Shown here: in pieces, positions 1-64,000 of the stretch
Numbering within the stretch: the first letter of the stretch is position 1
Layout: every line of letters starts with the position of its first letter
Source of the DNA: a virus
DNA: 64,000 nucleotides
Reading direction: 5' to 3' (one strand)
IMG/VR virus record: IMGVR_UViG_3300047550_003635
The notes under the pieces: generated by a model
Told to the model about the DNA's origin: nothing
What the model saw: only the letters and a program-made list of their open reading frames with translations
Database searches by the model: none
Translations under genes and position numbers: made by a program

Positions 1-43
1 AATTTATAGATGATGTGAATGATGTATTTGAAAATGGAAAATA

Positions 44-379
44 ATGGCTTCAATACCTAATAATTTTAACGAATCTTTTGGTATTAATGTATCAACAATT
101 CCTGATTATATTATAAAAGGAGAAATGATTACTGCAAGTCATGTTATTGATATTAATAAGATTAGTCAATTTTCTGGCTCAACATTAAACAATGTTGAAT
201 ATGAAATAAAAAAACAGTTAACGGCATCTTTGGTCGAAGAAATGTTTAAGAGCAAATATATTTTGTTTACCAAAGTTCAAGATGTCACAACATATCAAGA
301 TAAATATATGGCAAGAGTATTTGTTACACCAAGTGAGCAAGTTCAAATAATTAGAGATTTAAGTAGATTTAAGTTCTAA
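44..379 (+). CDS. hypothetical protein
   Basis: 111-aa ORF on the coding strand; its start overlaps the upstream stop (TAATG). Confidence 0.6.
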   Translation: MASIPNNFNESFGINVSTIPDYIIKGEMITASHVIDINKISQFSGSTLNNVEYEIKKQLTASLVEEMFKSKYILFTKVQDVTTYQDKYMARVFVTPSEQVQIIRDLSRFKF

Positions 380-401
380 TAAAAAATAAAGTGAATTTAT
401 A

Positions 402-1250
402 ATGATTATTTTTGATTACAATCAAGTAGCTATTTCAAATCTGATGCAACAAATCGGTTCTTCAAAAGGACCTGTTGATGAAGCATTGGTAAGACATATG
501 ATTTTGAATACAATCAGAACATATGTTAAAAAATTCAGAGAAACTCATGGACCTGAGATTGTTATTGCTTGTGATAGCAAAAACTATTGGCGTCGTGATG
601 TTTTCAAATACTATAAAGCCAGTCGTAAAAAAGCACGTGAAACTTCTGGTCATGATTGGAATTCTATTTTTGAATGTTTGAACAAGATTCGTGATGAATT
701 GAAAGAGCATTCACCATATAAAGTTATAGATTATGAAACATGTGAAGCCGATGATGTTATCGCTACACTTACCATGAAATTTGCATCTACGCAAAAAATC
801 ATGATTCTTTCTTCGGATAAAGATTTTGCTCAACTTCAACGTTTTCCAAATGTTGAACAATATTCTCCTATACTAAAGAAATTTATCAAAGAACCTTTGC
901 CCTTTATGCAATTGAAACAGCTTATCATTCGTGGTGATAAGGGTGATGGTATTCCTAACATTTTATCGAAAGATGATGTGTTTGTTTTAGGTGAACGTTC
1001 AAAAGCAATTACTGAAGCTAAGATTATCAATTGGCTTAATCAAGAACCTAAAGAATTTTGTAATGAAGAAATGCTTAGGAATTATTCGCGCAATGAATCT
1101 ATTATTGACTTGACTAAAATTCCCGAACATCTGGTCCAAGGAATTCTAAATAAGTATGAAAACACTAAGGGTCACACCAAAAGTGAATTTATGAATTACA
1201 TGATAGCAAATCGTTTGAAAAACCTGTTACAAGTTATGGATGAATTTTAA
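402..1250 (+). CDS. rnh: T4-like RNase H (5'-3' exonuclease/flap endonuclease)
   Basis: YWRR..YKA.R, EADD, SSDKDF.QL and GDKGDGIPN motifs of the T4 RNase H/FEN family. Confidence 0.95.
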   Translation: MIIFDYNQVAISNLMQQIGSSKGPVDEALVRHMILNTIRTYVKKFRETHGPEIVIACDSKNYWRRDVFKYYKASRKKARETSGHDWNSIFECLNKIRDELKEHSPYKVIDYETCEADDVIATLTMKFASTQKIMILSSDKDFAQLQRFPNVEQYSPILKKFIKEPLPFMQLKQLIIRGDKGDGIPNILSKDDVFVLGERSKAITEAKIINWLNQEPKEFCNEEMLRNYSRNESIIDLTKIPEHLVQGILNKYENTKGHTKSEFMNYMIANRLKNLLQVMDEF

Positions 1251-1680
1251 TATGTCAGCTACAAAACTATTCTCAGAAATCTTAGATGATTTCACAAAAG
1301 CAACCACAAAAAAAGAACGCATCGAAATATTGCAAAAATATGACCACCCGATGTTTCGTTCATTTTTAATTCTCTCTTTTAACAAAAATATTGAATTTGA
1401 TGTCGAAATACCTCAATATCGTCCAGCACCAGAACCTGCTGGATTGAATTTTACATATCTTGATATGGAAATGGATAAGATTTATAGATTCATTAAAAAT
1501 CACCCAAAGAGAAGTCCTAATTTATCATCAAAAAAACAAAAGTCACTTCTTGTCGTAATTCTTGAATCCTTACATAAAGATGAAGCTGACTTAATGGTTA
1601 AAATGTTCAAGAAAAATCTTGATGTTAAATTTCTAACACCTACTCTTATTAAGGAAGCATATCCAGGCATCAATGTATGA
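1240..1680 (+). CDS. conserved T4-like phage hypothetical protein
   Basis: 146-aa ORF with LESLHKDEA motif, following rnh as in many T4-like phages. Confidence 0.65.
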   Translation: MNFNMSATKLFSEILDDFTKATTKKERIEILQKYDHPMFRSFLILSFNKNIEFDVEIPQYRPAPEPAGLNFTYLDMEMDKIYRFIKNHPKRSPNLSSKKQKSLLVVILESLHKDEADLMVKMFKKNLDVKFLTPTLIKEAYPGINV

Positions 1681-2426
1681 AAGTAGCAGTTGTAACACCA
1701 ACAATTGGTTCTGAACATTTGACACAATGTTTGCAAAGTGTTCAGAATCAAACTTATGAAAATCTTGTTCATTATATTTTTATTGATGGTGAAGAATATT
1801 TCAATAAGATATTGATGATGGGAGTAAAAAATCAAGATAAAAAACAAGTAAAGACTATTGCACTTCAAGATAATATAGGCAAAGGCTGGTATGGACATCG
1901 TGTTTATGCTGCATGTTCATTTTTAGTTAATGCCGATGTTATTTGTTATCTAGATGAAGATAATTGGTATGACCCCGAACATGTTGAAAAGTTGGTTGCA
2001 AAAATTAACGAGGGTAATCAGTGGTCTTATTCATTAAGAAAAATATACGATAAAAAAGGGGATTTTGTTTGTGAAGATAATTGTGAATCGCTTGGTAAAT
2101 GGCCTGTTTACTTTAATGGAAACACTCATCATATTGATACCAGCAGCTTTGCTATTAGGCGTGATATTGCTGTCCATATTGGCCATTCTTGGTATGGACA
2201 GTGGGGCGCAGACCGTCAATTTTATCAAGCCATAAAAAAGTATTTTCCATCATATGACTGCACAGGTTCATATAGTCTCTGTTATAGATTAGACGGCAAT
2301 CCTAATTCGGTAACAGATAAGTTTTTTATTGAAGGTAACGAAGTTCAAAAAAATAAATATAAAGATGGATACCCTTGGCTAAAGAATAATCAACAAATAG
2401 GACCTGGAATAACTTTAATATCATGA
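1677..2426 (+). CDS. glycosyltransferase family 2
   Basis: VAVVTPT..., SVQNQTY and YLDED (DxD) GT-A motifs. Confidence 0.9.
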   Translation: MKVAVVTPTIGSEHLTQCLQSVQNQTYENLVHYIFIDGEEYFNKILMMGVKNQDKKQVKTIALQDNIGKGWYGHRVYAACSFLVNADVICYLDEDNWYDPEHVEKLVAKINEGNQWSYSLRKIYDKKGDFVCEDNCESLGKWPVYFNGNTHHIDTSSFAIRRDIAVHIGHSWYGQWGADRQFYQAIKKYFPSYDCTGSYSLCYRLDGNPNSVTDKFFIEGNEVQKNKYKDGYPWLKNNQQIGPGITLIS

Positions 2427-3361
2427 AAACAGTATTAGTAACTGGAGCCGCTGGTTATCTAGGCTCACATGTTTGTAAAGCACTAAAAAAAGATGACTGG
2501 AAGGTAGTAGGATTTGGTCACAAAAGACATACTTTAAATCCATATATTGATAAAATGATTTATGGTGATGTTAGAAACTATTGTGATATGCAAAATGTTT
2601 TTCAAATGGACGATTATGATGTTGTTGTCCATTTAGCAGGAAGAATAGAATCAGGAATATCTTTTAAAGAACCCACAGAATTCTATTCAGTCAATACAGG
2701 CGGAACATGTAACATTCTAAACGCAATGTGGGAAAAAAATGTTAAGAATGTTGTCTTTTCTTCGACTGCCGCTGTTTATAAAGCAAAAATTGAACCTATC
2801 AAAGAAACAGATGAAATAACAAATAATTCACCTTATGGTTATAGTAAATTGTGTGCTGAACGAGCGATTCGTGCATCCAATTTGAATTATGTTATTTTTA
2901 GATTTTTTAATTTGACTGGTGCAGACCCCGATGGAGAAATGGGTGAAGCACATGAACCAGAAACACATTTAATTCCTAAAATGATTCAGAATTTAAATAA
3001 TTTTGAAATCAATGGTAAAGATTATAAAACACCAGACGGAACATGTATTCGTGATTATGTTCATGTAACTGATGTTGCCAATGCACACGTTTCAGCAGTA
3101 AATCATTTGTATAATGGTAGTGCATCTATTACATTAAATCTGGGAACTGGCAAAGGTCATTCAATTCTGCAAATGCTGCAAGAATTGGAAAAAATTATTG
3201 GTAGAAAAATAGATTATACCGTAAAATCCAGAAGGCAAGGTGATGCAGACAGTTTAGTTGCTGATACTTATCTTGCCAGAAAGATTTTGAGGTATGACCC
3301 AAAACACGATATTAGTTCAATTTTATCAACAGCCTATAAATGGCACACGAAAGGAGAGTAA
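2423..3361 (+). CDS. galE: UDP-glucose 4-epimerase
   Basis: GAAGYLG Rossmann motif, FSSTAAVY, YGYSK, RFFN, GE.HEPETHLIP, DGTCIRDYVHV. Confidence 0.93.
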   Translation: MKTVLVTGAAGYLGSHVCKALKKDDWKVVGFGHKRHTLNPYIDKMIYGDVRNYCDMQNVFQMDDYDVVVHLAGRIESGISFKEPTEFYSVNTGGTCNILNAMWEKNVKNVVFSSTAAVYKAKIEPIKETDEITNNSPYGYSKLCAERAIRASNLNYVIFRFFNLTGADPDGEMGEAHEPETHLIPKMIQNLNNFEINGKDYKTPDGTCIRDYVHVTDVANAHVSAVNHLYNGSASITLNLGTGKGHSILQMLQELEKIIGRKIDYTVKSRRQGDADSLVADTYLARKILRYDPKHDISSILSTAYKWHTKGE

Positions 3362-3370
3362 TTTCTAAGT

Positions 3371-3520
3371 ATGTTTACAAGTAAGAAATATCAAAAGCCA
3401 GTTAGAACCAAGTTTCGCAAAAATAAAGACTTAGATAATGAAAAATTAAAAAATAAAAAGCATCATGACAAATCAACCTGGAGATTGATGCGAGAAGAAA
3501 AGGAAGATTATGTCGTATAA
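3371..3520 (+). CDS. small basic hypothetical protein (49 aa, MFTSKKYQKP...)
   Basis: Hand-translated ORF filling the gap after galE; below the ORF-track cutoff. Confidence 0.55.
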   Translation: MFTSKKYQKPVRTKFRKNKDLDNEKLKNKKHHDKSTWRLMREEKEDYVV

Positions 3521-3677
3521 AGACTTATTGCAAAAACAAATAAAAGAATTAGAAAAGAAAATAGAAACCGCGCAAGAAGATAAAAATGAATTGATTCTTC
3601 AGTTAAATAAACTGAAAATATCTGAATTTGAGGAAGATATGCGTGGCGATTCTACACAGAAATTACTGCTAGAATAG
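3510..3677 (+). CDS. small coiled-coil hypothetical protein (55 aa, MSYKDLLQKQIKELEKK...)
   Basis: Hand-translated ORF with AAGGA SD, overlapping the previous ORF. Confidence 0.6.
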   Translation: MSYKDLLQKQIKELEKKIETAQEDKNELILQLNKLKISEFEEDMRGDSTQKLLLE

Positions 3678-3684
3678 CTAATCG

Positions 3685-3745
3685 TAAGTGCTTGATTTTA
3701 TTGAATAAAAAAGCACTTGACAAACGGAATTAATCATGATAATAT
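3685..3745 (+). promoter_or_regulatory. sigma70-type early promoter with upstream IHF-consensus site
   Basis: TTGACA 3717-3722, 17-bp spacer, TGn-TAATAT 3740-3745; TAAGTGCTTGATT 3685-3697 matches YAANNNNTTGATW. Confidence 0.75.
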
Positions 3746-3751
3746 TGTATC

Positions 3752-4132
3752 ATGATGAATATTCCAGCTATAGGTTCGGTTGTTGAAGTAGTTACGAAAT
3801 TTCGTAATATCAACTATTTTGTGAAAGATGAGTATGAATACAAATCATACAAAGGGCGTATTGTCGCAAATGAGCGATGGGTTGCATCTGACAGTTTCAG
3901 TATTGAAACGGGAAATCCTCATTATCCAATATCAATTATATCCTTACGTAATGTTTCTGATGTAAAAATCATCAAAGGTTACAAAGTTCCTATTCGTAAA
4001 TTCAAAGTGTCAGGAACTAAGGGTGAGTATATTGTTACTCAAAACAATAAACATTTCTCATGCACTTGCATTGGTTTTAAATATCATGCAAAATGTAAAC
4101 ATATTACTTCCGTGAAGATGAAAATAAAATGA
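3752..4132 (+). CDS. SWIM zinc-finger protein
   Basis: C-terminal CTCIGFKYHAKCKH (CxC..CxH). Confidence 0.75.
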   Translation: MMNIPAIGSVVEVVTKFRNINYFVKDEYEYKSYKGRIVANERWVASDSFSIETGNPHYPISIISLRNVSDVKIIKGYKVPIRKFKVSGTKGEYIVTQNNKHFSCTCIGFKYHAKCKHITSVKMKIK

Positions 4133-4479
4133 TTATCTACACTAATACTCCTAAATCTAAAAAACGTAAACCTAACGCCAAGAAACGCGCACTTGCTTCG
4201 TCTTGGCAAGAAATTTTAAATAAACATAAAGTTGGTTATTCTTATACAAAAAAACCAGCTTTTACTGTATATGTTCCACCAAAACCTCGTTGGGTTGAAC
4301 CTGGACGTGATTCCAAAGCATATCCATCAGTGAATACAGACTATCATGATACATCAAAAAAGACACCTCTATTTTATACGGGTGATAAGATGAAAGGTAT
4401 TGGTACCCTTCATAAGAGTAATGCAGTTCCTATTTTTACAGATGAAGAAGCGAAGGACCAAGCAAATATGCGGCGTTAA
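4129..4479 (+). CDS. conserved T4-like hypothetical protein
   Basis: C-terminal GIGTLHKSNAVP motif; ATGA-coupled to the upstream gene. Confidence 0.65.
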   Translation: MIIYTNTPKSKKRKPNAKKRALASSWQEILNKHKVGYSYTKKPAFTVYVPPKPRWVEPGRDSKAYPSVNTDYHDTSKKTPLFYTGDKMKGIGTLHKSNAVPIFTDEEAKDQANMRR

Positions 4480-4483
4480 CCAC

Positions 4484-4512
4484 TTGACAAATAGTAATTA
4501 AAATGTTATAAT
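4484..4512 (+). promoter_or_regulatory. consensus sigma70 early promoter
   Basis: TTGACA 4484-4489, 17 bp, TGn-TATAAT 4507-4512, intergenic. Confidence 0.9.
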
Positions 4513-4544
4513 GAATTATCTCAACTCAAAAAAGGAAATATACT

Positions 4545-4928
4545 ATGGCTCGTATTAAAAAAGGTAGTCTTAAACAGCACGATAAAATTCTGACCATTAT
4601 GTTGGACGGTCAGCCCGTAGCAATCAAACAAATTGAAACTCTCTTGGGTAAAGAAATTGAAATGTATCGTATTTCAGCTTATATGCTAGGAATTAAATAC
4701 GATTATAAGGGCGTTATCAAAACACAAAAGAATGGTCGTAATGTTCTTTCCTATCAACTTGTTAATGCTGATGAAGTTAAGATTGAATTTGAAAAACGCT
4801 ATCCTCAAGCAGCAAAACAAACCATCACAAAGTTGGATGACTTGAACGCAAAGCCTAAAAAAGTCACAAAGCCTAAAAAAGAAAAAGTCGTTGAAGAATT
4901 GAAAGTAGAAGAAATCACCGAAGAATAA
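4545..4928 (+). CDS. early hypothetical protein, possibly DNA-binding
   Basis: AAGGA SD, directly downstream of a consensus promoter; Lys/Glu-rich tail. Confidence 0.65.
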   Translation: MARIKKGSLKQHDKILTIMLDGQPVAIKQIETLLGKEIEMYRISAYMLGIKYDYKGVIKTQKNGRNVLSYQLVNADEVKIEFEKRYPQAAKQTITKLDDLNAKPKKVTKPKKEKVVEELKVEEITEE

Positions 4929-4931
4929 ATC

Positions 4932-5168
4932 ATGGAATTGGACCCTAAAACATTTAAAGTTAGCAGGCATCGTTGGACAAAACGTAATTTTGACCCAACA
5001 AATGCTGAAGATTTGATAGAATATGATTTCTTTCTTAAACAACGGAAATGGCGTATTAATTGTCCGTTCGATTTAGAATGGCCTTTTCTATCTATTCCAG
5101 AAATGATTCAATCTAAATTGATTGATACTTATTTGAATATGATGCTAACTGTAAATGAAAAAATCTGA
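4932..5168 (+). CDS. hypothetical protein
   Basis: 78-aa ORF in a tightly packed operon. Confidence 0.6.
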   Translation: MELDPKTFKVSRHRWTKRNFDPTNAEDLIEYDFFLKQRKWRINCPFDLEWPFLSIPEMIQSKLIDTYLNMMLTVNEKI

Positions 5169-5427
5169 AAAAGAAATTCTTTCTATAACACAGGAAGAAT
5201 GTGCAGAAGTAACACAAGTTATTTCTAAAATTTTTCGATTTGGATGGGATTCATGTCACCCAGACCTTCCTCAAAACAATAAAGAACGTCTTGAGGAAGA
5301 ATTGGGTGACTTAATTTGCATGATTGGTTTGCTTATTGACAAAGGCTATATTAACTGCGATAATGTAGAACAAGCATCCAAAAATAAACTTGAAAAACTT
5401 AAAAAGTGGTCATCTATTTTTGATTAA
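5155..5427 (+). CDS. MazG-like NTP pyrophosphohydrolase
   Basis: EECAEV...LEEELGDL all-alpha NTP-PPase motif. Confidence 0.8.
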   Translation: MKKSEKEILSITQEECAEVTQVISKIFRFGWDSCHPDLPQNNKERLEEELGDLICMIGLLIDKGYINCDNVEQASKNKLEKLKKWSSIFD

Positions 5428-5429
5428 TT

Positions 5430-5990
5430 ATGAATATTTTTTATCTTGATAATGATGTAAAAACTTGCGCTCAATACCATAACGATAAACATTGCGTTAA
5501 AATGATTTTGGAATATTGTCAATTACTTTCAACCGCGCATCGTGTTCTTGATGGTGTTGAAATGCAAATTGTCAGTAAAACTGGGCGCAAAATGAAATGC
5601 TGGTCGCTTTTGGATGACCGTGAACATATTTTGTATAAAGCAACACACATGAATCACCCATCTGCTGTTTGGGTGCGTCAATCGGCAAATAACTATACAT
5701 GGTTGTCTTTTCTACTATCCGAATTGTGCCGCGAATACACTTATCGTTACGGTAAAGTCCATAAATGTGAAGCTACGGGTCTTGTGAATGCTTTGTTTCA
5801 ATGTCCTAAAAATATTCCTGTAAAACATTTTACACAACCTACACCAGCAATGCCTGATGATTGTAAGATTAACGGTGATTCAATTGCATCATATAGAAAT
5901 TACTATATAAACAATAAGACTCACTTGGCAAGTTGGAAAAATCGTAATATTCCTGAATGGTATAAGAATGCCCACATACACGTTTCGTAA
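5430..5990 (+). CDS. pyrimidine-dimer DNA glycosylase (DenV-like family)
   Basis: MNIFYLD, DKHCVKMILEYCQLLSTAHR, NHPSAVW, EYTYRYGKVH, YRNYY. Confidence 0.75.
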   Translation: MNIFYLDNDVKTCAQYHNDKHCVKMILEYCQLLSTAHRVLDGVEMQIVSKTGRKMKCWSLLDDREHILYKATHMNHPSAVWVRQSANNYTWLSFLLSELCREYTYRYGKVHKCEATGLVNALFQCPKNIPVKHFTQPTPAMPDDCKINGDSIASYRNYYINNKTHLASWKNRNIPEWYKNAHIHVS

Positions 5991-6273
5991 TAAAAATACT
6001 GAAGAACAATTTGAAATGTTTATGGGTATTTCAGCAAAAGAAAATTATTTGCTTGAAAATCCTGATATTGAGCAAATCATTGTTGAATGTCCCATGATTG
6101 TTTCTGGTGTTAATTCTGGTGCTAAAGTTCCTTCTGGTTTTAAAGATGTATTGTCTAAAATTTCAGATGCACATCCGCAAAGTCCATTAGCAGAAAAACA
6201 TAAACAAAAATCTATCAAAGAATCAAAGACACGCGATATCATCAAAAAACACGTTAAAAAAATGATTTCTTGA
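5968..6273 (+). CDS. FmdB-like regulatory/zinc-ribbon-derived protein
   Basis: MPTYTF start typical of this family (Cys ligands largely absent). Confidence 0.55.
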   Translation: MPTYTFRNKNTEEQFEMFMGISAKENYLLENPDIEQIIVECPMIVSGVNSGAKVPSGFKDVLSKISDAHPQSPLAEKHKQKSIKESKTRDIIKKHVKKMIS

Positions 6274-6938
6274 TGTTCAATTTTGTAAACTTACCTGAAT
6301 TAGATTTTGACCTTGAAGCGATAACAACAGATACGGGTCGTGTTTATGTTTGTCCTAATGGTGAAAGATATCCATCAGTAACAACAATATTATCTTCATA
6401 TAGCAAAGAAGGTATTCAAGAATGGCGTAATATTGTTGGTGAAGAGGAAGCCAATAAAATAACAAAACGTGCAGGTCGCAGAGGGACGCGATTGCATAAA
6501 TTGTGTGAAGATTATGTGAACGGATTTTTGACCGAATTAAGACAACGTTCAATGATGCCGTTTGACAAAATGATGTTTCGTCAATTGAAGAAATATATTG
6601 ATGAAAATGTGGGTGATATCTATTGTCAAGAGCAGGCACTTTATAGCACAAAATTAAGAATTGCTGGTCGTGTTGATTGTATTGCCGAATGGAAAGGTAA
6701 ATTATCGGTAATTGATTATAAGTCGTCAACGAAAATGAAGGACGAGAGTTATATACTTAATTACTTCATGCAATGCACAGCATATTCGGAAATGTTTGAG
6801 GAGTTGACAGGACGCAGTATTGATGATATAGTAGTTCTTATTGCAACAGAGGAAGAGATTCCACAAGTATTTGAACGTAAGAAAAAAGATTACTTAGACG
6901 AATTAAATAAATACATTAACAATTTTATTGCTGTATGA
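6270..6938 (+). CDS. PD-(D/E)XK exonuclease (RecB/Cas4-like)
   Basis: YPSVTTIL, RGTRLH, AGRVDCI, IDYKSS, YFMQ..AY. Confidence 0.88.
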   Translation: MMFNFVNLPELDFDLEAITTDTGRVYVCPNGERYPSVTTILSSYSKEGIQEWRNIVGEEEANKITKRAGRRGTRLHKLCEDYVNGFLTELRQRSMMPFDKMMFRQLKKYIDENVGDIYCQEQALYSTKLRIAGRVDCIAEWKGKLSVIDYKSSTKMKDESYILNYFMQCTAYSEMFEELTGRSIDDIVVLIATEEEIPQVFERKKKDYLDELNKYINNFIAV

Positions 6939-7263
6939 AGTGAAGTAAAAGGTGTTCTGGACGTGGGTTCGATTCCCACCGTCTCCACCAAAAACATAAG
7001 CAAGAAAAGTATCCTTGAGTGGATATACGATTCTAGTTCGTGGAAGCGGGTAACAGAAAAAAGTGAACCTGAATGGCTACTAGAATGTTTTTGAGGGGGA
7101 CGACCGGTTTCGACAGGGCAAGGAGTAACGGAACAGACAGCACGGTAGGCGATGACCGTAAATCAAGCAAAACTAATAAATGCAAACGAAAGCGTTTATA
7201 AATTAGCAGCCTAAAAACTGCTTAGGGTTTCGGTAACTGTCCTAGTAACAGAATCAGTTACCA
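6928..7263 (+). ncRNA. ssrA: two-piece (circularly permuted) tmRNA, tag (A)ANESVYKLAA
   Basis: Acceptor piece ends with T-arm GTGGGTTCGATTCCCAC and CGTCTCCACCA (CCA 6988-6990). After an approx. 105-nt spacer the coding piece starts GGGGACG (7096), giving a 7-bp acceptor stem with G3.U70. Tag reading frame 7182-7214. Ends are approximate. Confidence 0.93.
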
Positions 7264-7286
7264 CTTTATTAACTAAGGAGAATCAA

Positions 7287-7433
7287 ATGAAATTTATTAC
7301 TACAATTTTCGCAATGTTGTTCGCTGCAAGTGTTTTCGCTGCTGATGCACCTAAGAAAGACGAAGCCAAGAAAGAAGCACCTAAGGCTGAAGCTAAGAAA
7401 GAAGAAGCGAAAAAAGACGCAGCAAAGAAGTAA
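7287..7433 (+). CDS. small secreted Lys/Ala/Glu-rich protein (48 aa)
   Basis: AAGGAG SD; MKFITTIFAMLFAASVFA signal peptide followed by ADAPKKDEAKKEAPKAEAKKEEAKKDAAKK; terminator downstream. Confidence 0.85.
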   Translation: MKFITTIFAMLFAASVFAADAPKKDEAKKEAPKAEAKKEEAKKDAAKK

Positions 7434-7450
7434 TAAGTTTGTTATGGTTT

Positions 7451-7482
7451 TGGCGGGTTATCCAGTAAAACCCGCCATTTTT
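7451..7482 (+). terminator. intrinsic terminator
   Basis: TGGCGGGTT...AACCCGCCA stem followed by a T run. Confidence 0.8.
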
Positions 7483-7493
7483 GAAAGTATATT

Positions 7494-8225
7494 ATGAAGA
7501 TACATATTGGTCCTTATAAAAACTATTTTGGTCCTTATCAACTGGCTGAAGCATTATGTTTTTGGGTTCGTAAAGTTCCCGATGCATATGGCATTTATCG
7601 TAAACCAGAATGGGTTCATAACTTCGGTGAATTTCTTGCATACGGTTCTATCAAGAAAGATGAAGATGTTGAAAAATTCAATGATGACCGAAAAGAAACA
7701 TTAGTATATAAATTTTTGAGTTGGATTGAAAGTAAGCGTAAACGAAAAATAAAAATACATATTGACCGTTATGATACGTGGAACATGGAATCAACATTGG
7801 CATTGATTATTCTACCCATGTTGAAACAATTGAAAAAAGATACTCACGGTGCACCTCTTGTTGAAGATTCTGATGTTCCTGAAGGAATGAATCTTCGTAG
7901 CACCGAAGCAAAACCTAAAGATAATGAATATGATGTTGATGAAAATCATTTCAAACGTTGGAATTGGGTTCTTGATGAATTAATTTGGACATTTGAACAG
8001 TTTCAACCCGATGCTGATTGGGAACAACAGTATTATAGCGGTGAACATGACATGCTTTGGGTTAAAACTGATGAAAAAGATACAAAAGGTGAATCATTTT
8101 ATCGAATGGAAAAAGGACCTAAAGATACATTTAAAATTGACCATGACGGTATGAATAAACATAATGAAAGAATAAATAATGGTCTGCGTCTATTTGGTAA
8201 ATACTATCGCAACTTGTGGGATTAA
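7494..8225 (+). CDS. conserved phage hypothetical protein
   Basis: 243-aa ORF with YDTWNM..TLA.II.PMLKQLK...HGAP and GLRLFGKYY..LWD motifs. Confidence 0.7.
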   Translation: MKIHIGPYKNYFGPYQLAEALCFWVRKVPDAYGIYRKPEWVHNFGEFLAYGSIKKDEDVEKFNDDRKETLVYKFLSWIESKRKRKIKIHIDRYDTWNMESTLALIILPMLKQLKKDTHGAPLVEDSDVPEGMNLRSTEAKPKDNEYDVDENHFKRWNWVLDELIWTFEQFQPDADWEQQYYSGEHDMLWVKTDEKDTKGESFYRMEKGPKDTFKIDHDGMNKHNERINNGLRLFGKYYRNLWD

Positions 8226-8226
8226 C

Positions 8227-8283
8227 TAAATAGAGTATCGGCAACACACACAACGCCGATTAACACACACAAGGAGACACACC
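8227..8283 (+). promoter_or_regulatory. late promoter (TAAATA) plus structured CA-repeat leader
   Basis: ACTAAATA; hairpin ATCGGC/GCCGAT with loop AACACACACAAC; second AACACACACAA abutting the AAGGAG SD. Confidence 0.65.
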
Positions 8284-8556
8284 ATGAGTAATCTAACACC
8301 TTTCGAGATTCGCCTGCAACTTCTACAAATGGCGAAAGATATGCTTGAGCAAGATTACAATGCTCAACGCGAAAAATTAATTTCAGAGTGGCATATTAAA
8401 GTAGAATCTTCCAAAATAAATGGAAGCCCTACACCAGAGCATCCTGCTTTGCCGACATATCCATCTGAAGGCGATATCATAACAAAAGCACAAGCACTAA
8501 ACACATTCGTATCAAATACGAATATTCCAGAAGTGAAAAGCAAGAAATCTACTTAA
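8284..8556 (+). CDS. conserved phage hypothetical protein (TPFEIRL family)
   Basis: Strong SD; has its own promoter and a downstream hairpin. Confidence 0.75.
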   Translation: MSNLTPFEIRLQLLQMAKDMLEQDYNAQREKLISEWHIKVESSKINGSPTPEHPALPTYPSEGDIITKAQALNTFVSNTNIPEVKSKKST

Positions 8557-8564
8557 TGTAATCT

Positions 8565-8586
8565 GAGGGAACTTTCGGGTTCCCTC
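8565..8586 (+). terminator. UUCG-loop hairpin (terminator or processing/stability element)
   Basis: GAGGGAACT-TTCG-GGTTCCCTC; weak U tract. Confidence 0.55.
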
Positions 8587-8607
8587 TCCTAACAAAAAGG
8601 AGAAACA

Positions 8608-9147
8608 ATGCGTAACGCTGTTTTAATAAGCGTCATTATGATTATGACAATTTTAGGCGCAAGTTTTTTTATGGCAGAAAAATCTTTTTATTATTTGCCA
8701 TATAAAGTAGTCTATGAGAATTTATCATCACCTACTCAAAAAGAGGTTGAATGTCTTGCAGAAAATATCTATTTTGAATCTGCATATGAACCAAAAGAAG
8801 GAAAAATTGCAGTAGCGTTTGTAACATTGAATAGAGTGAATAAGGGTTTTGCTAATTCTATTTGTGATGTTGTTAAACAAAAGATAAACAATGTATGCCA
8901 ATTTTCTTGGTGGTGTGAAGCGAAGCCATATAGTATTTCTACTAATAAGTCATTGACAAATAACTACAATTCGTTGTATAATGATATTAGAAATTTAGCA
9001 ACTTATGTTTATGTTAATCAAGAAAAAATAAAAGACCCGTCAAAGGGTGCTTTATTCTATCATGCTGATTATGTAAATCCTGGTTGGCCAAATATGAAAA
9101 CGACAGCAAAAATCGGTAGACACATTTTTTACAAAAAGGTATCCTAA
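8608..9147 (+). CDS. SleB-like cell wall hydrolase (Hydrolase_2) with N-terminal membrane anchor
   Basis: CLAENIYFES..E...GK.AVA.VTLNR, CQFSW, GALFYHADYV.P.W, IGRHIFY. Confidence 0.9.
   Translation: MRNAVLISVIMIMTILGASFFMAEKSFYYLPYKVVYENLSSPTQKEVECLAENIYFESAYEPKEGKIAVAFVTLNRVNKGFANSICDVVKQKINNVCQFSWWCEAKPYSISTNKSLTNNYNSLYNDIRNLATYVYVNQEKIKDPSKGALFYHADYVNPGWPNMKTTAKIGRHIFYKKVS
8953..8982 (+). promoter_or_regulatory. intragenic consensus sigma70 promoter
   Basis: TTGACA 8953-8958, 18 bp, TATAAT 8977-8982, inside the hydrolase CDS. Confidence 0.6.
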
Positions 9148-9434
9148 TGGAACAAAATACTACACCCGAAACAACAAAACAACCGTTCATTAAGTTAGAT
9201 TCTACAATTGTTGTTTGCATAATGCTTGTTATAATTTCAATGATTATTGGTTATTGTTATTACTCAATCAAAGACCGTGAAATGATGGCACAGAATATTG
9301 ATACAGCAATTTCAAAGGGTATTGACCCAATGTCAGTTCGTTGTTCATATGCAAAAACTGAAGATACCATTTGTGTGGCTTTTGCGATAACTCACACATC
9401 AACTAATCCTGCAATCGCTATGTCTAAAAAATAA
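9147..9434 (+). CDS. single-pass membrane protein
   Basis: Hydrophobic segment IVVCIMLVIISMIIGYCYY. Confidence 0.65.
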   Translation: MEQNTTPETTKQPFIKLDSTIVVCIMLVIISMIIGYCYYSIKDREMMAQNIDTAISKGIDPMSVRCSYAKTEDTICVAFAITHTSTNPAIAMSKK

Positions 9435-9449
9435 TATTGGAGATTTATT

Positions 9450-9722
9450 ATGAAATTTACTTTTATACTTGAAGATGATACACTTCCTGAAGCACAACGA
9501 AAAATTACTTATCAATTTGAGCAGGATGATTTAGATATGATTCTTGATGAATTTAGTGATTTTATTAGAGGTTGTGGATTTGTTCCTGACGGTCATCTTC
9601 AATTTGTTAATTATGAAAGTAGTGATTTAGAATGTGCATCTGGTCCACTTACAACATTGAAGGCTGATGATTTTCTAAAAGGACCCAAGTCTCTTTCAGA
9701 AGTGACACATAATGCCATCTAA
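9450..9722 (+). CDS. hypothetical protein
   Basis: GGAG SD; F..FIRGCGF motif. Confidence 0.6.
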   Translation: MKFTFILEDDTLPEAQRKITYQFEQDDLDMILDEFSDFIRGCGFVPDGHLQFVNYESSDLECASGPLTTLKADDFLKGPKSLSEVTHNAI

Positions 9723-9936
9723 GGAAGAAATGGCACAATTTGCCAATGCTATTGAAGAAATAGTTTTAAATACAGATTATAACTATCTTGAAGCTATCAC
9801 ATATTATTGTGAAACTACTGGTCTAGAAATTGAAGTAGCGGCGACTTTGATTAATCCAAATCTGAAATCAAAGATTCAGCGAGTTGCTATGGACCATAAT
9901 TTATTGAAAGTTAAAACTTCTCGTCTCCCTATATGA
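9712..9936 (+). CDS. gp33: late transcription coactivator gp33
   Basis: YLEAI..YCE...LEIE.AA.LI...LK.KI...A...NLLK; synteny with gp59 and gp32. Confidence 0.88.
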   Translation: MPSKEEMAQFANAIEEIVLNTDYNYLEAITYYCETTGLEIEVAATLINPNLKSKIQRVAMDHNLLKVKTSRLPI

Positions 9937-10535
9937 TTACTGGTTATGAAGCGTTTGGTTTATATCAAGCACTAAAGTTACATTTTACTACCGAACAGTT
10001 TGATTTTTTCAAGTATAATGGAAAAACAAACATAAGTGTGACATCGTTTGAAAATAGAAAAGACAAATATTTTTTCTATAAACTATCTAGGAAATATAAA
10101 GATAAAAAAGCATTGACTGATTTTATCGTATATAATATGATTGAGGATAGTAAAACTTGGGCAGGTAGTCTTTTGGATGAACAAGCTGAAATTCATTGCA
10201 AAAAACATGAAAAGATAATTCAGTCATTAAGTTATACATTTAAAAATGATTGTGAAACATTGTTTGGTAATTCTATTGACCCAAATGAACATCTTTTGAT
10301 TGGAAATGGTGAGTATCCAACTTTATTAAGAACTGCTTTACATAAAGATATTTGTCTTGAAACTTTTTGCATATTGAACAGACTATTGAATTTTGTTCCT
10401 ATGTGGACAAAGAAAATAAATGATACGATTCATTGGCCACAATTCAGGATGACTGCTTTGAAATATACACCTTTTATTCATGCAGATTTAGATAAATGTA
10501 AAGAAATATTGAGGAATGTTCTAAATGTTAATTAA
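9933..10535 (+). CDS. gp59: helicase loader gp59
   Basis: Y.ALKLHF...FDFFKYNGK...F..RKDKYFF.KL; position in the 33-59-32 cluster. Confidence 0.9.
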   Translation: MITGYEAFGLYQALKLHFTTEQFDFFKYNGKTNISVTSFENRKDKYFFYKLSRKYKDKKALTDFIVYNMIEDSKTWAGSLLDEQAEIHCKKHEKIIQSLSYTFKNDCETLFGNSIDPNEHLLIGNGEYPTLLRTALHKDICLETFCILNRLLNFVPMWTKKINDTIHWPQFRMTALKYTPFIHADLDKCKEILRNVLNVN

Positions 10536-11001
10536 GAAAATATATTTGGATATGGATGGAGTTCTTTGTAATTTTGATAAAAGATACGAAGAACTTTATG
10601 GTAAAAAAACTAAGAATAATTTTCGTAACAATTGGCCAAACTTCATTCAAACAAAACAATTTGAAACTTTGGAATGGATGCCTGGTGCTAGAGTGTTACT
10701 GGACTTTATTGAGTTTTATCCAGTAAAAATTGAAATACTATCTTCATCAGGTGGTAGTGATTATCATGAATATGTTAAAGCACAAAAAGAATTGTGGCTT
10801 TTAAATCATGATATCAATTATTATCCTAATATTGTTCCGGGAAAAGGTTATAAGAAAGTATATGCTAGTCCTGAAAATATTCTGATTGATGATACACAGT
10901 CTATTATTGATGATTTTAATGAAGCAGGCGGTATTGGAATACATCATCAGGATATCGGTAAAACTATCGATTCTTTGAAATATATTCTTGATGTTGACTA
11001 A
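10525..11001 (+). CDS. HAD-family 5'(3')-deoxyribonucleotidase-like protein
   Basis: IYLDMDGVL (DxD) and ILIDD motifs. Confidence 0.85.
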   Translation: MLIKKIYLDMDGVLCNFDKRYEELYGKKTKNNFRNNWPNFIQTKQFETLEWMPGARVLLDFIEFYPVKIEILSSSGGSDYHEYVKAQKELWLLNHDINYYPNIVPGKGYKKVYASPENILIDDTQSIIDDFNEAGGIGIHHQDIGKTIDSLKYILDVD

Positions 11002-11030
11002 ATACTATGATATAATGATTTTGTGGATAA
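10988..11030 (+). promoter_or_regulatory. composite gp32 promoter region (sigma70 + late box + DnaA box)
   Basis: TTGATG 10988, 17 bp, TGn-TATAAT 11011-11016; CTAAATA in the spacer; TGTGGATAA 11022-11030. Confidence 0.7.
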
Positions 11031-11076
11031 GAAATTTATACACCGTTAATACTCCGTTTATACGAAAGGAAATAAT

Positions 11077-11964
11077 ATGAGCAGTTTCGCAAATCTCAAA
11101 CGCAACGCAAGTTCCCTAGAAAAACTAGCCAAAGCAATCGAATCATCAAAGAATCAATCTGAAGGTGGTTCAAAAGATGATAATCGTTTTTGGACTCCCA
11201 CAGTAGATAAAGCAGGAAACGGAATGGCAATCATTCGGTTTCTTCCCGCAGCAGCAGATGATGGTGATGATGCACTTCCATGGGTTCGTATCTTTGGTCA
11301 TGGCTTTCAAGGTCCTGGTGGTTGGTTGATTGATAACTGTTTGACTACCGTAAATGGTAAGTGTCCTGTTTGTGAACATAATTCTACTTTGTGGAATTCT
11401 GGTATCGAAGCAAACAAAGATATCGTTCGCAAACAAAAACGTAAATTGAATTACGTTGCAAATATCTACATCGTTTCAGACCCAGCAAATAAAGAAAACG
11501 AAGGACAAGTTAAATTGTTCAAGTTCGGTAAGAAAATCTTTGATAAGATTACCGAAGCAATGAATCCTGAATTTGCTGATGAAACGCCTTTGAATCCGTT
11601 TGACTTGTGGACTGGTGCAAACTTCAAAGTGAAGATTCGTAATGTTGAGGGTTATCGTAATTATGATAAAAGTGAGTTTGATGCAGTTGGTCCTTTGAAA
11701 AATGATGATGCTGAATTGGAAAAGATTTGGAAATCAGAACACTCGTTGAAAGAGTTTACTGACCCATCTAAATTTAAATCCTATGACCAGATTCGTGCTA
11801 GACTTGATAAAGCATTGGGTTTTGATGGTATGCCAGTCAAGAGCAAAGCCGAAGATGTTGCAGAAAGTATTGACGTTCCTTTTAAAGCAACATCAAGTGT
11901 TAATCTTGCATCCGAAGAAGATGAAGATTTGGACTACTTCAAAGGTCTAGCAAAAGCAGATTAA
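11077..11964 (+). CDS. gp32: single-stranded DNA-binding protein gp32
   Basis: D.RFW...DK.GNG.A.IRFLP, HGFQ, CPVCE, KFGKKIFDKI, acidic C-terminal tail. Confidence 0.97.
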   Translation: MSSFANLKRNASSLEKLAKAIESSKNQSEGGSKDDNRFWTPTVDKAGNGMAIIRFLPAAADDGDDALPWVRIFGHGFQGPGGWLIDNCLTTVNGKCPVCEHNSTLWNSGIEANKDIVRKQKRKLNYVANIYIVSDPANKENEGQVKLFKFGKKIFDKITEAMNPEFADETPLNPFDLWTGANFKVKIRNVEGYRNYDKSEFDAVGPLKNDDAELEKIWKSEHSLKEFTDPSKFKSYDQIRARLDKALGFDGMPVKSKAEDVAESIDVPFKATSSVNLASEEDEDLDYFKGLAKAD

Positions 11965-11987
11965 AACATACTTGATATGTTTTTTAC

Positions 11988-12011
11988 AACCCCACTTCGG
12001 TGGGGTTTTTT
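11988..12011. terminator. intrinsic terminator at the convergence of the + and - operons
   Basis: AACCCCAC-TTCG-GTGGGGTT followed by a T run; cUUCGg tetraloop. Confidence 0.9.
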
Positions 12012-14322
12012 ATGCAGCAGCAGCGGCATAAGAGCCAGCTACATTATTATTTTTAACAATTAAATTTTGTTTTTTAGTTGTGACTACATTATTATTTGTA
12101 GTTGGTGCATTAACAATAATTGGTGTTTGTGGTTTTTGTTGTTGTCTTTGTGCTGCTGATATATCAACAGAATTCGCTGCTATTTTTGAGCCTGAAGAAT
12201 CTAAACCACCTTCAGATTTAGATTCTTTCATTTCTACTGGTTTATCACCAATAGCGATTAAATTAGGTGCACCAGATTTTAATGGGTCGAAAGTTGCTAC
12301 TTCAGCATCTTGATATGAAGATTTTGAACGATGTTCAAAATGTAAATGTGGTCCAGTTCCTATTCCAGTATTACCTAATGTACCGATAATTGTTTTTGGT
12401 GTTACATCATCACCTTTCTTAACATTCATAGAATCTAAATGAGCAAATCTTAAAACCTCTCCATTAATCAAAAGGTCAATCATATTACCATAACCAGTTT
12501 TTGATGTTGCCTCTAAAACTTTACCTGAAGCTAATATTTGAATTGGTGAACCTTTTGGAACACCTGCATAATCTATACCGCCATGAAATATTCTTTCTCC
12601 TTGTTTTGGACCTGCGGGTTGTTTTCTCCATCCATACATAGAAGTTACTTTTGCTTGTCCGCCACTTGTTGGATATTTTGCAGTATCATCACCAGAACCT
12701 TTTGGTTCTTCTTTTTTAGCATCAGTTTGAGTAGTTGTTAAAAATCCACCTGAACCAGTTTGTATTGGTGTTCCTGTTCCTGATGTAACGACATTTGAAG
12801 GTATTCCGGTAACTTCAGGGTCATCTTTAAATAAATCAAAATATTTTTTTCTATCATCTAAACCGTTTAAACCACCATTGACAGCGCGTGTTATTGCTTC
12901 TGTATTACTCCAATCTCCCTTACTTAATTTACTAACTTTACCTGCATTTTTATCGAACCAAAATAATGCGGATTCTGCTGCATATTCAGGTTTTGCTAAT
13001 AATGATGGGTCTGAAATTACATCAACACCAAATTTATCTTTAAATTGCTGATAATTTGTTCTTCCTGTGGTTTGCAAAAAACCTCGGCCTATAAATTTTA
13101 ATCCATCGCCAGGATTAACATTTCCCAAATCTTTTCTACCTTCATATTTTTGAAAATATTTTTCATTTCCCAATTCTTGAGTATGTTTAAATCCACCAGA
13201 TTCGTGTGCAGTTTGTGCTAATATTTGAGCCCTTTGTTTTGGGTCTTTTATACCTTTTTTATCCATCGCATCAATCATCGCTTTTTTACCAGCAGAAAAT
13301 CCGGGTGATGATGGTTTCTTTAAAGGCGCAGTTTCTTTTTTTTCTGCTGTTTTTGGTGCTGTTGCGGGTGCTTCAAATGTTCCAGTTGCACCAGCACCTG
13401 CACTTTTACCACCTTTACCAGTTACGGGCGCTGGTGCACCTTTTTCTTCAGCTTTTTTCGCTTGAGCAGCTTGAGCCTCAGCCCTTTTTTCTTGACTTTT
13501 TTGTTTTGCAGATTTTTTAGCTTCTATAGCATCTCTTGCTTGTTGTGCAGCTTCTTTTTGTTGTTTATCTTCTTCTGCTCTTTTTCTTTTTAATTCTTCA
13601 TTCGCTTTATCACCAGCATCACCAGTTTTCGGTTCTAATTTTGTTCCGAATAATGAACCTACGAATGCAAATTTATCTGCAAACCATTTTCCTATTGAAC
13701 CAAAGAAATTACCTACAGAATCTACAAGGGGTGCTATTAAATCTTGTATTGAGTTAAAGAATCCTTTGACCATTTCTTTGTCGATTAAACCCACTGAAAA
13801 GAATTCTACTATTTGTCCTATTGCACCAACAAAAGCGTCACCTATATTTCCTGTTTCTTGATATGCTTCCCATGCGCCAACAATACCTTGCCAAATTGTT
13901 GTTAATATAAGTAAAGGTAATGCAATTTTACCCAAAACACTTAAAATATTTTTTGGATTAAATAAACCTTTAAAAATATTAAAGATAACATCTTTTGCTT
14001 TTTTAATTGGAGAACTAATTTTATCTCCAATTTTACCAGAAATTTTTTCAAATAAACTTTTCTCTTTTACTTCAGTTTTTTCGACTTTTTGTGGTTTTAA
14101 TTTTTCTTTTTCTTTTTCTAATTCAGCATCTAGTCTTTCTTCACTTTTCCACATTGCGTCTGGTTTATCACGAACTTTACCACCTTCAAGTTTTACCAAC
14201 TTTTGAATGTTGATGCGAGCGACGTTCATATCTCTCGACATCATGTGTAGAGAGATTGAGTGTTTTGCGATAACTCGTAAGAATGTATCGACTAAAGATT
14301 TTTTATTGTCTTGTTCTTCCAT
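12010..14322 (-). CDS. tape-measure/gp29-like protein with GH19 lysozyme-chitinase and M23 peptidase domains
   Basis: Amphipathic/TM N-terminal half; QILAQTAHESGGF, GRGFLQTTGR, ITRAVNGG (GH19); HGGIDY, RFAHL, HLHFE (M23). Confidence 0.8.
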   Translation of the reverse strand: MEEQDNKKSLVDTFLRVIAKHSISLHMMSRDMNVARINIQKLVKLEGGKVRDKPDAMWKSEERLDAELEKEKEKLKPQKVEKTEVKEKSLFEKISGKIGDKISSPIKKAKDVIFNIFKGLFNPKNILSVLGKIALPLLILTTIWQGIVGAWEAYQETGNIGDAFVGAIGQIVEFFSVGLIDKEMVKGFFNSIQDLIAPLVDSVGNFFGSIGKWFADKFAFVGSLFGTKLEPKTGDAGDKANEELKRKRAEEDKQQKEAAQQARDAIEAKKSAKQKSQEKRAEAQAAQAKKAEEKGAPAPVTGKGGKSAGAGATGTFEAPATAPKTAEKKETAPLKKPSSPGFSAGKKAMIDAMDKKGIKDPKQRAQILAQTAHESGGFKHTQELGNEKYFQKYEGRKDLGNVNPGDGLKFIGRGFLQTTGRTNYQQFKDKFGVDVISDPSLLAKPEYAAESALFWFDKNAGKVSKLSKGDWSNTEAITRAVNGGLNGLDDRKKYFDLFKDDPEVTGIPSNVVTSGTGTPIQTGSGGFLTTTQTDAKKEEPKGSGDDTAKYPTSGGQAKVTSMYGWRKQPAGPKQGERIFHGGIDYAGVPKGSPIQILASGKVLEATSKTGYGNMIDLLINGEVLRFAHLDSMNVKKGDDVTPKTIIGTLGNTGIGTGPHLHFEHRSKSSYQDAEVATFDPLKSGAPNLIAIGDKPVEMKESKSEGGLDSSGSKIAANSVDISAAQRQQQKPQTPIIVNAPTTNNNVVTTKKQNLIVKNNNVAGSYAAAAA

Positions 14323-14326
14323 ATTT

Positions 14327-16198
14327 TTACGCTGCTAAAAGTCTTTTTGCCAATTCTGCATCATAAACATCAACTATTGATGGTGATGATTTATCTTCAC
14401 TTAAATTACCAGATGTATTATTTGTTGTAGGTGCGTTTATTACATTTCCTATTTCTGCTGCTGATTCCATTCGCTGTGCTTCTGATAAATCTGAAGATTG
14501 TTGACTTATCTGTGAACCCAAATTAGATGCTTCTGCACTTGATAGTTGTCCGGAATCAGCTTCTTGTGTTGGTGTCATAGTTTGTGCTGATGGACCACCG
14601 GATATTAAACCTTCAGAACCAGCAGCGCCTTCGGAACCAGCAACACTTCCGGTACCAGTAGCACTAACACCTAAACCACCTGAAGCACTGCCACCACTTC
14701 CAGCATCAGCAGCAGTTGGTGTTGATGCTGATGCTGATTCTGCTGATGAAGTTGTTGCTGGTGATGGAGTTGTATCTGTTTTCTTTTCTACTACGTTTGT
14801 TTCACCTGTCATTCCATTAAAAACTTTAACATTATTTTCACTTGGAATTTCAACAATAGATTTATTATCAATTGCTGCAATCATAGCATTCATTTCTTTT
14901 TGATTGCTTGCGTTAAATGGAACACCCTTATACATAAAAGTGTTACCGTTATATGTAACACCTTCTTGTAGTTTAATACTTTCTCCACCAATTAATTGAA
15001 CTTGAGTGGCATCATTTTTTGAAGATTCACTCCATGTTCCTGTTGCGCCTGCGCCACCTGATTTGCCACCTTCACCCTTTACATCTTCGGTTCTTTTAGA
15101 TATTTCATCTGCTTCACTTTTAGGGTCCGATTTGAATGGATACCAAGGACCAACTTCATAACCAAAAACTTTAAATTTTGGTATACCCAAATTGTTCACA
15201 ATCCAATCTTTTATTTTATAATAAACATCTTTGATAGTGTCAATCATTGGTCCAATAAACGATTCAACTTTATCGAATAAGTCCCGTATTGTATCTTTAC
15301 CAAAAAAACCAAAAGATAAAAATTCGACAATTGCGCCAAGACCGCTAATAATTGCTTCTTTTAAACTGCCCGTTTCTTTCCATGCATCAAATGCTGCTGT
15401 TATACCTTTAAATAATGATGCAATTATTGTTCCTATAACAAATATTTTACCAAGTAATTTCAATATTGTCATTGGATTAAGTAATGAAGAAAGTGATTCT
15501 AATAATCCACCTTTAAACATATTCATGATGGAATCTAAAAATCCACCACCACTTTCAGATTCATCTTTTTTTTCTGTTTTCTTTTCTTGTGTTGGAGTAG
15601 TTTTTTTCTTACCCTTATTCAATTCTGCTTCAAGTAGTGCTTCTTTTTCATCAGCACTTTTAAAGTATTTGTCAGCTTCACCACCAAAAGTATTTTTCTT
15701 TTCACCTTTCTTTTTAGGTTTTTTTAAATTCACAAGTTCGACAATATTACGACGAAGAACATTCACATCTCTTGCCATATTATGCAATGATATAGAATTT
15801 TTAGCAATAATTCTTAGATATGAAACTGAATCTTCTGATAAAGATGTTTTTGAATCACCAGAACTTTCTTCGGCATCTTTTTCATCATTCCCTTTTTTTC
15901 TCATCTTTCCCCTCATGTAAGCGGAAAAGATATCATCTCCCTTAAAAAATTCTTTTTTAACGTTTTTACCAAATTTCTTAACACCCTTCATTGAAAAGGT
16001 TTCTTTGATGGATGATATTTTTGATTGAGTTGCACTTGAAAATGCTTCTTTAAAACCAACACCCTGTTCAAGGTTTGATTTTACATTTTGAGCCCAATCA
16101 CCACTATCTCTTGCTCTAAGTGCTGCTCTGAGTTCTTTAGCGTTATTATAACCTAATTCTTTCGCTAAAATTTCTGCAATGGGTTTACTTTTTTGCAT
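14327..16198 (-). CDS. tape-measure/gp29-like protein (paralogue of the downstream gene)
   Basis: Position after gp26/gp51; shares IAK.SISLH.M.RD.NV, GGKS.GAGATGT and NAPTTNN blocks with 12010-14322. Confidence 0.7.
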   Translation of the reverse strand: MQKSKPIAEILAKELGYNNAKELRAALRARDSGDWAQNVKSNLEQGVGFKEAFSSATQSKISSIKETFSMKGVKKFGKNVKKEFFKGDDIFSAYMRGKMRKKGNDEKDAEESSGDSKTSLSEDSVSYLRIIAKNSISLHNMARDVNVLRRNIVELVNLKKPKKKGEKKNTFGGEADKYFKSADEKEALLEAELNKGKKKTTPTQEKKTEKKDESESGGGFLDSIMNMFKGGLLESLSSLLNPMTILKLLGKIFVIGTIIASLFKGITAAFDAWKETGSLKEAIISGLGAIVEFLSFGFFGKDTIRDLFDKVESFIGPMIDTIKDVYYKIKDWIVNNLGIPKFKVFGYEVGPWYPFKSDPKSEADEISKRTEDVKGEGGKSGGAGATGTWSESSKNDATQVQLIGGESIKLQEGVTYNGNTFMYKGVPFNASNQKEMNAMIAAIDNKSIVEIPSENNVKVFNGMTGETNVVEKKTDTTPSPATTSSAESASASTPTAADAGSGGSASGGLGVSATGTGSVAGSEGAAGSEGLISGGPSAQTMTPTQEADSGQLSSAEASNLGSQISQQSSDLSEAQRMESAAEIGNVINAPTTNNTSGNLSEDKSSPSIVDVYDAELAKRLLAA

Positions 16199-16402
16199 TT
16201 ATTTTTTTCTTGTCTGTTTTTGTAATTCTATTCTTTCTTTTTCTTTTTTCAAATAGTCTACCAAAAGACCAACATAAATTGTTCTTTCCCATGGAATCAT
16301 ATTTTCAAGTTCAGTCAGACTATATTTGTGATGCTGCATCAACGCAAAATTAGTCTGATAGTAATTACTCAGAGTATCATAACGAACAACTAGCCGAAAA
16401 AA
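16199..16402 (-). CDS. gp51: gp51-like baseplate hub assembly segment (first ATG at 16339; frame open upstream into the gp26 end)
   Basis: Hand translation YDTLSNYYQTNFALMQHHKYSLTELENMIPWERTIYVGLL...; missing from the ORF track. Confidence 0.85.
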   Translation of the reverse strand, partial: FFRLVVRYDTLSNYYQTNFALMQHHKYSLTELENMIPWERTIYVGLLVDYLKKEKERIELQKQTRKK

Positions 16403-17127
16403 TTTTCTATGCCTTTAATAGTAAGTTTTTCAGCATATTCACATTTATTACATTTAAATTCAACTTCTTTTTTTAATTCAGGAACAGTCTCAAAGAATTT
16501 TTGTATTTTTTCTAAATTTCTTTGCTGGAGATTATCAACAAATTCACGAAGTTCTTCTTTTGTTGAATCTTTCGCATAATAAATTTGGTCTTTATCGTAT
16601 AAGTAATCAATACAATCCGTTAGAATTTCCAACATTACATCACCAGACTCTTTACCCTCATATTTTTCAATCATTTCAAATGTAGGATATTTTAAACAAA
16701 TACCTAGATTTTCTGTCAATTGAAATTTATTTGAGTGTTCTGGATTTACTATTGGTTTGATATCCAATAAATTCACATCAAATTCAACGACATTATTACA
16801 TTTCTTATCATCACCTTTGTCGTCTTTACCCACAATATTATTACACTTATATTTTAAGTTTACTATTTCTTCCACAGACCTTGCACGAAGATTTACGAAA
16901 ACATATTCTAAATCAAATACAGGTAAATCATCGATATTGATATCATCAAGAATACAATTTTTTAATACTTGTTTGATTACATTTATTGTTTCTTTAGGGT
17001 CAGGTGATTCTGAGGCCATAAAAAACAATTTCTGTTCTTTTACAAGAAATGGACGAAATCTTATAGATTTTCCTGTCGAAATTAATTTCAACTCATATGT
17101 TGGTACATCTATTTTTGGTAATGACAT
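16390..17127 (-). CDS. gp26: baseplate hub assembly protein gp26
   Basis: MSLPKI..PTY.L, RPFLVKEQK, FD.EY.F..LRARSV.E, Cys pairs, ends GIENFFG. Confidence 0.9.
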   Translation of the reverse strand: MSLPKIDVPTYELKLISTGKSIRFRPFLVKEQKLFFMASESPDPKETINVIKQVLKNCILDDINIDDLPVFDLEYVFVNLRARSVEEIVNLKYKCNNIVGKDDKGDDKKCNNVVEFDVNLLDIKPIVNPEHSNKFQLTENLGICLKYPTFEMIEKYEGKESGDVMLEILTDCIDYLYDKDQIYYAKDSTKEELREFVDNLQQRNLEKIQKFFETVPELKKEVEFKCNKCEYAEKLTIKGIENFFG

Positions 17128-17145
17128 AATATCCTCACGTTAAAG

Positions 17146-17907
17146 TTATAGTGTTAGTGCTGTGCCTATAGGTAATAATCTTGAAGCTGCTGAACCAAAT
17201 AACGCCGTAGCCGCTTCTCCAAGATTATAGTTACCGTTATATAATGTTTTGTATTTTTGATAAGCGAATTGAACACCCAATCGATGAAAACCTTCTTCAC
17301 CCCAATTTAGTGCTTGAGATGCTATTCCTATAGGGAATGCATCTATTAATTCAACCGCATATATTTGTTTTATAAAATCATCATATTGAATTATTTTTAT
17401 ATTTGTCAGATATCTTGAATTTTCACCTTTGGCATATCTGACGTTGTTTGTATCAGATGGATGAATTGCTTCCATCCATCTATCAAATAATTTTCTTTCA
17501 TAAAAGTCGTTTGTGCATAAAAAAGTTAGATTTGTATCACCATATACACTTTGATATGGCACTTTAAAAATTGGTCCATAAATTTTTACATCAGCAGTTT
17601 GTAATGTTCTGCCTGGTAATTCGGCTGATTCACACTGTAAAGACAAATAACGTGATAGAGAACCCGTTGTTGTCGATTTAGCATCACTGTTTTGTGCGTC
17701 TTTAGCACCACCCACAGCAGAAGTTATGGCATCAGTGACATCAGTAAAAATGGAATTTGGAAAATTTAATATTTTTTCTATAATTGAATTACCTATAGAA
17801 TTATTAACTACATTTGGAATTGGTAATATTACTTGAAAACGACATGGTTTTGCAAGTCCATCTTTGCCGCGTATATTTGATAGGAACAGATTGGGTGAAA
17901 ACGACAT
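17146..17907 (-). CDS. baseplate tail-tube initiator (gp54/gp19-like fold)
   Basis: G.AKP.RF.V, CESAELPGR, F..WM, AFPI..., V.FAY tube-fold motifs. Confidence 0.75.
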   Translation of the reverse strand: MSFSPNLFLSNIRGKDGLAKPCRFQVILPIPNVVNNSIGNSIIEKILNFPNSIFTDVTDAITSAVGGAKDAQNSDAKSTTTGSLSRYLSLQCESAELPGRTLQTADVKIYGPIFKVPYQSVYGDTNLTFLCTNDFYERKLFDRWMEAIHPSDTNNVRYAKGENSRYLTNIKIIQYDDFIKQIYAVELIDAFPIGIASQALNWGEEGFHRLGVQFAYQKYKTLYNGNYNLGEAATALFGSAASRLLPIGTALTL

Positions 17908-18488
17908 TAGAATTTTTTCCTTGAATCGTAAAATACTTTATTTTTTGAAGCATTCACAAAACTCTCGACAGGCAACATTACTGCTATATCCCACTCGCTT
18001 GCGTTTATTTCTAGAAATCTTGATTCTATATGATTAAATAGATATCTTTTGATGCATGGCATGGCTTCAAATGCTTTTGATGTTGCAATCAAATGTGGAT
18101 ATGTTACACGTAATCTGGTTTTTTCATCATAATTATCATCTGTTAATGTTGTGCTTAACTTATCCAACAAAATTATTCTCTGTTTTGGATGTATATAATG
18201 TAGATTTAGACCTAAAAATCCATCGTTATATCTTTCAATAGGTATAACCAATGGAAATGTGTCATAGTATGGTAATTTATCTTTTGTTTTTGGGTCATAG
18301 TAGTAAAAATACATTCTACCTAAAAGAGATTTTTGTTTTAATCTTTCTCTATCTCTCATCAAAGTATCTGACGTTGGTTTTAATTCTTTAACTTTAGCAC
18401 GAAGCCATTGTCTAGAAGCATTTGTTCTAGGTTTAAAACCCTCTTTCGCAAGGGATTCTTGTATTCTGTCTATTAATTTTTTAGCCAT
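17907..18488 (-). CDS. gp2: DNA end protector protein gp2
   Basis: YDPKTK.KLPYYD.FPL, GFLGLNLHY, CIKRYL. Confidence 0.92.
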   Translation of the reverse strand: MAKKLIDRIQESLAKEGFKPRTNASRQWLRAKVKELKPTSDTLMRDRERLKQKSLLGRMYFYYYDPKTKDKLPYYDTFPLVIPIERYNDGFLGLNLHYIHPKQRIILLDKLSTTLTDDNYDEKTRLRVTYPHLIATSKAFEAMPCIKRYLFNHIESRFLEINASEWDIAVMLPVESFVNASKNKVFYDSRKKF

Positions 18489-18495
18489 TATCTAT

Positions 18496-18930
18496 TTATC
18501 TTATGCCTAAATCTTTTTCAGTTAATACAATAAATTGCCATCCATGTTCTTGGCAAAATATATCGGCTGCTTTCCATTTTTCCTGATTGACAATGTATGT
18601 TTTAGCTTCTTCTAAATATGTTTTTGTTTTACGCTTTTGTGTTGGTTTTTGAGTTTGTTTATATGGTTTTATTTCTATAACCATAGTTTTCTCATTACCG
18701 TCTTTTTTTCTTGTATGAATGACGAAATCCGGAAAATATCTATGTATTCTCTGGTCTATTGGCGACTTATAGCGAATAATTAGTTCTTCGGATGACCACC
18801 AGATGATACTGGAATTTTCATCCAACCACTTCATCACTCTAAGTTCCCAATTAGAGCGATATACTATATCGTTGACTTTACCTCTATATTTTTGAGGGTA
18901 TTTTGGTGTAAATCTACCTTTATATGACAT
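18496..18930 (-). CDS. gp4: head completion nuclease gp4
   Basis: YRSNWE, WSSEE, HRYFPDF, EIKP, NQEKWKAA. Confidence 0.93.
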   Translation of the reverse strand: MSYKGRFTPKYPQKYRGKVNDIVYRSNWELRVMKWLDENSSIIWWSSEELIIRYKSPIDQRIHRYFPDFVIHTRKKDGNEKTMVIEIKPYKQTQKPTQKRKTKTYLEEAKTYIVNQEKWKAADIFCQEHGWQFIVLTEKDLGIR

Positions 18931-18963
18931 AAATAATACTTATCTAACTTATTAGGAATCAAA

Positions 18964-20274
18964 ATGGCTCTTTTTGGTTTTTCAGACATAAAATTCAATA
19001 AAAATGAGGTCAGAAGTGGACCATTAGAAAAACTGGTTAGTTCTGATTTTCAGAGGTCTACTTATCGTTATCCAATCGATTTGGGAAACTATGATAAGAG
19101 TCATTATGTAGTTTTTTATATCAGAGAACAAGTTGGTGTTGGTGGTGCGATAAAAAACGCATTACAAAAAGATGATATACCCACAAATGCAAATGACTTT
19201 GGTCAAGGTAGGGGTGGAGTATCATTTTCAGGTTCTGGTTCTGGAAACTCAATACAAAATCTAACAAATAATTTAAAAAGTTATGGTAATGAGATAGCAA
19301 ATCAAATAAATTCTGGTGCAGGTATAAGCAATATATTTCAATCATTCAAAAATGCAGTTTCTGGTATGGGGAGCTCATTAGATAACGTTTTAGGTAACGG
19401 ACAGTTTAATGGAAGTTCTCAGGCAACAAAAGGATTAATAGACAATTCAATTAATAAAATAAAAGGTGAGTCTATTTTTTCAGGAAAAACTACAAGATTG
19501 ACGAAAGATGCGATTGCATTGTATATGCCCGATACAGTTTTATATCAATATAGTCAGGGTTATGCAGATGCTAATATTGGCGGTGAACTTGCTGGTAAAG
19601 TTGCAGGTGGTATTGATGCTGCGTTAGAACAATACAAAGAAGCAGCAAAAAATGAAAGTAAAGTGGTAGCACTTATGAAAGGCGTTGGGTCGGGTTTAGC
19701 ATCAGTTGGTGCCGCCGTTGGCCAAAAAGGTGGAGAAGCTGTTGCTTCTGCTTTAGGTAGTAAAAATACTGGAAAACTTGCGCTACTTGGTGCAACTGGT
19801 GCTGTTCCAAATCCAATGCTTGAAATGATTTATAGTGGACCAAATTTTAGAACGTTTCAATTTACTTTTGATTTTTACCCTAGAAGTGAAAAAGAGGCTC
19901 TTGAAGTCCAAAGAATAATTGAAAGATTACGATATCATCAAGCACCATCAAAACCCGAAATAGAAACTGGAAAAATAAAAGTTGGTGGTTTTCTAGTTCC
20001 TCCTTCAGAATTTGATATAAAATTTTATTATGGTGGACGTGAAAATCCAAATATACCACCAATAGCTTCAAATTGTATTTTGAAAACTATTGATGTGAAC
20101 TATGCACCTGAAGGATTTCAGACATATGAAGTTCCTGGAGAAAATTTTCCTACTTATGGTAGAACAGGTATGCCAGTTCATATTAATGTTCAATTACAAT
20201 TCCAAGAAACAAAGTATCTAACAAAAGATGATTTTAATAAAGATTTAATAAGAGAGGAAACTTTAGGCGGATAA
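18964..20274 (+). CDS. gp48: baseplate tail-tube cap gp48
   Basis: YRYP.D, IALYMP, NP..E..Y.GP.FR.F.F.F...P.S..EA, divergent from gp4. Confidence 0.85.
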   Translation: MALFGFSDIKFNKNEVRSGPLEKLVSSDFQRSTYRYPIDLGNYDKSHYVVFYIREQVGVGGAIKNALQKDDIPTNANDFGQGRGGVSFSGSGSGNSIQNLTNNLKSYGNEIANQINSGAGISNIFQSFKNAVSGMGSSLDNVLGNGQFNGSSQATKGLIDNSINKIKGESIFSGKTTRLTKDAIALYMPDTVLYQYSQGYADANIGGELAGKVAGGIDAALEQYKEAAKNESKVVALMKGVGSGLASVGAAVGQKGGEAVASALGSKNTGKLALLGATGAVPNPMLEMIYSGPNFRTFQFTFDFYPRSEKEALEVQRIIERLRYHQAPSKPEIETGKIKVGGFLVPPSEFDIKFYYGGRENPNIPPIASNCILKTIDVNYAPEGFQTYEVPGENFPTYGRTGMPVHINVQLQFQETKYLTKDDFNKDLIREETLGG

Positions 20275-20277
20275 AAT

Positions 20278-20940
20278 ATGGCAGAATTTTTCAATTATTA
20301 TCCTTCCGTATATTACTCAGGTAATACGAGTGTTAATGGATTAGATACAGTAACGAATATTATTGCAAGATTTGGTTTTGAACAAAAATTTAAAAATAAT
20401 TCTCTTGTGTTTTACCCATATCAAATAAGAGAAGGTGATACACCAGAAATTATTGCTTATAAATTTTATGGTGACGTTGAAAGACATTGGATTGTTTTAA
20501 TGTTTAATGACATTATTGACCCACAATACGAATGGCCTTTAAGTTACAATAGTTTCATTGATTATGTCGATAAAAAATATTCAGCAAATGGTGCAGCAAA
20601 TACAACAGTCCAAACTGGGTTAGCATGGGCGATGAGTGTCAATAATACACATTCATATTACAAAATTATTAAAACATCTGTTGCTGATGGTTCTTCTACA
20701 GGTTCAATAACGACTGAAAAAATTGAAGTTGATGCAAATACATATGCAAACGTTGCGAGTTCATCAAATACATATACATTACAAGACGGTAATGTAATTA
20801 CAGTAACAACATCAAAAGAGAAAAAAACATATTATGATTATGAAGTTGAAACGAATGAAGAAAAAAGAGAAATTAATTTACTTAAACCTGAATTTGTTAC
20901 GCAAGTCGAAGAAGAATTTAAAAGAGTAATTTCTCTATGA
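20278..20940 (+). CDS. gp53: baseplate wedge subunit gp53
   Basis: EGDTPE.IA.KFYGD...HW.VL.FN.I.DP..EWP, Y.YE...NE.KR.I.LLKP. Confidence 0.92.
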   Translation: MAEFFNYYPSVYYSGNTSVNGLDTVTNIIARFGFEQKFKNNSLVFYPYQIREGDTPEIIAYKFYGDVERHWIVLMFNDIIDPQYEWPLSYNSFIDYVDKKYSANGAANTTVQTGLAWAMSVNNTHSYYKIIKTSVADGSSTGSITTEKIEVDANTYANVASSSNTYTLQDGNVITVTTSKEKKTYYDYEVETNEEKREINLLKPEFVTQVEEEFKRVISL

Positions 20941-22268
20941 ACTTTTTCAGAAAAGCTACTGATTTTAAAATTATAGAATTATCTATAGTTACTAAATCTG
21001 GTAAAATTGACATAACAAACTTATTCATTGAGTTGAATATATTTGATTCGATGCTTGTTCCTGTTATGTCTGGAAATTTGTTAATATCAGATTCTATAGG
21101 ACTTGCAAATAAATTAATGTTTGATGGTTCAGAATCAATTTTAATTGAGATATCAAAGAGTGCAAAATTTCCTGTTGCTAGATTCAAAAAAGCATTTAGA
21201 ATTTATAAACAATCTGACAGAAAAAATACAAATCTTACCAACGAACAATATATTTTACATTTTGTTTCTGATGAATTAATGTTTTCAGACCAACAAAAAA
21301 TAAATCAATCTTTTGAAGGCACATACTCATCTATAGTAAAAAGAATACTTGAGAACTATTTAAAAATACCAAAAAATAATTATAAGGGTCTTTATGAGAA
21401 TACAAAAGGTATTAAAAAAATTGTAATACCTAATTTAAGACCTATTGATGCCATTCAATGGTGCACAAAAAGGTCAATCGATATACAAAATTCACCTAAC
21501 TTTTTATTTTTTCAAAATGTTATAGGTTATAATTTTGCATCACTATCGACATTATTGACACAAGAGCAAGTTCTCGACATTATTTTTGATTTAAAAAATC
21601 AAAAAGATGCTGACCCCATAGACGAAATGAAAATGGCAAGAGCGATGCAAATGGTAGAACAAGTGGATGAAAATCAGAGAATTCGTGATGGTGTAAATGC
21701 TGGTAAATTTATAGGGTTTGACCCAATGACGGGTGTGATAGCCAATAAGAATATAAGTTACGGCGATGTCTTTGCAGATATGAAACATGGAAATAAAAAC
21801 CCAAATGTTTCTGTAATAGAGAATCGAGATGGAGTTACAAATATTCAAGCATTCGATTCGAAAAAAATGATGAATGTATTTGGTGCCGCAAAACAATTAA
21901 GTAATTATATTAAAAATAATGACCCCACATCATTATCAAAAGAAGAAAATTATGAATCATTTATGTTTCAGAGAGCATCACTGATAGGTAATTTAATGTC
22001 GAGAAGATTGAAACTTCTAATGCCTGGTAATTTCCAGCTAAGTTCAGGTTTCAATGTTTATATAAATGCACCAAGTTTTTCAAAACACAACAAAGGTATA
22101 AATTCAAAAGATGAAACTTTGTCGGGTAAATATATTATTTTAGCATCAAGACATGTTATAGGTTTTGACAAACACGAAACAGCTATTGAAGTAGCAACAA
22201 CTTCTACACAAAACCCATTTATTCCAGCAAGCAGTTTGGAAGAAACCAGACTAATGTTAGATTATTAA
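20937..22268 (+). CDS. baseplate hub protein (gp27-like)
   Basis: Between gp53 and gp5; SGKY.I...RH C-terminal motif. Confidence 0.65.
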   Translation: MNFFRKATDFKIIELSIVTKSGKIDITNLFIELNIFDSMLVPVMSGNLLISDSIGLANKLMFDGSESILIEISKSAKFPVARFKKAFRIYKQSDRKNTNLTNEQYILHFVSDELMFSDQQKINQSFEGTYSSIVKRILENYLKIPKNNYKGLYENTKGIKKIVIPNLRPIDAIQWCTKRSIDIQNSPNFLFFQNVIGYNFASLSTLLTQEQVLDIIFDLKNQKDADPIDEMKMARAMQMVEQVDENQRIRDGVNAGKFIGFDPMTGVIANKNISYGDVFADMKHGNKNPNVSVIENRDGVTNIQAFDSKKMMNVFGAAKQLSNYIKNNDPTSLSKEENYESFMFQRASLIGNLMSRRLKLLMPGNFQLSSGFNVYINAPSFSKHNKGINSKDETLSGKYIILASRHVIGFDKHETAIEVATTSTQNPFIPASSLEETRLMLDY

Positions 22269-22269
22269 T

Positions 22270-23106
22270 ATGTCAGATAAAGAACAAAAATTTGCTGGTA
22301 AAGATGGTTTTGTATGGTGGACTGGTGTTGTTGAGAGTCGTCAAGACCCTCTAAAAATGGGTCGTTGCAGAGTTCGTTGTGTTGGATGGGATTCTGATAA
22401 CAAAATGCAAGCACCGACAGAATCATTACCATGGGCTATGCCTTTATTACCTATTAATAATCCAAATCCATATGCGATTAAAGAGGGTGATATGGTTATG
22501 GGTTTCTTCATGGACGGAGAAAATGCTCAAGAACGTGTGATTATGGGTATATTTCCAAAAATACCTTTGAGAAAAGCTAATAATCAACAACCATATAATG
22601 ACCCGAGAAATGAAACAGAACTATCTGCTGCACCAGTAAAACCAAACGAAACTGCAACTGGATACCCAAGACGTTTAGATGAACCAACAACTTCACGTTT
22701 AGCCCGAAATGAGAGTATCGATGATTCTATCGTTTCGATGAAAAAAGCTAAAAAAGCAAGCAAAGTTGAACCAGACCCATACTATAACGCAAAGTATCCA
22801 TATAATAATGTATATGAATCAGAATCTGGTCATGCGATGGAATTTGATGATACGAAAGATAATGAAAGAGTTCATTTGTATCATAGGTCTGGTTCTTATA
22901 TAGAATGGGGTCCTGCTGGTGATAGAGCAGAAAGAATTCAAAAAGACAAATTTACTGTTGTTGTTGGTAATGAAAAAGTCTATGTAAAGGGTGATGTGAC
23001 TGTTTATGTTGATGGAAATGTGAATATGCAAGTTGGAGGAACATATACAGTTCAATCAGGTGGAACGATGACATTTATTGCGCCTAAAATAGATTTGAAT
23101 CCATAA
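22270..23106 (+). CDS. gp5: baseplate central spike gp5 (OB-fold + beta-helix, no lysozyme domain)
   Basis: WWTGVVE.R.DP..MGR.RVR, LPWA, YPYN.V.ESESGH..EFDDT, V.G repeats. Confidence 0.92.
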   Translation: MSDKEQKFAGKDGFVWWTGVVESRQDPLKMGRCRVRCVGWDSDNKMQAPTESLPWAMPLLPINNPNPYAIKEGDMVMGFFMDGENAQERVIMGIFPKIPLRKANNQQPYNDPRNETELSAAPVKPNETATGYPRRLDEPTTSRLARNESIDDSIVSMKKAKKASKVEPDPYYNAKYPYNNVYESESGHAMEFDDTKDNERVHLYHRSGSYIEWGPAGDRAERIQKDKFTVVVGNEKVYVKGDVTVYVDGNVNMQVGGTYTVQSGGTMTFIAPKIDLNP

Positions 23107-23399
23107 TGGCACAGATACATAGAAATACAGATTCTAGAATTTGTGGTGCATCAACAGTTGTTGTTGGTCAATCAACAGTATTTGCAAATAGTCTTTTAGT
23201 TGCAGTTAATGGTGACCCAAATACTCATAGTGGTGGTAATTTAATAGCTGCATGTAAGAACGTTTTTATCAATCAAAAAATGGTTGTAAATCATAGTCCA
23301 GATAATGCTGAACCTGATGGTCTTTGTCCTATACCTGGTGGTCCACATTGTGCGCCAGCAACTGCAAGTGGTTCACCTAACGTCTATGTTGGAGATTAA
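23106..23399 (+). CDS. PAAR-like spike tip protein (gp5.4)
   Basis: D...CGA, H/C ligands, GSPNVYVG; directly after gp5. Confidence 0.85.
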   Translation: MAQIHRNTDSRICGASTVVVGQSTVFANSLLVAVNGDPNTHSGGNLIAACKNVFINQKMVVNHSPDNAEPDGLCPIPGGPHCAPATASGSPNVYVGD

Positions 23400-23412
23400 G
23401 AATAAATAGAAC

Positions 23413-23817
23413 ATGGCTACCGTAAATATTAAAACAACAAGAATTTTTTCTGATTTGGACTTAAATTTTAAAGTTCATCCAGTAAAAAAAGATATCAATA
23501 AATTTAAAAATGAATATGCTATAACCAATTCAGTGAAAAATTTGGTTCTGACAAATCACTATGAAAGACCTTTTAATCCTGTTTTGGGAAGTAATGTAAA
23601 ACGACTTTTGTTTGAAAATGTCGATGATATTAATGGAGCACAAATTGAACGTGAGATATCAGAGACTATAGATAATTTTGAACCCAGAGTAAGTGTATCA
23701 AAAGTGATAGCTACTCCTGCACCCGATGAAAATGGATATAGAGTTACTTTAGAATTTTATATTGTGAATTTACCAAACCCAATAACAATAAACTTTTTCT
23801 TAGAACGAATTAGATAA
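23413..23817 (+). CDS. gp25: baseplate wedge subunit gp25
   Basis: SDLDL.F..HP, ERPF.P..GS, FEPRV. Confidence 0.93.
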   Translation: MATVNIKTTRIFSDLDLNFKVHPVKKDINKFKNEYAITNSVKNLVLTNHYERPFNPVLGSNVKRLLFENVDDINGAQIEREISETIDNFEPRVSVSKVIATPAPDENGYRVTLEFYIVNLPNPITINFFLERIR

Positions 23818-23818
23818 A

Positions 23819-25876
23819 ATGGCTGACCGTTTACGCATAACAGAACTTGATTTCGATACAATCAAGCAAAATTTAAAAACTTTTTTAAATCAACAATCTG
23901 AATTTACAGATTATGATTTTGAAGGTTCTGGACTTTCTGTCCTTTTAGATATACTAGCTTATAATACACATTATAACGCTTATTATTTGAACATGGTTGC
24001 AAATGAATCTTTCTTAGATACTGCAATATTAAGAGATTCTGTAGTATCTCATGCGAAAACATTAGGTTATTTACCTTATTCAATGACATGTCCTGTTGCT
24101 ACAATTAATTTTACTGCCAACTCATCATCGAATACAGCAGATACATTGACACTTCCTGCTGGTTACATTTTCATGTCAAATTTAATAGATGGTAAATCTT
24201 ATAATTTTGTAGTTTTGGAAGATACAATCGCAACAAAATCAAATACTTCTTTCTATTTTGAAAATCTTGAGATATATGAGGGTAATTATACCACTTATAA
24301 TTATAGTTATAATGCAGCGACAAATCCAAAACAGGTTTTCTCATTACCAGATGCAAATATAGATATACAAACATTAAAGGTGTCTGTCAAACCATCATCA
24401 TCAAGCACATCAATAAATTCATATCAAAGAGTTACTGAAATTCTTGATATTACATCAACATCAAAAGCATTTTTCATACAAGAAAATAAAGCAGGATTTT
24501 ATCAGATATATTTTGGTAATGATTCTGTTGGTGCAAGTTTACCTGATGGTGCGGTTGTTATAGTTTCATATGTCATAACAAGTGGTGATAATGCGAATAA
24601 AGCTAACAATTTTATAGCGGGTTCAAGTGTGACTACAGATGGATTGGAATCTATAAATGAATTTATAATTAGTCCAGTTTCAGCAGCAGCAGGTGGTTCA
24701 GATAGGGAATCTGTCGATAATATTAAATTCTCAGCAGCAGCGCAATTTTCAACACAAAATAGATTGGTCACATTTAAAGACTATGAATCATATTTACTAA
24801 AGAGTTATCCAAGTATTGATTCACTATCTGTATGGGGCGGTGAAGATGAAACAATACCTGTTTATGGTAAAGTTTTCATTTCATTAAAACCTAAAACAGG
24901 TTATTATATTTCCGAAACAGAAAAGCAAAGAATTATTGATGAAATAATTAAACCTAAAGCTATTGTTACAACAACACCTGAAATACGTGACCCTGAATTT
25001 CTTTATCTTGTTGTTGAGAATTATGTTGAATATGACCCAACAAAAACTTCATTAAGTTCGGATGCATTAAAAACAGCAATTAAAAATGCCGTAATTTCTT
25101 ATAATACAACATATCTGAATAAATTTGCTTCATCTTTTGTTCTATCAAAATTACAAGATGCAATTGATTCTATTGATACTAATGCGATTAAGGGTTCTGA
25201 AGTAATTTTAAGATTGCAGAAAAGATTTGAACCTCAAATCGGAATATCAGCAAACTATACAATCGATTTTGCAGCACCATTGCATCGCGGAACTACAACA
25301 AATAAATTACAATCAACTGAATTTTCGGCATATGATATTCTAGGTGTTTTAAGAAAAGTTCAAATAGAAGAAACACCCGAATCGTTTACAGGTATTTCAT
25401 CTATATCAGTATTAAATCCTGGAACAGGTTATTTGACTACACCAACAGTCACTATCACTGGAGATGGCACTGGTGCAACAGCCGAAGCAGTAATAGTCAA
25501 TGGTAAAATACAAAGTATTAATGTTCTAAATCGCGGAATTAACTATACACGCGCTGTCGTTACTATTTCTGGTGGTAGTGGTAATGGTGCAACTGGATTA
25601 GCTATTTTGGATGGCAGACAGGGAACTCTACGTTTAGTTTATTTTGATGATAACGCACAAAGACAGATTATAAACGATAATATTGGTTCGATAAATTATG
25701 ATAGTGGTGTAGTTCAGCTTAATGATTTAAGAGTTATTTCAGCAGATACTTCTGATTCATTGTTAAGACTTACAATAGAATCGCAAAGAGGTATTGTTGA
25801 TTCATTTAGAAATACAATAATTTCCATCGATGTGGAAGACCCAACAGCAATTTCAACTGAATTAGTTAAGATTTAA
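23819..25876 (+). CDS. gp6: baseplate wedge subunit gp6
   Basis: LDFD.IK..LK.FL, DYDFEGS.LS.LLD.LAYNTHY, QNRLVT..DY, WGGE. Confidence 0.95.
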   Translation: MADRLRITELDFDTIKQNLKTFLNQQSEFTDYDFEGSGLSVLLDILAYNTHYNAYYLNMVANESFLDTAILRDSVVSHAKTLGYLPYSMTCPVATINFTANSSSNTADTLTLPAGYIFMSNLIDGKSYNFVVLEDTIATKSNTSFYFENLEIYEGNYTTYNYSYNAATNPKQVFSLPDANIDIQTLKVSVKPSSSSTSINSYQRVTEILDITSTSKAFFIQENKAGFYQIYFGNDSVGASLPDGAVVIVSYVITSGDNANKANNFIAGSSVTTDGLESINEFIISPVSAAAGGSDRESVDNIKFSAAAQFSTQNRLVTFKDYESYLLKSYPSIDSLSVWGGEDETIPVYGKVFISLKPKTGYYISETEKQRIIDEIIKPKAIVTTTPEIRDPEFLYLVVENYVEYDPTKTSLSSDALKTAIKNAVISYNTTYLNKFASSFVLSKLQDAIDSIDTNAIKGSEVILRLQKRFEPQIGISANYTIDFAAPLHRGTTTNKLQSTEFSAYDILGVLRKVQIEETPESFTGISSISVLNPGTGYLTTPTVTITGDGTGATAEAVIVNGKIQSINVLNRGINYTRAVVTISGGSGNGATGLAILDGRQGTLRLVYFDDNAQRQIINDNIGSINYDSGVVQLNDLRVISADTSDSLLRLTIESQRGIVDSFRNTIISIDVEDPTAISTELVKI

Positions 25877-25878
25877 TA

Positions 25879-28665
25879 ATGGCTACAGATTTAAAAACTT
25901 CGATACTCATAAACAGACAACTTCCCGAATTCGTTCGTGAAGAATATCCTTTATTTCAAACATTTCTTGAAGCATATTATGAGTATTTGGAACAGAAACA
26001 AACTGGTGAAAAAAATGATTTAATAGCAGAAGCTAAAAATCTTCGTTATATTTCAGATGTTGATTATTCTATAGATGAGTTTGAACAACAATTTTTTAAT
26101 ACCTTTGCAAGTTTATTTCCAAAAGATGTTGCAGTTGATAAAGCATTTTTGATTAAACATGTGTTACCATTATATCTTTCAAAAGGTTCTGAAAAGTCGT
26201 TCAAACTTTTATTCAGAATGTTGTTTGGGCAAGAACTTGAAGTAAATTACCCCAAAAATAATGTATTAAGAGCATCGGATGGTAAATGGTTAGTTGAAAA
26301 TATTATTCGTATAACGACAGACATATATTCAGAATATCAAAGCGATGGCACGAATAAAGAATTTTATTTAATTGAAAAGCCAACACAAAATACTGATATA
26401 TCAATAGTATCAGTAGATTATTCAAAAATGGCTTTACATTTATTAGATGCTGCTGTTTCGATAGAGCCATATTTTTCATTATTAAACGAGTCGATTAATG
26501 GAAGAAAATTAGGTGATTTGAATAATAGTGGGTTAGTAACTTCTGCTGATGCTGGAATATACAATCAGTGGTATAATGGAGCAACTATATCAAATTCAAT
26601 TAAAGACTATATTGAGAATATATTTAATCCTACAATTCTTTCAAATAGAACAAAATATGCGTCTTTGTTGAATACGACATCAGTTTATTTAAGACCAGAA
26701 TCACAAAAAATTGCTTTTGATAGTGCTATACCAAATGGTGAAAAAGTTTTAGTTTATTATAACAATCTAAATTATAATATTTTCTCAAATCGTAAAATAA
26801 ATGGCGTTACATCGGGTGCAACAGCAATCGTTGAAAAAACTTCATCAAGATATATCAATAATCAATTAGTTGTTGAATTTTATATTAATAATAAAACTCT
26901 TGATGGTGAATTTGATTTTGGTGAAAAATTAACAACAGATATTATTGGTCCTAACGATGAATTAATTGATGTTTCACTACAAACATATTCATCACTTAAA
27001 TCGATAACAGTTATTGATGGTGGTGCAAATTACAATGTAGGTGACCCAGTTCTTATAAGTTCACCTGAATCAGTAAGAACACCTTCAGCACTAATTTCAA
27101 AAGTTTTTAAAGGAACAGTATCAAAAATAAATGTAAATGACGGTGGTGCCGGATTTAATGTTGGTTCAAGTATAGTTGCTGTTGATTATTTACCCACACA
27201 ATTTTTATTTTCAGTAAGTTCTGTAGATAATACGGGTGCAAATACTGCAAATACTTTTACAATATATTCTGATATTATTAGTGATGTTGACCCAACAAAT
27301 ACAATATTGAGTGCAAGTGATTGGCATTTTACTGGAAATACTGGCGGTGGTTCAAATCTTTATAGTAATATATCAACAGTTTTATCAAATACATCATATG
27401 TTGGTATAGGTGAAATAGCGATTGTTAGTATCAATGTAGCAAATGCTGTAGTTGTTACATCTCCTGTATTAAATGCTGCGCCAGCTACAGTAAATATTGC
27501 ACCACTAACAGCAAATACAGCATCTTATACATTGATTAAAATTGATACATTTGGTTCTTTGGGTAAAATGGTGATACATGATGGTGGCACTGGTTATTCT
27601 GTTGGTGATGAATTAGTCTTTACAAATAAACCTATGTCATTGGGTATAGGTGCAGAGGGTGAAGTTTCTTCTGTAAATGCTACAGGTTCAATTACAAAAG
27701 TTGAATTTGTTCCACCAAAATTAACGGGAACAGCAAACATACAATCATCAAATGTTATGGTTGTTGGAACAGGTACCTTATTTACTACTGAATTAAAAGT
27801 TGGTAACAAAATAAAAATAGGAAATAATACAAGAACTGTTTCTGTCATAGCATCAGATACTTCACTAAATGTAAATACGCATTTTGGACAAACTGCAACA
27901 TCACAGAAAATACGTTTATGGAACAAGTATCTTCTTGGTGGACAAAACTATAGACAAGATAAATTACCGACAGTTTCAGTTTCAAATTTATCAGCTTCGG
28001 GTGCAAATATTTCTGTCACATCAATAATGGGCGATGGTGAAGATTTATCTGTTGTTTCAGGTAATAATAAACCAGGTGAAATACAAGAAATTATTATTAC
28101 TGATAATGGTGTTGGTTTGAAGTATGTTCCTGCTATCGATTTAACAAATAAAGGTGATGGAACTGCTACAGCATATGCGAATGTATTTGCAACATATGAA
28201 TCATTACCAGGTAGATGGACATCTTCAGACAGTATTATATCATCATCTGATAGAAAATTACAGGGAAGAAATTATTATGTTGATTATTCATATGTGACAA
28301 CAACATCAGAGGAATTTGCAAAATATAAGAGCATTTTCAAACAACTAATTCATCCAGCAGGTTATAGAGCATATGCCGAAATAACCAAATTAGATATTCC
28401 AAATTATGTTGAAAGTAATGTTCCATATTCGAATTCATCAGTTACCATTTCTGGCACAGCAAATGTTGTCAATAATAGCATCTATGTGACAGGAACAAAT
28501 ACCAAATTTAATGTTGCTAATACCGTAATTTTCAATATAGGTTCACAGATAGCAATTAACTCTGAAATTAGAGTAATAAGCAGTATTATAAGCAATACAA
28601 ATCTTGCTGTTACATCAGCATTTTCAATAACGACAAATAATGAAAGTATTGTTATTTTAAATTGA
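25879..28665 (+). CDS. gp7: baseplate wedge initiator gp7-like
   Basis: QLPEF..E.YP.F..FL.AYY, Y.SKGSEKSF..LFR, YY.DYSY, HPAG. Confidence 0.8.
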   Translation: MATDLKTSILINRQLPEFVREEYPLFQTFLEAYYEYLEQKQTGEKNDLIAEAKNLRYISDVDYSIDEFEQQFFNTFASLFPKDVAVDKAFLIKHVLPLYLSKGSEKSFKLLFRMLFGQELEVNYPKNNVLRASDGKWLVENIIRITTDIYSEYQSDGTNKEFYLIEKPTQNTDISIVSVDYSKMALHLLDAAVSIEPYFSLLNESINGRKLGDLNNSGLVTSADAGIYNQWYNGATISNSIKDYIENIFNPTILSNRTKYASLLNTTSVYLRPESQKIAFDSAIPNGEKVLVYYNNLNYNIFSNRKINGVTSGATAIVEKTSSRYINNQLVVEFYINNKTLDGEFDFGEKLTTDIIGPNDELIDVSLQTYSSLKSITVIDGGANYNVGDPVLISSPESVRTPSALISKVFKGTVSKINVNDGGAGFNVGSSIVAVDYLPTQFLFSVSSVDNTGANTANTFTIYSDIISDVDPTNTILSASDWHFTGNTGGGSNLYSNISTVLSNTSYVGIGEIAIVSINVANAVVVTSPVLNAAPATVNIAPLTANTASYTLIKIDTFGSLGKMVIHDGGTGYSVGDELVFTNKPMSLGIGAEGEVSSVNATGSITKVEFVPPKLTGTANIQSSNVMVVGTGTLFTTELKVGNKIKIGNNTRTVSVIASDTSLNVNTHFGQTATSQKIRLWNKYLLGGQNYRQDKLPTVSVSNLSASGANISVTSIMGDGEDLSVVSGNNKPGEIQEIIITDNGVGLKYVPAIDLTNKGDGTATAYANVFATYESLPGRWTSSDSIISSSDRKLQGRNYYVDYSYVTTTSEEFAKYKSIFKQLIHPAGYRAYAEITKLDIPNYVESNVPYSNSSVTISGTANVVNNSIYVTGTNTKFNVANTVIFNIGSQIAINSEIRVISSIISNTNLAVTSAFSITTNNESIVILN

Positions 28666-28680
28666 GATAAATAGAAAACT

Positions 28681-30243
28681 ATGCCATCATATACATCTAA
28701 AAAAATATCTTATAATAATGCAGAGCAATTCAAGGAATCTTTCTTTGAACCAGAACCAGCTACTTTGGGATATGTTTTCATTGGAAATCATGTTCCTTAT
28801 GCCAATGAATCGTCACCCGATATCATTTCTGATACTGTTGCAGCAGAAAAACAAGTATGGAATAACATGTATGCTGCAAAAAAGATTACAGGAAATGATG
28901 TAGAATTAGTTGCAGCAAGAGTTGATTGGACAGGGAATACAAAATATCGTCAATTTGATGATACTATAACATTGGATACTCTACTATCGTCAAATACATC
29001 ACAGAATCTTAAACCGATGTATGTTATAACTACTGATAGAAATGTTTATTTGTGTCTATCAAACAATTCTTCAGCTAATTCAACAGTTCAACCAACAGGT
29101 CAAAATTTATCATCAAACGGGAATATTTCAACAAATGATGGTTATATTTGGAAATATTTGTATAATGTTCGCCCATCAAATAAGTTTTTATCAAATACAT
29201 GGATACCAGCACCATCATCACAGTCAAAGTTAGATTATAGCACATCGGATACTATACCTGTTGATGGTGAAATAACAACCGTAAATATTGATAATGCTGG
29301 TACTGGCTATTATCATACTTCAATAAATGTTAGTTCTTTTTCCACAAGTTGTTCTAATTTGACTATTTCAGATACAAGCTATTCTGCGTCAAATATTGCT
29401 GTAAATATGTCGATATCAGGAACAGGGATTGCAAACGGAACTTATGTTACAGCATTTGATGTTGTAAATAAGAAAATAACACTTTCAACAGAAACAATTG
29501 CATCTGGTGGTGGTAGTTCGAATAATATATCACTAAAAACCAGAGCATATTTTGATGGAGATGGTGATTCTGTTGTTGGAGATGTCACTCTATCATCAAA
29601 TACAATTGGAAAAGTAACAATAACAACCAATGGTAAAAATTATACCAGATGTAATGTTACTTTATATGGAACAGGAACTGGCGCAAATGCAAGAGTAATA
29701 TTACCACCTAAATTTGGACACGGTTTTAATCCAGCAAGAGATATTGGCGCATCAAATGTTATGATTGTTGAAAAAATTGGTGAAGTCGATTCAACAGAAG
29801 GTGGATTAATTTCTTCAAATACAACATATCGCCAATATGGTATTCTAATAAACCCAAATAAATATGGTGAGACAAGTTCTGATACAGTAGCAAATGCAAA
29901 TAGTGTTATATCACAGACAAGTAATGTATCATTATTGGGTGGTTCATCATATAATTTAGACGAGTTTGTTTATCAAGGCACTTCAGAATCAGCAGCATCA
30001 TTTAGTGGTTTTGTAAACAGACAGGGCACTAATAATGTAAATTTGACAAGAGTAAAAGGTTCAATATCAATTGGAGCGCCTTTAAAAGGTAATACAACAA
30101 ATCCAACAGGAAGAATTGTTGTGAGTAACGCAAACCCAGAACTTGAACCATATACTGGTGATATACTTTATGTTGAAAATATCACAAAAACTCAAAGAAC
30201 AGACGGTCAAGCAGAAAACTTAAAATTTGTTATCCGTTTTTAG
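28681..30243 (+). CDS. gp8: baseplate wedge subunit gp8
   Basis: VYLCL.N, DGYIWKYLY, PP.FGHG, YRQYGI..NP, GDILYVEN. Confidence 0.88.
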   Translation: MPSYTSKKISYNNAEQFKESFFEPEPATLGYVFIGNHVPYANESSPDIISDTVAAEKQVWNNMYAAKKITGNDVELVAARVDWTGNTKYRQFDDTITLDTLLSSNTSQNLKPMYVITTDRNVYLCLSNNSSANSTVQPTGQNLSSNGNISTNDGYIWKYLYNVRPSNKFLSNTWIPAPSSQSKLDYSTSDTIPVDGEITTVNIDNAGTGYYHTSINVSSFSTSCSNLTISDTSYSASNIAVNMSISGTGIANGTYVTAFDVVNKKITLSTETIASGGGSSNNISLKTRAYFDGDGDSVVGDVTLSSNTIGKVTITTNGKNYTRCNVTLYGTGTGANARVILPPKFGHGFNPARDIGASNVMIVEKIGEVDSTEGGLISSNTTYRQYGILINPNKYGETSSDTVANANSVISQTSNVSLLGGSSYNLDEFVYQGTSESAASFSGFVNRQGTNNVNLTRVKGSISIGAPLKGNTTNPTGRIVVSNANPELEPYTGDILYVENITKTQRTDGQAENLKFVIRF

Positions 30244-30258
30244 GGAAAAGAAAATAAC

Positions 30259-33200
30259 ATGACAATCAATACGAATTTCAATGCAAATCCATATTACGAC
30301 GATTTTGATGAAGCCAAAAAACATCTTCGTGTTTTATTTAAACCTGGATATGCAGTCCAATCACGCGAACTAACACAACTCCAAACATCGTTACAAAATC
30401 AAATTGGAAATTTTGGTAAACATGTTTTTAGAAACGGTTCAAGAGTAAATGGTGCTGGACAAACAAAACAAGTAGTAACATATCTCAAATTAAACTCAAG
30501 CTATTCTGGTTCTGATATCATTGCTAATAATTTTTCAGATATGGTAATCTATTCGTCTGATGAATCGAAAAGAGCAAAAGTAATAAAAGCATATGCTGCT
30601 GATGCGGGAACTGGTGACCCAATAACTCTAATGGTCGTTCAAGACATAGGTGATGCATTCGTTGCAGGTGAAACAATAAAAACTGATGAAACATCACCAG
30701 CATTTGCTACAATTGCAACTTCTGGTGTTGGAAATGGTTTAACTTTTTCCGTTGATGAGGGTATTTGGTTTTATGAAGGATTCTTCATAAGAAATGACAA
30801 GCAAACAATTGCAGTTTCAAAATATACAACAACAGCAAATGCAAAAGTTGGTTTTGAAATTACAGAATCTATATCAACAACAAATGATGATACCACTCTG
30901 CTTGACCCTGCAATGGATTCTTCAAATTATCAAGCGCCTGGTGCAGACCGTTACATTATCAATTTAACTCTTTCTTCTCGTTCATTAGATTCGACAGATA
31001 CAACACAATTTATTGAAATCGCAAGATTTATAAACGGTCAATTAACATCATTAAAAGATAGTCCTGAATATGCTGTTTTGGCTGATGAATTTGCACGTAG
31101 AACATATGATGAATCGGGCAATTATACAGTTGAACCTTTTCTGATTTCATTATCAGATAATTCATCAAATACTGCACAAACTGTTGTATCACTTTCAACA
31201 GGAACCGCATATGTTTATGGTTATGAAGTGAGAAAGAAATTCCCAGAAAACATTAATGTTGATAAACCAAGAGAAACTGTAAGCGTCAACAATAAATTGA
31301 TAACGGCTGACTATGGTGAATATGTTTATACAAAAAATCATTATGGTTCATTGCCTATAGATTCACTTACAACAATGGATGTTCATTGTGTTCCTATTGC
31401 TAATGATTCAACCACAGCAATCTATAGCAATACAAAAATAGGAACTGTTCGTATTAAGTCATATTTGTATGATTCTGGAAATACACAGAATTCACAGACA
31501 TATGTTTATAGGACTTCAATATTTGATGTTAATATTAATAATTCAATAATTGGTAATGTTAATACTGCAACTGCAACAACAGTAAGTATCGGTAATACTG
31601 TTGCGGGCATGTATTATTCAAATGTTGCTAATGCTTATGCTGGTGCAAAATTAAGAATTACAACAGGAACTGGTTCAGATGAAAATGCAAAAACTATTAC
31701 ATCTTTTGATGTAGCAACACAAACACTTACTTTTTCTACAGCAGATTCTTTTGCAAGTATACCAACATCAGCATCACAATTCTCAATAGATTTTGAATTT
31801 AATGATGCAGAAAGTTTTGTATCACTAAACGGTTCTTCAAAAATAGTATCGTCAGCACAAATTGACGATTATTCTAAAGATTTTGCTTCAACTTATCAAG
31901 ATGCATATATTAGTGATACTGTTTTAGAACCTATTATTTTCAAATTAGGTGAAGAATGGATTGCAAATAATTCGATAACTGATATGTCTTATTCATATAA
32001 GAGATTATATGAAAATCAATCATTTACTTCTTCTCAATCACCAGCATTAACTTTACAATCAGGTGAATCATTAGTAAGTTCGACAACAACATCATCAAAG
32101 GTTGAAAACTATCAAATTATTGTAACAACACAAGGAACAAGTCCATATGGTGTTGGTCAAACAGTTCCAGCAACAGCAATTACTACAGTTGATACTACAA
32201 GTAAAAAAATAACAGTATTAAATGGTAACAATATGGTTGCAAATATTGTTGCAACTATTGATAGTTCTACACCAACAGCAAAAGTAAAAACATATGTAAC
32301 ATGTAACCCATGTGTCCAAACATCTGCAAATGGTTCTGGTTCTGGTGCAAGCGGAAATCAAACCGCTAACGTTAATTCTGGTACCGCACTTGTTTATGGT
32401 GCACAAGGACAAACAACTATTGCTAATACTGCTGTTGTAAAAACACCAGGAACAGCACAATCTCTATATGTAACTGATGTAACAGAGATTGTTCAAGTAT
32501 TGGATTTTAATGGAAGTGCTGTTGCAAATACAGGTGGCACAGATATTACAAGCAAATATACATTGAATACAGGTCAAAAAGATTCTTATTATGACCATTC
32601 ATCAATCGTATTGAAAGGTGGTGTAACTCCACCATCAGGTCCAATTGTTGTAAGATACAATCGCTATACATCATCAGGAACAGGTTTCTTTACAAATGCA
32701 TCTTATATTCCAAATTACTCAATAATTCCAACATATACATCCCAATCTGGTGTAGAATATAGTCTAAGAGATTGTTTAGATTTCCGTCCAGTAAGAGCAG
32801 ATGCTTCAGGTGCATATACTTCAGGAACTGTTTCGTTTAATATTACATCAAGTGCAATCGGAACAGAAATACCAGTTATAGGTTCCGATATTCGTGCAGA
32901 TTATTCATATTATTTACCAAGAGTTGATAGAGTAATTGTTCGTAAAAATGGTAATTTTGAAGTCGTAACAGGACAGTCATCACTCAATGCTGTTGAACCA
33001 GCAAATCCAAATGATGCAATGACGATTTATCTGTTGCATAATCCACCATATGTTGCAAACACTTCAAACATTTCGGTTGAGTATGTTGAAAATAAGCGTT
33101 ATACAATGCGTGATATTGGTGTCATTGAAAAGCGTGTTGAGAATCTTGAATATTATACGACACTATCATTGCTTGAACAAGACACATTAAACAAGCAAGA

Positions 33201-36200
33201 TTTGTCAATATTAGACACGACTAATTTACCTAGATTTAAAAATGGTATCATAACAGATTCATTTAGAGGTCAATCTGTTATGGACTTTGAAAATGCTGAC
33301 TTTAAAGCATCGATTGATTCACAAAAACAAGAAATGCGCCCATCAATCGATGTAAGTCAATTTAATTTACAATATGACTCAAATACTTCAAACTCAATAA
33401 ATTGTTTAGATTCTGGACAATTCATAACAATTGCCGCAAATTCTGTTACATTTGCAGAACAGAATTTATCTTCAGGAACAATAAATGTAAATCCATTTAA
33501 TGTTGTTAAATTTTTGGGTAGAGTTAAATTAAACCCTGCATCAGATAATTGGATTGATGTAGATAGGGCTGCGGATGTTAATATTGATATTTCAGGTGAC
33601 ATGGAAGCATGGAAAAAGATAACAGATAGATTACCTGTTGATATAGTATATGGTGCTTGGAACGACCTTGTGAAAGGTATACCAACAACAAGCACATTTA
33701 GAGCCAATTGGGCACCTGGTGGTGAAACAACACAAACAACACAAACTGTAACACAACAGAGAATTGGTATAGTTACAACAGTAGTTCCTAAACAAGTAAC
33801 TGCTTCTTTGGGTGATAAAGTTGTAAATCTGTCGATTATACCTTATATTCGTTCAAATCAAGTTTATTTTTATGCAAGTGCATTTAAACCTCTATCGACA
33901 CTATATCCATTTTTTGATATTGGTAATCGTCCTATTGAAAAATATGTAGCACGTGCAAATAGATTTTTAATTGATAAAGGTGGTCTGTTATTCCATTGTG
34001 GATTAGGAACTCCTGAAAAAATAAATGTTGCTAATACCATTACAGGCACAACATTAAATGTAGTAAAAACTGCACAAAATTCAGGTAATTCTGTATTTAC
34101 CTTTAATACGATAGAAGTTCCTTCATCTTCATTTATAGGTAATACAAAAATTACTGGACAGCAATCAGGTCTGACAGCAAATGTTGTTGGATATGAACAT
34201 TTTTCTGGTAATGTTGTTAGTGCAACAGGTACCTCAATTGTGTTATCTATTGATGCTACTGGTGCTAATAATGAAACATGGTATGCAAATACAACAAATA
34301 GTAGCATAATTTTCATTGTTGCTGGAACAGGTGCAGGTCAACAAAGAACCATATCTTCATATAATGCTGCAACAAGAAATGTTGTAGTTTCAAGTGCATG
34401 GACAACAACACCAACTTCAAATTCGATATACTCAATTGGTAGATTGACTGCAACAAGAAATGGTGATATTTCGGGTATATTTTATATACCACCAGGTGAA
34501 TATAAGACAGGTGCAAAACCATTCTTATTAATGGACAATGCTGAAGGTGATATAATAAACTGCACTACTAGCGGTGATGCAAATTATTATGCACAAGGAT
34601 TACTAAGCACATTACAAAAAGAAACCATTACAACTATTGCGCCTACAATTGAAAGGACTGCTGTAACACAAACACAGACAGTATTGAATGTTTTAAGTAG
34701 TTTATTTAATCCAGATGCTCCACCTGGTGATTCTGGAGGACCACCAAGTGGCTGTGACCCATTAGCAGAAACTTTCTTTGTTTCTCCACAAACATACCCT
34801 GATGGTATCATGTTAGATAAAATTCGTTTATGTTTTGCTACAAAAGATGATGTAACACCTGTAACTGTTCAAATTCGTCCTGCTATAAATGGATATCCAT
34901 CAACATTTGTTGGATATACTTTTGCCGAAGTTACTTTGACACCAGATAAAGTAAATGCTATAGGTGAAAATGCGATACCTGATTTAGATGATTCAACAAA
35001 ATACACAGAATTTGTTCTTGATGCACCCGTATATTTGAAGCCAGGCGAGCATTCGTTTGTTGTTATGGCAAATTCTGACAAATATAAAGTATATTATGCA
35101 ACAGTAAGTTTAAATAATTTAGCAGATGGTGCAGAAATATCAAAACAGCCTTTTATTGGTTCAATGTTTAAATCACAAAATGCATCAACTTGGGAATCAG
35201 ACCAAAATTCTGATTTAATGTTTAGATTGTATAGAAAATCTTTCAATACAACACCAGCTTATGCATCATTTGCATTAAAAGAATTGCCATCATCAAATAC
35301 AGTTTTTGATACATTAAGTTTACAAACATCAGAAATTGTGGTAGCAAATACATCAGTGCTATATGAATTTGAATCATATAAATCGACAGGTGGTCTTGCT
35401 GGTTACAAACCAATATCAACATTATATGATTATGAATGCAATGATGATGCAGGACGTAGAGTATTGGATACAAACAAAGGTGCAAGAACATTTATTCTTC
35501 GTGCAACAATGAATTCTCTAAATGAAGCAGTTTCTCCTATTTTGGATGCTACTCGTTTTGGTGGAATATTCATTGAGAACATTATCAATAATTTGCCTCT
35601 TTCAAATACTGGTTTTGTAATTACATCCGCAGGCTCAAGCTATGCATCACCAACAGTTTTAATCACTGGTGGGGGTGGTTCTGGTGCAACTGCTTCTGCA
35701 ACAGTCAGTTCTGGTAAAATTACAGCAATCACTTTAACTGATGCTGGTTCAGGATATACAACATCACCAACTGTTACAATTACTGATGGTTCTGGTTCAA
35801 GTGCAGTTGTATCATATAATGGTGAAGATTCTAAATCTGGTGGTAATTCAAATGTTAGATATCTTGCACGTAAAGTAACATTAGCTGATGGATTTGAATC
35901 TGGTGATTTGAGAGTGTTTATTACAGCATATAAACCTTCAGAATCAAATATTTACGTTTATTACAAGATATTATCAAAATCAGATTCAGATACTTTTGAT
36001 AATAAATCATGGCAATTGATGGCACAACTAGGTAATGAAAATTTTGTATCAACATCATCAACTGATTATCGTGAATTAACTTTTGCACCAGGAACAAATG
36101 GAGCAGCAAATAATTCTGTTTCTTATATATCAGGTTCTTCAACATTTACAAAATTCAAGACATTTGCAATTAAGATAGTCTTGAGTGGCACTTCAACTGT

Positions 36201-36255
36201 TGACGTTCCAAAAGTTCGTGATTTCCGTGCAATTGCATTACCAGCAGGTGCTTAA
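30259..36255 (+). CDS. large virion structural protein (VrlC/DUF4815-like)
   Basis: [59 protein letters not shown]. Confidence 0.85.
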
Positions 36256-36476
36256 TGGATAAGATTAATATTCCAAATACTGCATATTTTCGTGATATTC
36301 ATTCAAAAGCGATTTTGAATACGGATAAAAGAGGTCGTGATAAATATCAAATGGAAAGAGAAATTGCTTTAAAAGAAAAAAACGAAAAAGAAGCAAACAA
36401 TCAAAGATTGAACAAGTTGGAACAAGATATGTCAGAGATTAAAAATCTATTAAATGAGATTATAAGGAAAGTATAA
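36255..36476 (+). CDS. small coiled-coil protein (follows VrlC-like gene)
   Basis: RD..SKAILNTD; C-terminal heptads. Confidence 0.7.
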   Translation: MDKINIPNTAYFRDIHSKAILNTDKRGRDKYQMEREIALKEKNEKEANNQRLNKLEQDMSEIKNLLNEIIRKV

Positions 36477-37477
36477 TGGCTGCAAATAATATCAATCAAA
36501 TTTCAACAGCCAATACTTTTGAACATTGGTTAATAGCAACACAAGGACTGATTACAACAGCCAATCTTTTAACGAATGGTAATGGTAGCACATTCTATGC
36601 AAATACCAAATTAGAAATTGGTGGTGTAAATTCTCTTTTAAATGTTACAACTTCTGCGACAATCAATGTATTAAACTCAAACACAATTACTGTTAATGTT
36701 ATAACTTCAAATACAATTACAGCAATTAACACAACAAGTAATTTAACAGCAACTAATGTAACAACCCAGTATATTCAATTTGCCGATGGCACTAAACAAT
36801 ATACTGCAAATGCTGCTAATAGTAGTCAGTCAACATCTATTTCTGCTGCGTTTGATAAAGCAAATTCTGCAAATATTCTTGCACAAGCAGCATTTGATAA
36901 AGCAAATACTGATAACACATTCATTTCAATAACAGCAGGAACATATGGAAATGCTTCTGCTATTCCACAAATTACAGTAGCAGCAAATGGTAGAATTTCT
37001 GCTGTAACTAATGTATCAATATCAATACCAACTGATACTTCAAATGCATCAAATATCACAACAGGAACATTACCATCGGGTAGATTGACTGGTGCATATA
37101 CAGGAGTTACTTCTGTAGGAACTTTAACTGGGTTATCAATAAGTGGTAAAATTAGTGAAGTAATGAATACTGTAACTGCTGTTGTTGGAACAACTACTTT
37201 AGACCTATCGACAAATAGCGTTTATAAAATTGTTATGGCAGCAAATACAACATTAGCATTTAGTAATCCACCAGCATCAGGAATTGAGCAGGGTTTTAAA
37301 CTATATGCCAATACAAATAATGGTAGCAACACAATAACTTGGCCCGCATCAGTAAAGTGGCAATATGGTGCAGCGCCAACACAAACCACAACTGCAAATA
37401 AAACAGATGTGTATGCATTTACAACTAATGATGGTGGTAGCACATATTTCGGTTACGTTTCAGGACTAAATTTCTAA
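36476..37477 (+). CDS. tail fibre protein
   Basis: NTFE.W N-terminus, AAFDKAN repeats, GTYG..IPQITV...GR repeat, C-terminal ITWP..VKW..G.AP domain. Confidence 0.75.
   Translation: MAANNINQISTANTFEHWLIATQGLITTANLLTNGNGSTFYANTKLEIGGVNSLLNVTTSATINVLNSNTITVNVITSNTITAINTTSNLTATNVTTQYIQFADGTKQYTANAANSSQSTSISAAFDKANSANILAQAAFDKANTDNTFISITAGTYGNASAIPQITVAANGRISAVTNVSISIPTDTSNASNITTGTLPSGRLTGAYTGVTSVGTLTGLSISGKISEVMNTVTAVVGTTTLDLSTNSVYKIVMAANTTLAFSNPPASGIEQGFKLYANTNNGSNTITWPASVKWQYGAAPTQTTTANKTDVYAFTTNDGGSTYFGYVSGLNF
37155..37477 (+). repeat. C-terminal fibre domain duplicated at approx. 45452-45773
   Basis: Near-identical DNA and protein (EVMNTVTA.VGTTTLDLSTNSVYK...FGYVSGLNF). Confidence 0.9.
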
Positions 37478-37478
37478 T

Positions 37479-37991
37479 ATGCCATTCTCATCAACGTCGG
37501 GTGCACAAACTAAACGAAAAATATTTGTGACTGCAACAACTTCACAAAGTAGTTATAATTTATTATCAAATGTTTCATCCATAGGAACATTTACAGATTC
37601 TATAGATACTTTTTGGAAAAACAATTCAGGTGTAACTCTCAGTGGTGGAGTAACAACGGGAACAGGTTGGTCAAATGGTTCAAGAGTATATTTAAAAAAT
37701 GAAGGCACAATGAGTGGTTCTACAGGTTCTACAGGAAATCCTGGTTCTAATGGTTCTGGTGGTACAGGTAGTGCTGGTGGTGTTGGTAATAATACTTCAC
37801 CAGGTGGCGCTGGTGGTAATGGTTCTATTGGGGGGACAGGCGGAACCGGAGGAATAGCATTGACTGTAACGTTACCTACAATTGTTGATAATAGTTTAGG
37901 AACTATATCGGGTGGACCTGGTGGACCTGGTGGACCTGGCGGTTCTGGTGGTGGTGGAGGTGGTAGTGGTGGTACAGGATTTGTGCAATGA
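37479..37991 (+). CDS. glycine-rich gp38-like adhesin, N-terminal half
   Basis: TG.GW..G..V.L.N.G, GG.AL.V, DN..G.I.GG and GxxGxx/polyGly runs; ends GGTGFVQ. Confidence 0.65.
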   Translation: MPFSSTSGAQTKRKIFVTATTSQSSYNLLSNVSSIGTFTDSIDTFWKNNSGVTLSGGVTTGTGWSNGSRVYLKNEGTMSGSTGSTGNPGSNGSGGTGSAGGVGNNTSPGGAGGNGSIGGTGGTGGIALTVTLPTIVDNSLGTISGGPGGPGGPGGSGGGGGGSGGTGFVQ

Positions 37992-38470
37992 GTAATTTGA
38001 TATATAAAACACATTTTGGAATGCATGATGAGGATGGATTTAAATCCAGTTCTAATATTCCTGGTGTTGGTAAAATTTTATTATATGTTAGTCCTACAGG
38101 TGTTGGAGTTGGCACACCAGCACAATCATACGGTGGCGGTGGTGGTGGTGGTGGTGCGGGTTCACCAGCAGGTTCTGGTGGTGCTGGCGGTATTGCCGAT
38201 TTTTCAGGTTCACCAGGAAATCCTGGCACTTCAACTACAGGTGGGGCAAGTAGTTCTGGTGGTGGTGGTGCTAATGGTGGTGCAGGAGGACCTTTAAATA
38301 CGCCAGGCACTTCAGGTATTCCATCTTTAGGATGGACTGCTGGTGCAGGTGGCGCAGCAGGAAGTTCTGGTGCAACTGGACCTAGTGGTTCTCAAGGACC
38401 TGCAACAAGTGGTTCTTCAACATATATAACTTGGATTGCAACCGGAACAAGAAATGGTCCTATAAATTAA
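37988..38470 (+). CDS. glycine-rich gp38-like adhesin, C-terminal half with approx. 48-aa non-Gly leader
   Basis: ATGA overlap, AGGA SD 8 nt upstream; polyGly runs; ends ITWIATGTRNGPIN. Confidence 0.65.
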   Translation: MSNLIYKTHFGMHDEDGFKSSSNIPGVGKILLYVSPTGVGVGTPAQSYGGGGGGGGAGSPAGSGGAGGIADFSGSPGNPGTSTTGGASSSGGGGANGGAGGPLNTPGTSGIPSLGWTAGAGGAAGSSGATGPSGSQGPATSGSSTYITWIATGTRNGPIN

Positions 38471-38484
38471 TCAGTAATTTTAAA

Positions 38485-39099
38485 ATGGAAATCGTAATGA
38501 GTGAGCATTATTATTCTTATCCCTTCAACAAAACAACTAAAGACCAAGGATACGCTTTTTGGAAAGATGGTTTTTCTAAAGAAGATATTAAAAAAATAAT
38601 TGAACTTGGTGAATCAAATGAAATTGTTGATGCAAAAGTTGGAAATAATATCGTGGATAGTGATATACGAGAATCTAAGATATCTTGGATTAATCCCTCA
38701 GAAAATTCAATTTGGTTATTTGATAAAATGTGTAACATAGCATCTTTATTAAATAATCAATATTTTGGATTTAATTTAAGTGGTATGTTAGCGTTTCAAT
38801 ATACAATATATAATGCAAATACTGAAACAAAAGGTTTTTATGATTGGCATATTGATAGAATGGGATTGGGTGATGGAAATAATTTACCAAGAAAATTGTC
38901 ACTGATTTTGCAATTGTCGGATCCAATGGATTATGAAGGTGGTGAGGTTTGGATTCACGGACTTTGTAGAGAATGTATGCCAAAAACAAAAGGTCTTGTC
39001 ATTGCATTTCCGGGAAACACATTACATCGTGTAACTCCAGTTACATCAGGCATCAGAAAATCATTAGTAGCTTGGATAGTAGGTCCAGATTTTATCTAA
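38485..39099 (+). CDS. 2OG-Fe(II) oxygenase (prolyl-4-hydroxylase/PKHD-like)
   Basis: YDWHID (HxD), RKLSL, YEGGE, HRVTPV..G.RKSLV.W; ATG at 38485 or 38497. Confidence 0.9.
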   Translation: MEIVMSEHYYSYPFNKTTKDQGYAFWKDGFSKEDIKKIIELGESNEIVDAKVGNNIVDSDIRESKISWINPSENSIWLFDKMCNIASLLNNQYFGFNLSGMLAFQYTIYNANTETKGFYDWHIDRMGLGDGNNLPRKLSLILQLSDPMDYEGGEVWIHGLCRECMPKTKGLVIAFPGNTLHRVTPVTSGIRKSLVAWIVGPDFI

Positions 39100-39100
39100 T

Positions 39101-39781
39101 ATGGAAACAATAAACCTATTTACAATACCCCTCTTTAAATTCAAATATGATAAGCATGATGAATTTAAACCAAAAGCGATAGAATATTTAACAGATGAAA
39201 AATGTGAATATCCAGTTTCACATAATGGATTGTTTATTAGTAAACCAAATTTACATAAGCATGAAAATTTTATTGATTTTAAAAATTTTACACAGATTTG
39301 TTTAGAACAATCAATGATAGCTTTAGGGTATTATCCAAAAATACAAATAACTGGGATATGGGCAACAAAACATGTTGATAGGGGAAGTCATCATAGACAC
39401 CAACATGGAAATACTTTTTTAATAGGTGTTTATTATTTGAGTGGTAATGAAAAAAGTTCAGGTACAACTTTTTATAATCCAAATAAAAATTTAATTAGTT
39501 ATATTATACCTAAAAAAATTCCAGAGAGTGAAAAAAGAAAGCGCATAATGAAACCTTCTGTAACTAATAAATTTGAAGAAGGAACTTTCATAGTTTTTCC
39601 ATCTTGGTTGGAACATTCAACAAACGTTAATGATTTCGAATTGACTCAATCAGATAGATATATTTTAGGTATAAATTCTATGCCGTTAGGTCCAACCAAC
39701 AATGATTTATATGATAGATTTAATTATCAAGATGTGATGAAAGTGGAGATGATTGAATCGACTAGAGATAGTGTTAAATAA
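39101..39781 (+). CDS. putative 2OG-Fe(II) oxygenase (TIGR02466-like)
   Basis: W......H.RHQH.N....GVYY, FPSWL.H, R..L..N. Confidence 0.82.
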   Translation: METINLFTIPLFKFKYDKHDEFKPKAIEYLTDEKCEYPVSHNGLFISKPNLHKHENFIDFKNFTQICLEQSMIALGYYPKIQITGIWATKHVDRGSHHRHQHGNTFLIGVYYLSGNEKSSGTTFYNPNKNLISYIIPKKIPESEKRKRIMKPSVTNKFEEGTFIVFPSWLEHSTNVNDFELTQSDRYILGINSMPLGPTNNDLYDRFNYQDVMKVEMIESTRDSVK

Positions 39782-39787
39782 TTTTTT

Positions 39788-40939
39788 TTATTGTAAAGGA
39801 TATAATTTAGAATTTTTTTTACGAATTTGTTTTGGATATAAATCATCATATAAAATATAATTTTCTATCCAAATTGGATATATATTTTTTTTAAATTTTT
39901 TTAAACAATTTAAATAATTTTTTGAAGATTGACTTGAACTTTGCCAAAACCATTCATCCCTAGTGCTTAAAAAAACTCCATTTGTTGATTTTGTATGTAA
40001 ATTTTTTTTATCGTCATACCAAAGATATATTAAGTTTTTAAAGTCTGTGTCACCCAAATTACCATATGGATTCTTCATCGTTATAAAAATTTCATCATAT
40101 TTTTTAGGTTTTGAATGATATTCCCTATTAATTTTATTTGATAGATATTTTTTTATGATATGTGATTGTTTTATTAAAATATTTGATGATTCAATAGTTG
40201 GTGACCAATAAAATAAATCATTATATACTAACTCATGGAATCCTGTTTTTTGGTCCTTTAGACACATTGTTCCATCTATTATATCAGTAAAATAAAAATA
40301 AAATCTATCTTCATTCACTGAGATTCTAGGTTTTTCACATCCCCATATGAGACATATTTTTTTATTCGAATCAATTATATCAGTCCATTCTGGAATATAT
40401 TCATATAATCTATGTTTTGCTAAACAACTAATTGCGCCAAAATTATTAATCCATTCATAATTATCATTTTCATCATTTAAAAATGTTTCAATGATTTTTT
40501 TGCTTATATCGAATACCCTATGTTTAATTTTTAAATTGTGTTTTTTATTAATATCAATTATTTTAGGACATGCTATTTGATAAATTTCTCTATTAGCAAA
40601 AGAATCTTTACTTCCGCTACCCTCTAAATTTACGAGACTACAAACCTCATCTAATGGAATATTAAAATTCACAAAAGTTTCTAATATATTGTCAGAATCA
40701 CTTCCAGAACTATACATTAGAATTATATAATCATAATTATTTCTTAATTGTTCTGCTTTATTTTTATAAAGTATTTCTAAAGATTCTTCAGGCTCTTTTG
40801 TCCAATCAAATTTCGAGAAAAAATCATCATTATAATACCATTTAACAGAATCGATATCATCAGTCAAGGTCATTATATCATATTTTCGATATGTCTTGAA
40901 GTCTTTATACACATAATAACCATAATTATCACTATCCAT
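39788..40939 (-). CDS. PP-loop (adenine nucleotide alpha-hydrolase-like) protein
   Basis: ILMYSSGSDS resembles SGGxDS; later WG.EKP motif. Confidence 0.6.
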   Translation of the reverse strand: MDSDNYGYYVYKDFKTYRKYDIMTLTDDIDSVKWYYNDDFFSKFDWTKEPEESLEILYKNKAEQLRNNYDYIILMYSSGSDSDNILETFVNFNIPLDEVCSLVNLEGSGSKDSFANREIYQIACPKIIDINKKHNLKIKHRVFDISKKIIETFLNDENDNYEWINNFGAISCLAKHRLYEYIPEWTDIIDSNKKICLIWGCEKPRISVNEDRFYFYFTDIIDGTMCLKDQKTGFHELVYNDLFYWSPTIESSNILIKQSHIIKKYLSNKINREYHSKPKKYDEIFITMKNPYGNLGDTDFKNLIYLWYDDKKNLHTKSTNGVFLSTRDEWFWQSSSQSSKNYLNCLKKFKKNIYPIWIENYILYDDLYPKQIRKKNSKLYPLQ

Positions 40940-40945
40940 AAAAAT

Positions 40946-41233
40946 TTACATAATATCCCAATTATCAATTTCTGATTGTGACAATGTATATTTTTCACCT
41001 ATGTTTAATACAAATTTTAATTTTGTAGAATTTTCAGAAATCTGACTATATTCAGTGTCTAAATTGGGTGCACATCTAGCTATTTCTTTACGCAATGCTG
41101 CGATGGACATAGGTTCTCCGTCTTTAGAAATTGGTGGAATCAAATTAAGTGATTTGCTAATTCCTCTATCATCGTGATATTCTACAACAGTTCCGTGATA
41201 ACTAACTTCTTTTATTGTAAAACCTGTAATCAT
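40946..41233 (-). CDS. hypothetical protein
   Basis: AGGAG SD on the minus strand; CATAAATA late box upstream (approx. 41264-41271). Confidence 0.65.
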   Translation of the reverse strand: MITGFTIKEVSYHGTVVEYHDDRGISKSLNLIPPISKDGEPMSIAALRKEIARCAPNLDTEYSQISENSTKLKFVLNIGEKYTLSQSEIDNWDIM

Positions 41234-41329
41234 TTTTTAATCTCCTAAAATCAAATATATACATATTTATGTGAATTTATACTTTTGCATTTGACTAAAT
41301 AGTAAAATAATAACAAAATAGGTCAATAA

Positions 41330-41662
41330 ATGGCTGGATACGTCGAACTTACAATAGAACAGGGTGCTGATTTTTCAACATCGGTTACTGTTTATGATGC
41401 CACGGGTGCTGCACAAAATCTGACTTCATATACAGCAGCATCGCAACTTAGAAAGTCGTATTATTCATCAAGTGCAAATAATATGAGTGCTTCTATAAGC
41501 AGTCCCGCTAATGGTGTAATCACAATATCAATGACAGCAGCTAATACTGCAAATTTGACGCCAGGTAGAATGTTACATGATTTACTAATAACAAGTCCAG
41601 CCGGAATCAAAACAAGGGTTATTGAAGGTATTGCTGTGATAATGCCTTCAGTAACAAGATAA
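41330..41662 (+). CDS. virion structural adaptor protein
   Basis: L.IEQGADF, LT.YT..SQLRKSY, G.I.IS, RV.EG motifs; GACTAAATA late box upstream. Confidence 0.7.
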   Translation: MAGYVELTIEQGADFSTSVTVYDATGAAQNLTSYTAASQLRKSYYSSSANNMSASISSPANGVITISMTAANTANLTPGRMLHDLLITSPAGIKTRVIEGIAVIMPSVTR

Positions 41663-41911
41663 ATGCCAACAAAAGTAACAGTTACGACACCCAGTGCAAC
41701 AATAGTAAAATTACAGCCAGCAAACAGAACATATCCAGTTGTTTCTGGTTTAGCATCATCAAATGTTTCATTGGGTCAATTATCAGATGTTGATATATCT
41801 GGAATTACAAATAATCAAACAATTGTTTATAATGCGACAGCACATAAATTTTATGCTAATACAGTATTGACAGCGGATTACGTTTCAACTATAAACGGCG
41901 GAAGTTTCTAA
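41663..41911 (+). CDS. small tail-fibre-associated protein
   Basis: L.QLSDVD...NNQ.IVYN repeat; ends INGGSF. Confidence 0.65.
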   Translation: MPTKVTVTTPSATIVKLQPANRTYPVVSGLASSNVSLGQLSDVDISGITNNQTIVYNATAHKFYANTVLTADYVSTINGGSF

Positions 41912-41938
41912 AAAAACAATAATAAAAAGAGATAAAAA

Positions 41939-43585
41939 ATGGCTAATACAGTAATTCAATTAAAATGGTCTGAAGTAACCTCAACACCAGTAACATTAAA
42001 TGTTGCTGAACCTGCTTATTCAAATACTTCTGGTAAATTGTTCATTGGTCGCACAAATGGTGGACCAATTGCCGTCGGTGGTTCATACTATACTGCTTTG
42101 ATTGATGCTGCTACTGATGCAAATACTGCATCTGCAATCGTCAAAAGAGATGCCTCGGGTATTTTTTCGGCAACTGCTGTCAAAGCGAGTTTATATGGAA
42201 ATGCAAACACAGCATCAGCATGGGCAACAGCAAGAACTATAGGTGTTTCAGGTGATGCAAACGGAACTGTTTCTATTGATGGTTCAGCAAATGCAAATAT
42301 TCCATTAACACTCGGTAACTCTGGTGTTGTTGCAGGAACATATGGTGGCGCAACAAATGTTTCATCATTTACCGTTGACAGCAAAGGTAGAATCACTTCT
42401 GCTGCAAATGTCCCAGTTACAATTTCATCAACACTATCATTTGCCGGTGATACAGGTTCAGGTTCTCTTGCACTCGCAACAGATACGTTGACGATTAATG
42501 GTGGAGAAGGAATTGATACGACAGGATTTGACGCAAATAATACGCTTCGTATTGATGTTGACAATACTGTTATTCGTTCAACAGGTAATCAAACAATTAC
42601 TGGTAATGTTTCGATTGTTGGTAATCTAACAATTTCTGGAACATCATCACAGATTAATGTATCGTCATTAAATGTAACAGACCCAATGATTTATTTGGCT
42701 GGTAATAACTATACATCAGATATAGTTGATATCGGTTTTGCTGGTAATTATTATGATGGCGCAACACAAAGACACGCTGGTTGGATAAGAAAATATAATA
42801 CTGGCAATTTCTATGCTTTCTATAACTATACACCAGAACCAGATAATAACGTCATTGATATTACCGATGCAAGTTATAGAAAAGCAAATATTATTGCAAA
42901 CTTTACAGGTGGTAATGTTTCTGGTCTGCTTACTGCAATTGGAGTAAGTGATGGTGGTACAGGTGCAACAACATTTACGTCAGGACAAATTGTTGTTGGA
43001 AATGGAACAGGTGCATTACAATCAATTGCAAACGTAGGAACAGCAGGAACTTATGCGAATGCTGCATATGTTCCAGTTATTACAACAGATGCATATGGGC
43101 GTGTTTCAGGTATAACAAATACAGCAATTGCACTTGCAGCATCAGCAATTACAAGTGGAACATTACCAATTGCGCGTGGTGGTACCAATCAGACATCATT
43201 CACAACTGGTCAAAGAGTAATATTTGATGGAACAAGTCTTGCATCACTTGCAAATACAACGACAACTGTAACTGGTGGATTGTCAGTAGCAAACACAATA
43301 ACATCGTTGACCGTAAACAGTTATGGTGATATTACTGCATATACAGGTGCAGCTATCGCAATTGATACATCACAAATTACTTCTGGAACATTGGGTGTGA
43401 CAAGAGGTGGCACAGGTGCTGCAACATTTACAACAAATGGAATGATTTTTGGTAATGGAACTGGTGCATTACAAGTTACTGCTGCTGCTGGAACATCAGA
43501 CCAAACATGGTCAGCACAATTACTAACAGTAAATGGTTCAGGAACACCTGTTTGGACAACAACATTGAATGGCGGAACATTCTAA
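41939..43585 (+). CDS. tail fibre protein
   Basis: MANTVIQLKWS..P..L...E.AY N-terminal domain; GGTG and TD.YGR repeats; ends LNGGTF. Confidence 0.8.
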   Translation: MANTVIQLKWSEVTSTPVTLNVAEPAYSNTSGKLFIGRTNGGPIAVGGSYYTALIDAATDANTASAIVKRDASGIFSATAVKASLYGNANTASAWATARTIGVSGDANGTVSIDGSANANIPLTLGNSGVVAGTYGGATNVSSFTVDSKGRITSAANVPVTISSTLSFAGDTGSGSLALATDTLTINGGEGIDTTGFDANNTLRIDVDNTVIRSTGNQTITGNVSIVGNLTISGTSSQINVSSLNVTDPMIYLAGNNYTSDIVDIGFAGNYYDGATQRHAGWIRKYNTGNFYAFYNYTPEPDNNVIDITDASYRKANIIANFTGGNVSGLLTAIGVSDGGTGATTFTSGQIVVGNGTGALQSIANVGTAGTYANAAYVPVITTDAYGRVSGITNTAIALAASAITSGTLPIARGGTNQTSFTTGQRVIFDGTSLASLANTTTTVTGGLSVANTITSLTVNSYGDITAYTGAAIAIDTSQITSGTLGVTRGGTGAATFTTNGMIFGNGTGALQVTAAAGTSDQTWSAQLLTVNGSGTPVWTTTLNGGTF

Positions 43586-43604
43586 TTTATGAAAGGGTTT
43601 TATT

Positions 43605-44096
43605 ATGAACGATATCAATTTTATACAATCTTTTGGTGAGATTGCACAAGAAAATTTTATTAGTGTTGTAAAGCAAAATTTATTATTCCAAACACAGATA
43701 AAATTACTTGATGAACAGGTAAAAAAGATACCTGATTTATTGGAAAAGATTGATGATTTGGAAAAAGTAAAAGAAGAATTTCAAACCATTGTTGAAGAAA
43801 ATAATGATTTGAAAAATCAACTCAATAATAAAAATGATATTATTGAGAAAAGCAATAAAGAAGATGCAGAAAAACATAGAATGCAAACTGCTCTAAATAA
43901 TGAAATGAAAAAGAATAGTTTGAATATTGACCTTATTGATTCGCAAAAAATAATAATTGATAATCAGAAAGAATATATACAGCAGCTTGAGAATATGTTA
44001 CCAATTTCAAAAAGAAAAAAATTAGGTTTATCTGTTGATGTTCCAGAAAACAAAGACAATGTTCTTCTGATAAATCAAAACGGTGGAACATTCTAA
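43605..44096 (+). CDS. coiled-coil protein (fibre-associated)
   Basis: Heptad-rich; ends QNGGTF. Confidence 0.65.
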   Translation: MNDINFIQSFGEIAQENFISVVKQNLLFQTQIKLLDEQVKKIPDLLEKIDDLEKVKEEFQTIVEENNDLKNQLNNKNDIIEKSNKEDAEKHRMQTALNNEMKKNSLNIDLIDSQKIIIDNQKEYIQQLENMLPISKRKKLGLSVDVPENKDNVLLINQNGGTF

Positions 44097-44099
44097 TAA

Positions 44100-45773
44100 A
44101 TGGCAAATACAGTAATTGCTGTTCGTAGTTCAGGTTCAACAGGAAATACACCATCTCTTGGTGTAATCGCTAATGGTGAATTATCGCTTAACTATGCTGA
44201 TGGTATTTTATACTACAAATCATCATCAAATACATTAGGACAAATCAAAACAACACAAGTTTCTGGATTGAATCAACAAGTTCAATTCAATGACTCTGGT
44301 TCTTTTGGTGGTAATTCTAGTTTAACATTTGATAAATCTACAGGCACTCTTTCAACAAATTTACTTAGAGTTACTCAATCTTCTGGTGATGAAGGTGGTC
44401 AAATTGATTTGGCATTAGCCGCGGCAGCTAATACATCTCTAAATGGAACTGTCGCAATTGATATTTACCAAAATAAATTGAGATTTTTTGAAACAGGTGG
44501 AACAAATCGTGGTGCATACATTGATTTAACTGCTGCAAGCACTGGAGTAGGTAGTAATTTATTATCGGGTGGCGGTGGTGGTTCAGTCACATCTGTTGGT
44601 GGGCAAACTGGTGCAATATCAAACACACAGTTAGTTAGTTTCGTAACAACACCCACATTACCAACAACAGGTAATTTAATTGTATATAATGGAACATCTT
44701 TTACATCACTTGCAAATACTGGAATAGCAGGAACATATGCGAATGCTGCTTATGTTCCAGTAATTACTACGGATGCGTATGGTCGTGTTTCAGGTATAAC
44801 AAATACTGCAATTTCAATCCCAACAACTGCTGTTACTGGTGTATTTGGATTTAGTTCTGGCGGAACAAACGCAACTTCATACACAACTGGTGCATTACTC
44901 ACAAGTAACGGCACAGCAATTGTATCATTGGCAAATACTGGAACAGCAGGAACTTATGGTAATGCAACTTATGTTCCAGTAATTACAACAGATGCATATG
45001 GTCGTGTTACATCAATTGTCAATACTGCAATTTCTGCGAGTGGTTCTTCTGGAAATACATTTAACATTTATAATGTAAATACCCAAATATTTCAAGCAAC
45101 TGCAAATGGAGCACAAACAAGTTTTGAATTAGGATTTACTCCATTCGCATCAAATAATGTTATAGTTACTGCAAATGGTGTTGTTCAATATGATTATACT
45201 GTTGCAGGTTCAACATTAACTTTAAATTTTACTCCACCAAATAATACTCTAATAAGAGCGCAAGCGATAGGTATATCTTCACCTAATGTATTAACTCCTG
45301 TTTTTACAACAGGCAATTTAATAACATCGAATGGCAATACATTAATTTCATCAATTGTCAGTGAATCAAGTGGTAATATAGGAATTGGTATAAGTTTACC
45401 GAGTGTAAAATTAGATGTTGCAGGTAGTTTTAAAATAAGTGGTTCAATAAACGAGGTAATGAATACTGTAACTGCTACAGTTGGAACAACTACATTAGAT
45501 TTATCAACAAATAGCGTTTATAAAATTGTTATGGCAGCAAATACTACTCTCGCATTTAGTAATCCACCAGCATCTGGTATTGAGAGAAATTTTAAATTAT
45601 ATGCCAATACAAATAATGGCAGTAATACTATTACATGGCCTGCTGCGGTTAAGTGGCAATATGGTGCAGCACCAACACAAACTACAACTGCAAATAAAAC
45701 AGACATATATGCTTTTAGCACCAATGATGGTGGTACCACATATTTTGGTTATGTCTCAGGATTAAATTTTTAG
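44100..45773 (+). CDS. tail fibre protein
   Basis: MANTVIAVRSS..P......GEL.LN.ADG.LYYK N-terminal domain; VQFNDSGSFGG; shares the C-terminal domain of 36476-37477. Confidence 0.8.
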   Translation: MANTVIAVRSSGSTGNTPSLGVIANGELSLNYADGILYYKSSSNTLGQIKTTQVSGLNQQVQFNDSGSFGGNSSLTFDKSTGTLSTNLLRVTQSSGDEGGQIDLALAAAANTSLNGTVAIDIYQNKLRFFETGGTNRGAYIDLTAASTGVGSNLLSGGGGGSVTSVGGQTGAISNTQLVSFVTTPTLPTTGNLIVYNGTSFTSLANTGIAGTYANAAYVPVITTDAYGRVSGITNTAISIPTTAVTGVFGFSSGGTNATSYTTGALLTSNGTAIVSLANTGTAGTYGNATYVPVITTDAYGRVTSIVNTAISASGSSGNTFNIYNVNTQIFQATANGAQTSFELGFTPFASNNVIVTANGVVQYDYTVAGSTLTLNFTPPNNTLIRAQAIGISSPNVLTPVFTTGNLITSNGNTLISSIVSESSGNIGIGISLPSVKLDVAGSFKISGSINEVMNTVTATVGTTTLDLSTNSVYKIVMAANTTLAFSNPPASGIERNFKLYANTNNGSNTITWPAAVKWQYGAAPTQTTTANKTDIYAFSTNDGGTTYFGYVSGLNF

Positions 45774-45783
45774 ATAAGTAAAA

Positions 45784-46311
45784 ATGGCACAACAATTAAT
45801 AACATCAAATGAACTATATGCAACTGGCGTAACAGCAGGAACATATGCAAATGCTGCTTATGTTCCGATAATCACCATTGATACTGCTGGACGTGTTTCA
45901 TCTGTAACTAATACTGCAATAACTCTAACACAATTAAATGCAGATTTAAATGCAGCATCAAAAATTATATCATATCCTGTTTTTAAAGATTATGCATTAA
46001 AAATAAATGCTTTGGGAAATATAACAGGTGCAACAACAATCGATTTAACTTTAGGTAATTATATTACTGCTACTGTGACAGGAACAGTAACATGGACATT
46101 TAGTAATCCACCATCAGCAAATGCAGCAGGTTTTATTTTGAAACTTGTGAATGGTGGTTCACAGACACAAAATTGGCCAACTTCGGTAACAAAATGGCCA
46201 GGTGGTTCGGCACCTTCTTTAACAGCGTCAGGAACAGACATATTGGTTTTTATGACTGATGATACGGGTTCTACATGGCGTGGTGTTGCTTCGATGTTGG
46301 ATAGTAAATAA
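45784..46311 (+). CDS. tail fibre-associated protein
   Basis: GTYANAAYVP repeat; IDL..GNY, FSNPP, WP..V.WPGG.APSLT...D.L.F domain. Confidence 0.7.
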   Translation: MAQQLITSNELYATGVTAGTYANAAYVPIITIDTAGRVSSVTNTAITLTQLNADLNAASKIISYPVFKDYALKINALGNITGATTIDLTLGNYITATVTGTVTWTFSNPPSANAAGFILKLVNGGSQTQNWPTSVTKWPGGSAPSLTASGTDILVFMTDDTGSTWRGVASMLDSK

Positions 46312-46320
46312 GGAACAAAT

Positions 46321-46818
46321 ATGGCAGAATATTGTTATATTGAAAATAATGAAATTAAAGAATATCATAGTGATTTACCATCTTCATGGAGAAACATTAG
46401 TGGGTTAAATCTATCAAAGTCTAATACAGATTTTTTACTATCTATTGGTTGGTATCCTGTTGAAAAACAAAATGTTTCTTACGATGATAAAACACACAAA
46501 TTGGCAGGATATAATTATACAATACAATCAGATAAAGTTATTGAAATTCCTATAATAGAATCGCTTTCTCCACAAGAAATTTCAGATAGAATTGCAACCG
46601 AACAATTCAATTTTTATCAAACTTTGAGAGATGTTAGAAATAATCTATTGAAAGATTCTGATTGGACCCAATGTGCAGATATCCAATCAAAAAATTCTAT
46701 CGAATGGATTGATGCTTGGAAAAATTATAGACAACAATTGAGAGATTTGCCAGAATCTTATGTTGAAATTGATAATTATGACATTAACACAATTCGTTGG
46801 CCAATAAAACCAAATTGA
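46321..46818 (+). CDS. tail fibre assembly chaperone
   Basis: R..RN.LL..SDWTQ..D, W..YRQ.LRDLP, WP..P. Confidence 0.85.
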   Translation: MAEYCYIENNEIKEYHSDLPSSWRNISGLNLSKSNTDFLLSIGWYPVEKQNVSYDDKTHKLAGYNYTIQSDKVIEIPIIESLSPQEISDRIATEQFNFYQTLRDVRNNLLKDSDWTQCADIQSKNSIEWIDAWKNYRQQLRDLPESYVEIDNYDINTIRWPIKPN

Positions 46819-46824
46819 TTAATT

Positions 46825-48942
46825 ATGTTGGCTGAAGCGTTATTAACTATAAATCCCGCATCAGGTCAATTATTGTATGCATGGGGAAATGATACAGCTG
46901 GACAATTGGGTGATAATTACTCAAATTTTGGTCCACAAGTTGTTGGCGGTTCAAGAGCGCCAGGAATTTCTTCCGTCATTCAAAGTTGGTCAATTGTTTC
47001 GACAGGAGGTTCTCATACAGTAGCAATTCGCTCGGATGGTTTATTATTTGCATGGGGTTTAGGAACAGCAGGACAATTAGGCGATGGAACAACAACAAAC
47101 AAGTCAAGTCCTGTTCAAATAGGTTCTAGTTCTTGGACTGCTGTGTTTGCTGGTGTTGCACACACAATAGCAATTAGGTCAGGTGGAACATTATTTACAT
47201 GGGGTTTAGGAACATCAGGACAATTAGGCGATGGAACAACAACAAACAAGTCAAGTCCTGTTCAAATAGGTTCAAGTTCTTGGACTGCTGTTTCTGCTGG
47301 TAATGCACACACAGCAGCAATCAGGTCTGGTGGAACATTATTTACATGGGGTTATAATGCTAATGGTCGTTTGGGTGATGGAACTACTGTGTCGAAGTCA
47401 AGCCCTGTTCAAATAGGTTCCAGTTCTTGGACTGCTGTATCTGCTGGTATCACGCACACAGTAGCAATCAGGTCAGGTGGAACATTATTTACATGGGGTT
47501 ATAATGCTAATGGTCAATTAGGAGATGGAACTATTTTAGCAAAATCAAGTCCTGTTCAAATAGGTTCAAGTTCTTGGACTGCTGTTTCTGCTGGTGGTGC
47601 ACACACAGCAGCAATCAGGTCTGATGGAGCATTGTTTACATGGGGTCAAGGAGCATCAGGCCAATTAGGTAATGGAAATTCAAGTTTCAATTCACCTGTT
47701 CAAATAGGTTCCAGTTCTTGGACTGCTGTTTCTGCTGGATTATTAAATACAACTTGTATTAGGTCAGATAATACTCTTTGGTCATTTGGTCAAGGTAGCT
47801 TTGGTAGAAATGGTGATATGACTACAATTAATAGGGCATCACCTGTTCAAATAGGAACAACAACAACTTGGAATAAATTATCTATTAGTGGTGGAAATCA
47901 TTCTTTAGCTATCGACACAAATTCAATTCTCTATGCTTGGGGTTTGAATAATGTAGGACAATTAGGTTTTCAAGATAATTTAAGTTCACCGGTTCAAATA
48001 GGAATAAAAAAATGGACTGCTGTTTCTGCTGGTGGTTCACACACAGCAGCAATTAGGTCTGATGGTTTATTATTTGGTTGGGGTAATAATAATAATGGAC
48101 AATTAGGTGATGGAACTCAAATATTTAAATCATCACCTGTTCAAATAGGTTCAAGTTCTTGGACTGCTGTTTCTGTTGGTACCACGCATACAGTAGCAAT
48201 CAGGTCTGGTGGAACACTGTTTGCTTGGGGTTTGAATAACGCAGGTCAATTAGGTGATGGAACTGCTGTATCAAAATCAAGTCCTGTTCAAATAGGCTCC
48301 AGTTCTTGGACTGCTGTTTCTGCTGGTAGTGCACACACAGCAGCAATCAGGTCTGGTGGAACATTATTTACTTGGGGACAAGGAAATGCTGGTCGTTTGG
48401 GTGATGGAACTGCTGTGTCGAAGTCGAGTCCTGTCCAAATAGGTTCAAGTTCTTGGACTGCTGTTTCTGCTGGTGGTTCACACACAGCAGCAATTAGGTC
48501 TGATGGAACATTATTTACATGGGGATATGGAACATATGGAATATTAGGTGATGGAACTCTTGTGACAAAATCAAGTCCTGTTCAAATAGGTTCAAGTTCT
48601 TGGACTGCTGTTTCTGCTGGTAATTTACATACAGCAGCAATCAGGTCTGGTGGAACATTATTTACATGGGGTTTGAATATTAATGGTCAATTAGGTGATG
48701 GAACTGCTGTATCAAAATCAAGTCCTGTTCAAATAGGCTCCAGTTCTTGGACTGCTGTTGCTGCTGGTGCACACACAGCAGCAATTCGTTCAGATAATTT
48801 ATTATTTACATGGTCATTAGGAACATCAGGTCAATTAGGTGATGGAACTGTTGTTACAAAATCATCTCCTGTTCAAATAGGTTCAAGTTCTTGGACCATA
48901 ATATCTACTGGACTAAATCACACAGCAGCAATATCGAAATAA
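46825..48942 (+). CDS. RCC1/BLIP-II-like beta-propeller repeat protein (probable receptor-binding protein)
   Basis: 13 SPVQIG-containing 49-aa repeats (H..AIRS.G.LF.WG....GQLGDG). Confidence 0.9.
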   Translation: MLAEALLTINPASGQLLYAWGNDTAGQLGDNYSNFGPQVVGGSRAPGISSVIQSWSIVSTGGSHTVAIRSDGLLFAWGLGTAGQLGDGTTTNKSSPVQIGSSSWTAVFAGVAHTIAIRSGGTLFTWGLGTSGQLGDGTTTNKSSPVQIGSSSWTAVSAGNAHTAAIRSGGTLFTWGYNANGRLGDGTTVSKSSPVQIGSSSWTAVSAGITHTVAIRSGGTLFTWGYNANGQLGDGTILAKSSPVQIGSSSWTAVSAGGAHTAAIRSDGALFTWGQGASGQLGNGNSSFNSPVQIGSSSWTAVSAGLLNTTCIRSDNTLWSFGQGSFGRNGDMTTINRASPVQIGTTTTWNKLSISGGNHSLAIDTNSILYAWGLNNVGQLGFQDNLSSPVQIGIKKWTAVSAGGSHTAAIRSDGLLFGWGNNNNGQLGDGTQIFKSSPVQIGSSSWTAVSVGTTHTVAIRSGGTLFAWGLNNAGQLGDGTAVSKSSPVQIGSSSWTAVSAGSAHTAAIRSGGTLFTWGQGNAGRLGDGTAVSKSSPVQIGSSSWTAVSAGGSHTAAIRSDGTLFTWGYGTYGILGDGTLVTKSSPVQIGSSSWTAVSAGNLHTAAIRSGGTLFTWGLNINGQLGDGTAVSKSSPVQIGSSSWTAVAAGAHTAAIRSDNLLFTWSLGTSGQLGDGTVVTKSSPVQIGSSSWTIISTGLNHTAAISK
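46990..48935 (+). repeat. intragenic tandem repeat, approx. 147-bp unit
   Basis: GGTTC(T/A/C)AGTTCTTGGACTGCTG recurs at 47122, 47269, 47416, 47563 and beyond. Confidence 0.9.
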
Positions 48943-48968
48943 ATAAATAAAATTATTATGGATTTTTT

Positions 48969-50003
48969 ATGCATAAAATTGACCAACAACTTGATTTAAT
49001 GATTCGTGGTAGATTCGAAGAAGGATGGAATCTCAGTCAGCAGATGGAACAAGAACATCCTGATGATTTGAGACATAAATTTAATCGTGCATGGTTTCTA
49101 ATCAATCAGGGCGATTTACAAACAGGATTTCAATTTTTAGAAGCAGGTAGATTTCTAAAAGTTTATGGTTCGCCTAAAATTCCTACAAATAAACCCATCT
49201 GGAATCAAACAGATGATTTAACAAACAAAATAGTAATATTAAATATGGAATGTGGTTTTGGTGACCAGATAATATCAGCAAGATTCGCTACTGAAGTTGC
49301 TAAGAGAGGCGGCAAAGCAATTCTGTGTTGTGAAGCTAGTTTACATCCTATTTTTTCAAGAATACCTGGAGTTCATCAATGTATTCAATTAAAAGATGTT
49401 CAATCAACAAAACATGATTATTGGATTCCTGGATTCAGTTGCAGTTGGATTTTTGGACACACATTTGATAATTTACCTAATTCTCCATACATATCAGCAA
49501 ATCCATTAAGTGTCGATGTTTGGAAAAATATAATTAAAAGTGATAAAATAAAAGTTGGTATTCGTTGGTCTGGTAGCCCATTATTTGAACATCAACAGTT
49601 TAGAATTTTTCCACCAGAACCGTTAATTGATTTGCATAAATATAAAGAAGTTCAATTTTATAGTTTACAGAGAGATACAGACACAAGAGAATTACCCAAT
49701 GAAATAATTGATTTGCAACATCTAATTATTTCATGGGAAGATACTGCTGCTGCAATTCATAATATGGATTTAGTGATTACATCATGCACAAGTATAGCAC
49801 ATTTATCTTCAGCGATGGGTAAACCAACATGGGTAATTGTTCCATTATTACCATATCATATTTGGGCTTATGGTGATAGACATTCTCCATGGTATCAAAA
49901 AACAACAAAAGTTTTTCGTCAAAAAGAATTTGGTAATTGGAATGCAACATTTGAATTATTAGAAAAAGAATTTGTCGAACATTTTAATTTGAAAAAGGAA
50001 TAA
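48969..50003 (+). CDS. TPR + glycosyltransferase (GT9/heptosyltransferase-like, GT-B)
   Basis: ECGFGDQI, VGIRWSG, YSLQ, WEDTAAAI..MDLVIT..TS.AHL..AMGKPTW. Confidence 0.85.
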   Translation: MHKIDQQLDLMIRGRFEEGWNLSQQMEQEHPDDLRHKFNRAWFLINQGDLQTGFQFLEAGRFLKVYGSPKIPTNKPIWNQTDDLTNKIVILNMECGFGDQIISARFATEVAKRGGKAILCCEASLHPIFSRIPGVHQCIQLKDVQSTKHDYWIPGFSCSWIFGHTFDNLPNSPYISANPLSVDVWKNIIKSDKIKVGIRWSGSPLFEHQQFRIFPPEPLIDLHKYKEVQFYSLQRDTDTRELPNEIIDLQHLIISWEDTAAAIHNMDLVITSCTSIAHLSSAMGKPTWVIVPLLPYHIWAYGDRHSPWYQKTTKVFRQKEFGNWNATFELLEKEFVEHFNLKKE

Positions 50004-50006
50004 TTT

Positions 50007-50801
50007 ATGAGTGAATTATATTATGTTGCTGGACTCCCAAGGTCTGGTGCAACAATGATGATTAATATATTAAAACAAAATCCACAAATTCATGGCGAAG
50101 CAGTAAGTTCATTGAGTTCTATTTTTAGTTCTGTTTTTTTTAATTGGGACAAAATAGAATTTAGTATTGAATATAATAATGAAAAAGCCAAGATAAATGT
50201 TCTCAAAAGTATTTTAAATAGTTATCACTCACATCACCAAAAACAATTTATTTTTGATAAAGATAGAATGTGGATAACAAGAATTGGTATTCTAGAAGCA
50301 CTATTTGAGAAGAAAGTCAAGATTTTATGCCCGGTAAGAAATCCAGCAGAGATACTCGCATCATTTGAAAAGATAAGAAAAAATAATCCTCTGCAATTAA
50401 CGATGACGGATGAGATATTGGCAGAATCATCATCCATCGCATCTAGAGCATTTCATTACGCTGGTCCAAATGGTGCTTTAGGATTAGCACATGCAGGAAC
50501 ACGTGATGCTGTTACGATGGGATATTTGGACAGATTGTTGTTTATTGACTATAATAGATTTTGTAATAGTCCAAAAAGTCAGTTAAAACGAATATATGAT
50601 TTTTTTGAATTACCTTCTTTTGAGCATGATTTACAAAACATTGAGCAAACAGAAATTTACAATGATTTAGCATCAAAACTTCCTAATTTACATAAAATAA
50701 AACCTAAACTTGACAAAACAACTGTAAATTGTGTTGAATATTTGGGATTAGATTTATATCAACAATACAATCGTGAAATATTTTGGGATGCTTGGATATA
50801 A
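50007..50801 (+). CDS. sulfotransferase
   Basis: GLPRSGAT 5'-PSB loop, DK.R.W, VRNP.E.LAS 3'-PB motif. Confidence 0.88.
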   Translation: MSELYYVAGLPRSGATMMINILKQNPQIHGEAVSSLSSIFSSVFFNWDKIEFSIEYNNEKAKINVLKSILNSYHSHHQKQFIFDKDRMWITRIGILEALFEKKVKILCPVRNPAEILASFEKIRKNNPLQLTMTDEILAESSSIASRAFHYAGPNGALGLAHAGTRDAVTMGYLDRLLFIDYNRFCNSPKSQLKRIYDFFELPSFEHDLQNIEQTEIYNDLASKLPNLHKIKPKLDKTTVNCVEYLGLDLYQQYNREIFWDAWI

Positions 50802-51536
50802 ATGTTTTTTATAGATAATCGTGTTCGTAGAAATGTTTTAGTTTCTACTGACCACGGAATGATGCTTGTAAACAGATTTGATTGTAATCATGAACAAGTT
50901 GGTCATGGTCAATGGCTATTAGACCATGGTAGCGCATCATCAGTTGAAGCGCAAGAGACTGTTTCATGTTTACAAAATATTTCAAGTCCTGTAATATTTG
51001 ATGTGGGTTCAAATATAGGAACATATTCAACATGGCTTACAAAAATATTACCGCAAAGCAAAATATATTGTTTTGAACCACAACGAATAGTTTTTCAAAT
51101 GTTATGTGCAAATATGATGTTAAATAATTTCGATAATTGTTTTGCACATAACATAGCAATTGGAAATAAAGATGATTTTATCGTTATTGACGAACCTGAT
51201 TATGAAAAGCCAGAAGATTTTGGTATTTTTAGTTTGGTTGAAGATAAAATTTTTAATAAATCAAATAAAAAAACAGTAATACCTATAATGAAAATTGATA
51301 CGTTTATTGAAACATATCATATTGAAAAATTAAATTTTATAAAAATAGATGTTGAAGGTATGGATATGGATGTTTTAAAAGGCGCACAAAAAACAATTCA
51401 AAAATATAATCCATTTATATTCATTGAACACTCAGACAATAGAAAATCAATATTAAATGAAATAACTGATTATTTGAGTTTAACTAAGTATGAATTTAAA
51501 GTAATTGGGAATAACGTTTTAGCAAAACCTAAATGA
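50802..51536 (+). CDS. FkbM-family methyltransferase
   Basis: DVGSNIG, FEPQ, IKIDVEG.D..VL.GA. Confidence 0.9.
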   Translation: MFFIDNRVRRNVLVSTDHGMMLVNRFDCNHEQVGHGQWLLDHGSASSVEAQETVSCLQNISSPVIFDVGSNIGTYSTWLTKILPQSKIYCFEPQRIVFQMLCANMMLNNFDNCFAHNIAIGNKDDFIVIDEPDYEKPEDFGIFSLVEDKIFNKSNKKTVIPIMKIDTFIETYHIEKLNFIKIDVEGMDMDVLKGAQKTIQKYNPFIFIEHSDNRKSILNEITDYLSLTKYEFKVIGNNVLAKPK

Positions 51537-51546
51537 TGGAGATATA

Positions 51547-52155
51547 ATGATACCAGAACACACAAAATTAAATCTTGGTTGTGGATTTAAAAAATTAAAT
51601 GACCATTGGAATGTTGATGTTGAATCGAAATGTAATCCAGATGAAGTTGTTGATTTAGAAGTGACACCATGGCCATGGGCAGATAATTTTTTCGACAAAA
51701 TAAATGCTGATAATATTCTTGAGCATTTAGGGCAAAATCCAAAAGTATTTACTAATATAATGAAAGAAATGTATCGTATTAGTAAAGATGGTGCAACATG
51801 GTTTATAAATGTTCCTCATCATCGTTGTGATTTATACTGGGATGATTATACTCATGTAAGAATTTTGACACCAAAAACATTTAAAATGTTTGACCAAAAA
51901 ACAAATGTCGAATCGATTAAAAAGAAATTAAGTGATAGCGTTTTTGGTCTTGTTCATGATATTGATATTGAAGTTACTGATGTTTCATATAACATCGTAA
52001 ATTATTGGTTAAATCAGCAAGAAGATGGTATGCTTGCACCAAAACAATTAGACATAAATTTAAATACGCTGGCAAACGTTGCTGAATCTGTAAATATTTT
52101 TATTACTGTTCACAAACCAGGTAGACATTCTTCATTTTTACAGACTGGAAATTAA
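51547..52155 (+). CDS. class I SAM-dependent methyltransferase
   Basis: KLNLGCG, N.D, DL...PWPW, LEHL, E.YRI.K.G, DD.TH. Confidence 0.85.
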   Translation: MIPEHTKLNLGCGFKKLNDHWNVDVESKCNPDEVVDLEVTPWPWADNFFDKINADNILEHLGQNPKVFTNIMKEMYRISKDGATWFINVPHHRCDLYWDDYTHVRILTPKTFKMFDQKTNVESIKKKLSDSVFGLVHDIDIEVTDVSYNIVNYWLNQQEDGMLAPKQLDINLNTLANVAESVNIFITVHKPGRHSSFLQTGN

Positions 52156-52156
52156 T

Positions 52157-53014
52157 ATGGCTATAAAAATTTTAATTATGGGTTTGCCTGGTTCAGGTAA
52201 AACAATCATGGCACAAGCATTAAAAAAGTATATTGAGAATAATCTATCATTCACAAATATGCCTGCTAATAAGTTACTGTCATTATCAGAATCATTTCCA
52301 TTAGAATATAAACCTAAAGTTAAATGGTTCAACGCAGATGATATTCGTAAAGAATATAATGATTGGGATTTTAGTAAAGAGGGAAGAATCAGACAAAGTT
52401 TAAGAATGGCAAAATTTGCTATAGAAAGTCTAGCAGATTATGCAATATGTGATTTTGTTGCGCCTTTAGGAGAAATGCGTAATAATTTTAAAGCGGACTG
52501 GACTATTTGGATGGATACCATTGATGAAGGACGATTTGAGGATACTAATAAAATGTTTGTTCCACCCACTGTTTATGATTTTCGTATAACCGAAAAAAAT
52601 GCTGATTTTTGGGCAAAATATGTTGGTGATAGAATCATTGCAGAAAAAAGACGACCTATATTTAATTGGCAAAAAGAAACTGTCCAAATGTTAGGTAGAT
52701 GGCAACCATGGCATAAAGGTCATCGTGCATTATTTGAGCGAGCAGTTGCTAAAACAGGTCAAGTTGTGATACAGATTCGTGATTGTCAAGGATGGAATAA
52801 ATCAAATCCATTTTCAATTGAACATGTAAAAAACATTATTAGAAAAGATTTGGACCCATTATATCAAGGACAATATGAAATTCAAATTGTTCCTAACATA
52901 GTCAATATAACTTATGGACGTGATGTTGGATATAAAATTGAGCAAGAAGTTTTTGATGAAGAAATACACAGTATATCAGCAACGCAAATTCGGAAAGAGA
53001 TGGGATTATCGTGA
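52157..53014 (+). CDS. adenylylsulfate-kinase-like P-loop domain fused to HxGH nucleotidyltransferase
   Basis: GLPGSGKT, NAD.IR...DWDFS.EGR.RQ; C-terminal GRWQPWHKGH and ISATQIR. Confidence 0.8.
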   Translation: MAIKILIMGLPGSGKTIMAQALKKYIENNLSFTNMPANKLLSLSESFPLEYKPKVKWFNADDIRKEYNDWDFSKEGRIRQSLRMAKFAIESLADYAICDFVAPLGEMRNNFKADWTIWMDTIDEGRFEDTNKMFVPPTVYDFRITEKNADFWAKYVGDRIIAEKRRPIFNWQKETVQMLGRWQPWHKGHRALFERAVAKTGQVVIQIRDCQGWNKSNPFSIEHVKNIIRKDLDPLYQGQYEIQIVPNIVNITYGRDVGYKIEQEVFDEEIHSISATQIRKEMGLS

Positions 53015-53063
53015 TTTTTCTTTTGACTAAATAGTAAGATTACTAATAAGTCAAGAGGTTTTG

Positions 53064-54020
53064 ATGGCTATCCCAACCACAAGAAAAGAATTCAAAGACT
53101 ACTGTTTGCGTCGTTTAGGTCATCCAGTTGTTCAAATCAACGTTGATGATGACCAAGTAGAAGATAGAATTGACGATGCTTTAGCATTTTTTCATGACTA
53201 TCATTTTGATGGTTGCGAAAAAATCTATATGAAGCATAAATTTACGCAAGCGGATATTGATAGACGTTGGATTTATGTGCCAGACCCAGTAATTTTTGTT
53301 ACTGGTGTTTTACCTTTTGACGATTCTAATTCATCAATCAATATGTTTGACTTGCGTTATCAGTTGCGTTTACATGATTTGTATGACTTTACATCAGTTT
53401 CATATGTTTCTTATGAAATCACGATGCAACACATTCGCACATTAAATTTATTATTTTCAGGTACACCACAATTCAGATTTAATCGTCATCAAAATAAACT
53501 ATTTCTTGATATTGATTGGAGTAGAGACCCAGAATCAAATCGTTATGTTATAGTTGAATGTTATCGTAAACTAAATCCTGATGTTATAGATTTAACTGGT
53601 ACCATAACTTCAAACACTTCATCAAATACTGCAACTGGAACTGGAACTAAATTTGACCAAGAATTAGTAGAAAATGATTTTATTACTCTATCCGACGGTC
53701 AAAATGTTCAAGTTAGATACATCAATTCACCTACAGAAATAGTTTTTTCAAATGCTGTTTCGGCAAATGTCTCAAACGTTACTATGCAAAAAGCTGGCGT
53801 TTCTGATGTTTGGAATGATAGATTTTTGAAACAATATGCAACAGCAAAGATTAAAAAACAATGGGGTGAAAATCTTAAAAAGTTTGGTAATATTCAAATG
53901 CCCGGTGGCGTTGTATTGAATGGTAAAGAGATTTGGGACGAAGCTGATGCTGAAATACAAAAAGTTGAAGAAGAAATGCAGAGTATGAACGTTTTACCCG
54001 GTGAATTTTACATGGGTTGA
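53064..54020 (+). CDS. gp13: neck protein gp13
   Basis: YCLRRLG.PV..INVD.DQ..DRID.AL, K.YATA.IK.QWG.NL.KF, PGGV.LNG. Confidence 0.95.
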   Translation: MAIPTTRKEFKDYCLRRLGHPVVQINVDDDQVEDRIDDALAFFHDYHFDGCEKIYMKHKFTQADIDRRWIYVPDPVIFVTGVLPFDDSNSSINMFDLRYQLRLHDLYDFTSVSYVSYEITMQHIRTLNLLFSGTPQFRFNRHQNKLFLDIDWSRDPESNRYVIVECYRKLNPDVIDLTGTITSNTSSNTATGTGTKFDQELVENDFITLSDGQNVQVRYINSPTEIVFSNAVSANVSNVTMQKAGVSDVWNDRFLKQYATAKIKKQWGENLKKFGNIQMPGGVVLNGKEIWDEADAEIQKVEEEMQSMNVLPGEFYMG

Positions 54021-54024
54021 TTAA

Positions 54025-54936
54025 ATGCCAACAAATTTATACATAAACAATTTTCCCGCAAATCAAATAACAAATGAACAACTTTTAGTTGAAGATTTGG
54101 TTATTGAAGCGATGCAATTTTACGGCATGGATGTTTTTTATTTACCAAGGGAAAGTCGTGACCAAATAGATTACATATACGGTGAAGATACTCTAAAAAC
54201 ATATACAAAAGCATACCCAATAGAAATGTATCTTGAAGATGTTACTGGCATGGAAGGTGAGGGAGATTTTGTATCTAAATTTGGTCTAGAAATTCGTGAT
54301 GAAATGACACTTCTAGTATCTCGTCGTAGATTTAAATATGCAACATCTGCTTCAAATCTTTTAAGACCACGTGAGGGTGATTTAATTTATATACCTCTGA
54401 TTCAAAACTTTTTAGAAATAACATTTGTCGAGCATGAAAATAATCAAGCAATGTTTTATACATTAGGTCGAGGCAGAGATGCAAATGTATATGTGTATGC
54501 TTTGAAATTAAAACAATATGTATTTTCGGAAGAAATTATTTCTACTGGTATCTCTGAAATCGATGACCAAATTCGTGACGAATACAAGAGAACACAAATA
54601 ATAATGGATTCTGGAACAGGCAATTATGCTAATGATGAAATAGTATTCCAAAGCGCAGATTTAACTTTAGCAAATGCATCAGCACGAGGTTATGTTTATT
54701 CTTGGACACCATCAACGAAAAATCTTACAATTTATTCGGTGCAAGGAACTTTTGCAAATGCAACTAACATATATGGCAATACAAGTAATGCTGTTTATTC
54801 GGTAGATGGTGGTGGAATAGATGATACTGCAAATGATAATAATGCATTTGAAGATATTGTCGATAATACAAGAATTCAAAGTGAAGCTAATTCTATACTA
54901 GACTTTACAGAAATAAATCCTTTCGGTGAACCTTAA
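54025..54936 (+). CDS. gp14: neck protein gp14
   Basis: EQ.L.EDL..E....YG, SKFGLE.RD, RPREGDLIY, FVEHE, NPFGE. Confidence 0.95.
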   Translation: MPTNLYINNFPANQITNEQLLVEDLVIEAMQFYGMDVFYLPRESRDQIDYIYGEDTLKTYTKAYPIEMYLEDVTGMEGEGDFVSKFGLEIRDEMTLLVSRRRFKYATSASNLLRPREGDLIYIPLIQNFLEITFVEHENNQAMFYTLGRGRDANVYVYALKLKQYVFSEEIISTGISEIDDQIRDEYKRTQIIMDSGTGNYANDEIVFQSADLTLANASARGYVYSWTPSTKNLTIYSVQGTFANATNIYGNTSNAVYSVDGGGIDDTANDNNAFEDIVDNTRIQSEANSILDFTEINPFGEP

Positions 54937-55931
54937 TGTTAAAAAAAACGCATTTTTATAATAGAACGATTAGAAAAGTTGTTGTTGCATTTGGAACAAT
55001 TTTTAATGATATCTATTTGGTAAGATATACTAATGATGGATTAACTGCTAAAGAAAAATTTAAAGTTCCTTTGGCATATGGTGCAAAAGAAAAATGGTTA
55101 ACAAGAATTACTTCAGACCCAACATTAACTAAATCAGTTGCAACAACAGTTCCCAGAATATCATTTGAATTGACATCGTTGGCATATGACCCAAACAGAA
55201 AACAGCAATCAACGATGCAAAATTTTGCGATTTCATCGAACACTTTTAAAAAACAATACGTTCCAACACCATATAATTTTGATTTTTCGCTTTCGATTTA
55301 TGTTAGAAATACTGAAGATGGCACACAAATTTTAGAACAAATATTACCATTTTTCACACCAGATTTTAATGTGACGGTTGATTTTATACCGACAATGGAC
55401 CAAAAATATGATTTACCCATAATTTTAAATTCAGTAAATAGTCAGATTGAATATGAGGGTGATTTTATGAATACCCGACTGATTATTTGGAATTTAGATT
55501 TTACAGTCAAAGGATATATTTGGCCCGCTGTTGTCGATGCTGATATTATTACTCAAGCAAATACAAATTTATATATTGATACGCAAACAAAAACATTACA
55601 AAAAGTTTTTGTCGATTATGCAAATGGAAATGGAACATTTGCTCAATCAGAAACAATTCGCGTTGATGATAGGAATGTAACCGGGTCATTATATTATTTT
55701 AGTAATAATAATTTGGGTATTTTAATTGCCGAAGATTTGAACAAATTATTAGCTGTAGGTGACATAATTACAGGTGATGCAACAAACTCAAAATATACAG
55801 TTACGTCTTTAGATGTATCACCCGTAAAATCTGTTGCGATTGTTACAACACCAGACCCATCAAATTCATTACCTGACGATGAATATGGTTTTTCAGAAAA
55901 TATAACAGAGTATCCAAATACATTAACATGA
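54936..55931 (+). CDS. gp15: tail sheath stabilizer/terminator gp15
   Basis: FY...IRK.V.AFGT.FN, VPL.YG.KEK, PR.SFE, QI.EQILPFF.P. Confidence 0.95.
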   Translation: MLKKTHFYNRTIRKVVVAFGTIFNDIYLVRYTNDGLTAKEKFKVPLAYGAKEKWLTRITSDPTLTKSVATTVPRISFELTSLAYDPNRKQQSTMQNFAISSNTFKKQYVPTPYNFDFSLSIYVRNTEDGTQILEQILPFFTPDFNVTVDFIPTMDQKYDLPIILNSVNSQIEYEGDFMNTRLIIWNLDFTVKGYIWPAVVDADIITQANTNLYIDTQTKTLQKVFVDYANGNGTFAQSETIRVDDRNVTGSLYYFSNNNLGILIAEDLNKLLAVGDIITGDATNSKYTVTSLDVSPVKSVAIVTTPDPSNSLPDDEYGFSENITEYPNTLT

Positions 55932-56335
55932 GTAAATTAAATGACAATTTATCTGATATATTAGATGTTGAACCTATATCAGAATCAGAAATTATTGATG
56001 ATGAAAAAAATTTGCCAATAGAAGTGTCGTCAAGTGTTATTGAAGATGATACTAATTTTGCCAGAACAAATATTAAAGCAATAATTGAAAAAAGCAATAC
56101 TGCACTTGATGATATTTTAAAAGTTGCTAAAGAGTCTGAACACCCAAGAGCATATGAAGTAGCTGCTAATTTTTTAAAAACTGTTTCAGACATGAATAAA
56201 GATTTGCTTGAATTGCAAAAAACGAAAAAAAGTCTTGAACCAAAAAGTGAATCCACAAAAAATATTAATGTAGATAAAGCAGTTTTTATTGGTTCAACAG
56301 CCGAATTGTTAAAACAAATAAGAGAGAGTAAATAA
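55928..56335 (+). CDS. gp16: terminase small subunit gp16
   Basis: SEHPRAYEV, FIGST.EL. Confidence 0.93.
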   Translation: MSKLNDNLSDILDVEPISESEIIDDEKNLPIEVSSSVIEDDTNFARTNIKAIIEKSNTALDDILKVAKESEHPRAYEVAANFLKTVSDMNKDLLELQKTKKSLEPKSESTKNINVDKAVFIGSTAELLKQIRESK

Positions 56336-56773
56336 ATGGAAACATTAATTCAACAGATGAAAGTTATTTTAGCAACAAATTTTGGTCTATATTTGAAATC
56401 ACACAATTATCATTGGAACATTGAGGGTTCTAATTTTCCACAATTTCATGATTTTTTAAATACATTTTATAGTGCTGTATGGGCACAAACAGATTTAATC
56501 GCTGAACATATTAGAATGTTAGATTCATATGCACCGGGTTCATTTACAAGATTTTCAGAACTTTCAGACGTTCAAGAAGAATTGAATGTTCCAAATGCAT
56601 TGACAATGATGAGAAATTTAAAACAAGATAATGATACATTTATTATTCATCTTCGTGCTGGTATTGTTGCTGCTGAAAATGCTGATGAACCAGCAGTTTC
56701 AAATTTTCTTCAAGACCTTTTAGGTGCTCATCAAAAACAAGCATGGATGCTTCGTAGTATTATAAAAGAGTAA
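56336..56773 (+). CDS. dps: Dps/ferritin-like DNA protection protein
   Basis: HNYHWNIEG..F..FH, D..AEHIR, H.K.AWMLRS. Confidence 0.92.
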   Translation: METLIQQMKVILATNFGLYLKSHNYHWNIEGSNFPQFHDFLNTFYSAVWAQTDLIAEHIRMLDSYAPGSFTRFSELSDVQEELNVPNALTMMRNLKQDNDTFIIHLRAGIVAAENADEPAVSNFLQDLLGAHQKQAWMLRSIIKE

Positions 56774-56775
56774 TA

Positions 56776-58410
56776 ATGGAAATTGATGGTTACATGGGGA
56801 ATGCGCGGTTAAAACGCGCAGGTGTTGAGTTATCATTTACCGAAGAACAGACCAAAGAATTCATCAAATGTTCTTTAGACCCAGTTTATTTTATTAAGAC
56901 ATATGTAAAGATTGTCAATGTTGACTTGGGTCTTGTGCCTTTTGATATGTGGCCATTTCAAGAAAAAATGGTTCAAGATTTCCATGCAAATCGTTTCTGT
57001 ATATCAAAAATGCCACGCCAAGTTGGTAAAACAACTACAACAGTTGGCTATATGTTATGGTGTGCATTATTCATTGAAGAATACTCAATAGCCATTCTTG
57101 CCAATAAAGGTTCACTTGCACGTGAGATATTGAGCAGACTTCAAAAAGCATATGAATATTTACCATTATGGCTGCAACAAGGTATCATAACATGGAACAA
57201 AGGTAATATTGAACTTGAAAATGGTTCAAAAGTATTTGCTTATTCAACATCAGCAGCAGGTGTTCGTGGAGGAACTTATAATCTGATATTTATGGATGAG
57301 TTTGCATTCGTTCCACAAAATATTGCTGCTGACTTTTTTCAATCAACATATCCAGTTATATCATCTGGTAAAACATCAAAGGTTATCATTGTTTCAACAC
57401 CAAATGGATTGAATCAGTTTTATAAAATGTGGACTGACGCTATCGAAAAACGCTCAACATATGTACCTATTGAAGTTCATTGGTCAATGGTTCCTGGTCG
57501 TGATGAGAAATGGAAAGAAGAAACGATTCGTAACACAAGTGAAGAACAGTTCCGTGTCGAGTTTGAAACAGAATTTATTGGTTCATCTGCAACACTTATC
57601 TCGGGTGCAAAACTTCGTGCATTAGCATTCCATAATCCAATATCTTCTGTTGAAGGTTTTGATGTCTATGAAGAACCAATCAAAGGGCATAGTTATGTTG
57701 CATCTGTTGATTGTTCAGAGGGTGTTGGACACGATTATTCAACTGTTAATGTTATTGATGTTACACAATTACCGTATCGACAGGTTGCAAAATATCGCAG
57801 CAATAAAGTCGCATTGATGATTTTTCCAACGATTATTTACTCAATATGCGTAAAATACAATCATGCATTCGCGCTGGTCGAAATCAATAATGTCGGTCAA
57901 CAAGTTGTAGATATTCTCCATTTTGATTTGGAGTATGAAAACGTATTTAAGATTGAGATGAATCGTGTCAAAGGGCAAACAATTTCTGGTGGTTTCAAAA
58001 AAGCAGCAAAATTTGGTGTCAGAACAACTAAGTCAGTTAAAAAAATTGGTTGTGCTAACTTAAAAACATTAGTTGAAAATGATAAATTGATTATTAATGA
58101 TTTTGATACTATTGCTGAAATGAACACTTTTGCAAGGGTTCGTGATTCATATGCAGCCGAAGAAGGTAATAATGATGATTTAGTGATGGGGTTAGTTCTA
58201 TTTTCGTGGTTATCAGCACAGACATATTTCCGTGATTCTACAAATATGGACATACGAAAATTGCTTGTGCAAGAGCAAGAAACATGGAATGAAGAAAATT
58301 TGATGCCCGTGGGTATTGTTGATGATGGTCTTAAAGAAGAAGTAACTGTTGATTCACAGAATAATGATATTTGGACTGAGCGTGGCTATACAAATTCTTC
58401 AACTTTCTAA
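56776..58410 (+). CDS. gp17: terminase large subunit gp17
   Basis: PRQVGKTT Walker A, FMDEFAF Walker B, STPNG, D.SEG...DYS, DDLVM. Confidence 0.97.
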   Translation: MEIDGYMGNARLKRAGVELSFTEEQTKEFIKCSLDPVYFIKTYVKIVNVDLGLVPFDMWPFQEKMVQDFHANRFCISKMPRQVGKTTTTVGYMLWCALFIEEYSIAILANKGSLAREILSRLQKAYEYLPLWLQQGIITWNKGNIELENGSKVFAYSTSAAGVRGGTYNLIFMDEFAFVPQNIAADFFQSTYPVISSGKTSKVIIVSTPNGLNQFYKMWTDAIEKRSTYVPIEVHWSMVPGRDEKWKEETIRNTSEEQFRVEFETEFIGSSATLISGAKLRALAFHNPISSVEGFDVYEEPIKGHSYVASVDCSEGVGHDYSTVNVIDVTQLPYRQVAKYRSNKVALMIFPTIIYSICVKYNHAFALVEINNVGQQVVDILHFDLEYENVFKIEMNRVKGQTISGGFKKAAKFGVRTTKSVKKIGCANLKTLVENDKLIINDFDTIAEMNTFARVRDSYAAEEGNNDDLVMGLVLFSWLSAQTYFRDSTNMDIRKLLVQEQETWNEENLMPVGIVDDGLKEEVTVDSQNNDIWTERGYTNSSTF

Positions 58411-58463
58411 AAAACTAAATAGATAATAATTCAAATGAATCCTATAATAATAAGGAGAAATCC

Positions 58464-60146
58464 ATGGCATTTCAGTTATCACCTGGGGTAAATGTATCAG
58501 AAATTGACCTGACTACAGTAGTCCCTTCAGTTGCCACATCTATTGGCGCATTTGCTGGTCCATTTGTTTGGGGACCAGCGGAACAAATTACTACCATTTC
58601 AGACGAAGTTTTGTTAGCTTCTACGTTTGGAAAACCAGATTCAACAAATTATGAATATTGGTTTTCAGCAGCAAACTTCCTATCATATACAAATAATCTT
58701 AAAGTAGTTCGTTCAGTTAATATAGCTTCAACTTTTACTGCAACAGCAAACGGTGCACCAAATGTCTTAATAAAAAATGATAATGATTGGGCAGAAAATT
58801 TTAGTGGTGGTGCAAATACATATGGAACATTTGCTGCTCGTTATCCTGGTGCTATTGGTAACTCATTAAAAGTTTCAGTAGCAGATGCAAATACTTACGG
58901 TAATTGGTCTTTTTCAACATCTTTCACTTCAGCACCAGGAACATCAACCTATGTATCAAATAAAGGTGGTGCAAATGATGAAATTCACATCGTTGTTATT
59001 GATGAAGATGGTTTATTTACTGGTACCAGAAATACTGTCCTTGAAAAATTTGGGTTTGTTTCAAAAGCATCTGATGCAAAAGATGATTCTGGAAACAGTA
59101 ATTATTACAAAAACGTTATTGCATCTAAATCAAAATACATAAATTGGATGTCACATCCGGAAACAGTTTCAGGAAATATCGCATGGGGTTCAGCAGCTAC
59201 AGCAAATACATTTAAGCTATTGACTGCAAATGTTACTGTATCTTTAAGTGCTGGTGCAGATGGAACAGTATCCACAGCAAACGTAGTAACTTCTTATGAT
59301 TCGTTTGACCCCGCAGAATCAGTTGACATTTCATTAGTTGTTTCTGGACCAGCAAATCAAACAGTTGCAGATAGTTTGATTTCAATGTGTGAAACACGTA
59401 AAGATTGCGTTGTGTTCTTATCTCCAGAAAAAGCTGACGTTGTTGATAATGGTGGCTCAGAAGTTACCGATACAAGAGCATATCGTGATACACTAACAAG
59501 TTCATCATACGCAGTATTGGATAGTAATTGGAAATATCAATATGACAAATATAACGATGTTTATCGTTGGGTTCCACTAAATGGTGATATAGCAGGTCTA
59601 TGTGCAAGAACAGATTTGGAACGTGACCCATGGTATTCACCAGGTGGATTAAATCGCGGTATTATCAAAAATGTAATTAAATTGGCATATAATCCAACAA
59701 AAACAAATCGTGATGATTTGTATGTAAAAGGTATTAATCCTGTTGTTGCTTTCCCAGGCGAAGGAACTATATTGTTCGGTGATAAAACAATGCAATCTAA
59801 ACCTAGTGCATTTGACCGTATCAATGTTCGTCGTTTGTTTATTGTTCTTGAAAAAGCAATTGCACGTGCTGCACGTTACTCATTGTTTGAATTCAATGAC
59901 CAATTTACAAGAGCGCAGTTTGTATCATTAGTTGAACCATTCTTGCGCGATGTTCAAGGTCGTCGTGGAATTACTGATTATCGTGTTGTTTGTGATGAGA
60001 CAAACAATACTGGTGAAGTAATTGACCGCAATGAATTTGTTGGCGATATTTACATTAAACCTGCTCGTTCAATTAACTTTATCCAACTTAACTTCGTTGC
60101 AGTTCGCACAGGTGTAAGTTTCGATGAAGTTGTTGGGAAATTTTAA
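58464..60146 (+). CDS. gp18: tail sheath protein gp18
   Basis: SPGV...EIDLT, PW.SP.G..RG, FDRINVRRLF, IKPARSINFI.LNF. Confidence 0.97.
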   Translation: MAFQLSPGVNVSEIDLTTVVPSVATSIGAFAGPFVWGPAEQITTISDEVLLASTFGKPDSTNYEYWFSAANFLSYTNNLKVVRSVNIASTFTATANGAPNVLIKNDNDWAENFSGGANTYGTFAARYPGAIGNSLKVSVADANTYGNWSFSTSFTSAPGTSTYVSNKGGANDEIHIVVIDEDGLFTGTRNTVLEKFGFVSKASDAKDDSGNSNYYKNVIASKSKYINWMSHPETVSGNIAWGSAATANTFKLLTANVTVSLSAGADGTVSTANVVTSYDSFDPAESVDISLVVSGPANQTVADSLISMCETRKDCVVFLSPEKADVVDNGGSEVTDTRAYRDTLTSSSYAVLDSNWKYQYDKYNDVYRWVPLNGDIAGLCARTDLERDPWYSPGGLNRGIIKNVIKLAYNPTKTNRDDLYVKGINPVVAFPGEGTILFGDKTMQSKPSAFDRINVRRLFIVLEKAIARAARYSLFEFNDQFTRAQFVSLVEPFLRDVQGRRGITDYRVVCDETNNTGEVIDRNEFVGDIYIKPARSINFIQLNFVAVRTGVSFDEVVGKF

Positions 60147-60173
60147 TAAATAGAGAAAACAGGAGAATATTCA

Positions 60174-60719
60174 ATGGCATTTTCAGTAAACGAGTTTAGA
60201 AGTCAATTAACTGGAGACGGTGCACGTCCCAATTTATTTGAAGTTTCTCTGCCTTTCCCTGCGTTCTCAGCACCAGGAAATGCTCAAACTAAATTTACAT
60301 TCATGTGTAAGACAGCACAATTGCCAGGTTCTACTCTTGGAGTAGTTCCTGTGCAGTATTTTGGTCGTGAACTAAAGTTTGTTGGCAATAGAACTTTTGC
60401 CGATTGGACAGTAACAATAATCAACGATGAAGATTTCGTTATCCGCAATGCTTTTGAGCGTTGGATGAACGGTATCAATAGTCATAATCTTAATGTTCGT
60501 AATCCAGCAGCATTAGCACCTTTGGGTTACACAGTTGACGGTGATGTTACTCAATTTGGTAAAAATGGTAACACTTTGAAAAAATATAAATTTGTTGGTT
60601 TATTCCCAACAGACATTACTCCAATTGATGTTGATTGGGGTTCAAATGATACAATTGAAGAATTTTCTGTTAGCCTATCTTACCAATGGTGGGAATCGGT
60701 AGCAGATGGTGTGGTCTAA
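60174..60719 (+). CDS. gp19: tail tube protein gp19
   Basis: GARPNLFEV, CK.AQLP.S, GR..K..G.RTF..W, IEEF.V. Confidence 0.96.
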   Translation: MAFSVNEFRSQLTGDGARPNLFEVSLPFPAFSAPGNAQTKFTFMCKTAQLPGSTLGVVPVQYFGRELKFVGNRTFADWTVTIINDEDFVIRNAFERWMNGINSHNLNVRNPAALAPLGYTVDGDVTQFGKNGNTLKKYKFVGLFPTDITPIDVDWGSNDTIEEFSVSLSYQWWESVADGVV

Positions 60720-60720
60720 G

Positions 60721-60743
60721 AAAGGGGACTTCGGTCCTCTTTC
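60721..60743 (+). terminator. intrinsic terminator after gp19
   Basis: AAAGGGGAC-TTCG-GTCCTCTTT. Confidence 0.8.
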
Positions 60744-60769
60744 AAAATTTTTTATAGGATGATTTATTA

Positions 60770-62437
60770 ATGGCAATTAAACTTTTCGGCTTCACGCTCG
60801 GAAAACCAGACGTAACTCAGGTTCAAAACCCTGACCAAAGGTCTTTTGTTCCTCCAACAAGCACGATTGATGATGGTGCTGTTACCATTACTCAAAATGC
60901 GTATTATGGAACATATGTTGACCTTGAAGGTGCAGTTAGAAATGAAATAGAACTCATTACACGATATCGTGAAATGGCTAATCACCCAGAATTGGAAATG
61001 GCTATTGATGATATCGTTAATGAAGCTATTTCTCACGATGATACTGGTCGAACAGTAAATCTAGTTCTTGACAAACTAAAACAACCAGAATCAATTAAAA
61101 AGAAAATATTAGAAGAATTTGAAAACATTCTAAAAATGCTGAATTTCAGTAATTTGGCAGATGACCTTTTCAAACGTTGGTATATTGATGGACGAATTTA
61201 TTATCATGTTCTTGTTGATGAATCAAATCCAAAATTAGGAATTCAAGAACTTCGTTTTATTGACCCAAGAAAGATTCGTAAAGTTCGTGAAATAAAGAAA
61301 ATGCGCGACCCTAAAACTGGCGCTAATATTATTGAATCGATGGCAGAATACTATGTTTACAATGATAAGGGTCAACCAACACAAACATATACCAGTAATA
61401 TCAATGCTGGTTTAAGAATTGCACCAGAATCCATCATCAATGTCAATTCAGGATTGATGGACGCTAAAAACACTTTTGTAATTTCATATCTTCATAAAGC
61501 AATTAAGCCACTCAATCAACTTCGTATGATTGAAGATGCTGTTGTTATTTACCGTTTATCACGCGCACCAGAACGTCGTATATTTTATATTGACGTAGGT
61601 AATTTACCAAAAGGTAAAGCTGAACAATACTTGCGTGATATCATGATTAAGTATAAAAATAAAATGGTTTATGATGCAAATACTGGTGAATTACGCGATG
61701 ACCGTAAACATATGTCAATGCTTGAGGATTTTTGGTTGCCTCGTCGTGAAGGTGGTAAAGGAACTGAAATTACTACTTTACCCGCAGGTCAAAATCTTGG
61801 TGAAATGGAAGATGTCAAATATTTCCGTCAAAAACTTTTAAATTCATTGAACGTTCCAATTTCACGTTTGGAACAACAACAAGGTGGTATGATTGGTGTT
61901 GGTAGAACTGCCGAAGTTACCCGTGATGAAGTTAAATTTACCAAATTCATTATGAGATTGCGTAATAAATTCTCACAAATTTTCGACAATGCATTACGAA
62001 TACAACTCGTATTGAAAGGTATTTGCACCTCAGAAGAATGGGATGAATTTAAAGAAAGTATTTACTATGATTATATTCGTGATAATCACTTTACAGAATT
62101 AAGAGATACTGAATTATTACGCGAAAGAATCTCAACACTAAATGTAGTTGACCCATATATTGGAAGATTCTATTCTGCAAATTGGGTTAAAAGAAATGTT
62201 CTAAGATTCTCAACAGAAGAAATAGAACAGATGCAAAAAGAAAACGAAGAAGAAGAAAAACAAGGTATTGGTGGACCAACTCAAATGATGCTTCAACAGC
62301 AACAAGAAAATCAACAAATGCAACAACAATATCCACCAGAAGATAATACTCAAGATGATAGTGATTCACAAGAAACAAAAACGCCACAGTTAGATGCACA
62401 AGTAATTAACTACTCTAACAGACTAAATAGAAAATAA
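60770..62437 (+). CDS. gp20: portal protein gp20
   Basis: YR.MA.HPE...AI..IVNE, RAPERRIFYIDVGN.PK.KAEQY, EDFWLPRREGG.GTEI.TLP. Confidence 0.97.
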   Translation: MAIKLFGFTLGKPDVTQVQNPDQRSFVPPTSTIDDGAVTITQNAYYGTYVDLEGAVRNEIELITRYREMANHPELEMAIDDIVNEAISHDDTGRTVNLVLDKLKQPESIKKKILEEFENILKMLNFSNLADDLFKRWYIDGRIYYHVLVDESNPKLGIQELRFIDPRKIRKVREIKKMRDPKTGANIIESMAEYYVYNDKGQPTQTYTSNINAGLRIAPESIINVNSGLMDAKNTFVISYLHKAIKPLNQLRMIEDAVVIYRLSRAPERRIFYIDVGNLPKGKAEQYLRDIMIKYKNKMVYDANTGELRDDRKHMSMLEDFWLPRREGGKGTEITTLPAGQNLGEMEDVKYFRQKLLNSLNVPISRLEQQQGGMIGVGRTAEVTRDEVKFTKFIMRLRNKFSQIFDNALRIQLVLKGICTSEEWDEFKESIYYDYIRDNHFTELRDTELLRERISTLNVVDPYIGRFYSANWVKRNVLRFSTEEIEQMQKENEEEEKQGIGGPTQMMLQQQQENQQMQQQYPPEDNTQDDSDSQETKTPQLDAQVINYSNRLNRK

Positions 62438-62448
62438 TTGGAGATAAT

Positions 62449-62652
62449 ATGGATATTGGTCAATTTTTAAATAATGTTGCAGCAGGAAATGCAAACGATG
62501 CTAAAGAAAATATAAATGATATTCTTTCTGCAAAAGCATTTGAAGCATTAGATGCACAGAAAGAAGAATTAGCAAAAACAATGTTCAATCATAATGAACA
62601 AGAATTGGAAAATACTAACGAAGTTGAAACGGAATCAGATACAGAACAATAA
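62449..62652 (+). CDS. prohead core protein (gp67-like)
   Basis: Small acidic ORF immediately after the portal gene. Confidence 0.65.
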   Translation: MDIGQFLNNVAAGNANDAKENINDILSAKAFEALDAQKEELAKTMFNHNEQELENTNEVETESDTEQ

Positions 62653-63293
62653 TGAAACTATTAAAAGAATTTAAAAATTCAAATAAATTAGAAGAAAAAG
62701 TTGTTGATATAACAACATCTGATTTTAAAATTGAACCATCGGGAAGAAAAGCTAGAGCCCATAGATTTAAAGTTGGTGAAAAGCCATCTATTAATGCTAA
62801 TGTAGCAAATACTATGGCAACAACGGCTACTTCTCCTAATATGTCAAATTTCAATCAAAGTTATCCTATCACTGAAGTTTTGGCTAATGCTGAACCTGAC
62901 CCGCCTTATGTTTTATTGTTGAAAAGAACAGCAATTAGACTTTATCCAAATGAGATGAGAGTTGCTTTATATTACAATAAACAATTAGATAAACATTTTT
63001 CTGTTCCTTATGGTTTAAAAGGTTCAGCGGGTGTTATACAAGCAGAAGAAATTGAGCCGATTGAAGAATCTGTGATGGACCAATTACATAAAATTGTCGA
63101 TAACAAGTCAGCACAAAGAGTTAAATTTGCATCAGGAGAAACGAGAAAAGTTGACCATTTTACGGCTTCGGCTATTACTCAAGTTCACAAAGCACTGAAT
63201 GATGAAAATAAAAAGAAATTTTCAGATATGGTGCACAAATCTCCACAACATTTAATGAAAGCTGCCGATTTTGCTTTTAAACATGTCAAATGA
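62652..63293 (+). CDS. head-associated hypothetical protein
   Basis: 213-aa ORF within the prohead cluster. Confidence 0.6.
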   Translation: MKLLKEFKNSNKLEEKVVDITTSDFKIEPSGRKARAHRFKVGEKPSINANVANTMATTATSPNMSNFNQSYPITEVLANAEPDPPYVLLLKRTAIRLYPNEMRVALYYNKQLDKHFSVPYGLKGSAGVIQAEEIEPIEESVMDQLHKIVDNKSAQRVKFASGETRKVDHFTASAITQVHKALNDENKKKFSDMVHKSPQHLMKAADFAFKHVK

Positions 63294-63724
63294 ACTTTTT
63301 AAAATTAATAACAGAAAATAAACTTGATGAAGCAAAGCAAAAATTATTTGAAAAGTTGGAACTTAAAATTGTTGAGAAGTTGATTGAATTAAAAAAAGAT
63401 ATTGTTGACATGACATATAATTTGGACGAAGCAGTTAAACGAAATCCAAATATAGTGAAGATGGGAAGAATCACAAGAATTAGAAGAAGAATTAGAAGAA
63501 ATGCTAAGGGTCAAATTGTTATTCAAAGAAACAGAAAAAGAAGTAATATAAAAGGATATAGAATACAAGGTTCTTCGATAAGACGAATATCAGCAGTTGA
63601 TAGATTGCATAAAGCAAGATTGCTCAAACGTTCTTGGAGAACAACTAGAAAAGGTAAACTTCGCCGTTCATTGATGAGAAGAACCATGTCAATGCGTAGG
63701 CGTCAATCAATGGGAATAAGATAA
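63290..63724 (+). CDS. prohead core protein (gp68-like), Arg-rich C-terminus
   Basis: Acidic N-terminus, basic C-terminus ending RRRQSMGIR, similar in layout to T4 gp68; synteny. Confidence 0.65.
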   Translation: MNFLKLITENKLDEAKQKLFEKLELKIVEKLIELKKDIVDMTYNLDEAVKRNPNIVKMGRITRIRRRIRRNAKGQIVIQRNRKRSNIKGYRIQGSSIRRISAVDRLHKARLLKRSWRTTRKGKLRRSLMRRTMSMRRRQSMGIR

Positions 63725-63725
63725 A

Positions 63726-64000
63726 ATGTCATTCGAAATTATAAACTCAGTTAGAACACCTTCGATTATTAATATCGTTAATCCTGGAACAACAACGATT
63801 TTCTTGGCTAATCTTTCAGCTAATGCTAATGAAACCGTTAATTATGCCAATATCAGAAAATTAAATTGGTCAACAAACGGTAATATTACTATTACAAGAA
63901 ATTCAGTTCCAATCATTACGCTTCACAATGCTGGTGAATTGCGTTGTGATGATTTTGGATTTAGTTTTGCAAATAATAATACTCAAAGTATTGTCGTAAC
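63726..64000 (+). CDS. virion-type hypothetical protein (partial, runs off the window)
   Basis: ATG at 63726, open to the end (MSFEIINSVRTPS...). Confidence 0.65.
   Translation, partial: MSFEIINSVRTPSIINIVNPGTTTIFLANLSANANETVNYANIRKLNWSTNGNITITRNSVPIITLHNAGELRCDDFGFSFANNNTQSIVV

Follow-up and report, generated by a model that had tools for sequence, protein, structure and literature searches.

A Probable Glycine-Rich Tail-Fibre Tip Protein Encoded by Two Overlapping Genes in a Freshwater T4-like Phage

In a freshwater T4-like phage, the glycine-rich tail-fibre tip protein that recognises the host is encoded by two overlapping genes, not one. Both lie in the window, the stretch of 64,000 nucleotides from the IMG/VR record IMGVR_UViG_3300047550_003635 that was analysed here. 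ORF1 (37479–37991, plus strand, 170 aa), encoding chain A, and ORF2 (37988–38470, plus strand, 160 aa, with the C-terminal end ITWIATGTRNGPIN) are probably a translationally coupled pair that makes a two-chain gp38-type glycine-rich tip adhesin, broken in a distal loop. The split is real, inherited and recurrent, and the pair is colinear with single-chain homologues.

Gene layout, junction and relatives

ORF1 encodes an N-terminal domain, beta-helix strands, the first glycine-rich segments and a long polyGly run, after which the protein ends with SGGTGFVQ. ORF2 starts with 48 residues of non-Gly sequence (37988–38131, plus strand), the "leader" of the sequence-only reading, followed directly by a run of eight glycines. 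Residues 49–160 (38132–38470, plus strand) make up the chain B core, which holds the rest of the glycine-rich segments as well as a conserved strand motif at the C-terminus, ITW..GTR.G. Upstream, a tail-fibre gene (36476–37477, plus strand, 333 aa; phrog_7760/9017 tail fiber protein, E 1.6e-15) abuts ORF1, with a single nucleotide between its stop codon and the ATG, and its product is presumed to carry the tip adhesin. A fibre-like gene directly 5′ of the ORF1-like gene was also found in the related lineages L001 and L011–L013.

At the junction (37976–37991, plus strand) the ORFs share an ATGA stop/start overlap (37988–37991), and ORF2 has its own AGGA Shine-Dalgarno sequence (37976–37979), 8 nt from the ATG. 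This layout, including the non-Gly N-terminus of ORF2, had been described correctly from the letters. It was investigated whether reads support the junction: four runs, each from a different study, have Logan contigs that span 37985–37992 with 0 gaps, and no indels are listed in them across 37300–38700. A frameshifted pseudogene, an assembly error in the low-complexity GGN repeat or a programmed −1 frameshift product would each make the split a defect or artefact. Such an origin might be suspected since ORF2 lies in the −1 frame relative to ORF1, one added base being enough to fuse them, since single chains predominate in the family and since some short database forms are artefacts themselves (see below). 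It is nevertheless extremely improbable in view of the identical, indel-free junction in four independent studies and of the relatives described in the following. In addition, a TAG in the ORF2 frame (37964–37966), 22 nt upstream, leaves just 7 codons for any −1 frameshift, and the junction sequence contains no slippery heptamer, so that there is no room for a canonical frameshift. The split is thus genuine and inherited, not an assembly error.

The split persists in two close relatives, where the junctions differ. L001, at 62–65% identity, has the same two ORFs intact with a TAATG junction, while L004 is in three pieces, of which B and C overlap by ATGA and A and B are separated by an extra break, a 37-nt spacer with its own AGGAG. 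The spacers of L004 and L012 carry their own ribosome-binding sites and in-frame stops. In the L004 piece following the extra break, a polyPro run takes the place of the paralogue's polyGly, fitting a PPII/PGII helix at that position. Further split lineages are L010, L011, L012 (18-nt spacer) and L013 as well as the contig P0032; in each, an ORF1-like gene stops just past a polyGly run and an ORF2-like gene comes next.

HMMER revealed 127 relatives of ORF1. The commonest form in the family is a single chain of 250–340 aa, and ORF1+ORF2 is colinear with the single chains P0089, P0055, P0037, P0059, P0078 and P0087 through the shared C-terminal motif. This motif is common to 72 Gly-rich ORFs in IMG/VR, all of which terminate 3 aa past it; the complete ones are nearly all 220–340 aa long with an N-domain of their own. 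Among the aligned short forms, 11 of 12 end within a few residues of the polyGly run. As for the suggested check whether homologues are split at the same loop, four other lineages break after the same polyGly run, but most homologues are single-chain. Some short database forms are evident contig-end artefacts with adapter-derived tails.

Likeness to gp38, chain assembly and the ORF2 extension

The hhalign comparison of the family profile A7 with gp38 of Salmonella phage S16, an adhesin of solved structure, gave a probability of 87.4% (E 3.6e-6) over gp38 residues 85–246, pairing the family polyGly run with gp38 helix 3 and the C-terminal motif of ORF2 with the gp38 C-terminus. The ORF1 segments are thereby the counterpart of PGII helices 1–3 of S16 gp38. 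Together with the colinearity to single chains, this supports a gp38-type adhesin domain encoded in two cistrons. ESM Atlas points in the same direction for ORF1, with 28 of the 30 nearest clusters being PF05268 GP38-domain proteins (cosine 0.95; structure TM 0.64). In Pfam itself, neither ORF matches PF05268 at any E-value up to 10, and the single-chain relatives reach 13–19 bits against a cut-off of 25 bits.

In gp38, the distal loops are the proposed site of receptor binding (PMC6851490). Judged from the alignment to this one solved structure, the break would fall in the distal, receptor-facing loop after PGII helix 3, which would place the free C-terminus of ORF1 and the ORF2 extension at the receptor-facing tip. 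The single chains agree with the earlier proposal of a break in a variable loop between glycine runs. ORF1 would then account for the N-terminal domain, the greater part of the beta-helix core and the glycine-rich helices up to and including the long central polyGly helix. From ORF2 would come the enlarged loop formed by residues 1–48, the glycine-rich helices that follow and a C-terminal strand packing back on ORF1. The two chains may complement each other as fragments, without a covalent bond, at the tip of the product of the preceding fibre gene.

Co-folding of both chains, as had been suggested, gave an ipSAE of 0.68 in three runs compared to 0.00 for the best of 3 controls; 58 of 80 solved complexes attain this mark, as do 2 of 110 mismatched pairs. 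Between runs, at least 97% of the contacts agreed (422 contacts, partner pLDDT 77). The predicted interface joins ORF1 89–170 with ORF2 45–160, ORF1 133–138 pairing with ORF2 147–149. Halves of split genes tend to pass such predictions, and since S16 gp38 is solved and the ORFs are halves of one domain, this pass may mirror the likeness to the solved structure. Taken alone, ORF1 from a two-row alignment gave an AF2 pLDDT of 33.

ORF1 and ORF2 might also be separate glycine-rich proteins that share no domain, with ORF2 being for example a small fibre decoration or assembly factor. In this direction point the Atlas neighbours of ORF2, many clusters of small viral Gly-rich proteins of 101–126 aa, its poor own Atlas model (pTM 0.34) and the potential dependence of the complex prediction on gp38. 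We consider this improbable, as the pair is colinear with single chains from the N-domain to the C-terminal motif and 422 contacts are predicted while the controls remain at 0.00. Furthermore, the C-terminal strand of ORF2 is the conserved end of the whole domain, and in gp38 this strand goes back to the beta-helix core (PMC6851490), which is here ORF1-encoded.

Residues 1–48 of ORF2, its extension, align opposite a variable loop of 5–30 aa in single-chain homologues, and residues 1–42 lie outside the predicted interface. The extension is homologous only inside the clade of the window, L001 and L004; in other split lineages it is absent or unrelated, with 6 aa in L012, about 33 aa in L010 and about 50 aa in L011. 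That it varies in this way among split homologues and sits at a loop of unsplit ones speaks against the reading as a leader. We read it as an enlarged variable loop after the long polyGly helix, a displayed tip module rather than a cleaved leader, probably located at the distal tip.

Oxygenase genes and the PP-loop unit downstream

Two different 2OG-Fe(II) oxygenase genes directly follow ORF2, as previously noticed. The first (38485 or 38497, two possible ATGs, to 39099, plus strand) encodes a PiuC/PKHD-type enzyme (2OG-FeII_Oxy_3, PF13640, 46.9 bits with a cut-off of 27; phrog_61), with the PKHD-type hydroxylase PiuC as closest solved relative (PDB, E 5.4e-9). The second (39101–39781, plus strand) belongs to 2OG-FeII_Oxy_5 (PF13759, 52.5 bits; phrog_81). 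Each type occurs once in the 133-kb record. Convergent with them, a minus-strand pair encodes a PP-loop ATP pyrophosphatase (39788–40939, 383 aa) with the motif SSGSDS (SGGSDS in the family, consensus YDYxVLMYSGGSDS) and, upstream of it, a 95-aa protein (40946–41233) for which homologues were found only in the two closest relatives and no match in Pfam or PHROG. The presence of this pair was recognised correctly. As for its proposed late box, a CATAAATA-like string exists on the minus strand near 41262–41270, but the T4 late consensus TATAAATA does not occur anywhere within the window.

The PP-loop protein (AF2 model, pLDDT 92.8) has no match to Pfam Asn_synthase. Its structure matches AsnB (Z 10.7), human ASNS (Z 10.2), beta-lactam synthetase (Z 9.2) and carbapenam synthetase (Z 8.2). 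With the C-terminal domain of AsnB and the beta-lactam and carbapenam synthetases it shares the PP-loop core and the AsnB-type helical extension (270–281 residues aligned), differing by an identity of 9–11% and by the lack of the N-terminal glutaminase domain.

From this neighbourhood it had been proposed that the free termini and the leader arising from the break may be cleaved, hydroxylated, ligated, cyclised or capped by the PP-loop and 2OG enzymes, resulting in a RiPP-like tailored adhesin. In its favour, the related synthetases form amides through adenylated carboxylates, ORF2 is directly followed by the sole Oxy_3 and Oxy_5 genes of the record, and PP-loop homologues lie 1–2 genes downstream of the split adhesins of L011 (one copy) and L012 (three copies). 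The proposal is nonetheless very improbable and was not supported. Besides the unconserved leader, the fetched flanks (up to 10 kb) of 72 of 79 viral PP-loop loci in IMG/VR are free of Gly-rich adhesins, and 5 of the other 7 loci have a single-chain one. The usual PP-loop neighbours are DUF2061, SpeD, TctC and radical-SAM/SPASM genes, and in L006, L008 and L009 the gene stands among early or metabolic genes. It is absent from all 63 single-chain adhesin loci, so it is no general requirement of the adhesin family. Oxygenases, in turn, lie downstream of 16 of 63 unsplit adhesins (within 4 kb, always on the same strand). According to this census, the presence of the enzymes shows no correlation with the split. 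The PP-loop enzyme, an asparagine-synthetase-like protein, is not tied to the adhesin; its unit and the two oxygenase genes belong to a variable island of genes behind the adhesin genes and are not split-specific.

One association remains from the neighbourhood analysis, that of PiuC-like oxygenase genes with gp38-like adhesins of any kind: the former are strongly enriched just downstream of the adhesin genes, split or not. In the 4 kb that follow single-chain adhesins, the density of Oxy_3/5 homologues is 10.3 per 100 kb, compared to 0.55 in the rest of these loci and 0.09 in 1.08 Mb of PP-loop loci, a control selected differently from the adhesin loci. This lead, together with the likeness to PiuC and an Oxy_3 homologue in 4 of the 7 adhesin-bearing PP-loop loci, would be in accordance with a hydroxylation of adhesin or fibre residues, most plausibly prolines, by the PiuC/PKHD-type enzyme (38485–39099), an addition to the two-chain explanation and no replacement of it. 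Adhesins with an oxygenase neighbour contain 6.7% proline versus 3.2% without, at equal glycine (Mann-Whitney p 9e-5, n=13 vs 14), a correlation limited by the mere 4 changes of the oxygenase label on the adhesin tree and by the 2–4 phylogenetically independent contrasts; in the window pair, 19 of 330 residues are prolines (5.8%). We regard such a hydroxylation as a tentative and rather unlikely possibility. In about three quarters of the adhesin loci, the fetched flank lacks such a gene, and the PDB entry titles and literature found do not name a PiuC substrate. Moreover, cyanomyoviruses often have several 2OG oxygenases, with other proposed roles in 2OG/nitrogen signalling and DNA repair (PMC3037559).

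Comparison with known systems

Split genes are familiar in T4-like phages. Examples are the topoisomerase genes 39/60 and those polymerase and nrd genes into which homing endonucleases have inserted. Similar to the pair described here, an essential protein arises from adjacent pieces and is assembled after translation. In contrast, the junction in the window contains no intervening mobile gene or endonuclease, the pieces in its family overlap or stand 18–37 nt apart, and the break lies within one small domain.

The tail fibre gp24 of the myocyanophage Pam3, likened here by description, is also a receptor-binding protein of an aquatic myovirus and combines a TNF-like with a glycine-rich domain. 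However, it is a single-chain homotrimer with fibre and tip in one protein and 12 glycine-rich motifs in four layers (PMC9608196).

S16 gp38 (PDB 6F45) and the gp38 proteins of the T2/T6/PP01 type (PF05268) share with the window's family a receptor-binding domain of glycine-rich motifs split by variable segments, the long central polyGly run right after an xxNNxGxIxGG strand, the conserved C-terminal strand motif and the gene position directly downstream of the distal tail-fibre gene. The family scores below the threshold of the gp38 Pfam model, and conservation of the three-helix N-terminal fibre-attachment domain is not detectable, the hhalign match beginning at gp38 residue 85. Unlike gp38, which is one monomeric chain, the domain is encoded in two cistrons in the window and in three in L004, and the loop after the central helix has grown to 48 aa with a free N-terminus.

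The split adhesin and its family

The window comes from a 133-kb IMG/VR virus record, 76% complete. The terminase shares about 55% identity with its counterparts in T4-like myoviruses of Synechococcus and Pelagibacter. Its G+C content is about 32%, and the stretch is present in metagenomes from 11 studies (freshwater, reservoir and sediment). Within the structural module, ORF1 (37479-37991, 170 aa) belongs to the tail-fibre part and starts one base after the gene of a 333-aa fibre protein (36476-37477, phrog_7760). ORF2 (37988-38470, 160 aa) begins at an ATGA overlap, with an AGGA 8 nt upstream. Two 2OG-Fe(II) oxygenase genes follow, Oxy_3 (38485-39099; PF13640, 46.9 bits) and Oxy_5 (39101-39781; PF13759, 52.5 bits), each compared with a 27-bit cut-off. 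A convergent minus-strand pair encodes a PP-loop protein of 383 aa (39788-40939) and a 95-aa protein without a family. The sequence-only reading of the ORFs, their overlap and the downstream genes proved accurate. The 95-aa protein shows no similarity to a 72-aa protein common near PP-loop genes, nor to a 136-137-aa protein located 3' of the adhesins of L011 and L012, two further split lineages.

The fibre protein at 36476-37477 and a second one at 44100-45773 are almost identical in their C-terminal domain, which has about 100 aa and ends in YFGYVSGLNF; the glycine-rich pair follows only the former. A single adaptor domain may thus bear different tips. On neither strand of all 64 kb is there a copy of the T4 late-promoter consensus TATAAATA, compared with 9.9 ± 3.7 expected from shuffles. 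CTAAATA is found in nine copies, every one on the plus strand and several just 5' of gene starts (41295 ahead of the gene at 41330, 53027 ahead of 53061 and 58415 ahead of 58464).

The junction at 37985-37992, for which the sequence-only reading had left read support to be confirmed, is crossed gap-free by contigs of four runs from four different studies, and no indels are listed in those contigs across 37300-38700. The closest relative, L001, whose versions of these proteins are 62-65% identical, likewise encodes both ORFs, there with a TAATG junction. In a second relative, L004/L005, the adhesin is distributed over three ORFs: a 160-aa N-terminal piece, a 112-aa piece preceded by a 37-nt spacer and its own AGGAG, and a 151-aa piece starting at an ATGA overlap. 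A TAG in the ORF2 frame of the window, 22 nt upstream of the ATG, and the absence of a slippery heptamer argue against programmed frameshifting.

Neither ORF1 nor ORF2 has a match in Pfam or PHROGs. The PF05268 profile (gathering score 25 bits) gave no hit at E up to 10 with ORF1, ORF2 or the L001 and L004 pieces; a PF05268 hit for the 160-aa piece of L004 exists among precomputed annotations. A HMMER search of 1.8 billion representatives with an ORF1-type profile returned 127 relatives, many of them single chains of 250-350 aa. Such single-chain relatives score 13-18.9 bits against PF05268 over positions 16-217 of 218, which is near-full-length and sub-threshold, and the nearest ESM Atlas clusters of ORF1 are 94-100% PF05268 (GP38 domain). 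In a MAFFT alignment, the single chains run colinear with ORF1 plus ORF2, with the pair of L001 and with the three pieces of L004, from the N-domain through an 'xDNxxGTIxGG...polyGly' element to a C-terminal 'ITW..GTR.G' motif. A DNA pattern for this last motif had matches in more than 119 stretches of IMG/VR; 72 Gly-rich ORFs terminate three residues past it, and the complete ones are nearly all single-chain with their own N-domain.

In hhalign, an alignment of 30 single-chain sequences (A7) matched S16 gp38, the solved Salmonella phage adhesin, over 160 columns (probability 87.4%, E 3.6e-6). The match covers gp38 residues 85-246, the whole receptor-binding part, and the homology runs via A7, to whose family the window ORFs are tied by HMMER and colinear alignment. 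The profile match, the sub-threshold PF05268 hits and the Atlas neighbours identify the family as a distant branch of the gp38-type glycine-rich adhesins; judged by these alignments, the window pair is a split member of it. Three features of the gp38 class are seen in the sequences and alignments: variable segments between Gly-rich motifs, a long polyGly run at the centre and the conserved C-terminal motif. The single monomeric polypeptide of the class is replaced by two cistrons in the window and three in L004. As for the N-terminal attachment domain, by which gp38 docks on the gp37 trimer (three short helices and a conserved Trp), nothing aligns with gp38 residues 1-84, and the core of ORF1 is preceded by no more than about 50 residues. 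With respect to the three-layer lattice of polyglycine-II helices typical of the class, an AF2 model of ORF1 from a two-row alignment has a pLDDT of 33, and the Atlas model of ORF1 reaches TM 0.64 to a GP38 cluster.

No match was obtained among INPHARED phages with the region (blastn) or ORF1 (tblastn) under the low-complexity filter. A word-based protein homologue search with ORF2, in which polyGly words swamp the word index, gave nothing, and related-locus searches with ORF2 or the profiles A1 or A6 returned L001 again or nothing. Profiles A1 and A2 gave only linker or low-complexity noise among PDB sequences, and an A7 profile search gave Obg N-domains and PP01 gp38 at non-significant values (E 0.5-4).

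Two HMMER relatives, P0036 (1689 aa) and P0035 (710 aa), are very large proteins carrying the same glycine-rich domain at the C-terminus, and P0036 contains it twice. Judged by eye, the repeat-rich regions of P0036 resemble bacterial surface proteins. The domain may therefore extend beyond phage fibre tips.

Position and recurrence of the break

In S16 gp38, PGII helices 3-10 arise from a 77-residue excursion between beta8 and beta11; an eight-glycine run (residues 151-158) makes up helix 3, and five distal loops are proposed as receptor-binding sites (PMC6851490). The long polyGly run of the family is placed by hhalign on helix 3, and ORF1 ends a few residues beyond it. By fold geometry, this would locate the break in the distal loop between helices 3 and 4, supporting the earlier suggestion of a break in a receptor-binding loop. 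The additional break of L004 lies between the first two glycine-rich segments, corresponding to the distal loop between helices 1 and 2.

In the predicted ORF1-ORF2 complex, residues 89-170 of ORF1 pack on residues 45-160 of ORF2, with the ORF1 strand 133-138 adjoining the C-terminal ORF2 strand 147-149. The prediction reached an ipSAE of 0.68 in three runs sharing at least 97% of contacts (best of three controls 0.00, partner pLDDT 77), and among reference cases 58 of 80 solved complexes attain the ipSAE mark, as do 2 of 110 mismatched pairs. The pass may reflect likeness to gp38, since gp38 is solved and the ORFs are halves of one domain. The predicted contacts agree with the topology from the gp38 alignment.

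The same arrangement recurs in other lineages. In L010, L011, L012, L013 and the contig of the relative P0032, an ORF1-like gene stops just past the polyGly run and is followed by an ORF2-like gene, and 11 of 12 aligned short forms terminate within a few residues of the same run. The pieces are joined by an ATGA overlap in L010 and by an overlapping start in L011, and separated by an 18-nt spacer with a ribosome-binding site in L012. In the P0032 contig, a 166-aa piece precedes one of 125 aa. In L013 the break lies a little further along, and the second piece has 325 aa.

The non-Gly N-terminus of ORF2, described in the sequence-only reading as a leader, is not conserved. It comprises 48 residues in the window, about 33 in L010, about 50 in L011 and just 6 ahead of the polyGly run in L012. 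These extensions are unrelated between lineages, those of L010 and L011 being unlike that of the window, and single-chain homologues have a variable loop of 5-30 aa at the same position. A conserved recognition leader of the RiPP type is therefore absent. Instead, residues 1-48 of ORF2 could be an enlarged distal loop with a free end and a candidate for an extra receptor-contact module.

Two adjacent adhesin pieces of L004 (12723-13061 and 12271-12726, both on the minus strand) carry near-identical N-terminal extensions of about 35 aa, after which one has a run of seven prolines and the other a run of eight glycines, a natural polyPro-for-polyGly swap at an equivalent position. The polyPro-bearing piece is the one following the additional break. 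The second pieces of L010 and L011 have PPPPPP immediately ahead of their polyGly runs. Directly 3' of the split pair, L011 (7978-8391) and L012 (7888-8298) encode the conserved 136-137-aa protein. It belongs to no family and may be an assembly factor; the window yielded no counterpart of it.

Neighbouring enzymes and the tailoring proposal

A RiPP-like tailoring of the split adhesin by the neighbouring PP-loop ATPase and the two oxygenases had been proposed from the sequence. This was not supported: enzyme presence is uncorrelated with the split, an outcome that the sequence-only reading had itself named as refuting the proposal.

The PP-loop family comprises at least 29 cluster representatives with the consensus SGGSDS, in which G79 and D81 are invariant; the copy in the window has SSGSDS instead. 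The predicted structure of this copy (pLDDT 92.8) most resembles AsnB (Z 10.7, 281 residues aligned, rmsd 5.8), followed by human ASNS (Z 10.2), beta-lactam synthetase (Z 9.2) and carbapenam synthetase (Z 8.2), compared with Z about 7 for generic PP-loop enzymes. The predicted fold is that of the C-terminal synthetase domain of AsnB, and the earlier guess at its chemistry is reasonable. An N-terminal Ntn glutaminase domain is absent from the protein, which aligns to AsnB residues 120-516 only and has no Pfam hit.

The co-occurrence expected of a maturase and its precursor fails in the census. Among 79 PP-loop loci in IMG/VR, 72 have no Gly-rich adhesin in the fetched flanks, and in five of the seven that do, the adhesin is single-chain; conversely, 63 single-chain adhesin loci are all without a PP-loop gene. 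In L011 and L012, split adhesins are indeed followed by PP-loop homologues. L012 and L212 each have three tandem paralogues, in L212 downstream of two unsplit adhesins. Together with the census, the L212 pattern ties the PP-loop gene to a variable island 3' of the adhesin in one freshwater-phage group, not to the split. The commonest neighbours in the 79 loci (L136-L214) are DUF2061 (26), SAM decarboxylase (23), TctC (22) and rSAM-SPASM (20). The DUF2061 membrane protein lies directly downstream in 26 of the 79 and rSAM-SPASM two genes downstream, and a porin or OMP beta-barrel gene is found upstream in 24. This cassette looks like a self-contained pathway. In L006, L008 and L009, the PP-loop gene is accompanied by TctC, NMO and radical-SAM genes amid early or metabolic genes; close relatives have TctC and NMO beside the PP-loop gene, and neither is found in the 76% complete record of the window.

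Nor are the oxygenases specific to split adhesins. In 16 of the 63 single-chain loci, a homologue of Oxy_3 or Oxy_5 lies no more than 4 kb downstream of the adhesin gene, in every case on its strand. Over these 4 kb, oxygenase density amounts to 10.3 genes per 100 kb, compared with 0.55 elsewhere in those loci and 0.09 in 1.08 Mb of control viral loci. PiuC-like genes downstream of gp38-like adhesin genes (L014-L093, IMG/VR) are thereby about 100-fold denser than in the control DNA. The record of the window has a single copy of each, both directly 3' of ORF2. The association with the adhesin neighbourhood is strong. Proline is twice as abundant in adhesins with an oxygenase neighbour as in the others, glycine being equal (p 9e-5), a correlation that is not phylogenetically independent, the trait being clustered on the adhesin tree with only 2-4 independent contrasts; the proline link is a lead rather than a result. 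The Oxy_3 protein is nearest to the PKHD-type hydroxylase PiuC, for which our literature search on PiuC found no named substrate.

We consider a tailored adhesin unlikely in either of two versions. In the first, prolines of the polyglycine/polyproline-II helices would be hydroxylated by the PiuC-like enzyme, resulting in a collagen-like stabilisation of the receptor-binding tip; this has some neighbourhood support. In the further version, limited to split forms, the nearby AsnB-like enzyme would cap or join the free ends exposed at the distal tip; for this there is almost no support. According to literature, 2OG/nitrogen signalling and DNA repair are the proposed roles of cyanophage 2OG oxygenases (PMC3037559). 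Separately, the proximity of oxygenase and adhesin genes offers a lead on the reason for which T4-like phages of aquatic habitats have such oxygenases.

Comparison with known gp38-type adhesins

Among the host-range determinants of T-even phages, adhesins of the gp38 type are the best understood, and they serve as engineering scaffolds. In the literature searched, including the main gp38 comparative paper, split gp38 genes are not mentioned, and all solved or described members are single chains. A multi-cistron polyglycine adhesin is undescribed in that literature and of moderate relevance to phage structural biology and the engineering of receptor-binding proteins. The natural two- and three-chain forms imply that the predicted polyglycine lattice can be built from fragments. 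By alignment, the breaks lie in two separate distal loops, and in one relative each break is followed by a copy of the same extension module. This suggests an exchange of half-adhesins as cassettes as a possible route, and that distal loops could carry free-ended display modules far larger than the usual short variable segments.
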